Of a stretch of DNA of 64,000 bases, positions 1 to 64,000 are shown one piece after another; the stretch's first letter is position 1, and every line of letters begins with the position of its first letter. The stretch comes from Eledone cirrhosa (lineage: Eukaryota), in NCBI GenBank assembly GCA_964016885.1, contig OZ024744.1:58094001-58158000 (forward strand). The letters are read 5' to 3'. The notes below the pieces were generated by a model. That model was given only the letters and a program-made list of their open reading frames with translations. It made no database searches and was not told where the DNA came from. Position numbers and translations under genes: made by a program.

Positions 1-1020
1 TTCAGCATCTCGGCAGCTATACCCGATGGACCAGTTGCCTTCCCAGTCTTCATATATTTGATTGCCTTACTTACTACGCTGCTGCTGACTTGTACTGCTG
101 GCCCCTCTATAGGGTCTACTTGGGGTAGGGTCTCTTCTCCCCATGCATTCTCCTCATTTAGTAATCTATCATCTTCCACACATCGTTCTTCTCAGCACTT
201 GTGAGGGCAAGCTCACCTTCATCATTCTGGATACACTTCTCTCCAATGACATCACAATTCTCTCTGACACACTGCCTTGCAATCTTGAATGTCTCTTGTT
301 TCTGGTCCTCACGTTGCAAGACATGCTTGAATTTTCTATCCTCCGCTTCCCTTCTAGCTAAGTATAATTGCCACCTAGCTTCCCTCCTGGTCTCTATGTA
401 ATGTACCCTGCTTCCTCCATTCTTCCATTCTTTCCATGCCTGTCTCTTAGCCTTAACTGCCTCATCTACCTTATTTGTTCCACCACCAAGTCACTCTCCT
501 CTTGCCTGTGGTCTTACTCCAGCCACAGATCTCATCCGTCGCCTTTAGTAAGTTATTTTTTAGGAACTCCAAGTGCTCTTCTACATTGAATGTCTGTATC
601 TGTTCTTCTTTACTCGCATAGGTGTCGAGTAAAATATCTTTAAATCTATTACTGGCTGAGGGGTCTTTCAGCTTCCAGATCTTTCTTCTCCAGGTTGGCT
701 TCTGTTTCCAGGTTCGTCTAGTTCTGACCATGAGGTCCCTGACAACTAAGTTATGTTGGGAGGTACATTCTTCATCTGGGAAGGCTTTTGTGTTTACGAC
801 CGTCCATCTGGCACGTCCTCTGATGAGGATAAAATCTATCTGACTAGAATGCTCCCCTGATCTATAGGTGATCAGATGGTTGTTGGGTTTTTTGAAGTTT
901 GTGTTACATATCAACATGACATAGGCGTTGCAGAATTCTAGAAGTCTGAAGCCTTCTTCATTTCTTGTGCCAAACCCATGGCCTCCATGGACTCTATAGA
1001 CGCCGATGTTTACCTACGTG
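1..1020 (-). mobile_element. Degraded RTE-clade LINE fragment (AP endonuclease C-terminal part and linker)
   Basis: Minus-strand ORF 471-917 reads NTNFKK..HLITYRSGEHSSQIDFIL..CTSQHNLVV..WWWN and is colinear with the LINE at 52300-53450. Stops and frameshifts lie outside this ORF. Confidence 0.88.
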
Positions 1021-1023
1021 TCC

Positions 1024-1054
<31 letters not shown>

Positions 1055-1256
1055 GAGAGAGAGAGAAAGCGATAGATGTATATACTAACCTAACAAGAAG
1101 CTATTAAAGACTTTAAAAGAGTGTATATGAGTGTGTACGTGTGTGCACACGCATGGGCGCATGTAATGGAATGGAGACTAGGTTCAAATTGACTTAATAA
1201 TAAAGCTTTTATAGTAAATTCAATAAAGCAAAGCAAACGCTTAGTAATTTGTTAAG

Positions 1257-1257
<1 letters not shown>

Positions 1258-1325
<68 letters not shown>
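1258..1325. repeat. (AAT)n microsatellite
   Basis: Direct reading. Confidence 0.97.
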
Positions 1326-1326
<1 letters not shown>

Positions 1327-1519
1327 TGAGGAAGAGGATGAGGAGGAGGACTTCTGCTGTGCTGAAAATCTCATTAGTAGAAACTGATTTGGCATTTTTA
1401 AGCTGACTGAGACTGCAGGCTGCATCATAATTGGTTGTGGTGGTAAAGTAATTGTGGTTCCATGTATGTGAACTCTTTTATACTCATTAATAGGCATGAA
1501 GCTATAACAAAAAAGGTAA

Positions 1520-1525
1520 ATATAT

Positions 1526-1575
<50 letters not shown>

Positions 1576-1616
1576 TCATCATCATCATCATCATACGTCC
1601 GCTTTTCCCTGCTTGC

Positions 1617-1690
<74 letters not shown>
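1520..1690. repeat. (TA)n microsatellites around a short reverse RTE 3'-tail remnant ((CAT)n plus acgtccgcttttccctgcttgca)
   Basis: Direct reading. The remnant resembles the reverse complement of the 55300-55343 tail. Confidence 0.85.
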
Positions 1691-1693
<3 letters not shown>

Positions 1694-2336
1694 ACCAATT
1701 CTTCCTAATACAAAAATAAGGATTGTAATGGAATAGAAAAAAAATCAGAAAGAACAAATTTAAAAAAAAAAAACCTTTCTTATTTTTATACTGCTTGAGA
1801 TTTAATGAAGCACTGAAACAAACTAAATTACCAATTTTGTGGGTGGGTGTGTTGGTGTGTGTTTCTTTTTTTTATCAGTTAGTCAGGAGGGAGGAGAGCA
1901 TGCAAAACAAAAAAAAATGTAAAAAAATAAATAAATAAAACCAGTGTACCCCAGTATGGTCGCAACCTAATGACTGAAACCAATAGAAGTACAAAAGAAA
2001 TAATTCTGATAACAATTCTAATAAAAGAATAAAAATTGAAATTGAATAAAAATCAAGAAGAATAAATAAATGAATAAATGAATACATAAATAAACCTCGT
2101 TCTTATTCTTATTGTGACTTAATGACCAAGTTATTTGTTGTTGATGCTGTTTTGTTGTTTTTCTTTTACATTTAGCAATGGAATGGGGATGTTAATCACC
2201 TTTATCAGGGTCTCTAAAAATGGTGGTAGGAAGGAGGGAGGGAGACAGGTAATGATCATTAAATGAGAAACTTGCTTCAAATGTTAGCAACAAAATAAAT
2301 TTTGATAAATGCATCCAATGACTTGTGGTATTGAAC

Positions 2337-2735
2337 TGGGTGACAGATTTAGTCTACCACCCAAGGATCACATGGTGGTGTTTTATTGGGTAACAGATTA
2401 AGTCTACCACCCAAGGATCACATGGTGGTGTTTTAATGGTTCACAGATTAAGTCTACCACCCAAGGACCAGCTGGTAGTGTTTTATTGGGTAACAGATTA
2501 AGTCTACCACCCAAGGATCACATGGTGGTGTTTTAATGGTTCACAGATTAAGTCTACCACCCAAGGACCAGCTGGTAGTGTTTTATTGGGTAACAGATTA
2601 AGTCTACCACCCAAGGATCACATGGTGGTGTTTTAATGGTTCACAGATTAAGTCTACCATCCAAGGACCAGCTGGTAGTGTTTTATTGGGTAACAGATTA
2701 AGTCACCACCCAAGGACCAGATGGTGGTATTGAAC
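2337..2735. repeat. 50-bp minisatellite, about 8 units, with alternating A/B variants (100-bp higher-order repeat)
   Basis: agtctaccac/agtctaccat recurs at 2351, 2401, 2451, 2501, 2551, 2601 and 2651, with a degenerate unit at 2701. Variants ggatcacatggtgg and ggaccagctggtag alternate. Confidence 0.95.
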
Positions 2736-3515
2736 TGAACAATGGATTAGTCTGTCATCCAAGTAAGCCATAGTCAATCCAGTGCAGAGTAAACCCTCAG
2801 CTACTACTGGTACTCATTATCAGTTGAATGGACTGGAGCAACATAAGATAAAGAGTTTGGGTCAAGAACATAATGTGCCATCCAGTCCAAGAATCAAATC
2901 TATGACGTTACAATCGTTGGTCAAACACCCTAACCATTAGGCCTTGCACTTTCACACTTAAGAAGAGAAACCAAGAGGAAAGCCTCTGTTGTGTGAATTG
3001 GTAGAGTAGTGTGATCGTTGGAGGAACAGCTTCAGTATTTGTTCCAAATCTCAGTGCTCTGAGTTCAAATCCATTGAGATTGATTCAGCCATTCATCCTT
3101 TCAGGATAATTAGATAAAGTAGCGGTCTCAGGGAAGTGAATTGGCAGAATAGTTAAAGCATCAGACAGGATACTTTGCTGTATATGTTCCTTCTCTGTGT
3201 GTTCTGAGTTCAAAAATCATTATGTAATGCAGTTATGAAACAAAAAAACAATACTCTAAAGGACACTTAAAACATTTTAAATATCAAAATATTAAAAACT
3301 GCATAAACATATTCTCCACTCATGAGAATTTCAAAACTGCGCCATCTAAACATTATGTTGATTAGCTGCCTCAACTTATACACAGGAATTTTTCCCATTT
3401 CTCACACATAAAACAGGGTGTTCAGCTTATATTTGGATCAGCTTATATACAATATATATATATATATATATATATCCCGGGTGAACCTGCAGTAACTCCA
3501 ATTTACACCCCCTGG

Positions 3516-3884
<369 letters not shown>

Positions 3885-3934
3885 GAAATAAGATAACAAG
3901 GACGATTGGTTACTCCTTCATTACGTTTATTGGT

Positions 3935-4022
3935 CGGTGACGCGCGTTTCGCTACTGATCTGCTCAAGGTTAAATCTGTATTGATCTGACCCGACTCTGT
4001 AATCCGCAGCTCGTCAGACCCC
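3935..4022 (-). ncRNA. Hammerhead ribozyme motif (left pLTR)
   Basis: Minus strand reads GGT-CTGACGA-GCTGC..GTAGC-GAAAC-GCGC-GTC-ACC: intact core, 5-bp stem II, palindromic stem III (ACGCGCGT) and a short stem I. Confidence 0.8.
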
Positions 4023-4623
4023 TTGTAATGTTAATGGGAAAATGAATACGTGCTGTATGATAAAGTCAGAAGCTCCTATGGTGGTCATTAAAGTTTGTTT
4101 TGATTGGTGGATTAATTCATAGGGATGTTATTGCCTGTAGTGTATGTGGGGTGTGTGTGTGGTGATAAGTTGGTGGTGACGGTCGCAGGTTGAAGTGGGC
4201 TGTGGTGTGGGGGTGCTGGTTATTAGTAGATAGTTTGGCATGTAGATGTGGCTGATTTTTGTGTGTGGTTTAATAGACACACTGTCAAATTCTCCTTCTC
4301 CACAGCACCAAATCTAGGCGACACGATAGCACACACTAATAGGACAAAAATACGCAAACACATGATAGCACTACAACCAACCACTAGCACAACCCAGAAA
4401 GAAACCACACACACGACACAACAACCCACATGCTAGCTCCACACAGAATACAAACAACAAACCCATAACCCCCAACTGCAACTGCAAAAAGCAGGTAGAA
4501 TGCCAATTATACGGGAAGTGCCTCGTTAAAAACATTATTTACCGGTGCGATGTCACAACTGTCCGAAAAGAGTACTCCTACATAGGGGCGACCTCGACTA
4601 CGTTTAAGGAGCACTGGTATAAC

Positions 4624-7000
4624 CATGGGTTGGAAAAAATTAATTGGTTAAAAATTAATTGCAATTAATTGGAACATGGTTGAACATCATAGCTCTTTTA
4701 TTGAGAGAAAGAAATTTTTTTTTGTTATTTATCCGGTTAACGGTTATACCTCTATAAACCCACGATACCCTTTTAGTTGCACTCTTATTCCGATCTTAAC
4801 AACATCTGGTTACTAATTCCCCGGCGTTATTCCGATTATATTCTTGTCGTTCATTTTCTAAAATCACTGTAGTTTAAAGTCCTTCTCGTAGCCGAAACGC
4901 GAGACAGAGGGTACGCCTTTCTGCGTGCACCTAAAATTATTTGCTTCTCAACACTGTCGATCCACTACCTTCGCGTGTAGGTTTCTGTGTTCGATTTCCC
5001 CGGTGATAACTACTCATTCGCACGCCTCGTTCACAGAAGAATTCCAAAACAACTTCCTTTTTAACGTTCTTATGTAATCACGATCACTAATCTAGATTTT
5101 AAGTACTGAGAAATATTTTTATGATTATATAAATAACCATGTCTTCAAATGAACGAATCGTAAAAAGATATTTCAATAGAATAGACGATGACACAGGCTT
5201 TTGGAAATGCAAATGCGGAAAAGAGTTAAGCCAAAAGAAAGGAACTGGTTGGAGTAATTTGATGAATCATGTCAAAATCCAACATCCAGAGCACTCAAAT
5301 TTACAGGAAAACAAACAACAAACATTATCGAAATTTGTCACAGAAAATTCTTCTAAAAGTGGTACAGTGAGTCGTTCTGCATTAAACGTGTATGGCTGGA
5401 TTGAATGGGTATGCATTAGTTTAAAACCGTTTTCTTTTGTCGAAGACCCATTAACTCAAAAGTATACCAATTTGGGTTCTATGACCAATGTTACTCTGAA
5501 GAAATATATGAGTAAACTCACTTTAGAAGTAGCAAAAAAGATATCGAAAGAACTCCCAGGAAAATTCGCGCTAGTTATCGATGGCTGGAGTAAGGGGTCG
5601 ACACACTTCGTTGGGCTTTTTGCCTCCTACCCTTGGAATGATAAAAAGGGATACCGGTCAGCTTTGTTATTATTTTCACCACTGATGAACGAAACCTCAT
5701 TTACTTCTTCCGACCACGTGGATTTTATTGAATATACGTTAAGTCTATACGAAAAAAGCTTAGAAAATATCGTTGCGATTATTGGTGATAACGCTGAAGT
5801 CAATAAATCAATAGCGAAACTGTCTGGTATCCCTTTGATTGGTTGTGCTTCCTATAAATTTAACTTAGCAGTTTCTGCTTATTTAGAAAAGGAGAAAATT
5901 CTACTCAATAAAATCAACGAGCTGATGGGAAAATTGAAATCTTTCAAACTTACGGGCAAATTAAGAGAACAGACAACACTAAAACCCCTTCAAAGAAATA
6001 TAACTCGTTGGTCAAGTACATTTAATATGATTGAAAGGTTTATTCAAATTGAATTTTTTATTGTGGGGGGGGGGGTCTTTTAAGGACGACGCTAAACTCA
6101 TTGATTATCTTTTGACACCTCGGGAACGCAAAGATCTCAGAAACCTGGAAGAGAATTTGAGAAAACTGCGTTCAGTTACAAACGCTTTACAACGAGAAGA
6201 AATTGATTTGTGGGATGTTCGAGTTCTCTTCAATGAAATACTCATCTTTTAACTATATGAAGAATTCAAAAAATACTTGCTGCCTTCGGCAGATATCGTT
6301 CATTGCTCTGATTTCGAGAATGGTATTGTTAAAATACTTCAAAAATCAGAAGAAAGGCTTGATGTGCTAGAAGTACACGCTTTACACAGATTGGAATTCA
6401 CTGAAATATCGAAAAATTCAGACTCTTTAGTGGGAGACGATGATTTCGCTTCAATTTGTCTGAAGAAGCGCAGAGTAAATGCAAATTTATCTAAGAAATA
6501 TCCAGATTGTAGATTTATTCTACCGACGTCAAATATAATAGAGCGTTTCTTTAGTTCAGCGGGATACGCTTTTAATGATTTTCGCCAAAGCTTATCACCT
6601 TTGAATTTAGAAATGCAATTGTTTCTAAAGGCTAATCGCTCTTACTGGGATAAAGAATTAGTGTCTACGATTTTCAATCAATCATAAATTGCTTTTTATT
6701 TGCAAATAGTTGCTTATTCATAGTTTAAATTAAATATTTTGCTAATTTCTCTCTCGGAATTTAAAACTAGAACTTTTTTTTCTCTCTATTTTTGCATCAT
6801 CGGAATCTCCTATGTTCAAAACATAGAAATCCGAAGAAATTCTTGAAAAAAAACCCAAAAAAGTACCAAGAGTACGCTGCTGCAACAGCAATTAATTGCA
6901 ATAATTGATTGGTTAAACAGACAAAATCCAATTAATTGATTGGGTAAAATTTTAATTGATTGGGCAAAATTTTAATTGATGTGGTTATACCCAAGCCCTG
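4624..7000 (+). mobile_element. hAT-superfamily DNA transposon, full length (about 2.4 kb)
   Basis: 8-bp TSD GGTATAAC at 4616-4623 and 7001-7008. Imperfect TIRs CATGGGTTGG / CCAAGCCCTG (8 of 10 match). Subterminal AATTAATTG repeats at both ends and an internal transposase. Confidence 0.93.
5139..6687 (+). pseudogene. hAT transposase (about 515 aa) with one frameshift and one in-frame stop
   Basis: BED-like finger (WKCKCG..GWSNLMNHVKIQHP), catalytic IDGWS and GDNA motifs, TRWSSTFNMIERF, and a C-terminal dimerisation motif PTSNIIERFFSSAG..RQSLSPLNLEMQLFLKAN. Frameshift at the G11 run (6065-6075) and TAA at 6250-6252. Confidence 0.9.
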
Positions 7001-8207
7001 GGTATAACCACAAAAGCTCCTTCAAACACAGGCTCAAACGATCCCAAACTAGACTGGCCGACTTGATCTGGGACCTCAAAGACAAGAACATCGAATTCCA
7101 GATCAAATGGTCAGTTAAAAGACACGTGGCCCAACTCCCCAGCGACAGAAACCACTGCAGGTTATGCCTGGCCGAGGCGGCTGAGATAATTAAATTGAAA
7201 TCTGCGATAAACTCTAGGTCTGACATAATTATAAATTGTAGACACACCAGGATGACCAACTTCTCTGTACAAATATTCGGCCGAGGGCCACACACTAACC
7301 CTGACTCAACATAGTGATAACTACCTTTGCCTTGCCACGCCGTCCCTCATCTCAGTGCATTTGAATTATATAACATGTAACCCTTTGAAAGTTCAGATTT
7401 TGTAAATATCATGTCACACCCATCACCCCACCAACAGACACATCGCCATACATCCCTCATCCCAGTAACATTGTGTTCTAGGTGTCTTCTCTGTCAGGTT
7501 TTAACTTGTAACCCATTGTAACACCCGATCCTGTAAATATAATGTCGAACAAATCAAACACATTGCCATACTCCACCATCCCTTATTCACAACCTTGTTC
7601 CCCACCCCCCGTGTTCCCTATGTCCTTTTTTAACCTGTAATCCATCGTAAAATTCGATCCTGTAAATATCATGTCGCACCCACCACCACCACCACCAGGC
7701 ACATCTCCATACTTCAACAATCATCAACATCACCAACACATATTATCCCTCCCTAAACAACGCATGTGTGTGTGTCTGTGTGTAAGTATATGTGTACAAC
7801 GCCATCTCCAGTGGTTCTATATATATACACGTGTGTATGTATACAACGTATTTGTCAGACTAAGTGTGTCTATGTATCTCCTTATGGAAATGACACCACA
7901 AACACAATCATCACACCACCATAAACACGTCAACCTTTAATCTTTATCACAAACAACAACACCACACACAAAAATCAGCCACATCTACATGCCAAACTGT
8001 CTACTAATAACCAGCACCCCCACATCACAGCCCACTTCAACCTGCGACCGTCACCACCAACTTATCACCACACACACACCCCACATACACTACAGGCAAT
8101 AACATCCCTATGAATTAATCCACCAATCAAAACAAACTTTAATGACCACCATAGGAGCTTCTGACTTTATCATACAGCACGTATTAATTTTTCCATTAAC
8201 ATTACAA

Positions 8208-8295
8208 GGGGTCTGACGAGCTGCGGATTACAGAGTCGGGTCAGATCGATACAGATCTAACCTTGAGCAGATCAGTAGCGAAACGCACGTCACCA
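8208..8295 (+). ncRNA. Hammerhead ribozyme motif (right pLTR)
   Basis: CTGACGA 8213-8219; stem II GCTGC (8220-8224) with GTAGC (8275-8279); GAAAC 8280-8284; GTC 8289-8291; stem I GGT/ACC. Confidence 0.78.
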
Positions 8296-8654
8296 AAACC
8301 AATAAACGTAATGAAGGAGTAACCAATCATCCTTGTTATCTTATTTCACTATAATACACTCTGTCTAGCTCTACACCTCAACACTGAAGTGAACCTAAAC
8401 ATCAAGTGCTCAGCCGGGTGACCCTACAGTAACTCCAAGTTACACTCCCTGGATATATATATATATATTGATGAAAGCGCACCAAGATTGGCTTGGCTGC
8501 CCTTGAAATATGTATAATAAAATAATTATGGTTTTATAAATATAGTTTCCATTTATTAATATATTGAATATTTACTCCAGTAAACTATTGAGTGCTCTAT
8601 ATCAGTTATAAACTTTTAAGTTTGTTGGAATCCCAACAAATTAAATATAACTTC

Positions 8655-8701
<47 letters not shown>

Positions 8702-9186
8702 TCATCATTTAACACACATACATACATAGTCACAAATGTATGTAGAAAATGAAAGATAGACTAATCTGCCAAATTTGTTGCTGTTTGGTATGCAAAAAGA
8801 GAAAAGATTGGAGGAAAGAGTGGGGGAAGAAGAAGGTAGTGGAAGGAGAAGGAAGTGGCAGGAGGGAAAAGAATTACACCATAAAAAGTAATAAAAAAAT
8901 CAATTGGAAATATTTCAATTATTCCAGGCAGAAGATAATTTATTTTATATTCTTTTGTCCTTTTACCCTTTTACTGGTTTCAGTCATTAGGCTGTAAAAA
9001 TACTGGGACACTGCCTTGAACGGATTTCACTAGGTCATATCTAACCCTCAAGTGTGGTGCTTATTTTAGTAATCTCTCTTTGTTGGACCATTTGTCTATA
9101 AGACATGAAGGGACATATGGAAGGCAGCCCATCTAGCAGGGTAGTCACTCCAAATTAATAACACTGCCCAGAATAGATGTTGGCTC

Positions 9187-9403
9187 CTTAACCTTTTAGT
9201 ATTTAAATTGGCTGCATCTGGCCAGAATTCTCTTACCTCTTTCTGTTCAAACTGGCTGTAACTGGCCACTCATACTGACGTTAAGGTATTGTTCTCAAAA
9301 TAAATCATATTAAAATCTCATAGATTTGATATTATATGAGATAAAGCCTTTACTGCAAAAATATAATAGCATATATAGAGTAATGTAAATGCTAAAGGGT
9401 TAC
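9187..9403 (+). mobile_element. piggyBac-type MITE (about 210 bp)
   Basis: Ends TTAACCTTTTAG..CTAAAGGGTTA. The interior is shared with copies at 13779, 38789, 47468 and 62386. Confidence 0.75.
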
Positions 9404-9689
9404 ACCACAAGTAAGGCAGCCATCTAAGAAGGCAGTTATTCCAAATAAAATAAGATTGCACAGAGCAGACATAGGCTCTGTAAGCTGTAGTGAAAGCAAC
9501 CCATCTAGCTGAGCAATCACTCTGAATATAATCTGTTACTGGTTAGAGGGGGCTCTTAAGTCTAATCAGACAACCTCTCTAGTACTGGTGCCACAAATAA
9601 TGCACCAAGTTCATGGTGTAAAGTGGTTGGTGTTAGGGAGGGCATCCAGTCAGAAAAAAAATTTACCAAAACTCATGACCAGCATAGAA

Positions 9690-11450
9690 TATAATATAGG
9701 AAATGGTGATGTGGTAAGAGAAGTAGACATTCTACTAGCTGAGAAATGAGTAAGTGAGGTAATTGTAGTTAGAGTAAGTGAGAGCACAGAATAGTCAGAC
9801 AATAGAATGATGACAAGTATCTCTAGCTATGCAGCACAAGTAATGACCAAAGCAACTATTTCTATGAGGAATTACTACAGACAATCTCAGTTACAGAAGA
9901 AGCAATCAAGGAGATGAAAAATGGTAAAACCGTTGGATCGTCAGAAATAGTCTCTGAGATGCTAAAAGCATCTGGAGAAATAGGATTTGAATCACATAGT
10001 CAATCAGATAATGCAGGATGGAATAATACCCATGCAGAACAATCATAAATTGCTACAATGGTAAATGGGATGTTCTAGGGAGGAGCAACTACAGAGAAAT
10101 ATAACTAATAGATCAAGTTATGTAAGTGACCGAAAGAGTTCTAACACAGCTAATTAGGGAAAGAGTAAAATTAGATGAGATACAGTTTGATTTTATGCTG
10201 AGGGGGAGCACCACAGATATCCTCTTCTTAGTAAGAGAAGTATATCTAACTTTCATGGATCTGGAGAAGGCCTTTCACAGAGTACTACAAGCTGTCATCT
10301 GGTAGTCCCTAAGGAAACTAGGCATAGAAGAATGGTTTGTGAGAGCAGTGCAAGCCAAACGAGCTATCAGTAAAGTGAGAGTAGGTAATGTGTTTAGTGA
10401 AGAATTTAAGGTGTTCATCAGAGCTGTCCTCAGCTCATTCCTGTTTATAACAGTTCTCCAGGCCAAAACAGAAGAGTTTATGAATGGCTGCCCATGAGAA
10501 CTTATATATACTGATGACCTAGTTCTTATAAATGAAATGGTGGAGAAGCTAGAGAAGAAATTCTGGCTTTAGAAAAAGAAAAAAATAGAATCAAATTGGC
10601 TTAGAGTAAACTTGGGGAAAACTAAAGTTTTAGTAAGGAAGGAGTCGGGACCCTGATCCCTTAAGGGAAGAGGTCTTGCTTGATATGTAGGAAACCAGTA
10701 GGTAGAAATTCTATACAATGTACACAATACAAATCTTGGGTACACAAGAGCTGTAGTGAGATAGCAGGTAGACTAATAGAAAAGGAACAGTTAGTTGTAA
10801 GAGCATCAGATAAATAGACTTTTTCCAATCCCAGGAAAGATCCAGAAAAGTGGTTGATAGATTCTGCTACCTAGGTTATTTAATTAGCAGTGGAGGAGGT
10901 TCCTGAGAGCATAGTAGTTAGAATAAAAACAAGATTGAAAATATTCAAGAAACTACTACCTCTGTTGACAACAAAAGGTTTCTCTCTATGAACAAAAGGC
11001 ATGTATGATGCATGTATATGGTGTGCAATGTGGTGTGCGATGTTGCATGCTAGTGAGACATGGGTAGTGACTGCAGAGGTTGTGTGAAGGCTAAAGAAAA
11101 ATGGAACAAGCATACTTCAATGGATGTGCAATGTTAATTTTTGTAAATGACAAAACATGAATGAGTGGAGAATAAAGCTGGTTATAAATCAAATGCATTG
11201 GTATGGACATGTGATGTGTACGGATTATAATTGTTGGATGAAGAAGTGCCAAGAAATCCCCTTGAAAGGAAGTTGCAGTAGAGAGAGAGAAAGGAATACC
11301 TTGTTGAATGTTGTGAGAGCTGATCTCAAATCGCTGAAGCTCACAGAGGGGATGACAAAGGACTGTAAGGAGTGGAGAGATGCTGGGATGAAAAAAGACC
11401 CATCCAACCTATGCAAACAGAAAAATGGATGTAAAATGATAATGATGATG
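9690..11450 (+). mobile_element. Heavily degraded RTE-clade LINE (RT, Cys-rich insert and 3' end)
   Basis: Remnants of FMDLEKAFHRV, ELIYTDD, CTQYKSWVHKSCS and WYGHVM are colinear with 53400-54960. Ends in (GAT)n. Confidence 0.85.
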
Positions 11451-11496
11451 ACAATCTATATGTGTAATATATATATATATATATTTTTTTTTTTTT

Positions 11497-11690
11497 TGCC
11501 CCCATCGGTCATTAATGACCATGGTTTTGCCCCTAGAAGATTTGTTTGTGAAAGACCAGCAGTCACCCATGCATTCCAGTCTCCCCTCTCCATGCCTCTG
11601 ATGTTGTCCAAGGGAAAAGCGATACCAATACAGCTTCGCACCAGTGACGTTGCAACTCATTTCTACAGCTGAGTGAACTAGAGTAACATG
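11497..11690. mobile_element. Short interspersed repeat (related copies near 15690-15770 and 37998-38100)
   Basis: Shared core cggtca.taatgaccatgg..ttgtggaagaccagcagtc. Confidence 0.65.
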
Positions 11691-11814
11691 ATATATATAT
11701 ATATATATTTATATATTTGATATATATTTATCCTTATCGAGCCCTCTTTGGATTTTAGTCTTCAAATTTATTATTATTACTATATATATATATATATATT
11801 ATGTTGATAAGTGT

Positions 11815-12582
11815 TGTCATATGGCAGTGGGTACACCTTATAACTCAGCTCTTACCTTCAACGGTGGTACTGCTCCTATGAAGGAGGTTGAGGAGACTAA
11901 AGATCTTGGTCTGCTGGTCAACTCGTCCTTCAAATCATCAAAACATTGCATTCAAGCCGCAAACAAGGCAAGGAGCTCTCTTTTTCTTATTCGACGCTCC
12001 TTTGCCAAACTCACTCCAGAAATGTTCAGGCTTCTCTATGTCACCCTCATGAGACTGCACCTAGAATATGGCATCCAAGCATCAAACCCATATCTCATCC
12101 GGGATATCCATCACTTGGAGAGTTCAATGACTAGCGACTCGAATGATACAGGGTCTTCATGAGCTGCCCTACGAAAGCCGGCTGCAGAAGCTGAACCTCT
12201 TCTCCTTGGAGCGTTGACAGCTACGAGGCAATCTCATTTTAGCTTACAATCTCTTCAATGGCCATTACGATCTCCCTCAAGATCTCCTATTCACTCCGGC
12301 ACTTGAAAGGGGTCTACATGGACATGACAGAAAGCTGTTTCACTGCCGCTTTCGCCTAAATAGACGGAAAGCTACTTTCTTGATCCGCGTCTCTGGACCC
12401 TGGAATCGGCTTCCAGAAGAAGTAGTCAACGCGCCAACCACGCAACAATTCAAGGAGAAATTGGACCGGTGTTGGACCCTGTGTTTCCGACTGTGTAAAT
12501 TTTGCCCCTCTCCCCTCCTTACATGGCATCTGAAGCTTCTATGTTTTATTTTCTGCCAAATATATTGAATTGAATTGAATTT
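11815..12582 (+). mobile_element. 3' fragment of a CR1/L2-group LINE
   Basis: EETKDLGLLVNSSFKSSKHC..IRRSF..YVTLMRLHLEYG..RLQKLNLFSLE..WNRLPEEVVNAPTTQQFKEKLD, followed by a (TTGAA)n tail. Confidence 0.85.
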
Positions 12583-13014
12583 ATATATATATATATACAT
12601 ACACACACACATATTTATTGTCATGATATATATATATATGTGTGTGTAGGTATGTGTACTGTGCTTCTTTTTATAAGCCCCCACCCCAAATAAAAACATC
12701 TCTGCACTCCCTTATATATACACATGTGTGTGTGTGTGAGTGTGTACATGTGTATGATAGTTTATTGTGTTGTTGTTTTTTGTTTTTTTGGGGGGACGGG
12801 GCTGCAGATTGCTGTTGTTGTTGCTGCTGCTGCTGCTGACTGGTTAATTAACTGAAAGTCATTATAAATAGGAATGTAATTAATATGTGAAGATTGATTG
12901 TTAAGTATGTTTAATTACATGGGTAAAATTTGGTAACTGAGCAAACAGAGAACAAGGACTGCATCAGCAATGATAGCATGATGATAAATCCAGGAGAGTT
13001 TGGTGCATGTCAAT

Positions 13015-13195
13015 AATGGTTTCTAATTTAGGTACTCAGCCAGCAATTTGGGGCTAGAGGAATGTCGATTATATAGGTCCCATTTTTTGTTTTTACTGGC
13101 GAAAAGCAAAATCGACCTTGATGGGATTTGAACTCAGAACATAAAAAGCTGCTAAACATTTGGCTGATGGTCTAACAACTCTGTCAATCCACCAT
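13015..13195 (-). mobile_element. tRNA-derived SINE (octopus-type), degraded
   Basis: Shares gatttgaactcag and ccagcaattt with the copies at 26870, 29065 and 56019. Confidence 0.7.
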
Positions 13196-13778
13196 TCTTA
13201 GCACATGTCAATAACATCTGTTACTGTGGGAGATAAAAAAAGTTGATGTCGCAGGGCTATAACACTTTGAGGGAGTGTGGAATGGAATGGATTTTTGGTG
13301 GTTTCAACAAGTATTCCACTTGTTTGATGAACAGAAGAGCCTGCTCATGAAATTAATGTGTAATGGTCAATCATTTTACAGTCACATGTACCTTTCACAT
13401 AATTATAAAGGATACTCAGAGTGTGACAATGGAGTTGAGTGTTCAGGTAATGACTGATATTATATTATTTATGTACAATGGAGGTCACCAGTTACAAGGT
13501 TTTGAAAGGGCAGATTACTAAGAATGCATGCAGTCTAGTGGTTAGAGTGCTCAGCTCAATTGCTAAACTGGATAGCATGTTGTGTTCTGAAGCAACACAC
13601 ATTATTTCATGTTGCTCCAATCTACTCAGAGATGAAAATAAGTAGCAGCAGCAGTAGCTGAGAGTTATCCCTGTGGTGGACTACTGTCCTGTCAAGGGAA
13701 AACATCTTATATTCTCAGCTGTTTAACACCAATGAAACCATAAGCTCTGGTCTGATGAACCTCCAGGACAAACAGGCT

Positions 13779-13974
13779 TTAACCCTTTAGTATTTAAACC
13801 AGCCATACCCAGTCACAATTCCCTCATCTCTTTCTGTTCAAACCATCCGCTCATACTGATGCTGAGGTATTGTTCTCAAAATAAATAATATCAAAATCTC
13901 ATAGATTCAATATTATGCGAGATAATTATGAGATAAAGTGATTATAGTAAATATAGAGTAATGTAAAGGGTTAA
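13779..13974 (+). mobile_element. piggyBac-type MITE
   Basis: TTAA-CCCTTT..AAAGGG-TTAA ends. Confidence 0.8.
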
Positions 13975-14819
13975 CTTTTTAAATGTAAGAAGAAATTTTA
14001 TGATGTGTTTCTGTTTGTTGGTGTATGAATGCAGCAAATCAGGACAATTATTAGATCATCAGATAGAATATCTTGTGTTATTTATTCTGGCTCATTACAC
14101 TCTGAGTTCAAAACCTGCTGGGTGTCAACTTTGCCTTTCATCCTTTCAAAGTCAATAAACTAATAAAGTACCAGTCCCATGATGGTGGAGGAGATTGAGA
14201 TAAGAGTGTAACAAGAGTGTCATTGTAAGGGCAATGGCAGCTAATTGCTGAGAAAGCCATCACTCCAGGAGGGAAGCAGAGCAAGTAAGAACAGGTGACG
14301 AGTTGTGGAGGCAACCTGAGAAGGTTATTACTCAGGAAGAGAAGGGAAGACAGTCAGAGCAGGTACTGAATTATGGAGGTGGCCTTCAAGATACAAACTG
14401 ATTTGCAGTTAACTCTGGAACAGGCCTAAGCAGGCCCATAAGGTAAGTACAGGCAGGACACAGATAGTCATCTTTGTGTGGGCAGCATTGTAATTAGATG
14501 GCAAAAATGTGAAAAGAGGCAAGTCCAAGAAGGTGAACATTTGATAACACCTGCCCCATGTGAGCTTTTGCTGCTTAGTGCTGCTATGCATCTGCTATAT
14601 ACAAAGGCTTTATTAGCCTACTTGAGATCCTGCGACAAATTCAGCTATGAGGTCTAGGTCATATACATATAGGAGTTGCCATATGTATTCAGTCTTAAAC
14701 TCCTGTTATGAACTGGAAGGCTATAATAAAAAGGAGAGGGATGAAGATTGAGCCTCAGGGGAACCCCCACATACATGCTAAATTAACTCAAATTTTACTG
14801 ATTGCACCTTTGAACATGG

Positions 14820-15500
14820 CATGTATGTCCATCACAAGATATAGTTTCCAAAGAGCTCACCAGGTTATGTAGCAGGGTACCTTGCCGAAAGCTTTCTCCA
14901 AGTCAATGTATTCTAAATAGAGGCTTATTCTTAGTTAAGTACTTCTCTTGCAGTTGTCATGCAAGGAAGATGGCAACAGTAGTACCTCTTCTTGGCATAA
15001 AGCTAAACAGCAACTCCTCCAGGTTAATGTTATTCCTAATCACTTGTGCTTTAACTTTCAGATAGACCAGGTTATGAAAATAATCTGGTCTATCAACTTG
15101 ATACCTCTATAGTTTCTTTTATCTAGCAGGTTGCCTTTTCCCTTGTAACCATTGACAATGATGCTGCTATGCCAGTCATTGGATGTGACACCATCCTGTA
15201 TTACTTGATTAACTATGTGCATGACTAGCAGGTAGCACACCATACCAGATATTTTCAGCAGCTCCACAGTTCCCCCGATAATCTAGCTGCCTTGTCTGTC
15301 TTCATGTCCTTAATTGCTTTACCTACCACACTGCTGTTAACTTGGATGGCCATTCCCTCTGTTGCGTCTTCTTAAGGTAGATGCTCCTTCACCAATGCAT
15401 TTTCTTCATTCATCAGTCCCTGATAATGGCACTTCTGCCTCTTGTACACAACACACATTCACTCACTTTTTGTTCCAGCATCTCTACAATCTCACATGAC
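14820..15500 (-). mobile_element. Degraded RTE LINE RT fragment
   Basis: ORF 15058-15267 DWHSSIIVNGYKGKGNLLDKRNYRGIKLIDQ, plus a DLEKAF remnant near 14900. Confidence 0.85.
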
Positions 15501-15769
15501 CTACCTTCCATTGTGAAAACGTTAATGATGGCAGCCACCCTGAAGTTTTGGAACACAGGAGGAGGAAGAGGAAACATTTTGGTCAGTGAGTGGTTCGGTG
15601 CTTCATATTTGATTCCTGCATCTGAAATAGAGAAGATTTACGCATCCTTCCAGTCCTGTTTTATGGGTTCACACTCATTGGTCACAAATGACCATAGACT
15701 TTACATCTAGAAAATTCCTTTGCTAGGCACAAGCCCAAGCAATATGCTTTGTGGAAGACCAACTTCTGC

Positions 15770-17070
15770 CTGTAATCAGGATAGCTTGCACGTCAGTCAA
15801 AGATGACTTAAGCGAGATGTTAAGCTCTGTCCAGTGGGAATCAGGTGAGGATATGAAGTCACAGCTCATGTGATCAGACATTTCATAGAGCATGCGCCTC
15901 CTTCATCATCCCATTTCCCTGTGAAGTTGGACATGACAAATGCCTTCAAACTGCATGGGAGTGATAAGGTGCATCGTGCAACATGAACAAGAATTTGAGG
16001 AGGGCGAAGCAGTTCCTCAAGAAGAAGAGCGCCAGGTGAGCGTCAATGAGGTGCAGCCTTTCTGCTATTCAGGGCAGGTATGTGTGCTTGATCTCTAGGC
16101 ACTCTCTTGTGGCTTTCAAGAGAGTTGGAGAGCCAAGAATGAAGGTAGCGCCTTTAGGCGTTAACCAAGCACCGTACAAGATGTGATGGGTGCTGAGTAC
16201 AGTGTTGTGGAATTCAGCCTCTCTGTAGCTAACGATTATCACCTCAGACTTGGATGGGTTGATCTCAAGTCCGAGAAGCTTTAAAGTTGGGATGATAAAC
16301 CAAAAGTCCTCAACTACAGTCTCAGCCAAGCCATTCAGGGTCACATCATCCAGATACTAAATGTTAAAAGGCAACAAGACTGAGCAGGTAAAGTTGTTGA
16401 CTGCCAGTGTAAAGAAATGCGGCCCGAGGGGGCCTCCTTATTAGACACCCATAGTGGAAGTAACCCTGTTGTCAGCGGCCCTCATTAAGCTGGGTCTTCC
16501 ATATGAGAGATGAGCAAAGGTTTAAATGGAGGAGGCTCGGCAGGTCTTCCTACAGGGGAATCAAGTCTGGCTTGAACCAACACTGCCTCCGATCCGCTTC
16601 ACAGCCAAACAGTGGTGCTTGGCTCAATTTGGTGCCCTTCTCATCAACCGGTACTCTTCTTGATGACAAGTACAATCGTAGGAGAGTGGCCCAATGCCTT
16701 GGCCTGTGCATGTGCGATTCACATAAATGCCATTGTGGAGCTGTCATTGACAAGTTTGGCCTGCACCTACTGTCATACCACCAGAGCGCAGGCCGGTTCC
16801 CCCCGACATGCTGTTCTCAACAACATATTGAGGAGCCTGATCGCAGCTGGCTTCCCATTACAACTGGAGCCAGCAGGCCTCGAGCGCAAGCACCCCAACG
16901 AAATTACGCTCTTTCCAGGAGGTATATCCCCATATAGGATGCCACATGTTGTGACATGTTCTCAGTCTCCAACTTAGTCACTTCGGCCACAAACTGCAGC
17001 CCACAATGCGGAAAGGAAGACAAACAAATATTGGGGATTGTTCAGTCGCTTCCTCTTCACGACGCCTGAG
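15770..17070 (+). mobile_element. Degraded CRE-type REL retrotransposon with an internal inversion (about 15985-16500)
   Basis: Plus strand: AHVIRHF..VKLDMTNAF. Minus strand: GPLGPHFF..YLDDVTLNG..LGLEINPSKSE..ILGSP..IDAHLALFFLRN. Plus strand again: SQPNSGAWLN..CHCG..RHAVLNNIL..LEPAGL. Homologous to 34400-36100. Confidence 0.82.
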
Positions 17071-17488
17071 GTCTCGACGCCGACCAGTGCGAAGAGGAAG
17101 CAACTGAACAATCCCCGATATTTGATGGAGACTAATATTCTTTTTAGAATAACCGAATGATTGCTTGCAATCACATATATATTACTGATGATTTCATACG
17201 AATGAAACAGATATAGTCCTGTAGAAGTGACTTCTATATATAATAAAGATGCCTATACTTACAGAATGTTTATGAGTTGTACACTTGTTCAGTATTGGAT
17301 GTCATTCACTGTGATCCATACACTGTCCAATCTATCCCTCTTTTTGTTCGATTGTCAATACTTTCGGTTCACCGACATGCTAATAGCAATGAACTTCATT
17401 GCCTAGTTTGTTTCTTTTTTTCTTTTTAGTAATGTTTGGTATTCCTTCTTAAGTTTCCACAGTTTTTTTCCCTTCTTTTATTTAAACA

Positions 17489-18606
17489 CTAGCAGTGGTA
17501 CCCGGCGGGCCGCCAACAGACCTAATCGTAGAAAAGCTGTATGCCAGGACAATATGTAAAGAAAATAAACCGAATACTCTGATGGCTGGATAATCTTTAA
17601 GATTTTCCTCGATGGAGCAGGAAAAATGCAGGTCTTCACCTAATGCGGGCCCTAGGGGATCAAGAAAATGAATTTTTTTATGTGCATAATATGCTTTGAA
17701 ATTTCGGGAAAATCGGCTAGACGTAATGCCTCCAAAAAGCTGAAAAATGAAGATTTTCACCTAATGCGGGCCGTAGGCCATAAAAAAAAGTTGGATTTTC
17801 TTTGCTCACGGTATGAGGAAGAGACTGACTAATACATAGTTACAATTTCAAGGAAATCGGTCTGACGTAACGCCTAAAAAAAACATAAAAAGCTTAAAAC
17901 ACGCAGTTTTTCACCTAATGTGGGCCCTAGGAGATCAAAATGTTGAATGTTTGTATGTGCATAACACTCCCTGAAACATAAGTAATACACATGTAAAGTT
18001 TGAAAAACATCGGTTGGGTACTTCTCGAGTTTTAGGGATTCAAACTCAGACACACACACACAGGCAGACATCCTCAGGGAAGTGACGTAATGCAGACAGC
18101 CAAACATACAGACAGATAGTATAAGGGTGCGACGTTATATGTATGTATCTATCTAAAAAGAGAAAGACTAAGAATTATAGAGAGAGTTATATATATATAT
18201 TACACACACAGAAATGTATATATATTTCTGTGTGTATATATATATATATATTTCTGTGTGTGTATATATATATATATATATTACACACACACAGAAATGT
18301 ATATATGTTTCTGTAGCACTCCTCAATTCTTCTTTCTCTCCCTCCCGCTATCCACCTCTTGTAGTCTGTCTCTTGCTTTCACTCACTCTCTCTCTCTACG
18401 CGTGCGCAAAAAACATTCGCACGCGCGCACGTGTTTTAGCGTCTATTCACTCTCCCTCTCTCTCTCCCGCTATCTCCCTCTCGTAGTCTGTCTCTTTCTT
18501 TCACTCTCACTCTCTCTCTACGCGTGCGCAAAAAACATTCGCACGCGCGCACGTGTTTCCACTGTCGGACAGACAGAGAAATTGCTGGTTATATATTATA
18601 AGGAGA
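17489..18606 (-). mobile_element. Non-autonomous Helitron
   Basis: Minus strand begins A|TCTCCTTATAATATA and ends CTAG|T. A GC palindrome (ggcgggccgcc) lies just inside the 3' end. No TSD. Internal direct repeat of about 120 bp at 18330-18560. Confidence 0.7.
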
Positions 18607-19289
18607 TTGCCTTTCTCCCTTCCCTTCCCCTAAACATTTTCCTTACTTTCGTTATTTAATTTTTTTCCCTTTCTTTTTCTTTTTGCTATTGCAAACATGT
18701 TAACGGTTATGCCTTAATAAAAATCAACATATTCACTCTTGCCTGAGCCCATGTTGAATCAGAGGTAACGCTGCGAGCGTTAAATTATTAGAGATTTTCC
18801 AGTGTTCCTCGGGATATTGTTATCTTTTGCTCTGCCAGCGGTTCGTTTGTCCACCCCTTTCGCCTACCTTTTGTTGTATGTGGTCCTAGATGTCTGTATT
18901 ACCACCTGTTTGTTTTTTTCTTTTCCCCTTTTTTTTTCTATTTTTGATGGTTATACCTTAATAAAATTTACATAATCATTGCAAATAAGCAAGAAATAGA
19001 GAGTGGGGTAAAGACTATTCATTTACTATTTAATGTTGTTATTAAGCAAGTAATATTTCATGATATAATACTGGTTATAAGCAGTATTTATTTCTTTACT
19101 ATATTCCAAAGATTAAATTTTATTTTATTACAGTTGTATACAGTAGAATAACGTAAATGTTTTAAATATATACATAAATAACATAAATGCGTAAATAACA
19201 TTATAAATAACACTATACTGTTCGTGCGGTATTTTACTATTTTAAAGTGAAGTTGATGTGTAAGAAGAAGAATAAAGAGCAGCCATGTC

Positions 19290-19552
19290 AGATAAGAGGA
19301 AATTGGTGAACTAAAGTGTTCAAGTCGTTAAAAAAAATCACACAGAAATGGTAATTGGACTCATGTTTATATAGCTATCAATTTGCCTCTGTTGACTGTA
19401 TCCAAGATCGTAAAGAATGCAGAAAAAATATACCACAGTCCATACAGCAAACTACCATAAGTCAATTATTCTCGTGGTAACTTTGGTGAATATCGTGAGG
19501 ATCTTATCTGCAATGTAGATGAAACAAGCTTACATTGGAAGATAACTATCGC
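19290..19552 (+). mobile_element. pogo/Tigger transposase remnant
   Basis: YREDLICNVDETSLHWK at about 19490-19540 matches the pogo first-Asp motif NxDETxLxWK. Confidence 0.6.
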
Positions 19553-19554
19553 CA

Positions 19555-19925
19555 TTGAAGTTCTGGAGCCGGCTTGATTATCCAAAATTAATGGGAAGGG
19601 ACCATATCATCTTACCCTTTGACTTTGGGTATGAGGCAGATGTCTCAGTCGGTGACTCTTTTGGTCCCTTCCACATAATGGATGCCACGGTAAATGGGAG
19701 GATCATTGCTTCCGTTGCCGAACAAAATAAAATCCTAAAATACTGGAAACTATTAAATAACTATTTTTATTCCATTTTCCAGCCTGTGGTGTTCAAGACG
19801 TTTAGTGAAACTGGGCTGCTGACAGCGAAGGTTTTTCATCGTTGGCGGCACGTATTACTGAGGTATCAAGTGATGCTCGTGAGGGTGCCTGGTTGTTTCA
19901 ACGCCTTAGCCTCGCCATCATCTGG
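19555..19925 (+). mobile_element. 3' fragment of a CRE-type retrotransposon (REL domain)
   Basis: FQPVVFKTF..EGAWLFQRLSLAI. Closely similar to the minus-strand copy at 26180-26750. Confidence 0.75.
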
Positions 19926-20605
19926 ACGATTTTGAAGAATTTGGGTCGGCTGAGAATGTTGCAGTCATACAAGGTTTCAAAGTTGGCAGATGCTGCTGCA
20001 TGACCATGGAAGGGGTCGGTTCGGAGGAGACTGCCAGTTAGAGCACTACTTGACAGAAGCATACGTACTCGGCTTCAGCAACATGTGATACATAGAAAGG
20101 ATCTTAGAGCAGCAATCACATCCTGTTTGGGGGCGGACAAGGCAATATTATTGACAGGAACTTCTAAGTCTGAAAAAAAAAACGTGCGTGGGTGTGTCTG
20201 GATGTTTCGGATGTGTTCTGACGGAGAGTGGTTAGGATCTCCAGTATAGGCCGGAGGGCTCTAGTTCGAAGCTACTGCGACAAAAACATCAACTAATGTA
20301 TGTCAATTTTTGTTTCACTCTTCAGTAAAGCATTGGAACAATAAGAACAAACACTCACCCGGCGTTTCCACTCTGTTTTGGCCTATTGGAGTAAATATGA
20401 AAGAGAAAGTCTCAGATTAAGTTGACAGAAGGTTCCAGTGTCATAGCAGTAAGGCGTAGGCTACTTTTCTCTCTATCCCTCTCCGTGCAGTCCCTTGCCT
20501 GGTGTAGATTTGTACCCGATCCATCTGCCCGATGCACATTTAGTGAGCTAGTCCCAGGGTTACTTACTCCAGTAAGTACCACCGGATCCCAACTACTAAA
20601 TCTAA

Positions 20606-22363
20606 TAGAAACATGAGATAGGAGAGTTTTTATACATCATCATGCCGTATGAGAATTATCTCTCACTACAAAAATAATGATAGAAGTGACAAATTTCTCA
20701 AATGAATATCAAAATTAACTTGCATTTTTAATGTGGTCCATGTTACAAATGTGGTAAACAAATATCCTCGTGTCACAACGAGGTACAATCCTGAACCATG
20801 AGAGGTGGTTAGAAAAATTAGCATGCTTGCGCTCGGTGTAATCAGTTTTGAAAAAACCGCCAGAAAGAGAGAGAGAGATTTGAATTCCCTCTTTTATAAT
20901 CCCTTGGCCGGAAGTTACAACGATGGTTCTAGAATTTCAACGGGAAGTAACTCTAGCTACTTCCCTTGTCTGGAGAGCGCTACAAGACTCCCCTCTCAGA
21001 CGAGAAGTCGAATAACCAATCGAAGGTCATTGTAGCGGGAACCCGTAAGAGATGATGAGCAAAGCAAAATGTACAAGAAATTAATGAATAAAAACATGAG
21101 CAAGCAAATAGCAAAAGGAGCAAGGTACAAAATAAGCATGCAAAAATGTGATAGGAACAAATTATTGAAAAATAATTGTTTCTACTTTTGGCACAAGGCC
21201 AGCAATTACCCAGTGCATTACTGGTACTTTATTTTATCGACCCCGTAATGATGAAAGGCAAAGTCAACCTCGGATCATTAAGGGACGTAACTATGCTGAA
21301 AAGTATGGCGTCCGACCCCCTACCGATACTGCCAATCAACCGCCAAATTATTGAAAAATAATAAAGTTCAAACAGTGTTCACAGGAACGTTGCACAATTG
21401 CAGCAGGGAAACTAGGAAAAAGTGTATGTCCAAAAAGAATTTGAGAGCAGGTTGTTTCTGTACTGTGGAAAACGTGAAATTCCCGACCTTTGGAATGGTG
21501 AAAATTTCGCACAGGAAGATGACTTCAGAAAATGTGTTGCGCAAAGTGTCAGATATAACAGCCAAAATTGATGGTCAGTGTTGCGGTTGAAATTGATCTG
21601 TTTAAATCAAGATGAAATTGCGACCATTGAAACGAGCATGCACAGTAACTAACGCCAATTTACGATATTGTAGTGTCGCAAAACTTTTTTACCGGCAAAT
21701 ATAAAAAATAGCTTGGGCTGATGAAGTCCTTGAAAAGAAATAGCAAAACGTGTGTATCCCTTTAAGTCGATGTGTCTGCATATTCCTTATTTTGTTCTTC
21801 CGGGTTGCAAATTGTTGTTTTGCTGCAGCGAAAGAAGAGTTTGTGTTTTTTTCCATGTGTGTTCGCATCACCAGAATATGTTGGTAACGAAGAATTGCTC
21901 ATGATGAACACAGTAGCCGCTGAGCGAAATTTGTTTCAACTGCCGCACACGTGGTTGTACCATGAATAGCTGAAGTAAGATGTAGCACCGAGAAAGTAAG
22001 ATGGCGACTTTAAAACGAAAGCTTGGTTGAAGACGACGACACGAGGGACAAAAATTTTTTTGCTTTCTATTTTTTTTCTTTTCGTATTCGGAGGTAACCA
22101 TTTTTTAGTTGGTGTCTTTACGTCGGGTCACCATTTTTGGTGAGCTAGTAAGAAACATGAGATAGGAGAGTTTTATACAACACCATGCCGTGTGAGAATT
22201 ATCTCACTACAAAAGTAATGATTGAAGAAGTGACAAATTTCTCAAATGAATATCAAAATTAACTTGCATTTTTAATATTCCCTTGACCGGAAGTTACAAG
22301 GAAGGTTCTAGAATTTCAACGGGAAGTAACTCTAGCTACTTCCCTTGTCTAGAGAGCGCTACA
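20606..22363 (+). repeat. Local direct duplication: 20606-20732 plus 20900-20983 reappears at 22152-22363
   Basis: Near-identical agaaacatgagataggagag..aacttgcatttttaat and ccggaagttacaa..gagagcgctaca. About 165 bp between the two blocks is absent from the second copy. Confidence 0.9.
21174..21340 (-). mobile_element. tRNA-derived SINE
   Basis: ttggcacaaggccagcaatt..ctggtactttattttatcgacccc..taccgatactgccaa. Confidence 0.8.
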
Positions 22364-24338
22364 CACATATCCGCTTTGTACGGCTTTTGGAGGAAGGAGT
22401 GACCAGCAGTACGATAAAAATAAAGTACCAGTAATGAACTGGGTAATTGCTGGCCTTGTGCCAAAAGTAGAAACAATTATTACGAAAAGGTGTAGCAGAG
22501 AATCCCGCGTGAACTAACAGCTCGGGAGGAAACTGCTTACCTCGAAGATTCATTCGCCATCGTTCTTGTCAACGCTCCGTTTAGTTGGTATTTGTTGGTC
22601 TACAGTTAGATGAATGGCGCACAAAGGGTTAATGTTTATTGACAAGAAGTTTTTTTATTAATAAAAGACGGGTTAAAGCGACCTACAATGTATCATTCTG
22701 CGTTGATGTTAGCGGTTTTCGTTGTCAATGGGTTTTTTGGACGGCAAATTCGAGACCCTTCTGTTTCTCTCTTAATAAACTGACTACTATGAAGACCATT
22801 CCATGTTGGCCTGCGGATGGAAATGCAGAACGCAAAGGTGAAAGTTCAGTAGTAATGCGAGTCCTATGTAGCAGCAGTATCATTGACATTGCTTACAACG
22901 TGTGCTTTCACCCTTAACAGGATCTTCTGAAACCAAAAAAATCAATATGTGAACGCGAAGTAAATATTTCGAAAAACGTTGCAACCGAAGGAAAACAGGA
23001 AGACGATACTTTGGTTCGTAAAGACGTTCCCTGGCAATGAACAGAAAATAGCGAAGAAAATACGTCATCAATGAAAACCATGTTTGTCATAATGTCGTAA
23101 TGCAGACATACACATAATATAGGGGCGCGACCTTATAGCTATGTATCTATCTAAAAAGACAGACTAATAGAGAGAGATAACCGGCGCCAAACACGCCTTT
23201 AACAACAGAAAATTGAAAAATAAAAGCTGCAGTTAATATCTTTAGACCGCAAGGAATATATAAATGCAAGTTTGAAGTCAATGTGGATTTGTATAGACTT
23301 TGCAAAACTTAAAATACACAGACAATTTAAATTTTATATATATATATGTATATATATACATATATATTATAACACGAAGAGCAAATATCTAATAAAAGTT
23401 TATGTAAACAATTTCTGCTTTCACCTTTATACAGGTCTTCTGAAACTCAGATCCTGTATAAGGGTGAAAGTAGAACTTTTAATCTGTGCTGTTAATAATA
23501 ATAATACATGCACGCATATATACACACATACATACTTATATACGATTGCATTCATGCATACATTCATTCATGCATGCATGCACATACATACATAATTATA
23601 AATATGTCTCATCCTTATGGTTGTGGCTCTGGGGCCTCAACGCAACCTTCACACTTCACATTTTAAACCATTTCTTGTCTTCAGGCACTCTTCGGGATGA
23701 ATAGGGTTGATGAACCCTGAGTTCTCTTCCAACAGGATTCCTTATAGTTTTCGTATTTACAAGACATTGGTCGAACCGGTACTACAGTAGAAGACACGCC
23801 CGGAGTGCCATGCCAAAGAATGAGACAGAACTGTAGGACAAAAAAATGAGGCGCTCCCTTTTTTCACCATAATCTGTCCGACCATCGCTGGTCTGGGACT
23901 AAATATTAACTACAGTAACAACAATTAAAAAAGACGAGAAACATAAAATATATGTATTTGTTTTTTGCGAAAAGTGAATTGAAAATTAGACGGCTGTATA
24001 TATTTTTACTCGACGAAATTTTTTTTTTTTTGTTTCGTCACAGTAATAATAGTTTTTGCAGGATTTGAACAATGATTATCACAACAGTGACAAACAAGGA
24101 TTGCAGCTGCAGCTATAGAATACTGGTCTCCTGTGGATATGGAGCTCTTGGCGGAAAGTTCTGTCAATAATTTATGTTTTGCTGGACTTGTTCGAATGGC
24201 AAGTTACAGGACATTTGGGTAGAGGCACAATCAGGTTCAATGTGGTTGGTTCACCTTTCTCTAAATTAGTTGTGGTAGGAAACAAAATCAATCCATTCTT
24301 CGGTTCTTCTGTGTCGCTAGCACAAGCCTATTCTGTTG

Positions 24339-24758
24339 CTAGCACATATGTGCTAACATACATTCCATCTTGTTTTGTTCTGAAGCTAGCATTGCCTGTT
24401 CTGCAGCTAGCGCAGCCTGAGTCGATTGGTGTCGGCCCACTGTGTATTTACAAGGCGTGTAAACATGGTGTCCGGGGCAGAGGCAATGACCGTGGCAAAG
24501 ACCTTGAACGTGAATATAACAAGGTGGAGGAGGTGGAGGTGGGCAGTGACAATGACAATGACTGTGGCAGTGACTGTGACAGTGGTTGTGACAGTGACCG
24601 TGGCAGTGACCATGTCCGTGGCAATGTCCGTGACATCCGTGACATCCGTGTCCGTGACATCCGTGTCCATGGCAATGCGCATGTCCATGGCAGTGATGAT
24701 GGCATGGTGCATGTGTATGCATAATAATGGAATCGGTTACAGAATCACAACAACTCAT
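24339..24758 (-). CDS. Putative His/Cys-rich (C-H-G/S-H repeat) protein, 139 aa, single coding exon; possibly metal-binding or structural
   Basis: Uninterrupted ORF. The repeat varies at third codon positions (TGC/TGT, CAT/CAC, GGA/GGT) while keeping C, H and G in this frame. ATG lies in GAAAC-ATG-A context. Non-repetitive N- and C-termini, and no recognisable TE motif. Confidence 0.7.
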   Translation of the reverse strand: MSCCDSVTDSIIMHTHAPCHHHCHGHAHCHGHGCHGHGCHGCHGHCHGHGHCHGHCHNHCHSHCHSHCHCHCPPPPPPPCYIHVQGLCHGHCLCPGHHVYTPCKYTVGRHQSTQAALAAEQAMLASEQNKMECMLAHMC

Positions 24759-24944
24759 GTTTCTGCTAATTCACACAAAATGTCCAAATAGATAAGATGT
24801 ATTTTCTTTCTCCTGCGAGTAGACGAAAACTATTTGTTTTTTGGAAAACTAGACTTTGGTTTACAATCTCCTTTCAGATTGCGAAAGCCTTAACAAAAAC
24901 CTTAACAAACAGTTACGTCTAATAGCCTGATGGTAAATGAAGAG

Positions 24945-25040
24945 ACGATGACGTTTGATGGATGTGTTTCCACGTCAATCGACTTTCTAGTTGATGTTAA
25001 AATGTTCAAACTTTCCAAGGCGGACCATTATGATGTCATA
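24945..25040 (-). promoter_or_regulatory. Cluster of CRE/ATF-like motifs upstream of the His/Cys ORF
   Basis: TGACGT at 24949-24954, CCACGTCA (TGACGTGG on minus) at 24970-24977 and TGATGTCA at 25031-25038, about 190-280 bp upstream of the ATG. Confidence 0.35.
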
Positions 25041-25110
25041 AAACGTATGATACGTGTGTGCGTGTGTCTGTGTATGTATCTATGTGTGTGTGTATGTGTG
25101 TAATGTATGC

Positions 25111-25165
<55 letters not shown>

Positions 25166-26179
25166 TCATGTATATATATATGTGTGTGTGTTGTGTGTGT
25201 ATGTGTGTGTGTGAGAGAGAGAGAAATATAAAAATTCGCTTCGCAATCATAAGGTTTCGGGTTCGATCCCACTGCGTTGTTTCTTGGTCAAGTGTTATTT
25301 ACCATAGCCTCGGTTTGACCCAAGCCTTATGATTGATATTGGGTAGGCGGAAATTGGTTGGAAGCCCGTCAGATTGATTGCGCCTGTAATTCAAAGAACC
25401 AGCCTTGTCACATATTGTGTCATGCGGAATCTCCTTGAGAATTTATTTACTTTAAGCCCTTCTAATTCTATATGTTAGTTCGCCTCTGGGGAGTAATACC
25501 AGTTAATAAGAGACTTATAAATTATTTTTTGTACACTCTAAAGAATCAATTGGGTAGTTATATCGGCAAACGTCACATTCGGCTATTTTTGTTGTCATTC
25601 TTCCATGTTTTCGCTATTCTGTTCCATATTTTGCTGCGAGATATGGGCCATACTCCATTCACATCGTTTTCCATATTAGTTTTCCTTTTTTCCCTTGCTC
25701 TTTTGTAAATTCAGATCTTGTCCCTTTTATTGTACACAGATGACTAAATGCGATAGATAAAGAACTATGAATGTGTGTGGTGTGTGTAATGAAATCAGGT
25801 ACAAATTCATGTACATATACTGAGTCATACCTCCATCAATACAATATGCACACGCACAGAATACTGTAAATGTTGTTGCTATTTTTTTCATTTTTTTTTA
25901 TTACAGTTGTATAAATTCACAGAAGAATAACGTTGCAATATATACGTAACGTTTTAAATATATACATAAATAACATTACATATGCGTAAATAACACCAAA
26001 AATTGCTCGCAATTCATTCAGAAAAACAAATATGTCAAAGCCGTGTATAATGACACAAAAATATAAATTCAGGAACAAAAATGATAAAGAAAAGAAAGAA
26101 GATGGAAAAAGAAAAGAAAAATGGTGGGGGACAATTCACCACAAAGTGCGACAGTCTGCAACACCTAACACCTTGGGGT

Positions 26180-26750
26180 TTAACTGTACACTTTCAGGTA
26201 AGCCAACACTCTTGCAACATTACCACGGGTGATGACGAGGCTAAGGCGCTGAAATAACCAGGCACCCTCACGGGTATCACTTGCCACCTCAGTAAGGCGA
26301 GCCGCCAGTGAAGACAAGAACTTCGCTGTCAGCGGCCCAATTCCACCGAACGTCTCGAACGCCACAGGCTGGAAAAAATAATTGTTTCATAAGTCCTGGT
26401 ATTTCTGTATTTTATACCGTTTGGCAGCAGAAGCAGTGACCCGCGCATTCACCGCGGCGTCCATGATATGGGAGGGGGGAAAAGAGTGTGACGTCCCAGA
26501 TCAGACACCTACCTCTTACCATGGAGCAAAGGGTAAGACCGTCTGGTCTCTTCCCATCACTTCTAGATAAACCAGCCGGCTCCAGAACTGTGGGGATATT
26601 AACCTGAGCCAGAGCGAGTTTGATGATCAGGTTTAGCTCGGTGTTACGGGCAAAACGACCAACATTCTGGCGGCAGGTCAAACCATGTAAACTTGTGGAG
26701 TCGAGGGACCGACCACAGCGGCATATCAGACCCCAACAGACGTCGGCTCC
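26180..26750 (-). mobile_element. 3' part of a CRE-type REL retrotransposon
   Basis: CRCG..TCRQNVGRFARNTELN..LEPAGLSRSDGKRPDGLT..LIWDVT..AFETFGGIG..WLFQRLSLVITRGN. Confidence 0.88.
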
Positions 26751-26869
26751 TACTGTTTTTGTTGATAGTGGTAGTGGTTGTTGTTATTGCTGCTGTTGTC
26801 GTCGCTGTCACTTGATTTATTATTTAGTTGTCTAATAAAAGCGAGGTTCTACTACTACTACTAATAATA

Positions 26870-27062
26870 GTTTCTATATTTGGCACAAGGCCAGCAATTT
26901 GAAGGGAAAGGGAAAGTCAATTAAATCTACTCAGTATGTTACTGGTACTTTATTTTATCGACCTCCGTAAAGATGAAAGGTAAAGCTAACCTCGGTGGGA
27001 TCGAACTCAGAACGTAAATGCCGCAAAGCATATTGTCTGACGCTCTACCGATACTGCCAATA
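26870..27062 (-). mobile_element. tRNA-derived SINE
   Basis: Reverse complement gives an A-box-like TGGCAGTATCGG and a B-box GAGTTCGATCC. Confidence 0.85.
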
Positions 27063-27677
27063 TTGCTACGTCACTGTACTATTCGTGTTATTATTAAAGT
27101 ATTATTAATATGCCCCTGGAATGGTTGGATAATTCCATTGCAATCATCTATAAATAGTGCAATCCTGAGTGACTTTTTTTTTCACACGTTGAACTTATTG
27201 ATTGCATCAATGCAGGAGCAACTGTTTCCATGCCATCTCACATTGAAGGCATTTTTACACATTTGCTTTCAATTCTTTACACATGCACTATACGCTGGTC
27301 TTTCGACCGTTGACTCGTAAAATCAACCAGTAAGTGTCTAAGCATTCCATAGACAGGTGTACCATTAACGTGACAATGTGTGACAAGTCTGATCCTTTAA
27401 ATTACATGTATAACCCTTTTATTTGTTTTTTTTTTCTGACACGTGAGTTGAGTAGAGCAACGTGAAATATAGTTATTGTCTTCCTCATTCATTTATACAT
27501 CGTAATGATATTTTCAATGGACGCACATACCACGTCTCATCATATCTCAACCGTTCAATGTTTGAATAAAACATTAGAGGACTATGTACAATTTTTTAGG
27601 TTAATCTAAAACTGCTATATCTGTGTGTATGCGTATCTTTATATATATATAGATTATAAATATATATATATATAGAT

Positions 27678-27718
<41 letters not shown>

Positions 27719-29064
27719 TTTAATTGATCGTTTCCATAAATACACACAGTAAACCCTCGTTTTAAGATCTTTGTAAATATTCGCCGGTTAATCGTAATTC
27801 CTCGCCATTAACCAGTCTACATATTGTTAATCAGAACGATGCATTAACTCACACTAACTCAGTAATAGGCGTGTGAATAAAATAAATATCACTTGATATT
27901 TGTTTCCTTCGGGTATTTTAGCTGGCGATGTAACTATCAATGCAATACATTCATGCAATTTTTTTAATGTGCCACACCCTAATATGCTTTAATTTAATTT
28001 TTACCCATTCAGAGCCGCGGGTGGCGAATAGCGATATGACCACCAGATATGATGGTGAATTGCGATATAAATGGGCTCCTTCCGGACGAATAAACCCCAG
28101 GCAAACAGTGATACACTTCTAAACGAGATGGAGCCATGGGTGTCACTGTTAGCTCCTAAGAAAACTCTCATAACCCAGTAATGTTGTTACGATGAGGTGA
28201 ATAAAGGCCACTTCTAAAAAAGCCTAGTCTGCACGGGTCTGAGAAAATTACCAAATTGATAACTGACGCGAATGAGACACCAAAGTAGTAAAGGCTGTCA
28301 TACCACATCATCCTTTGTGTGAGATAAGCGATAAGCCTTAGGTAGAGGGAACTGTTAAAAAATATATTGCACTCTCCATTCTTCAATGCTGCAAGAACTT
28401 ACGATGGGACCACGACCTGCCCTGGAGGCATGGAATGAATCAAACTTCATATATATATTATACTAGCTGACGTACCAGCTTCGCCCGGATAAACAGATGA
28501 TAAGAGAAGACAGGGAAAGAGAAAATGACTAATGGATGTTTGTCTGGGTTACAGTATGGAGCGAGACCGTGCTGTGTGTGTGTGTGACAAAAACTAAAAA
28601 ATCTTCCAGATAAACACCAAGTTCTTCGTTTTACCATGCAACATGTTCAATAAATGAAATAGCTATTCCATGCTGGGGGTCGCTTCTCTCTCTGTAAGTA
28701 ATTGGCTGTGTTCAGAGATGGAAAAGGATGGGCTCTGCTTGGTGTTCAAATGTCGAAGTTCAGGACTCATGCCCTAACAAAGTGAAGAAACACAGCCGTG
28801 TGGTCAGTGTGTTAGACTCACAATCATAAGCTTATGGTTTCAATTTGAAAAATGTAATTCTAGATGAGTTGCATTCTTAAGCAAGACACTTCATTTCACA
28901 TTGCTTCAGTTAATTCAGCTTTAAATGAGTCCCAGCAATAGCTGGGGGTTTATTACTAATGAATAAGTTCCAGCCTGATTATTGCTATATTTATCTGAAA
29001 AGTTCTTATATAATTTTATGTAAGAATTTTTTGTTAAGTTATGTTCCAAACACCAACATAATAA

Positions 29065-29575
29065 TTGTTTCTACTTTAGGCACAAGGCTAGCAATTACCC
29101 AGTACATTACTGGTACTTTATTTTATCGATCCCGTAAGGATGAAAGGCAAAGTTAATCTCGGCGGGATTTGAACTCAGCCTGTAAAGGGGCGTAACTATG
29201 CTAGAAAGCATGGCGTCCAACCTTCTACCGATACTGCCGTTTCTGATTTAGGCACAAGGCCAACAACTTTTGGGGTAGGGGAAAAGTCAATTAAATTGAC
29301 TCCACTACATTACTGGTACTTTATTTTATCGATCCCGTAAGGATGAAAGACAAAGCTAACCTCAGCAAGATTTGAACTCACAAACATAATAATGATTTCT
29401 ACTATAGGCACAAGGCCAGCAATTTTGGGAGAGGGGAAAGTCAATTAAACTTTATTGACCTCATAAGGATGAAAGGCAAAGCTAACCTCGGCAGGATTTG
29501 AACTCAGATTGTAAAAGGCTGTAACGCTATGCTGCAAAGCATGATGTCTGACGTTCTACCAATACTGACAATCCA
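29065..29575 (-). mobile_element. Three head-to-tail SINE copies
   Basis: aggcacaaggc..gatgaaaggcaaag..gatttgaactcag is repeated from about 29075, 29250 and 29405. Confidence 0.85.
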
Positions 29576-30034
29576 CTATGCTCACCAACATAATAATGAG
29601 AAAGTTTGTGATTTTACTAAATCTCTCCAAATTCTGGATTATTTTCAAAATTATTTTTAAATGATAGGACATGTCTTTCATGAAAGATATAGTGGCAAAA
29701 AGGTTAAGGATTCACGGGTCTGGAATGATCATCCGCTTGCACATTTATTTCATGAGCAGGTGTGTACTGTTTGATCAGACAGCTGGAACACTCATCATCA
29801 AAACTGATGGAGGTCCATTCCATATATTTGTATGTCTACAGATGATACATACATTAAAAGATACACACAGAATTACTTCTGCTTATAGGTATTTGTATTT
29901 CGATAATATCATATAATTATGACTAATAGGAATATGAGTCATGTTTATTACATGAAAGTGCAGTCAATGGATCCTCCATAGGTTTCAGCAATGAGTAAAC
30001 CAGTTGTTTCAACATTATCATCATCATCATATGG

Positions 30035-30152
30035 TTTGAGTTCAAATCTCGCCGAGGTTAACTTTGCCTTTCATCTTTACGGGGTCGATAAAATAAAGTA
30101 CCAGTAATACACTGGGATAATTGCTGGCCTTGTGCCAAAAGTAGAAACAATT
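30035..30152 (+). mobile_element. tRNA-derived SINE, 5'-truncated
   Basis: gagttcaaatctcgccgagg..ccttgtgccaaaagtagaaac. Confidence 0.8.
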
Positions 30153-30914
30153 ATCATCATCATCATCATCACCATCACTATCACCATCATAACCATTACT
30201 ATCATCAACATTGTCATCATCATTTAATATCTATTTTCCACACTTGCATCGGTTTGACAAGTTGTCACGTTAGAAGACAAATCAGGTCAAGCGACCACGC
30301 CTTACTCATGGAACAGTTGGATGCTCTTCCTAATGCAAACCCCATTACAGTGTGGACTGAGTTCTTTTTATAGTGGCACCAAAATTACCATCTGACAGGG
30401 TGTCTTGGGTGTTATTTTTTCATGTGTGTGTGTGACAAAAGAAAAAAAAAACAATCAAAAATCTTCCAGATACACCAGATTCTTCATTTTACCATTTGTG
30501 CATAGTATATGAAAATTTCTAGATGTCCCCACTCGTGAACAACCTACATATTACTCCATGGGTAAAAAGCAATTCTCTTGTATTCAATTCTACAACTTTG
30601 AAACTCTGGGCCTAAGCTTTATGTACGGTCAAAGCAAAACTGGTTCTAACAGGGACCTGAAGTTTTGAGAATTTGAATGGCAGCTCAGTAGAGGAAGGGA
30701 TAAGAGGAATCTTGGGAATAAATATATTTTCTCCAAGAATAGTGACGTCTAGGAGATGGTTTCATCTTCTGCTTGACTGTTAAGTGTCTGTCACTGCATA
30801 GACGTGGTTGGTCCTTGTTTCTCAAAAGGATGATGGAAGTTTCAATCTTTTGTATTCTATACATATATATATATATATATATAAAAATGGAAAAAAATTG
30901 AAATTTTTTCCATT

Positions 30915-31195
30915 TATCGTTCTCGGTACACCCGGCCGACTAACTCACTCGATATGCAAATTAGGCTGCTCAGCCATTAATATGGATAAGGAAAGTATAT
31001 ACTTTCAAACGTTCAATCGACTGACAGGAAGGTATATAGTGCTGATGACAGCTAATAAGCTAGAAACTAGTTCATCGTTCCTTTGTCAGTGTTGAACAAA
31101 AGGGCAACGATGGTTGCCGAACACTGTACGGCTACAAATTCGGGCTGTTTGTTTACAAACAAACCGAGCATTATAATAAATGTTCGGTAAACCCA
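30915..31195 (+). mobile_element. Penelope-like 3' remnant with a minimal hammerhead motif (31042-31073)
   Basis: AINMDK resembles the end of a GIY-YIG domain. It is followed by CTGATGA-cAGCTaataAGCTa-GAAAC-TAG-TTC with palindromic AACTAGTT. Confidence 0.55.
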
Positions 31196-31274
31196 TACGT
31201 ATATATATATATGTGTGCATTTTTGTATGTATATACATACTAGTGTATGTCTGTATACATATATGTATGTACGT

Positions 31275-31637
31275 ATCATCATCATCACCGTTTTACGTCC
31301 GTTCTTCCACGCTAGCATGGGTTAGACCGGTTGTCCTGTTGTGTGCAGTGTCTGGTCGGCTGACTATACCTTGCTCATACAGGAACTGATTTGGCTTGAT
31401 TTCTACAGCTGGTTGCTCTTCCTAACACCAACCTCATTTACAGTGAGTGCTGGGTGCTTTTTCGTGGTGCCTACACGTCCACTTTACAGTGTGTGCTGGG
31501 TGATTTTTTGCCGTAGCACCTCCACGACCACCTTGCGGTGGAGGGGGGGAGGGGGCATATTGTCTATATGCTTCAGCTTGTACCCATGGGAGGTCGGGTA
31601 CTCTGTATTACTGCGTGACGCCAGAGGTCACGGTCGT
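31275..31637 (-). mobile_element. RTE 3'-UTR-derived short element
   Basis: Near-identical inverted copy at 41628-41995. Shares its tail with 55085-55343. Confidence 0.85.
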
Positions 31638-32741
31638 ATACATACTTATATTTATATGTATGTAAATATGTGTATGTGTGCATGTGTATGTGTAAACCAG
31701 CGTTCAAATCGGAGATGCTGGCTGCAAAACATGATCCTCACTGACAACAAATGCAACCTGCTAGAAATAGCAGTCAGGTTGGTTAGCATACCCGGGATGT
31801 ATTTTCTTCTTCGATGTTATAAAATTAGGAGCAATAAACCTTCATGGATATACCCTTATTCCATTGGTGTACTTACTTTTCGATTGTCACTTTTTTGTTT
31901 TTGTATGATGCATGAACGAACCAACCAACAACCATCTCCCTTTTATATTATATATTGATTATAGTGTATGTGACTGAGTATTCCATAGATTATACTTAAT
32001 GTAATCATTTGAATTACAGGTACAGACTGTACCTGTAATTCTTAGCGTACATCTATCACATCTTCATTCACCCTGGAATTCTTAGAACTTTTTCACCCAC
32101 CCACCCACCAAACATCATCTATAAGCTTTACCTGTCCCATACCAACACCATTTTCTTTTTTGCACACTACATCTGATTCTTCTTATACCTAATTTTCCCC
32201 TTCAACTCAGCTGTGCTTCATCAGTCATGCACAAGAACTTCACACATCCAAATAGAGCATGCTTAATTCATTTCTTTCCAGCTTTCTCATATCCACTGCA
32301 TTCAATACTCATGCCTCACTATCATGCAACATTGCAGTTAATATGTAGGCATCATATTTACTCTTTACTCAAAGGAAGAATCCCTTCATTGCCAGCAAAA
32401 GTAAAAGCTCCCTAAATTATTTCCACACTTCTTATTCTGGCTACTTTGTGTTTAGAGTACACATGTCCACTGCTAATTAGGTTACCTAGATAGCAGAAGC
32501 TATCAACTACTTCTATGGAATCTTCATTCGATTGAAAACAGTTTATTTCAATGGTGCTCATACTATTAACTACACGTATTTGTTTATCTCACATAAAATC
32601 CACTTAGTGCAACAATTATAATTATAAAATTATTCATTCTGTTGGATTAAAAATAAAAATAATCTTTAAATATACTTATGTGCTTTATCACTTTTACCTT
32701 TTAACTATAACCTTTGATTTTCAACTATATGTGTGTGTATG

Positions 32742-32864
<123 letters not shown>

Positions 32865-33120
32865 CTGAAGTTACATCCAGTGAAGCCTCCAACCCACACT
32901 GTAAAATGGTCATGAAGATGTCACAGCAAAAAGCGCCCAGTACTCACTGTAAATGAAGTTGGCACTAGGAAGGGCATCCAGCTGAAGAAACCAAGCCAAA
33001 TTTGGTTCTGTATAAGCAGGAGATGGTCACCTGACCTGGCATTGCTCACAACAGGATAATTCGTCTAACCCATCCAGCGTGGAAAAATAGATGTTAAACG
33101 ACAATGATGTTGATGATGAT
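32865..33120 (+). mobile_element. RTE 3'-tail-type short element
   Basis: gttggcactaggaagggcatccagctg..aacccatccagcgtggaaaaatagatgttaaacg followed by (GAT)n. Confidence 0.75.
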
Positions 33121-33789
33121 ATCCCTGCTAGCAAGGGTTGGACGGATCTCCACAGACTGTGTCTGTACTTCAGCAGAACTACAGACCTCTTAGATGGACT
33201 GAGGCCTATATCTCACTTATATACATTCCCATGCTCTAACAAGTGCATTTTATCATGACACCATCAATAAGGAAGTTGTTAGGTCTTTCACACAGCTGAA
33301 GGGTCCTGCCTACCCCTTGTTTAGCAAGCTTTCTATAGCTTGATGTCTTCCTATCACCAACCACTTTATAGAGTGTACTGTGCGCCTTTAGATTACCAGC
33401 ACTGGAGAGGTTGTCAGTCATTATCTTAATTGAAGAATCCCCTCTGCCCTGTAGAGGTGGAGGGAAGAGAGAAGGAAGAGAAGTATGATGTTATAGGTGT
33501 ATAACAAATGTGGTGGAATTTGACAGGGTGATGAGTATGAGGGAAGGCATGACCTTCGATAGTATAGGGGCGTGATGTACTTACCTATGTGTCAAGATTT
33601 TAGGTGAGTAGTGACTGTAAGAATAACCACAAAGGGATAATAGGGGAAGGGACAAGGATGGGGTGGGAGTGTACTCACTAGTGTGTCACATTTTTATGAA
33701 GGTTTAGTGATAGTTTAGAATGGCTGAAAGTAATAGCAGAGGGGACATGGATGGGCTGTGACTGTACAGTGGTGGTGAGGATAGCTACT

Positions 33790-36360
33790 AAGGAGTGCTA
33801 GAGGAGGGTCACCATTGAGAGTGCCCTGGACTCCAATTGAGCCAGTGACTGGGAGCGCGCCTCTTCTATTTCACCCCACTCGCCCTCGGCCTCCCCAGCT
33901 CTGGCGCTGACTGAGGTGGCCTGTTGACTGCAACCGTTGTCAAGGCCAATGTTTCGTCCTTTGGGCAAGCACCCATTCCAAGAGTGCCGAAGGATCCACG
34001 CCCCCTGCTCTCAGGTGCCTCCATTCCTCCACCCCTGAGGCCAGCGCCAAGCATTTGCGTGACCGCGTAAACACTAAACTAATCATGGGTGATGTCTCAG
34101 CTGCACTCAGAGTGGTTGCTTCAGAGGACACTGTCCTCCAACCCGCCGAGAATGTCCTGGCTGCCCTGACCTCCGATCCATACCCCACCTGCTCCTTGTG
34201 GCTTCCGACGCAGACATCATGTCTGCCATCAAGTCCTTCCCAGCAAGCAGCAGCGATGGTGTTGATGGTCTCTGACCTGGCCACCTCAAGGAGTTGCTAT
34301 CCCTCCTCTCTGCTGAGGCCAGGCGCTGCCTTCTGAGTGCAATTGTGGTACTCACTCATAGACTTATCCATGGCGCCCTGGATCCTCACACCTGAGGCCC
34401 CTTTTTTTTGGCTAGCCTGATCGCTCTCAGGAAGAAAGAGGGTGGCATAAGCCCTATCGCTGTGGGCAATGTCTTCCGGAGGCTGGCTGCTAAGGTGGTC
34501 TGCAGGTCCATAACACCTGAACTGGGTGAGGAGTTCAGTCCAGTGCAACTGGGTGTCGGCATGTCCGGTGGCTATGAGGGGGCCGCACATGCAACCAGGC
34601 AGTTCTTCAACAGCTGCCCACCAGAACTGGCATCCAAGGAATCTAGGCACCACATTGTCAAGCATGACATGAGGAATGCTTGACAATGTGGCCTCCCTGT
34701 AATGTGGAGCCCTGAGCATGTTCCTTGCTGCTGATACGGTCATACCTTCTGCCACTGGGGTCCAACAGGGTGACCCTTGGGCCCCCTCCTGTTTGCCCTT
34801 GGTATAGACCACATTGCCCGGAGTATCATGGCCCCTCTCAACGTTTGGTACCTGGATGATGCTATGTTGGGCGGGCCTGTGGAGACTGTCTGCCATGACT
34901 TTCAATCGGTGGTTCCTGCCTTGGCAGGAATCGGCCTCCAGGTCAACTCGTCCAAGTCGGAGGTGGTGAATGTCAACCATTATGCTGAAAGCTTTGCAGC
35001 CTCCATCTCGGACATGCGGTCCATTCTCCACCAAGTACAGGTGACCTCTAAAGAGGATATCCTCATCTTCGGGTCACCGATCCACCCACTGGCCATCCGC
35101 TCCATCATCAGGTCCAGGCTCCAACAACTCCAGACCACCATGAGCCGACTGGACTTGATCAACAGCCACCCAGCTCTCTTCCTGGTGAAGAACTGCTTCG
35201 CCATACCAAAGCTCCTCTACACCCTTCGCAGCACTCTGTGCTACACCCACACATCTCTCCTCGCTGACCTCGATACTTGTATCCGAGAAGCAGCTGAGGA
35301 GATATGCAATGTCAGATTTGATGACATTGGATGGCAACAGGCCACTTTATCTGTCAGATATCGTGACCTTCGCCTCCGGTCCCCGATCTTGCTGGCATTA
35401 CCAGCATTTCTTTCATTGGTAACCTCATGCCGCATCCTCGTAAGCAGGGTTCTCCAAAACACAATGGAACCCTCTGTGATCAGGGAATCGGTTGAACTGA
35501 GCCCAGTAGACGTCCGTCCTCCTTCTCCCTCTGCTGACGTCAAGTCCCCCCCCCCCAAAGCATTTGGGATGCCATCCAGTGCATCCTGGCCTCAAACAGG
35601 CTCACGCACCAGTTCGACCAGCACCGCTTTGCCTGTTTTCGCGCGGCCTCCAAACCCCACAGTGGTGCCTGGCTCCATGCCTTGCCCTCATTCTCCACTG
35701 GCACGCAGCTGAATAACAATAGCCTGCAAATCAGCGTTTCCTTGAGGCTTGGCCTCTGGATCTGCCAGCCACACCAATGTCATTGTGTATCAACCGTGGA
35801 CTCTTTCGGCCTCCACCCGCTTTCCTGTTGCCACAGTGCCGGCCGCCTTCCACGGTGAGGTCATAAAGCATGGTTTGGACGATGCAGGCTTCCCTTCCCA
35901 CCTTGAGCCGGTGGGGCTGGACCGAGGGGACGTCAAAAGGCCAGATGGTATGACCATCTTCCCGTTCCGTGGTAGCCAACCCCTCATCTGGGATGCCACT
36001 TGCACCGACACTTTCTGCAGCCACAACCTGGTGCAGTCTGCAACTAACTTAGGTACTGCTGCACGTCAGACTGAGGAGGCCAAACTCTCCAAGCACAGGT
36101 CGCTCTCCAGCAGGTTCACAGTCATGCTCTTGGCAGTGGAGATTTCTGGTGTCCTTGGCCCTAGGGCTATCTCCCTATTCACCACTATAGGCGCTGAGCT
36201 TGCCAGCCGCAGGTGTGAGCCTCGCGAGTTGGAATGGCTCTTCCAGTGCATCTCTCTTACCATCCTCCGGGGAAAAACCTTCTCCATTCTGTCTGCCAGG
36301 GCTGTGGGGAGGCCACCATGTGGGGCCCCATTTGCTCACCATACGGATTAAGATATATAA
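33790..36360 (+). mobile_element. CRE-clade non-LTR retrotransposon (RT, CCHC finger and REL endonuclease), frameshifted
   Basis: GC-rich block reading LIALRKKEGGISPIAVGNVFRRLAAK, PVQLGVG, GVQQGDP/LGPLLFAL, WYLDD, SGAWLHALP, CHC, LEPVGLDRGDVKRPDGMTIFPF..LIWDATCTDT and LAVEISGVLG. Confidence 0.92.
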
Positions 36361-37943
36361 CCTCTCTTTTTTTTTATTTACTCTTTAACACACATACTCC
36401 ATAAGCACACACACAGATACTACATCAGAACTAAAGCACTCACAGATGGGTCGGGGGGGTTGAACCATGTCTTACCCAATGTGTTTCATTTTTGCCATAG
36501 TTAAAAAAAAAATGTCTAAGAGAGAGACTTCAAAGAATAACCATTAGTAAAATAACAGAGGTGCTACCCCAAACTAAAGCTGAGTAGAATGAGTTTTTTA
36601 ATTATGAAGAAAGTGAGGTGTCAAAATATTTTTTTTATTACTAAATGAGTCAAGGCATGCAGAAAGAAAGCAAAAGTAAAAGAAATATAACTGTGATGCA
36701 GTCTATTCCATTTTGTTCAGTTTCTGAATACAAATAATGGAATTTCTATGTGGGTTGTTAGTTGTGGATTGTAAGTTTGATCTCCACTTCTGGAGAACTG
36801 AGACACTGAAAAGGCTTCTAAGTATTTTCGTCTGAGATATTCTTCTGCCAAAAGAACTAAAAATGTTATTTCAATTTTAAAATATATATATAAGACAAAC
36901 AATTGGAGGAAATATTTGAGGTAGAATTCTGGCAACTTGCCAGTAAATGGGGAAATATTATCACATGGACCATGGTATGCTTGGACACTTATGCAATCTG
37001 TAAGGAATTTGAAAATGATAATTGCTTATAAAAATACTAAAAATGTAACAGTCAAGATTACATAGGATTATGGGTACAGGTATAGCTATGTGGTTAAGGA
37101 GTTTGCTCTGCAGCCACATATTTTTTGGTTCAGTCCCACTGTTTGCCACCTTAGACAATTGTATTCTGCTACAGATTTGAGTCAACCAATGAATGCTTTG
37201 TGGCTGGAATTTGGGAAATGAAAACTATGCAGCAGCCTGTTGTCTGTGTGTATGAGTGTACATGTGCATGTGTGTTCGTATCTGTGTTTACATTTACTTC
37301 ATTCAAATCCAAGGCTATAGACAATTTCCCAAGATACCACATAGTGGGGCTTAGCCTGAAACCATCTAAAAGTGAACTACTTAATCACACAGCTACATCT
37401 GCACCTATAATTCCATGTATGTATGTATATATATCACCATAATCAACATCATCATCCTCATTATCATAACAATTTAACATCAATTTTCCCTGCTAGTAAG
37501 ATTTGAATGGGCCATTGTATACACTAAGGAGTGAAGGCACTGTGATAAGAACAACTGACTGTTGTTCAAAGATTTAAAAAGGATATCTTAGATTAGTTAT
37601 TAAAGAGATGGTACATGGGTAGAGCAGCTTGCATTTTTATGCTAGTAGGCAAGGCTTTTCCAGTACTGAACATCACCACCAATCCTTACAGTTCTTTGTC
37701 ATCTCTGTCATGAGAGTCAGCCTTCTAAAGTTGGTTTTCACTCCCTCATTCCATGTCTTCTTAGGTCTACTTCATCCATAAATCCCATCCATTGAGATTT
37801 CCCAGTATTTCTTTATACAGCTGTCGTCTTCCTTAAGCATCACATGTCCTCACCATCACAGTCTTGTCTCTTGCACACTCCATCCAATCTCTCTTATGCC
37901 AAGTTTTTTCTCTCAGCTTGCTTACTAACTACACTGATCTTCA

Positions 37944-37986
<43 letters not shown>

Positions 37987-38788
37987 GATATATATAAGGC
38001 CCCCCTCGGTCACTAATGACCATGGTTTTGCACCTTGAAAGTTTCCCTCCAAGGCTCAACTTTGGGCAAGATTTGTTTGTGGAAGACCAGCAGTCATCTT
38101 ATTCAAGGACACAACGCATCACCAAGTCTGAGAATCAAACAGACAACTTCTCAATTGCAAGCCCAATACTCTAACCACTAAGCCATGTACCTTCACCATG
38201 CACCAACCGACAGTCGATTTGAACACTGCTGCACCAAATATTGGTAGCGTAGTGTATCTTCAATGTATCCCTGGGTTAGTTATAGGCAGGACATATTTAT
38301 TCCAATTGCATATCTGTAACCAATGATGGTTTCCTTGTGTATCTTCTTTGGAATAATAGGTACACCATATCCCTGCTTATCATAAGAGGTAACTAAAAGG
38401 GTTGGTGTCAGGAAAGGCATCTGTCTGAAAATGTTACTTCAAAAAGAATCCCATAATAAGTATGAAGCCTGCCATGGGATCTGTAAGGTTAACACCTGCT
38501 TTACTGGGGAAATAGCCTCAGAATATTTTTGCATGTGTGTATGTGTATTTGGTTTAAAATAGGTATGCTGCATGTCATAAGAGACAGCTAATAGGGTTGC
38601 TATCAGGACAGGCATCCAACTGTAAAACACTGCCTCAAAAAGGATCCCATGATTAATATAAAATCTGTTATAGGATCTGCAAAGCTAGCCCCTGCTTTAG
38701 TATGTAAAACAGTTTTAAAATGCTTGTTGTGTTGTGTATTGTATTAGTAGAGAAATAAGGAACAGCTTATTTTTAGAGCTCAGTTCTC

Positions 38789-39017
38789 TTAATCATTTAG
38801 CATTTAAATTACTCTATATTTACTATTATATTTTCACAGTAAAGGCTTTACCTCAGATAATTATCTCAATTAATATTGAATCTATGAGATTTTGATATTA
38901 TTTATTTTGAGAACAATACCTTAACATAAGTATGAGTGGCCAGTTACTGCCAGTTTGAACAAAAGGAGGTGAGAGAATTCTGGCCCAATATGTCCAGTTT
39001 AAATGCTAAAGGATTAA
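38789..39017 (-). mobile_element. piggyBac-type MITE
   Basis: Same family as 13779-13974, with TTAA at both ends. Confidence 0.75.
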
Positions 39018-40699
39018 ACATTGTTTAGGGGTCGTTTACAAAAGCACCATCCTAGTGTTGGTGTAGCCTTCTCTCTTTCCAGCTGTCACATTCTGGATTT
39101 TCTGCTGGATCACTTTTGATTATACGATTATACAGTGTTTCAAAAAGGACACATAGAACATGTACAGAAGTGAACTTAATGCAAAAATATTAGTCAGGGT
39201 AACACTGAATTGAAGGTCAATAGCATGTAACAGCTCAAGTAACAGTGTTATGTGCTAATATCATTGAATCATCCATATGGTTATGTTATGTTATCTATGG
39301 CATTTTACAAGGACAAATATATGTTTATTGTTGAATTTTTCATGTTTTAGTGTTTATAGTTCTCAAAATGTTTGTGTAATAAGCATTTTTTCATTTCTTT
39401 TTTTCTTCTTTTTTTTGTGATTTGTGTCATTTTCGTTATTTTCTTTTACTTGGATACAGCTTCATACTCATTCTAAAATAAACAGCCGACCCAGCCTTGG
39501 AAAAATGTCACAGCTGACACAACATTTGGATATGCTAACACATAGCACTGACACTCAGAGTGAATGCTGCCATTAGTCTAACTAGGCAGTCACATAGGAT
39601 ACAAACCTCAGAGAAGTGCATTACTAAACCTTAAAATATCGCAGTTTTATATATATTTGTATAATCAAATTAAATATTTAAATAATTTCCTGAGATCAAT
39701 AAAATAATCATTAAACATTTCTGCTGCATAGCAGTGTTGTAGAAGGATCCTATGCTTTATGACTTGTCACATAATGTGGCACGGATGAGTGTGAAGTGCG
39801 TAGAAAATCAGGTTTAGTCATTTTCTTAATTTTGTCAGAGTAAGAAGTGTCAAAAACTAGATTTGTCAGTTTGTCAAACTGTAAGTTGGAATTATTTTGT
39901 TTGGGAGAATTGGGTGTATAAATGGAAGAAGCAGATACACATTTTAGAGCTAGCCTAGGGTATGAAATACCCAGGTGCCAGTTCAGGTGACACTTGCTAT
40001 ATGCTGTTGACCTTGAGTTATAGTGTTATTAACAGCTCAGAGCTAAGAGAGTTAAAAAAGGGCATGTGAATATTTGATGTTCATTTTCACTTGTTTTCAA
40101 CAGCTGGATGTCTTTCCTAATAGCAACCACATTACAGAGAGTACTGGAAGATTTTTTTTTTTTTTTTTTTTTGTACACCATCACTACCACCTTACAGGGT
40201 GGACTAGGTGCTTTTGTTGTGGTACCAACACTATCACTATACAGATAGGACTGGATGCTTTTTGTCATGGCACTAGCACTGTGGAAGAGCAAATGAAGTG
40301 TCATAGGGTGCCATTCAAGTGAGTGAGTCAGGCTTCCCATGCATGCATGGGTTGAAAAGAAGAGGTATATCAGGGATGTGGCAGAGGAGTAGGGAAAAGT
40401 ACACCATCATCAGCAGCAGAAGCATTAAACATCTATTTTCCATGTCCACCTGAACCAAACTGGTTGTCACACTCTGAGACTAGGCCAGACAGGTGACCAT
40501 GTTGAGTTCATATGTTCCATTTTGGCATGAACTCTTGGCCAGAAGCCTTTCCCAACACCATCTGAGCATTTTATATTGAGGTGGAGCATGCCCAGCTTTA
40601 AATATCACTATTGGTTGAATGTGGAAGAAGATGGTGCATCCATATTTTTGTGTTGGTATAGTGCAAGGAAGATGAAGGGGAAACAAGGTGGGAATGGAG

Positions 40700-41110
40700 G
40701 ATGGAGTGGAGGAGGGCTAAGTCTGCTGTCTACACCTGGCTTGTACCATCCTAACAAACCACTTATCTACCCTAGTTTCCTATGAGGCCACCATATTATG
40801 AAATGGAGGCCTCTGTTGAATGCTTTCTCAAGTTCAATGAATGCTAGGTGGAGGAGCTTACTTTTAGCTAGATACTTTCCCTGCAGCTGTCTCATAAGGA
40901 AGAGGGCATTTATGGTTCCTTTAGAAGGCACACAGCTGAACTGCACCTCATTTAGGTTAACTCAATCTCTAATTAGTTGTGCTATAACTCTTTTAGTAAC
41001 TTTCATGACCTGATCTATCAACTTGATGCCTCTATAGTTTTGTCTGTTTAGTGCATCACCTTTGCTCTTGAAGCAGTTAACAATGATGCTGTTCCACCAA
41101 CCATTAGATG
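40700..41110 (-). mobile_element. Degraded RTE LINE RT fragment
   Basis: Reverse complement reads NYRGIKLIDQVMKVTKRVIAQLIR..QLQGKYLAKSK..ELEKAFNR. Confidence 0.85.
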
Positions 41111-41599
41111 AATCTGCAATTTGAAGTCTTGCCTTGTCACATTCTGTGTCATGTTGAATCTCCCTGAGAATTACGTTAATAGTACACGTGTCTATGGAAT
41201 GCTAGGCCACTTACACGTTTTTATTTCATGTGCATGCTATTCTGTTGATTGAATCAACTGGAATATTAGTCATCAGAGTACAATTTTTTTTATATACATA
41301 TGTGTTGAACACTCTGCAGGGTAGTATCGTAGTTCAATGTGGAAGGCCTGAATTGCTATGAAGTTTCATGGAATTTAATATATTATGACTTTACTGTTAA
41401 GGGAATATTTAATCTTGAAAAATTTAGGTTCGTCCTAATCTAATTCCAGTTAACAAAGCTTGTATCAATTTGAGTCAAGTTGAAAAAATAAATAACATAT
41501 CCTGGTAAACGACATATATTTATTTATGCCTCAAACTGATTTTTTATTCAGTTTGTCTACATACATACACGCATACATATACATAAATATATACCTTAC

Positions 41600-41995
41600 C
41601 CAATTACACCTCTCAAAGGCGATGACACACGACCGTGACCTCTGGCGTCACGCAGTAATACAGAGTACCCGACCTCCCATGGATACAAGCTGAAGCATAT
41701 AGACAATATGCCCCCACACCCCCCACTGCAAGGTGGTTGTGGAGGTGCCACGGCAAAAAAGCACCCAGCCCACACTGTAGAGTGGACGTGTAGGTGCCAC
41801 AAAAAAGCACCCAGCACTCACTGTAAATGCAGTTGGTGTTAGGAAGGGCATCCAGCTGTAGAAATCAAGCCAAATCAGTTCCTGTATGAGCAAGGCATGG
41901 TCAGCCGACCAGACACTGCCCACAACAGGACAACCTGTCAAACCCATGCTAGCGTGGAAGAGCGGACGTAAAACGGTGATGATGATGATGATGAT
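41600..41995 (+). mobile_element. RTE 3'-UTR-derived short element with (GAT)n tail
   Basis: Inverted twin of 31275-31637. Confidence 0.85.
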
Positions 41996-42139
41996 ACATA
42001 TATACATACACATGCATGCATACAGACACTCATACACACATACACACACATACAGACTTACAGACATACATACACACATACATGATCATGAGTACACGCA
42101 GACACACATCACACACACACACATGCACACATACATAAT

Positions 42140-43745
42140 AGTGAATTTGGTGCAACATGGCCAACAATCACATGTTTCTTGGAAGAGTTTGTGTTTGATG
42201 GAAAAAATGTTCGTCGTGTGAGTTGGGAAAAACCAGTTTTCTAGTTCACATTGCTTACAACATACTTCCTTGTCCTACAAACCTAAAGCATAAGAAAGTA
42301 GACAAGAGTTTTCTGTGCAAATGCAGGAAAGATGGAATGATGAGGCATATACTGTCCAGTTGTCCACTAAGCTTGGAGAACAGGTCATACGGCAACATAA
42401 CCAAGTAGTTCAAGTACTGGTTGATGCAATGGAAAAGAGAGTAAAGAGAATTAACAACTGCAGTGTAGAGTAGCAGGATAAACGTTTTGCGGGCAATAGG
42501 AATGTTGCAAGTAAGAGAGAAGAGTGGTACAAAATTGACGGGAACTTAGAAGGTTTCAGTTTAATGTTGACAGTAAATATCACTTCTCCCAGTTTTTGAA
42601 AACCAGAAGACCCGACTACATCATACAAGACAAGGAAAGGAAGGGATAAAATCAGTAGAGCAACCCAGTTTTTGAAAACCAGATGACCTGACTACATCAT
42701 ACAAGACAAGGCAAGGAAGATGATAAAGACAGTAGAACAGACAGCTTCCTGCAAAGTGAACATAAGTGATGCATTTGACAGAAATGACAAAAGATAGAGA
42801 GTGCTGGTTGAACTCTGCAAATTCAAAGAAACATTTATTATACAATAGAGTCTCTAAGACATGTTTCAATACAGTTATGTAATTATTACCTACAAAAATT
42901 GAATTGTAAAATGTTTTATTGTTAAAAATCCAAGTGTCTTTTGTGGTTATGAAAACAAAAAAGGAAGGGAAAGGCAAGGGCTCTAGTGTCACAGTAGAAT
43001 GGGAGAGGGAAGGAGGAGGGTGATGGGCTCTAGGCCTAGGGTGTGGTGGTGTTTGGGCTGCGCGCTGCAAACAAGACCACAAAAGCATTCCCGTGGCAAT
43101 GGCCAGTGATACCTGCTGCAACAGCCACCCCACCTCGCAGGGCTTCTTCCTCAGATGGGTTGCTGACATTCCAATCTTGCGGAGGAACCTGGCAGTATGG
43201 ATCCAAATATGCCTGAGGTCTCGATAGCGACCGGTGCAAAGAGGAAGTGACCAGACAATCCTCTGTATTTGTTTGTCTTCCTGTCCTCTGCATTGTGGGA
43301 CATAGTACCAGAGTTTGTGGCCTGAAGCAACTAAGTTGAAGGCAGAAAACATGTCACAACATGTGGCGTCCAAGATGAGGGATCTACCTCCTTCGAATGG
43401 GAAGAAGTTAATTCCATGAGGATGTTTACCATCTCCACAGTCAAGGCCCGCTGGCTTCAGTTGTGATGGGAAGCCAACTGCGTCCTGGCTCCTCCTCAAT
43501 GTCGCTGAGAGTGTCTTGTCAGGGAAACCAGCCTGCACTCTGGTAGCATGACAGTGGGTGCAGGCCAATGTGGATGGAAAGCATCTTGACTTCTTGGGAA
43601 GATGGGTGTTAGGGTACTTGTGGGAACCAGGTTGGACTCACTGCTCATGGACTTTGGATTAACTGTTAAGGAAAGAAAACAGCTTGTGGGGAAATTATTG
43701 GAGGTTGCTGAGAAAGTGAGCCACTACATCTGGCTCAGGAGAGAA
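42140..43745 (+). mobile_element. Degraded Hero/R2-group REL retrotransposon 3' region, interrupted by a CRE fragment
   Basis: AYNILPCPTNLK..CKC..RHILSSCPLSL..NQVV, RPDYII, and after the insert LLEVAEKVSHYIWLRRE. Internal duplication of about 50 bp at 42588 and 42664. Confidence 0.6.
43040..43568 (-). mobile_element. 3' fragment of a CRE-type retrotransposon
   Basis: GFPSQLKPAGLDCGDGKHPHGINFFPFEGGRSLILDATCCD..GWLLQQVSLAI. Confidence 0.85.
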
Positions 43746-44102
43746 TACTTAATGATGCATTTAATACAATGAGAGGCAACCATCTAATAAGATGAAGTGT
43801 TGAGGTTAACAAACTTATTTGGCTTAGAGTCACAATAGCGGATTTACTTAATTTCATGCTGTTGTGCAAGAGTTTTATTGTCTTTATGGATGGTTGTGCC
43901 CAAGGTAACTCTGGTATTATGATGATATGACCTGAAACACTGACAGGATTGGTTTCACCACTTGATGATTCACACATATGTACATATGTTCATATGTACA
44001 TATGTATGTATATGCATACATGCATACAGACAGACAGACATACACACATGCACACATGGACATACACACACACACACACATACATACACACATACATACA
44101 TA

Positions 44103-44440
44103 CAGAAAAATACAGGAGAAGGAGGACATCTACGGACCATTGATGAGGAGTTTACAAATCCAGTATCCAAGATACACCTTTAGCTTCATACCCATCATTA
44201 TTGGAGCTACGGGTTATATACCAACCCGCTTGGACCAAAGTATGACTGAACTTGGATTTGTGGACAAAAAGCGCAGCTCCCTAATTCATAGTCTACAAAT
44301 GGCTGCGATAGCTGGCACCTTCAAAATTTGCAAAACATTCTTGCGATTCAAGGGATGACAATTTCTTTTCTTTTACAACCTTGCCACCAGGAGGTGGCCG
44401 GTCAAAAAAATATACTCGAAATTAAGAGAAAGAGATAACA
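44103..44440 (+). mobile_element. 3' end of an R4/Dong-type retrotransposon within a (CATA)n tract
   Basis: KEDIYGPLMRSLQIQYP..IPIIIGATG..ICKTFL. Homologous to 46555-46835. Confidence 0.8.
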
Positions 44441-44459
44441 TACATACATACATATTAGT

Positions 44460-46835
44460 ATATCACAGCTTCAATCTCTGTAAAAGACACCCTTACAAAA
44501 GATCAGATTGAGAGCTACAAGAGATCTGTAGGGGAAACAAACAAGCTGTATGGTTAGAAGAACTGGAACAGGACTACTTGCCAACATGTCCAGTAAAAGC
44601 AATAGGAAATAGATGGTGTAATACTACAGAAAATATCAAGCAGGAAATCTCCAGGCCCAGACCTTATAACAGGTTACTAGCTGAAGAATCTCACCTTTTA
44701 TCTTTGAAATCTCATATGATTGTATGGAGAAAGTATCAAGGTCACACAAGAGCCATCCCAATGGCTATTAACTGCCACTACTCTCCTAATCTCCCAAAAT
44801 AGTCAAACCACTCTTATTATAAATTACTGCCCAATAGCCTGACAGAACATCATGTACAAATTATACACTGGGTGCCTTAATCTGTTCTTGCAGTATGATT
44901 GTGCCACCAACAACATTATAACATCTGAATAATCTGGAGGAAAGTGAACAAGCTAGGGGAAAGAAAGAGGTGTGGGGCAGTTTAGAGCTACTACTAATTA
45001 ACAAAATGATCCAAGAAAGAAATCACATGAATTTGGCAGTAGTGTGACTGGACTACCAGAAGGCATTTATTAGACTACCATATGTGTGGATTATCAAAGC
45101 CTTACAATTAGCCAAAGTCCCATAACAACTAACAGTTGCTATCGAACACCTGACCAAGATTTGGTACACCACTTTGCTCCCTAGGGGTGATAAGGAGCAA
45201 ATTGAGTCTGATAGCATTCACTGCCAAAAAAGTATCTTTCAGAGTGATAACTTGTTAGTGCTGCTCTTCGTCCTTTCATAAAACCCACTATCATACCTAC
45301 TCACAAAATATAGAAGCCATAAAAAAGGGCTCAAAAGTATCTCCCATCTTTTCTGTTGATAACTTGAAATTGTATAGGCCAAATACCAACCACATAAAAA
45401 AAACAAATGAACCTCATTACTCAATTTTCTTCAGACATTGGAATGACATATGGTGACTCTAAATGTGCATTTTTAAAAATAAAATGTAGAAAGGTTGTGC
45501 CTTCCTCTGAAAACATAAAAACAAATGGCTTGACGATACGACCTCTACAGTCAGGTGACCATTATAGGTATCTTGGACAACATGAGAATGTCAGATATGA
45601 TGGACCCATGAATAAGGAGAAGATCAGGAATGAATACCTCAGGAGGGTAAAGAGAATATCGTTATCAGAACTCTCAGCGTACAACAAACATATTGTCTAC
45701 AATACTTTTGCTGATCCCATCCTAATGCTAGCATTTTACCTGCTGAACTGATCATTGCAAGAACTGGCCGAGATGGATGTAAGGACTTGGAAGCTGTTCA
45801 GTGTTACTGGAAACTTTAACATCAACACTGATGTGGATAGGCTATATTTCTCTCGCAAAGAGGGTGGCTGGGGTCCAATATTTACATTATACAAGACCTG
45901 AATAATAACATTGAAGCAAAATCTTCAGCAGTCATCTCACCCAGGTTTATGAGCATGAAAATAATAATATTGTTACGATACACACTGATCTAGAAGAGAA
46001 GCATGAAATAAAACCTGCTACAAGGGATATTGGAAGACTGCTCAAGGCTTGAACAGAAAAATAGACCAATTCACTGAGAAGGTTGTACAGGGGGACTTAC
46101 AATGTACAGACCATAGATGAGATAAATCATACTAAAAGCATGACATGGTGTTCTGACAAGCTCATAACATCTCACTTTGAAGGATATCTCCCTGCAATCC
46201 AGGAACAATAAATCCACACTAATTACCAACTACACAAAAAAGGAAGGTCATCAGTTGACAATAAGTGTAGGCTGTACAAAACAAAGATCAAAGATGTTAG
46301 CCACATTATTGTCAACCGTGAAAGACTGTCTTTTGTTATTACCTTCCCATGAGATATTACGATAACCAGAACAATCTGGACTGTATGACAGAAGTCAAAA
46401 ATAAAAAAAAAATAAGGAGGAATCTGTTGAAACTGATAGCTCAAATTAAAGCACAGCTGGCTTAATTTTGTTGTTCGGGACCACACATTAAAAATATTCT
46501 CTATTGGGGAAGTCAGCTGCCCATTTGTTGTTTATGTGATAAAAAAAAATGTAAGAGAAGGAGGATATCTATGGACTATTGATGAGGAGTTTGCAGATCC
46601 AGTATCCAACACACACATTCAGCTTCATATCCATTATTGTTAGAGCTACAGGTTGTATACCAATCTTCCTGGACTAAACTGTAACTGAATTTGGATTTGT
46701 GGAGAAAGAATATAGCTCCTTAATTCATAATCTACTAATGGCCACAATATCAGGAACCTTCAAAATTTGTAAAACCTTCTTATAATTCAGGTGGCCAGTC
46801 AAAGAAAAACTCAAAATTAAGAGAAAGAGAAAACA
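44460..46835 (+). mobile_element. Degraded R4/Dong-clade REL retrotransposon
   Basis: DYQKAF..WIIKAL, IFQSDNLLVLLF, SHLF, DIGMTYGDSKC, YRYLG, DVDRLYFSRKEGG, LQEQ, CRL and IPIIVRATG. Confidence 0.8.
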
Positions 46836-47467
46836 TACACACACACACATATGTACATAACAGTGTTATACTTAGTAATGCTACCTTTAAGATAGAGAGA
46901 ACTCAATACAGGTTAATTGTAGAGTAAGAATTTTATTGAAAGAATGGTTCAATGCCTCTCAGTGACCAGTTCAAAGATGATACCAATGGCCACCAATGGC
47001 TACCAATATCTGTTTGAAGCAGTAGGAAATAATAATATTTATTTGTTTAATGTAGTGGAAAAGTATCACAGATCAACCTTTTCACTTTTCAGATGGTATA
47101 TCTAAATTGATCTGCTACAATTTCCATTAACAAGAAACTGATAAATCTAAATTATTTCTTACATTTTCTGAAGATAGAGTGGTGCTTTCATTTGTTCAAG
47201 TGTCCGTGTTTTAATCCATTTCCTGTACAAGACTGAGCATGTGATAAATTTGTAGTTTGCACAAGTATGAAATGTTAAATGTCAATATGGTATCCAGTTG
47301 ATAAACTATGTGGTATTTGAATGTTTGTGATTTCTAACTGCTGTTGAATTGGAATTGAAATGGACCTCTCTGTCAGTTTTGACAATGAACATTCTAGCTG
47401 TTCATTCAATGAAACAGCCTGCTCATGAAATTAACATGGCTGGGCATTCTACAGACACATATACCCA

Positions 47468-47692
47468 TAACCCTTTACCATATACATTACTCACTATTTA
47501 CTATTATGTTTTCACAGTAAACGCTTTACCTCACATAGTTATCTCACACAATATCGAATCTATGAGATTGTGATATTTATTTTGAGAACAATACCTTAAC
47601 ATAAGTATGAGCGACTGGTTACAACCAGTTTGAACAGAAAGAAATGAGAGAATTCTGGTCAAATATGGCTGGTTTAAATGCTAAAGGGTTAA
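47468..47692 (-). mobile_element. piggyBac-type MITE
   Basis: TAACCCTTT..AAAGGGTTAA ends. Confidence 0.75.
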
Positions 47693-49079
47693 CATAATTC
47701 TAAGAGAGATTCAGCATGACACAGAGTGTGAGAAGGCTGGCTCTTTGAATTGTAGAGTAAGTGACTGAGTAATCAACAGATATATGCCTATTAACACAAT
47801 TCTCAGGAAAATTTATCATGACACAGTATGTGACAAGGCAGGCCTTTTCAATTACAGGTACAGCCTGTCTGACAGGTTTCCAAACAGTTTCTGTCTACTC
47901 AATTTCATTCACAAAGCATCGGTTTACTCAAGGCTACAGTAAATGACATTTGTAAATGATACTATACACTAGGATCAAACATTGGGACCAAATAACTGTG
48001 AAGCAAACTTTTTAAAACTTTGGCCATGCTGCACCCATTTATGAAATCCTTGATTGGCATAATATCTATCAAAGTTTTAACCCTCTTATAACAATATTTC
48101 TAATGATATACACTGAATTTTAATTAATTAAAGAAGAATTTGGAGAGATAACTCTTTCATTGAAAATACATCGTCGTTCAGTTAATTTATAAAGAATTTG
48201 AGGGATTTGCTAAAATTATTAATTATTTCATTATCAAAATGTTATTTATTTATTTCATTATCAAAAGGCTCTTCTTCATTTTCTTCTTCATCCACATATT
48301 CCTGAGAGAGTTGTTGTGGCAGAGTCCTTAAACACTCCTTCCAGAGGCTCCTATCAGAGGAAACTGGATCACCAAGCAAGACCAGCCAAGCTCATGGATG
48401 TTATCCAACCATCTTGCCCGGAGTCAACCTCTGGGTCTCTTGCCGGTTGGTTTTGCCCATGAAATCTGTCCAGCAGGTAGATAAGTTCAAGTAAGAAAAG
48501 GTTATTATATTAAATTATGCTTTTAAAATGGGTGGTTTTGTTTCATAGAACCAGGGCTAGTTTTTGTCAGGCTGGTATAAAAAAAATATTAACAGTTGTT
48601 TTCTTTTCAGAATTGTTTCCCTGTTGTCAGAGTGACTAATGTTGTTATTGAGACAGGTAGTAAAACATCACCATCATCATTGCTGTTCTTACTATCTGTT
48701 TATCTTGCATTTTTATTCATAAGTCAGATAACCAGTCCCTCATCTTTTAGGCAAAAAATTGGTAAAGTCATTAGAGTGTTGGATAGAAGATCTTGTAGTA
48801 TTTGCTCTGGTTTTGTTCTGAATTCAAATCCTGCCAAGATCAGCATTGCCTTTTATCAATTTAAGGTCAATAAAATAAAGTATCATTTCATGGCAGTAGA
48901 CTGGTAGAATTGTTACTACATCGGACAAGATTCAATTTGCATTTCGAGTTAAAATTCCACCTAATGATCCCACTGATGGCCAGGGCTACTCCCCCAACCA
49001 TGGAATCATAACTGATAAAGAAAACTAGAATGTATGGAGGAGGGTTGTGGGTATCTGCTATAGCAGCCAAACGATAATG

Positions 49080-49400
49080 ATGATGATGAAGATGATACCG
49101 AGCTAATCACCTGACTACAGGACCACAACTGATTATGAAAGCTGTAATTGAAGGCAGAGTATTGTGGCCATCTGATATTGTAGTTGAATAATGATAGCCA
49201 GGACTAATCACCCAACTATGGAACCACAACTACTGTAATGGATGGAGGAAGAGTGTAGCTGGCTACTACTGTAATATGATGATGATTATGATACAGAACT
49301 AATCACCCAATCACAGGAACACAACTGATTTTAAAAGCTACAATAGGTGGAAGAGGATTGTAACTGTATGTTACAGTAGTTGAATAATGATGATGATGAT
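49080..49400 (+). repeat. Degenerate tandem repeat (about 3 units) with a further copy at about 50495-50620
   Basis: ctaatcacc..ccacaactgattatgaaagctgtaat..agttgaataatgat recurs. Confidence 0.75.
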
Positions 49401-49872
49401 GAACACGATAGAAGAAGTGGAAAATATTTTTAGAACTAGCAGCAAAGTACAAGTGCATAAAAACCTGTAATGGTGCATTTATGCTGAAAATAGAATGAAT
49501 CTTTAATTTCACAAATTCATAGAAATGTGTTATGTATTGGACTTCCATGTGTTTGTCGTTCCAATGACAGGTTTTCCAATTGTTTGATCAATAGCACAGC
49601 CTGCTCATGAAATTAACATGCATGTGTCTGGGCATTCGACAGACACATTTACTGTTAATATATTCTCAGGGAGATTCAGGATGACAAAGTGAGTGACAGG
49701 ACTGACTCTTTGAAATACAAGTTCAACTCATGATTTTCAGCTGAGTAGACTGCAGCAATGTGGAACAAAGGGTCTTGCCTAAGGACAACATAATGCACTG
49801 CCAGAATTTGAACTCAAGATTTTATGAGTGTGAGTCAAACACCTTAACCACTAACACACATGCCTTCACAAC

Positions 49873-52800
49873 AGAGAGTTGCTCTGAGGAGATGGTGGTC
49901 CAGCCAACATTCTTCCCCTCTCATACAATGTATGGATCTGACATCCCACAAATTGTAAAGTCTTATAACCACATAATCAATATGCCAATGACATGGACAT
50001 ACGTACATGCATACATACATAGACTCACCATACATACATACATTTGCCATACATACATACACACATGCACATGCACACATAGACACACACTTGTTTACAT
50101 TTGAAAGCATTAGTTGTGTCACTTTCTGAAAATTTTAAATGCTGTTTTTTTTAAATAACTGATTTGATGATCATGGAAGTCTTGACCAGCCAATGAGTTT
50201 CAATTAATTTAAAAAAAAATTTTTTTTTTAAATTGAAGGAATTTAGTATTATATGTTATATACAAATTATGATACTTTTCAATCACATCCCGGTAACTGC
50301 TTCTGCTAGCAGGGTAAACTTAGTGAGGGACTAGATTCTTGGAGAGAAGATGAGTACTGTCTAGCATTTCTAAGGCTCACTGAAATGCCATGATGGATAC
50401 ATAGTCAAACATCTAAAATGGTATTCCAATGACTGGCTGTATCAATTATGGTAACTTGATTGATTGATTGGTGTGTTTTAGAGTGGATATTTCTAAATAT
50501 GAAAGCTGTAATTGATGGAGGAGGATTGTGGTTATCTGTTCTTCTAGTTGAATAATCATCCAACTATGGAACCACAACTAATTATGAAAACTGTAATAGA
50601 TGGAGGAAGAGTGTAGCTGACACCACATCTAACTTTTTATTATGTTAAAAAAAAAAAAGAGCTGAAAGCAAACTTCAAATGTTCATCAGACATTTGGAAG
50701 CTAAAAAAAATATTTTTCTTCTATTGAAATTGTTGATGCCATATTTTTAATGAAAGGCACTGTGTTCCGATTAATTATGAAAGTAATCAAGAATTAGAAT
50801 ATTTTTAACAATAAAACTAACTTTCTCATTACCAAGTTGATGTTTGGAACATAACTTAACAAAGGCACATAAAATTATGGGGGAAGGTTATTTTTTAGAT
50901 AAATATAATCACTTTAAAATTAACAGTTTTGTATCATCGAACCAGGGGTGGTTTCAGGTGGTTTAGTACCAAAGGAGTTAAAAGAACAGGTTTTTCTTTA
51001 ATTAAAACAAAAATTTAATCAGAAATTTATTACAGTAAAGGGTATATTTTTGTGTATAAATATATTTTGTTTGCATTTGTAATTGTATTTTTGTTTTGAA
51101 ATAAACAGAAACTAAAAAAAAATAGCATTCAAAATTTTGGGAAAGTGACACAACTAATGCTTTCAAATGTAAACAAGTGTAATGTGTGTGTGTGTATGTA
51201 TATATGTAAGAATGTATGTATGTATTATGTTTGTATGTATTATGTATGTATTTATTGTTTGTATGTATTATGTATGTATGTATATATTATATGTATGTAT
51301 GTATGTATGCATATATGTATGTATGTATGTATGAATGTATGTATGTATGTATTATGTTTGTATGTATTATGTATGTATATATAAAATAAACCTGTTACCA
51401 GGTACGAATCTCAGAATTTGTCAACTCTTATTAATGGTCACACTGCTCGCTCTCCTGTGAAATGTAATGTAAAATGCCATTTTTTTCTTGTCTCTCCATC
51501 TTCCCGGTCCATTCATATATCCGTATCATCGCCCAGAATCCAATCTTTGCTCTTTCTCAATGCTATTCTATAATTCTGTCTGGTTGTTCTAAATAATCTT
51601 CTTGTATTTTAAAATCCCATTATTCGCTTATTACTGTTATATGCTTGTCCAATTATGCCCAAAATTCGAGGATTTTATTTAAACCTTCTCTCTAACTACC
51701 CCATACCCCTCCCACCCGCCCCCATTATTATTTGGACCAATCATAAGTCAGCGGCCTATGCTATCACTTCTCCTGGTTGCTTTTTGATATGATGGATGGA
51801 CTAAGGAATTCTGGAGAGTCTGAAAAATCTGGACACTCAGTGACAATGCTAAAGATAAAGACAAATTCACCTCATGCTGCTGGACGGAAAGGCAAGGACT
51901 ACTCCTCTTTATTTCGGCCGCAGATGGCCAACATAACCCCAACCCCATCCCCCTCACCCCTCCCCACGCCCCACAGTTCCCACCCACCAAACGCAACCCA
52001 AAACTTCAGAGTTGGTACCATGAATGTAGGCACCTTAAAAGGTCGCTCTAACAAGGTTGTAGAAATGCTTGAACGTAAGGAGGTTGATGTTTGCTGTATC
52101 CAAGAGACCAGGTGGAGGGGTGGGTCTGCTAGATTCATTGTGGGTAAAAAACGATGCTATAAGCTTTTCTGGGTGGGAAATGACAAGGGGCTGGGTGGAG
52201 TAGGAATCATGGTAGCAGAAAAATGGGTAGATAAGATAATAGACGTAAATAGAGTGAACGACAGAATAATTAAAATAAGACTTGTCCTGTGACAGTAATA
52301 TCTGCGTACGCACCCCAATCCGGACTGCCTGGCGCTATAAAAGACGGATTCTATGAGACATTGATGCTCTCTACCTCCCAAATAACCGATAGTGACTACA
52401 TAGTTATCGCTGGCGACCTAAATGGTCATGTTGGACAACATTGTGATGACTATGACGGAATCCATGGAGGCTATGGGTTTGGTACTAGAAATGAGGAAGG
52501 CTCCAGAATCCTGGAATTCTGTGACGCAAATAACCTAACTGTCTGTAACACAAACTTCAAAAAATGAGACAATCACTTGATCACCTATAGATCAGGGGAA
52601 CACGCCAGTCAGATAGATTATATCCTTACCAGAAGACGTGATAGAGTGTCTGTTGTAAACACTAAATCCCTCCCCCATAAAGAATGCACCTCCCAACATA
52701 AACTCATAGTCAGCGATCTCATAGTCAGGACAAGACTTACTCGACAACAGAGGAGAAAAATATGGAAGCTAAAAGACCCCACAGCCAGAAATAAATTTAA

Positions 52801-55580
52801 AAGCATATTATTGATGCTTTTGACAGTAAGGAATAGCAATTAGAGTCGTACGATATAGAGGAACAGTGGGAATTCCCGAAAGCTAACCTGCTGAAGGCGG
52901 CAGATGAAGTCTGTGGCTGGAGCAGGCCTATAGGCAGGAGGAGAGTAACGTGTGGTGGAACAGTAAGGTGGAGGAGTCAATTAAGGCCAAAAAGCAGGAT
53001 TGGAAAGTATGGAGGGATGGGGGAAGTAGAGAAGACTATCAAGTGGCCAGGAGGGAAGTTAGGAGTCAAGTGTACTTCGCAAGAAGAGAAGCAGAGGAAA
53101 GAAAGTTCAAGCATGTTCTACAACGCGAGGAACAAAAACGTGTGGTGTTCAGGATTGCTAGGCAATGTGTCAAGGAAAACCGTGATATTGTCGGGGAAAA
53201 GTGTGTCCTTAATGATGATGGTGTACTTGCCATCACTGATGCTGATAAGAAGGTAGCTTGGAAGTGTCACTACGAAAGGCTACTAAATGAGGAGAATAAA
53301 TGGGAGAAAGACAGTCTCCCACACAGCAATCCAATAGAGGGACCAGCAGTGCTAGTTAAAGGTAGTATAATAAGTAAAGCAATCAAAGATATGAAAACGG
53401 GTAAGGCGGCTGGGCTTTCGGAAATAGTTGCTGAAATGCTGAAAGCATCTGGAACGGTGGGACACACTATGGTCACCCGGATAGTAAACAAAGTCGTACA
53501 GAATGGGGTTGTTCCGAAGGACTGGCGTAGCAGCATCATCATTAACTGCTACAAGGGTAAAGGAGATGCCCTAGATAGGGGTAACTATAGAGGCATTAAA
53601 TTAATTGACCAGGTCATGAAGGTCACAGAAAAAGTAATAGCGCAACTAATCAGAGAGTGAATTGATCTAGATGAAATGCAGTTCGGGTTTGTGTCAGGTA
53701 AAAGTACCACAGACGCTCTTTTCATTGTACGACAACTACAGGAGAAGTACCTAGCTAAAAGTAAACCCCTATACTTAGCTTTTGTTGACTTGGAGAAAGC
53801 CTTCGACAGAGTCTCCCGCTCCATTATCTGGTGGGCTCTTAGAAAACTAGGTGTTGATGAATGGCTTGTGAGAGCTATACAAGCCATGTATAAAGAAACA
53901 GTCAGCAAGGTTAGAATTAACAACGAATATAGTGAAGAGTTTAGCGTAAAAGTTGGTGTTCATCAGGGTTCCTTTCTTAGCCTACTATTTATTATTGCCC
54001 TTCAGGCTATAACAGAGGAGTTCAAGACCGGCTTCCCATGGGAACTCCTATACGCAGATGATCTAACGCTCATAACTGAATCAATGGCTGAACTAGAGAA
54101 GAAATTCCAAACATGGAAGCATGGCCTAGAATCAAAAGGCCTTAAAATTAACCTGTCTAAGACTAAAGTTCTAGTTTGTAGGAAGGAAAATAAGGCACCA
54201 TTCCCATCTGGGAAATGGCCATGCTCAGTGTGTAGGAAAGGAGTAGGCAGAAACTCCATTTTATGTCCCAAATGCAAAGTATGGGTGCATAAAAGATGTA
54301 GTGGGATCACAGGTAAGCTAACTAAGAATATAGATTTTATATGTGGCCAGTGCTCTGGTGCAATAAGTAGCAGCAAGTGCCCACAGAATACTAGCTCATT
54401 CCATTGCACAGATGGTTCTATAGAAATAGTGGACACCTTCCGTTACCTGGGGACAAAATCAGCAGTGGTGGAGGGTACTCTGAAAGTACAGTAGGTAGAG
54501 TCAGAACTGGATGGAAAAAGTTCAGAGAGCTTATACCACTATTAGCCGCTAAAGGGTTCTCTCTAAAAATGAAAGGCAGGCTGTATGATGCCTGCATACG
54601 AACAGCAATGTTGCATGGCAGTGAGACCTGGGCATTGTGTGCAGAGGATATACGCAGACTGGAGAGGAACGAAGCTTGCATTCTCCGCTGGAACTAAGGG
54701 AGAAATGTAGGAATAAGAGGGATCAGATGTTGTTTACTCGAGAGAAGACTACGTTGGTATGGTCACGTGATGCGCATGAAAGACGACAGCTGTATAAAAA
54801 AGTGCAGGGCAATAAAAATAGACGGTAGCTACGGAGTAGGCAGACCCAGAAAAACCTGGGATGACTTGATAAATTCCGACCTCACACACTTACACCTCTC
54901 CAAGACAATGTCACTGGACCGAGATCTTTGGCGCTACGCAGTAATACAGAAGTCCCACCTTGCCTAAGTACAAAGCGAAACCTACAGTCAGTAGGCACCT
55001 CTTAACAAATATATACCCCACTCCCACCCCATCTAAACCACCCCTTTCAATGTAAAGTTATGTTGGTACCACAACATCCAGCCCGAAACAAATGAGGACG
55101 TGTAGGTGTCACGACAAAAAAACACAGTCCACGCTGTAATGTGGCCGTGTAGGTAACACAGTAAAAACCTCCCAGTTCCACACTGTAAATGTGGTTGGTG
55201 TTAGGAAGGGCATCCAGCCGTAGAAAACCCGCCAGACAGTCCTATGCGAGCAAGACAACCAATCTTGCCTCAAATGGGAAAATTCCCGTCCAAACCCATG
55301 CAAGCGTGGAATATGGACGTTAAACGATGATGATGATGATGATGTATGTATTTATTATGTTTGTATGTAATATGTATGTATGTGTAATGTATGTATGTAT
55401 GTATTTATAATGTAAGTATATGTATGTATGTATATATTATGTATGTATGTACGTATGTCCATGTCATTGGCATATTGATTATGTGGTTATAAGACTTTAC
55501 AATTTGTGGGATGTCAGATCCATACATTGTATGAGAGGGGAAGAATGTTGGCTGGACCACCATCTCCTCAGAGAAACTCT
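49873..55580. repeat. Inverted duplication: 49873-50152 versus 51113-51380 plus 55345-55580 (right arm split by a LINE)
   Basis: Reverse-complement matches of ctctgaggagatggtggtccagcc..gacatggacatacgtacat and of cacacttgtttacatttgaaagcattagttgtgtcactttc. Confidence 0.88.
51385..55343 (+). mobile_element. Nearly full-length RTE-clade LINE (single ORF: AP endonuclease, RT and PHD-like finger), disrupted
   Basis: VGTMNVGTL, VCCIQETRW, SAYAPQ, AGDLNGHVG, QIDYIL, FVDLEKAFDRV, GVHQGS, LLYADD, CSVC..CPKCKVWVHKRCS..FICGQC and GRPRKTW. Stop at about 54967, then a 3' UTR and (GAT)n tail. The 5' boundary is approximate. Confidence 0.93.
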
Positions 55581-55920
55581 CCATGTTCATGTTTAGAATG
55601 GGGCAGAAATGTATAAACATCTTACAATTGGCCTGTCCAGAAAACAAAAGAAATTTCAAGAAGCAGTTCAGCAAATTGAATTAACCAACTGTGAGGATGA
55701 ATGTTTATCTTTCAGCAAACATCTTTATGAGGCAGCAGCTGCAAATTTTGGTTATGCAGAGAAAAAACATTAGGACTGGTTTATTACAAATGAATCACTG
55801 GTGGAAAGCCTTCTAAGGGAAAAGAAAACATGTCTGGACAAGTTCTTGTCATGCTCGAAGGAAGGTGCTGAAAAATCTCAGCTGGAGAAGACTTTCAAAG
55901 AATGTAAGGCATGGGTGCTG
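55455..55920 (+). mobile_element. RTE-BovB-like endonuclease/linker fragment
   Basis: HWHIDYVVIR..DVRSIHCMRGEECWLDHHLLR..GYAEKKH*DWF. Confidence 0.7.
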
Positions 55921-56017
55921 TGTGAACACTGAGCAGCACCCAGCATAGTCACACACTGTATCACACTGAATCTCCTTGAGAAGTACACGTGTCAGTTGAA
56001 TGTTCAGTTGTGGTTGA

Positions 56018-56225
56018 TTGGCAGTATCGGTAGAGCCTTAGACAACATGCTTTGCGGCATAGAGTTACAGCCCTTTGCGTTCTGAATTAAAATCCCGCCA
56101 AGGTTAGCTTTTCCTTTAATCCTCACGGGGTCGATAAAATAATGTACCAGTAATGCCTTGGGGTCGATTTAATTGACCTTTCCCTCTCCCCAAAATTGTT
56201 GGCCTTGTGTCTAAATCAGAAACCA
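56018..56225 (+). mobile_element. tRNA-derived SINE, nearly full length
   Basis: ttggcagtatcggtagagc head, degenerate B box, and ggccttgtgtctaaatcagaaacc end. Confidence 0.85.
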
Positions 56226-59200
56226 TTACATGGTAATTTTATGAGCAGACTGTTCCATTAATCGAACAACTGGAATAGTCATTGTCAAAGCTGATGGAGG
56301 TCCATTCAGTCTAATAATGTATAAAATCAAGGACAAATAATCTTCCTTTTTGGAATTGGTTCATCTCAATTTGCATATGTGATTCCAAAAATGTTCTTTT
56401 ACAAGCTTATTTTTTCTTTCTTTTTTTATATCTTCATATTTCAGTATTTGAGACTGAGGTTTCTGTCATTGTTGGTGGCTTGCATTACTGAAGTATCAGA
56501 CAATGCTTGTTAGTGTGCTTGACTATTCCAGCATCTTAGTCTCACTATCACTTGCAGCAATGCTGTTAGTGTCTTGGGTTGTCACAAAATTCTTCAGGAG
56601 ACACCAATATTCCCTGTTGTAGTGTGTAATTAAGTCTACATGTCTTCTCTCATATTGTTTTCTGATAAATTTCTATTGATTTGTTTATTTTGCAAGTTAT
56701 AGTCATTATATGAATTGTGTTTTTTTATTGTTAAATATAAAAAATAAAAAGACTTGATTCGTTAAAAAAGGGCTTAGATGTCTCACTGATTTCTTCCTAA
56801 CATGTTACTTATAAAAAAAACAGCAAAAAAGAAAACACCTTTTGTTTCACCAAAATTGATTTATTACAGAAAATTTCCCATTCGAATCCCTACCTCTACC
56901 TTACTCAAAACTGGCTGTGGTTTGATGAAACAAAACCAGCCATTTTAAAGTGTTTCATATTTAACTTAAAATCTTCCAACATATTTTTAAATAAGAACCA
57001 TATATTAGTTAAGTTACTATCTTAGTAATGAAATAATTAATAATTTTTAGCGAACTACTCAAAATGTTTTGTTACTTACATAAAACAGAAAGCATTTCAT
57101 TGGAAATATAGGTCCTGAAATGGTTAAAGTTCCTGAAGCAATGAAAATCCACCCTACTTATTATCTGGCAGGTTTTGACCCAATTTAATATATAGTCAGT
57201 TAATGTAACAGAACACACTGTTGTAAAGTGGCTTTCTGTTGGAATGAGTCAACAACCTTTTTATGTCTCACTTGTGTGACTATAAAAGGAAATAATTATT
57301 TCTACATTTGGCACAAGACCAGTAATTTGAAGGGAGGAGAAAGTCGATTAAGTTAACCCCAGTGTGTTACTGGTACTTAATTTTATCGGCCCTGAATGTA
57401 AAGGGCTATATCTTTACACTGCAAAGTAGGCTGTCTAATGCTCTGTGAATGCTGCCAATACACCACTCTTAAAAAGGGAAATAATAATAATAGTTATTTC
57501 TTTATTGGCCACTAGGGCTGAAACATAAAGGACTATACAGAAAATCAGGGACAGTGGGGATTTACATGAAGGCATGTAAAGAAAGGAAAATGAATAAATA
57601 AATAACAACAGAATTCCCTTATAGGGGGGAGCATCACCCAGGGGTAGTTTAGGAACTGCAGAGATTCAAATTGCCATGAATTACAGGTACAGTCCATTCA
57701 ATGGGGCTCTAATCAGTTCACATCTATCCATTTTCACTCACAAGGCTTGAGTTGATTCAAGTTTATGGTGAAAGGCATGTGGCAAGAAGTCATGTAGTAG
57801 GAGTAAGACTAGAAAACTACATGATTGTGAAGCTTAACTATTTAGCCAAATATGTATCCAATAGAATAGGGGAGAGAAAAAAGAGTTCTTGAGAGAGAGA
57901 AAGAGATAAGAAAGAAAAATGGATGTCTGAGAAAAATACAGGCTTCAATTTAGAGATAGTTTCTGTTCAAACGAAAAGTTAGATTTAAAAAATATCTTTA
58001 TGTTAAAATCAATTTTGTGGTTTACAAATAATGCTGATAAAAAAAACATAATGATAATAAAAAATAAAAAGAATCATCCACTTTTACCATGAGATAAATC
58101 AATTAGTGTCTAAAAGAAATTTGAATGTATTTTCTTTCTAAGCAGGAATAATAGTTGAGTCTGTAGTTTGAGGGATCGTTCTAGATCTGACGGCTGAAGA
58201 CAGTTGTGTTAAAATGAAAAAAAAATTGAAACTATTAACATTATTTCTGAAAATATATATTGGCCGTATGGTTAAGGAGTATGCTTCACAACTATGAGGG
58301 TCTAGATTCAATGCTGCTTTGTAGCACCTTGACATGTTTTTGTTTTTTTTCCATAGTCTCATAAAGACCAATGCTTTGTGAGTGAAATTTGATTGATGGA
58401 AGCTGAAGAAGCCCATCATATGTATGTGTATGCATGTGTGTGATGTGTATGTGGTATGGTGTGGTGTGTGTCATGTGTGTGTGTGTGTGTGTTTATGTCC
58501 TATAACTTAGAGGTTAAAAAAAAAAGGGATTGATAAAATAAGTACCAGACTTGAAAAAATAAGTGCTGGGGTCGATATGATAACTAAATGTCTGAAACCA
58601 GTAAAAGAAACAAGACATTTCAAAATATATGAATTCATTAATATCTTTGAGTTGTAATCTAATGATTGCTTCAAGGTTTTAAGGGACAGAATGGCAGAGA
58701 ATAGTGAGAGAAATGCACTGAAAGAGCCTATCCAACAGATTGGGCTTATTCTTGCAAATGGTAATTTCTTTCACAATCGAAATGTGTAGGGGGTTAGTAC
58801 AGGGACTTGGGATGCCAGATGATTCTGCTACTAAAGATTTGACAAAATGGACAAGAGAATTTATAGGTTGATAAGAGATAAAGGAAGAGTTCTGCATCTA
58901 TTCCACAAGGATGGGAGGGGGGTGAATAGTGAGAGGGTCAAATGTAACGGGATGAAAGAGGTTGAAAAGATAGGCAGGAAATCAAGGACAAAGAAAGAAC
59001 AGTTAATCAATGCAATAGGAATTGACTGGGTTCAGATCCGATTCACTAATAAAACTTTGTTCTGAAGCAGATAACATATACACTTGAATAACATAGGAAC
59101 AGGGGTGGTCAGCTCAGCAAAGTTCCTGGTCTCTCTCTCTCTGACAATGACAATCTGCAACAAAACTCACCCACCTGACCACCTGACCACCCAATTCAGA

Positions 59201-59580
59201 TAGACTTTGTTCTTACCATGAAAACCAAAAAGAAAAATAAACGATGCAGCATTATATTTTTACATGTTTCAGTCATTAAACTGTGGCCCCAGTACTTATT
59301 TCTTTTAGTCAGGTATTTATTTTATTAATCTCTTTTTTGTTGAACCACTAAGTCATGGAACATAAACACACTCACACACTATGATTTAACTTTTTGGTTT
59401 TATTTAAATCATTTAAACTATTAATGTATAACAGCTTTGCAAGACTCTCATTGCATTAAGCTACAAACCACCCTGTAAATGAGTATAATTACTCCTATTA
59501 ATATTATAATTATAATTATATTATAATATTAGTACTACTATATGCAAAAGTAATAACAAAAATAACAAAACAAACAACAC

Positions 59581-59793
59581 AGTACATGGAAGCAATATAT
59601 TAGTTTAACGCTTTAAATAGCAGGAAGAGAGACTTAACGTTTCAGACACTAGTCCTTCATTAGAAGAAGAGTTAAAAATAGAAGATAAATAGAAAGTAAA
59701 GAGTGGTGAGAGGAAGGAAAAGAGAAAATGAAAAAAAATGAGGGTGGGTGGGGGGAAACAGGTGTGTATTCAGTCAGCCATGGAAGTTCATTA

Positions 59794-59825
<32 letters not shown>

Positions 59826-59965
59826 AACATTTTTTTCTGATTCCGCCCTGCTCGTCCCTTCAATCTTTCTAATTTCACATTCTGAGTAAGGGCTAGCGTC
59901 TGAAACGTTAAGACCCTCTTCCTGCTATTTCAAGCATTAGACTAATATATTCCTTCTGTATACTG
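59581..59965. mobile_element. Inverted pair of Penelope-like pLTR remnants with degenerate hammerhead cores
   Basis: 59581-59665 is the reverse complement of about 59880-59965. The inferred consensus is CTGATGAAGG.CTAG.GTC.GAAACGTTAAGTC. Confidence 0.6.
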
Positions 59966-62385
59966 TACCAATTATGTTGTTATTTTTATTTATCTTTTAC
60001 ATACATATATATATATATATATATATACACTCACACAGACTCATGATTCCATCTACTAAATTCCTCTCAGAAGTTATTGGTCAATCCAAAACTATAGTAG
60101 AAGTCTATACTGTGGGATACCATCCAAAAACCACAAGCTTGTGAGGCAAACTCATTAACCACACAGCCATGTCTACATTTCGGTTTCTAATTTTAGTTGC
60201 TGCCTTGTATGTTGAGCTTAAATAATCAAAAATCAAAAAGCATATTTGCTTTCACTGCAAATTAAATTCGAATATTAATTGGCAACAATCAACTAAGTTA
60301 AGTATAATATAATGATAATTAAAGTTTCAGCACTACTGTTATATTGCAAATGATAATCAGATTATGGCATCAGAAATCAATCATAAGTAATTTACTTGAA
60401 CAATTAAATCAAATTGATATTTTAATTTAGTTTTGGGTGATTTTTTTTTTTTCTTTCTTCTGAATGCAGAATTTGGTAGAATTGTAATTGGTGTTGCAGA
60501 ATGTAGAAATATGTTTTAAATATTTTTCTAAATCTAACAATATACATACATACATACAGACAGACAGACATGATGATGGCTGCAACTCGATTTCAAGTAA
60601 TGCCGTTGCTTGATATTTAAGCATGAGCATCACAGACGTGGCTTTTAAGTCCTGCTCGGGACTTGCCTATAGCCAGCAATGCCATACATCACAAAAAATA
60701 TCACATATCAAGCAATGCCTGGGCTTGAAGATTTTTTAAGCAAGGAAAGGCTTTACACGGAGCCAATCCCACTCTCTAAACATCGAATGGATTTGCCAAA
60801 AAAGAACAACTGGTCAACATTATTGGATGCAAACAAAGTCGCAGATTTTATATCAGAGTGACCGTCTCCTAGAGAGATATCTTAATGAAGACTAAGAGTC
60901 TCTCGCTCGACAGAAAAAAACAACATACATATATATATACATACATTACATACATATATACATTTCATACATAATGAACAGTTTGTCATTGATGAAATCT
61001 CAATACAGAATTAAGACTAGTCTGGTTGATTCCACTTTTGCTTTCCAAGAAGATATAAGACATTTACATCTTTCTGTACATACATAGTGTAAGCTAAAAT
61101 CTATGTACAAATTCTCTAATTCAGTATAGTATTGAAAAAAACACTCAGTGCACCAGTAATTTATAAATCAAACCAGCAGACATAGATGCATTATGTACAT
61201 AAAGTGGTTTATCTACTTTACATAACCCTTTTGATACCACACCTAGTTTTATGATACAAAGTTGTTTATTTTAAAATGTTTATCATCATCAACATCATTT
61301 TATGTTCATTTTTCTATGCTGTCATGAGCAGGCCTACTCTTTTCCAGCATAACAACATTTCACGCGTTGAGTTTCTTCATCATTTTTGTGAGCTTCAGCA
61401 ATTTGAGATTAGCTCTTACCACCTCTGCCCAGGTTTTCTTTGGTCATCCTCTACTGTGGTTTCCTTTCTCTGTGGTTTCTTGTAGCTTTTCCCTTTAGCC
61501 ATCATCATCTGTATGCATCCCTGCATCTGATTCCTCTTACACCCAGTTTTTCTCTCAGTTTATCCATGCTACATTGTCATTACATATCCACCGAAGCATG
61601 CTTACCTCATTTCATTCCAGCCTTTGTGTACTCTTTGTATTCACTCCCAATGTCCCACTACAGTGCAGCATCACACATCACACACAGGCATCATTATATT
61701 TCTCTAAAAACATTCCATCATAATTTAAGAACCTACATTAAGTTATGTAACGCCAATTTAATAATGAGAAGGTATTTATATTATAAAATCCCTCAAAATT
61801 TTTGTTTATTTTATATATTATTTAAAACACGTAAGCAACAGTTTCCCTTAGCAATATGGTAGCAAAAATGTTAAGCTTTAGAATTCAACACAAGATTGAA
61901 ACTGATCTGGCTGATCCCTCTTTTTCTGTCCAAAAGATAATGTACAAGATATTTTAATCTTTGTGTTAGATACAGTGCTCTATACAGTATAACATTAGAA
62001 CAAAACACTGTTAAGGCATTAGTAATTTACACATAAATGCATATAAAGGTGAGTCACTTATTATTTACAATGCACTTATGATTTTGTCTCTATTTGGTGG
62101 CACAATTAGCCGAGTGCACACTGCAAGATGTAGTATCCCTCTAGTTACTATAGTGCAGGTTTGAACATGAAACATTCAGTTAATTGTTACTGCATAAACT
62201 ATAGCCTCTCATATAAGTAGCTGGTGTTAGGAAGGACATCCAGCTGAAGGAACCATACTCCCAGTACACACTGTAAATTGATTGGTTTTAAGAAGGGTAT
62301 CCATCTGTAAAAACCTAACCAAAAATGGAACATATGAGCAAGATATGGTCACCTGACTAGTCTAGTCTCAGATCACGACAACACA

Positions 62386-62602
62386 TTTAACTCTTTAGCA
62401 TTCACATTACTCTATATTTACTATTGTATTTTCACAGTAAACATTTTATTTCACATAATATCGAATCTACAAGATTTTGATATTATTTATTTTGAGAACA
62501 ATTTCTTAACATAAGTATGAGCAGCCAGTTACGGCCAGTTTGAACAGAAAGAGGTGAGAGAATTCTGGCCAGATATAGCCGGTTTAAATGCTAAAAGGTT
62601 AA
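62386..62602 (-). mobile_element. piggyBac-type MITE inserted in an RTE-tail element
   Basis: TTAA-CTCTTT..AAAAGG-TTAA ends. The flanks continue the RTE tail (gttaggaaggacatccagctg..cccatgca..gcatggaaaat). Confidence 0.75.
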
Positions 62603-63004
62603 CCCATGCAAAAGCATGGAAAATAAATGTTAAATTGTGCTGATGATGTAGAGATGCATATAAAAAGAATAAAGATTTTAAGTCTTAAATTCCTTCTAAA
62701 TTTTTTTAATTTATTTTATATATATGTGTGTGTGTGTTTGTGTATGTGTGCGAGTGTGTATGTGTGTATGTGAGGATGTGTTTGTGCATGAGTGTGTGTG
62801 TATGTGTATCTGTGACTGCGTTTATGTTTACAGTTTGTTTATGTTCCATAACTTAGTGGTTAAACAAGAAGAGATTATTAAAATAATATGGTTTCAAGAT
62901 CAGTCTCACTGTGTGGCACCTTGAACAAGTATCTTTCACTATAGCCATTGGTTAACTAATGCCTTGTGAACAAATTTGGTGGACAGAAATTGTAAGGACG
63001 CCCA

Positions 63005-63460
63005 TTGTGTGTGTGTGTGTGTTTTGAGTGAGTGTGTGTATGTGTATGTGTGTATGTGTGTATGTGTACATGAGTGTGTTGTGTATGTGTGTGTGTTCAT
63101 GTATGTGTACATGTGTGTATGTGTGTGTGTATGTGTGTGTATGTGTGTATGTGTGAGTGTGTATCTATGTATATGTGTATGTGCATGTGAATGAGAGTTG
63201 TGTGTGTGTGTGTGTGTGTGTGTTTGCATGTATGTATGTGGATGTATGTGTGTATGTGTGCGTGTGTGCATGTATATATGTGGATGTATGTGTGTATGAG
63301 TGGGTGGGTGTGTGCTAATATAGCTGCAACAGCAACAACTACTACTATGACCATCGCCACTATTATTACTACCACCACCACCATGACCACCGCCACCACC
63401 ACCACAACCACCACCATTACCATCATCAATACCATTACCACCAACATCATTAGCATCACT
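63005..63460. repeat. Degenerate (TG/TATG)n tract followed by an (ACC/CAT)n low-complexity tract
   Basis: Direct reading. Confidence 0.95.
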
Positions 63461-64000
63461 AGAGTGAAAATTGGGTGGAAAAGTTCATTGCAACAAGGGT
63501 TTCTCTTTCAGACTGAAGTGCAGATTGTACAATGCTTGTGTTTGAAGTGTGGTGCTTCATGGTATTGAGATGTGGGCCTTGAATACAGAGGATTTGTGAT
63601 GGTTGGAAAGAAATGTAGCAAGCATGCTCTGCTAGATCTGTTATTTTAGTGTGCATGAATGTCAGAGCAGAGATGAAGTGAAAGAAACACTGGATAAGAA
63701 GAGGAATTACATAGATGTAATATGTAAGAGAAAACCCCTGTGCTGCTATGTGATGTGTATGAAGGATACCACTTGCATTAGGAAGTGGTAAGTGCTAGTA
63801 AGAAGTGCCAAGCGTTTCAAGTAGAAGCAGCCTGAGGTGAAGGAAGATGTGGAGTGAAGTGGTGAATGATGACCTTAAAAAGCTGAACCACACTAAATAG
63901 ATGACAAAAGAATGTGATGACTAGTTGTGTCCTAGGGTGGGTAACAGCTTCATTTGTATTTAATCACCCACCAGCTCTATTGTGTGCTTTATCACTATCA

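Follow-up and report, generated by a model that had tools for sequence, protein, structure and literature searches.

The window gene and its predicted product

The window, by which we mean the whole 64,000-nucleotide stretch of Eledone cirrhosa DNA analysed here, carries on its minus strand an open reading frame for a small His/Cys-rich protein, flanked on both sides by sequence that it shares with a gene elsewhere in the same genome. The features are as follows:

24339..24758, minus strand: 139-aa retrogene ORF (35 His, 23 Cys), ATG to TAG, the subject of the selection tests
24675..24758, minus strand: conserved N-terminal segment, aa 1-28, common to all eight family members and weakly to the database protein P0023
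24543..24704, minus strand: His/Cys low-complexity core, aa 19-72, with 11 of the 12 CHxH units; predicted disordered, and a putative Zn-binding and disulfide tract
24522..24542, minus strand: poly-Pro hinge, aa 73-79 (7 prolines), peculiar to the window copy
24345..24443, minus strand: predicted helix, aa 106-138, kept in 5 of the 8 family ORFs and in P0023
24759..25043, minus strand: 5' region derived from exon 1 and the beginning of exon 2 of the parent (promoter/5' UTR), with 72% identity to parent exon 1
25026..25043, minus strand: CRE-like palindrome with a TGACGTCA core, one mismatch in the window copy, at the 5' edge of parent homology
24010..24338, minus strand: decayed relic behind the stop, a duplicated helix-end piece followed by parental C-terminal coding sequence
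23840..24010, minus strand: 3' region common to parent exon 4 and the sequence downstream of it (likely 3' UTR)

A sequence-only reading of this DNA had described a 139-residue minus-strand product with 35 His and 23 Cys, a run of seven prolines, a second Cys/His cluster after it and a distinctive tail, which is rich in Ala, Gln and Glu. The recount was exact, and all of these elements are present. His and Cys together make up 42% of the protein. The absence of a signal peptide is also borne out, as judged by a Kyte-Doolittle proxy rather than by SignalP: the N-terminus is non-hydrophobic, and the best 8-residue mean within the first 30 residues is 1.16. AlphaFold2, supplied with an alignment of eight sequences, finds no secondary structure in residues 1-105, where confidence is low (pLDDT 41-53), and predicts a single helix at residues 106-138 (pLDDT 81-97). 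This tail had been called amphipathic. A helix is indeed predicted there, but its hydrophobic-moment peak lies at 154 degrees, compared with 91-111 degrees in four paralogs, and amphipathicity is less clear in the window copy than in those four.

The surroundings are transposon-rich, as that reading had proposed: 3 of the 13 window ORFs scanned match zf-BED, reverse transcriptase or endonuclease families in Pfam. In DNA contigs of one sample (three runs, with sequence identical to the window), depth is ~3-5 over 23706-25045, whereas the flanks reach hundreds to hundreds of thousands. Set against these repeat-rich flanks, the low depth argues that the window gene is single-copy DNA and not the high-copy repeat that the earlier reading had wished to see checked. 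Single-copy depth, together with the conserved ATG, N-terminus and helix, rules out a spurious ORF derived from a transposon or satellite. Elsewhere in the window, at 5133-6687, 33911-36351 and 51747-54697, lie a decayed hAT-like transposase that has a BED finger, and pieces of non-LTR retroelements (endonuclease, reverse transcriptase, PHD); for the element at 33911-36351, which has zero Pfam matches, the label is tentative.

A four-exon parent and seven intronless copies

DNA and protein searches of the same genome found seven other full-length relatives, so that the window gene (contig C28) is one of a family of eight loci, the others being on C1, C3, C4 (two), C5, C9 and C12. One of these, at C4:375.75-375.81 Mb, has four exons and a spliced ORF that is open for 583 aa. 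Its exon 1 ends at a GTAAGT donor (375,746,025), exon 2 spans C4:375,796,949-375,798,568, exon 3 is a 35-nt micro-exon (C4:375,805,684-718) and exon 4 starts at C4:375,809,219. The three introns (50,923, 7,115 and 3,500 bp) are all GT-AG, and the 583-aa frame is open only when the micro-exon is included. The acceptor of exon 2 (375,796,949) is a NAGNAG tandem acceptor, and differences at junction 1 among the copies fit use of both NAG sites; at the exon 4 acceptor (375,809,219), a second AG lies 7 nt into the exon.

The remaining seven loci (the window, C5, C3, C9, C1, C12 and a C4 copy, C4a, 168 Mb from the parent) are intronless and are dispersed away from the parent at seven contigs or sites. 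The window copy aligns to the parent mRNA from -289 to +166 over junction 1 and from +529 to +810 over junctions 2 and 3, with no intron in either alignment. The 50,923-bp intron 1 is absent at junction 1 (near 24833), and no introns interrupt the relic behind the stop at junctions 2/3 (near 24182) and 3/4 (near 24161). Freedom from introns over all three parental junctions identifies the window gene as an intronless retrocopy of the four-exon parent. It is therefore not a singleton, as had been assumed, but a truncated copy with an inherited upstream element. All seven copies cross junction 1, and five (window, C5, C3, C1 and C12) cross junctions 2 and 3 in single alignments; the C4a alignment is patchy there, and C9 has that part deleted. 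By eye, neither a poly(A) tail nor a target-site duplication is clear around the copies, which are old and microsatellite-flanked.

All eight proteins have the shared N-terminal motif followed by the His/Cys tract, five have the helix, and several end in PCGPC or PCCPP repeats. The parent protein contains 178 Cys and 216 Pro in 583 aa, with 46 PCCP and no CGP. CGP triplets number 10 in the C5 tail, 7 in the C9 tail and 2 in C12; the window protein has neither CGP nor PCCP. It is a short form, from which ~75% of the parent protein is gone, including the Pro/Cys block and the C-terminal tail. The Pro/Cys block is also missing, with similar breakpoints, from C3 and C4a, whose frames are open. Moreover, ~25-30 nt of 5' sequence common to all copies is absent from the present-day parent. 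The similar breakpoints and this 5' stretch suggest that some copies may derive from an older isoform or by way of another copy. The seven copies are not all independent, and an intronless copy may, after retroposition, have been duplicated at the DNA level. The tree of the 5' region is star-like (support 19-73) and does not resolve the order of the copies.

Haemocyanin genes of molluscan type also occur in the same genome. In the copies on C1 the repeated units number seven, as is usual in octopods, which suggests an octopod source.

Selection on the window copy

A genome query with the non-coding exon 1 alone returned the parent and the same seven copies, with zero dead copies, these counts being lower bounds. 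Each of the seven retains the homologous ATG and 139-242 open codons. In a neutral-decay simulation with rates taken from the 5' region, the window ORF survives per lineage with a frequency of 0.014-0.037 when indels are included and 0.137 when they are not. Zero frameshifts are found in ~260 nt of non-repeat coding sequence, where 5'-region rates predict 3-7 (P0 0.0007-0.05). Behind the stop, 283 nt of the parental coding tail can be aligned; 8 of the 13 gaps there have lengths not divisible by 3, and each of the three frames is interrupted by stops.

A dN/dS check of the kind that the sequence-only reading had called for, made here on family members, gave values below 1: over 48 ungapped codons in five genes, omega is 0.16 for the family and 0.09 for the window branch (LRT against 1 = 13.95, p=1.9e-4). 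The signal weakens once CpG-touched sites are removed, with 0-fold against 4-fold divergence giving p=0.005, 0.42, 0.09 and 0.045 in the four window pairs, significant at 0.05 in two. Compared with the 5' region, a yardstick that may be constrained itself, divergence at 0-fold sites is lower at the 0.05 level in just one of the four pairs. Among the private changes of the window copy, 15 of 25 are non-synonymous. Based on these comparisons, the retrogene and its intact ORF appear to be under purifying selection, the evidence being weaker when CpG sites are left out, and it is very probable that this selection acts at the protein level on the window branch.

Selection had originally been argued from the repeat units, said to differ mostly at synonymous positions. 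That observation stands, as 143 of the 205 differences among the 12 CHxH units fall at codon position 3. As evidence of selection it is partly circular, because the units had been chosen for their amino-acid sequence; a (CACTGY)n array on C1 likewise reads CHCH and varies at a single position. Better evidence comes from the codon-model test and the open frame in all seven copies. The C1 array itself (C1:253.958-253.962 Mb; L009-L015) is a hexamer array of >3 kb. One of its strands reads (CH)n, the opposite strand reads as a Gly/Ser/Asp repeat free of stops, and similar arrays lie at C26:7.52 Mb and C2:309.68 Mb. The C1 array may be a satellite or the exon of an acidic repeat protein.

A CRE-like palindrome inherited with the 5' region

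A palindrome with a TGACGTCA-type core is found at all eight loci, and in the seven copies it precedes the ATG by 256-285 bp. No other 14-column stretch of the eight-locus 5' alignment is as well conserved (pairwise identity 0.93; next 0.78). In three copies (window, C1 and C12), homology ends at the palindrome or a few bases from it. CRE sites are not testis-specific. CREB and CREM bind the TGACGTCA sequence, the CRE, and the targets of CREM in mouse spermatids include Odf1 (PMC10454534). Retrocopies may inherit a downstream parental promoter when an mRNA begun at an upstream start carries it into the copy, as reported for ~3% of expressed mammalian retrocopies (PMC4772013); here, 7 of 7 copies keep both the element and an open frame. 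From its position and conservation, we propose that the palindrome is likely a promoter element, a place in the 5' UTR being the alternative.

An exact 16-mer of the palindrome has 35 matches in the genome, compared with 2 for a control. Four belong to this family and most to a tandem unit on C5 in which no gene is evident. Of the other matches inspected, one lies ahead of a phosphorylase retrocopy and two ahead of a duplicated first exon, while the rest have no clear gene. A role as a general spermatid mark is unsupported, most of the other matches being without a clear gene. The C5 unit (C5:12.55-13.13 Mb, L082-L099; also on C1091 and C1240) recurs at ~17-kb spacing and has a perfect 18-bp CRE-core palindrome followed by a TATA-like box, with no clear protein-coding gene in the 20 kb inspected. 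The phosphorylase locus (C5:112,692,658-112,695,165; L107:659-3166) is an intronless 835-aa glycogen phosphorylase ORF ~245 bp downstream of the palindrome. A second, 61% identical copy with a long open frame lies in divergent orientation at C5:112,681,697-112,682,284, and a paralog occurs in exon-like pieces at C12:46.99 Mb. An intronless phosphorylase with a CRE-type palindrome upstream may be a second germ-line retrogene. The duplicated first exon (C2:296,720,627 and C2:297,030,084; L075, L076) comprises 72 codons, ends at a GT donor ~190 bp downstream of the palindrome and has zero Pfam matches.

Relatives in databases and comparison with known proteins

The gene had been described as an orphan, which holds against the databases apart from one distant homolog, but not within its own genome, where it has seven relatives. 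That homolog is P0023, a 134-aa ENA protein that is colinear with the parent over the N-terminal motif, Cys cluster, helix and downstream segment. Its helix is identical at 27 of 55 positions (pairwise E=3e-11; library E=7.4e-4), and it lacks both low-complexity expansions of the family. This colinearity argues that the family core is older than the present genome. P0023 is the one match kept of ten in a library of 1.84 billion; the other nine were dismissed by eye as heptad or low-complexity look-alikes.

Low complexity lowers the sensitivity of database searches for this family. The window protein had only a chance T4SS match in Pfam and 0 matches among 5.8 billion proteins. Against the same 5.8 billion, the full family alignment gave 11 compositional His-rich matches (8000 candidates scored; 3 of the 11 inspected) and a helix query gave one unrelated match. 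The ESM Atlas held no usable match for the window protein or P0023, PDB sequences no credible match, and metagenome contigs no P0023 locus. Six supplement files of an Octopus maya testis paper contain no matching annotation, a comparison in which unannotated contigs would not show (PMC6341066).

Mollusc and cephalopod metallothioneins (alpha/beta1) resemble the family in being intracellular and Cys-rich (17% in the window protein). Cephalopod metallothioneins, however, have 69-73 aa and CxC-based domains (PMC7826182), whereas the proteins described here have 139-583 aa and CHxH units. Membership is ruled out by these lengths and by the absence of the beta1 motif from all eight. Squid beak HBP1-3 are similarly His/Gly-rich and disordered, but they are built on GHGxY pentapeptides, and the family is Cys-dominated and without a signal peptide. 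The absence of GHGxY/H pentapeptides from all seven copies rules out a squid beak HBP. A cysteine-rich protamine is ruled out as well, since Arg and Lys make up only 2% of the window protein and 2-9% across the family.

Drosophila Mst87F and Mst98C (Pfam PF03940, MSSP), which a review links to mammalian ODF sequences, are small, intracellular and Cys-rich, and their Cys-Gly-Pro repeats recall the C5 and C9 paralogs. MSSP proteins, in contrast, lack the His/Cys tract, helix and N-terminal motif of the family, and the window protein lacks CGP. MSSP is the only sperm-related Pfam match of the C5 and C9 tails (E=0.023 and 1.5), at 14.7 and 8.9 bits against a curated cut-off of 21.2, and the C5 tail matches collagen better (19.7 bits). 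With the best score below the cut-off and no match for the window protein, MSSP membership is rejected, and the CGP likeness to Mst87F is most likely convergent. Mammalian ODF1 and SMCP have repeats of the PCxPC/PCCPP type and are single-copy genes, unlike the retrogene family here. Both are Cys/Pro-rich spermatid structural proteins that are down-regulated without CREM (PMC10454534). No alpha-crystallin or other Pfam domain was found in any of the eight family ORFs scanned, the parent being scanned as its exon-2 ORF, which rules out an ODF1-like small heat-shock protein. By analogy, the family may work like Mst87F, ODF1 and SMCP, yet it is not a member of their families.

Proposed function and mechanism

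The expectation of a selected, intracellular, lineage-restricted Cys/His protein gene agrees with these results, and a sperm structural protein was among the functions then offered. With somewhat more belief than doubt, and largely by analogy, we propose that the family encodes a spermatid-made, Zn-binding and later disulfide-crosslinked structural protein of cephalopod sperm-tail accessory fibres. The parent would be transcribed in germ-line cells, since only mRNA present there can give rise to heritable retrocopies. Transcripts begun upstream of the palindrome would be reverse-transcribed by LINE machinery, such that a bZIP factor of the CREB/CREM type would find a usable promoter in each copy. 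In the protein, the disordered His/Cys tract may bind Zn2+ and so shield its thiols, while the helix would pack chains together. Later loss of Zn would permit inter-chain disulfides that stiffen the fibre, as in mammalian outer dense fibres. The window copy is a short form that keeps the His/Cys tract and the helix.

Zinc has reportedly been seen in such fibres in both groups, the title of Baccetti's 1976 study naming mammalian and cephalopod accessory fibres. That study is cited for zinc in the fibres by a source describing a Zn-thiol-disulfide cycle in mammalian outer dense fibres, in which bound Zn protects the cysteines until oxidation stiffens the fibres (PMC7589359). Octopus sperm have 9 outer dense fibres (PMC11753710). 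Further background comes from PMC6321397, PMC12584897 and PMC11931252. A germ-line source mRNA, the failed metallothionein and HBP motifs, the weak score of the CGP tails against MSSP and the literature on zinc in fibres together favour a sperm-tail structural protein. Parental germ-line transcription, however, proves neither a sperm role for the protein nor expression of the window copy.

The same chemistry could serve a germ-line protein at another site, such as a perinuclear or acrosomal scaffold, an SMCP-like mitochondrial capsule or a spermatid zinc store. Retroposition and the CRE evidence apply equally to this reading, and the PCC/PPC block of the parent, with its 46 PCCP, resembles SMCP. 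SMCP sits in the mitochondrial capsule (PMC11974682). The zinc literature points instead to accessory fibres, and we regard another germ-line site as unlikely. Alternatively, the parent could be functional and the window copy a processed pseudogene, recently dead or silent, whose frame is left over from an earlier functional period. The loss of ~75% of the parent protein, the decayed tail, the mismatched CRE core, the 15 non-synonymous changes among 25 private ones and the weak CpG-free tests would all suit a dead copy. That it is one seems to us quite improbable, given a window-branch omega of 0.09, a coding region free of the expected frameshifts, and sisters C3 and C4a, whose frames are still open with that block gone at similar breakpoints.

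Somatic functions are less probable still. A metallothionein-like chelator of Zn, Cu or Cd, for example in the digestive gland and amplified for metal handling, would account for the 42% His+Cys, the disorder and the missing signal peptide, and some gastropod metallothioneins do carry an added His-rich module (PMC7826182). We give this idea little credence, as the beta1-domain motif is found in none of the eight proteins, which have 1-4 CxC each, the TGCRCNC metal-response element in none of the eight upstream regions scanned, and metallothionein Pfam matches number zero; repeated retroposition, moreover, needs germ-line mRNA. A somatic intracellular structural protein like the keratin-associated proteins, in skin, sucker or beak epithelium, is suggested by the Cys/Pro pentapeptide-like repeats of the parent (178 Cys and 216 Pro in 583 aa). 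The repeat segments, however, have no keratin-B2 or other Pfam match at E<=10, the GHG[PLV][YH] motif of HBPs occurs in none of the seven copies, and the family has spread by retroposition rather than as a tandem cluster. This is the reading that we consider least probable.

Significance

We return to the sperm-tail structural protein as the preferred reading. A bolder form of it, possible but doubtful at present, is that of a self-propagating retrogene family: with the promoter in the copied 5' exon, copies would be live at birth and would seed more, and would encode the Zn-binding high-sulfur proteins of cephalopod accessory fibres. CGP/PCC-type sperm-tail proteins would then have arisen independently three times, first in insects and mammals and then in cephalopods, where the His/Cys zinc tract would be a novelty.

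In a literature search that took in few subscription papers, we found no gene assigned to cephalopod accessory-fibre proteins, and within that search the retrogene family is undescribed. It provides a case of retrocopies that all keep the parental regulatory element and reading frame, and in which the repeat modules (His/Cys tract, helix, Pro/Cys block and tail) have been retained or dropped copy by copy. Cephalopods evolved outer dense fibres like those of mammals, and the family offers eight candidate genes with unique peptides for the proteins that may build them.
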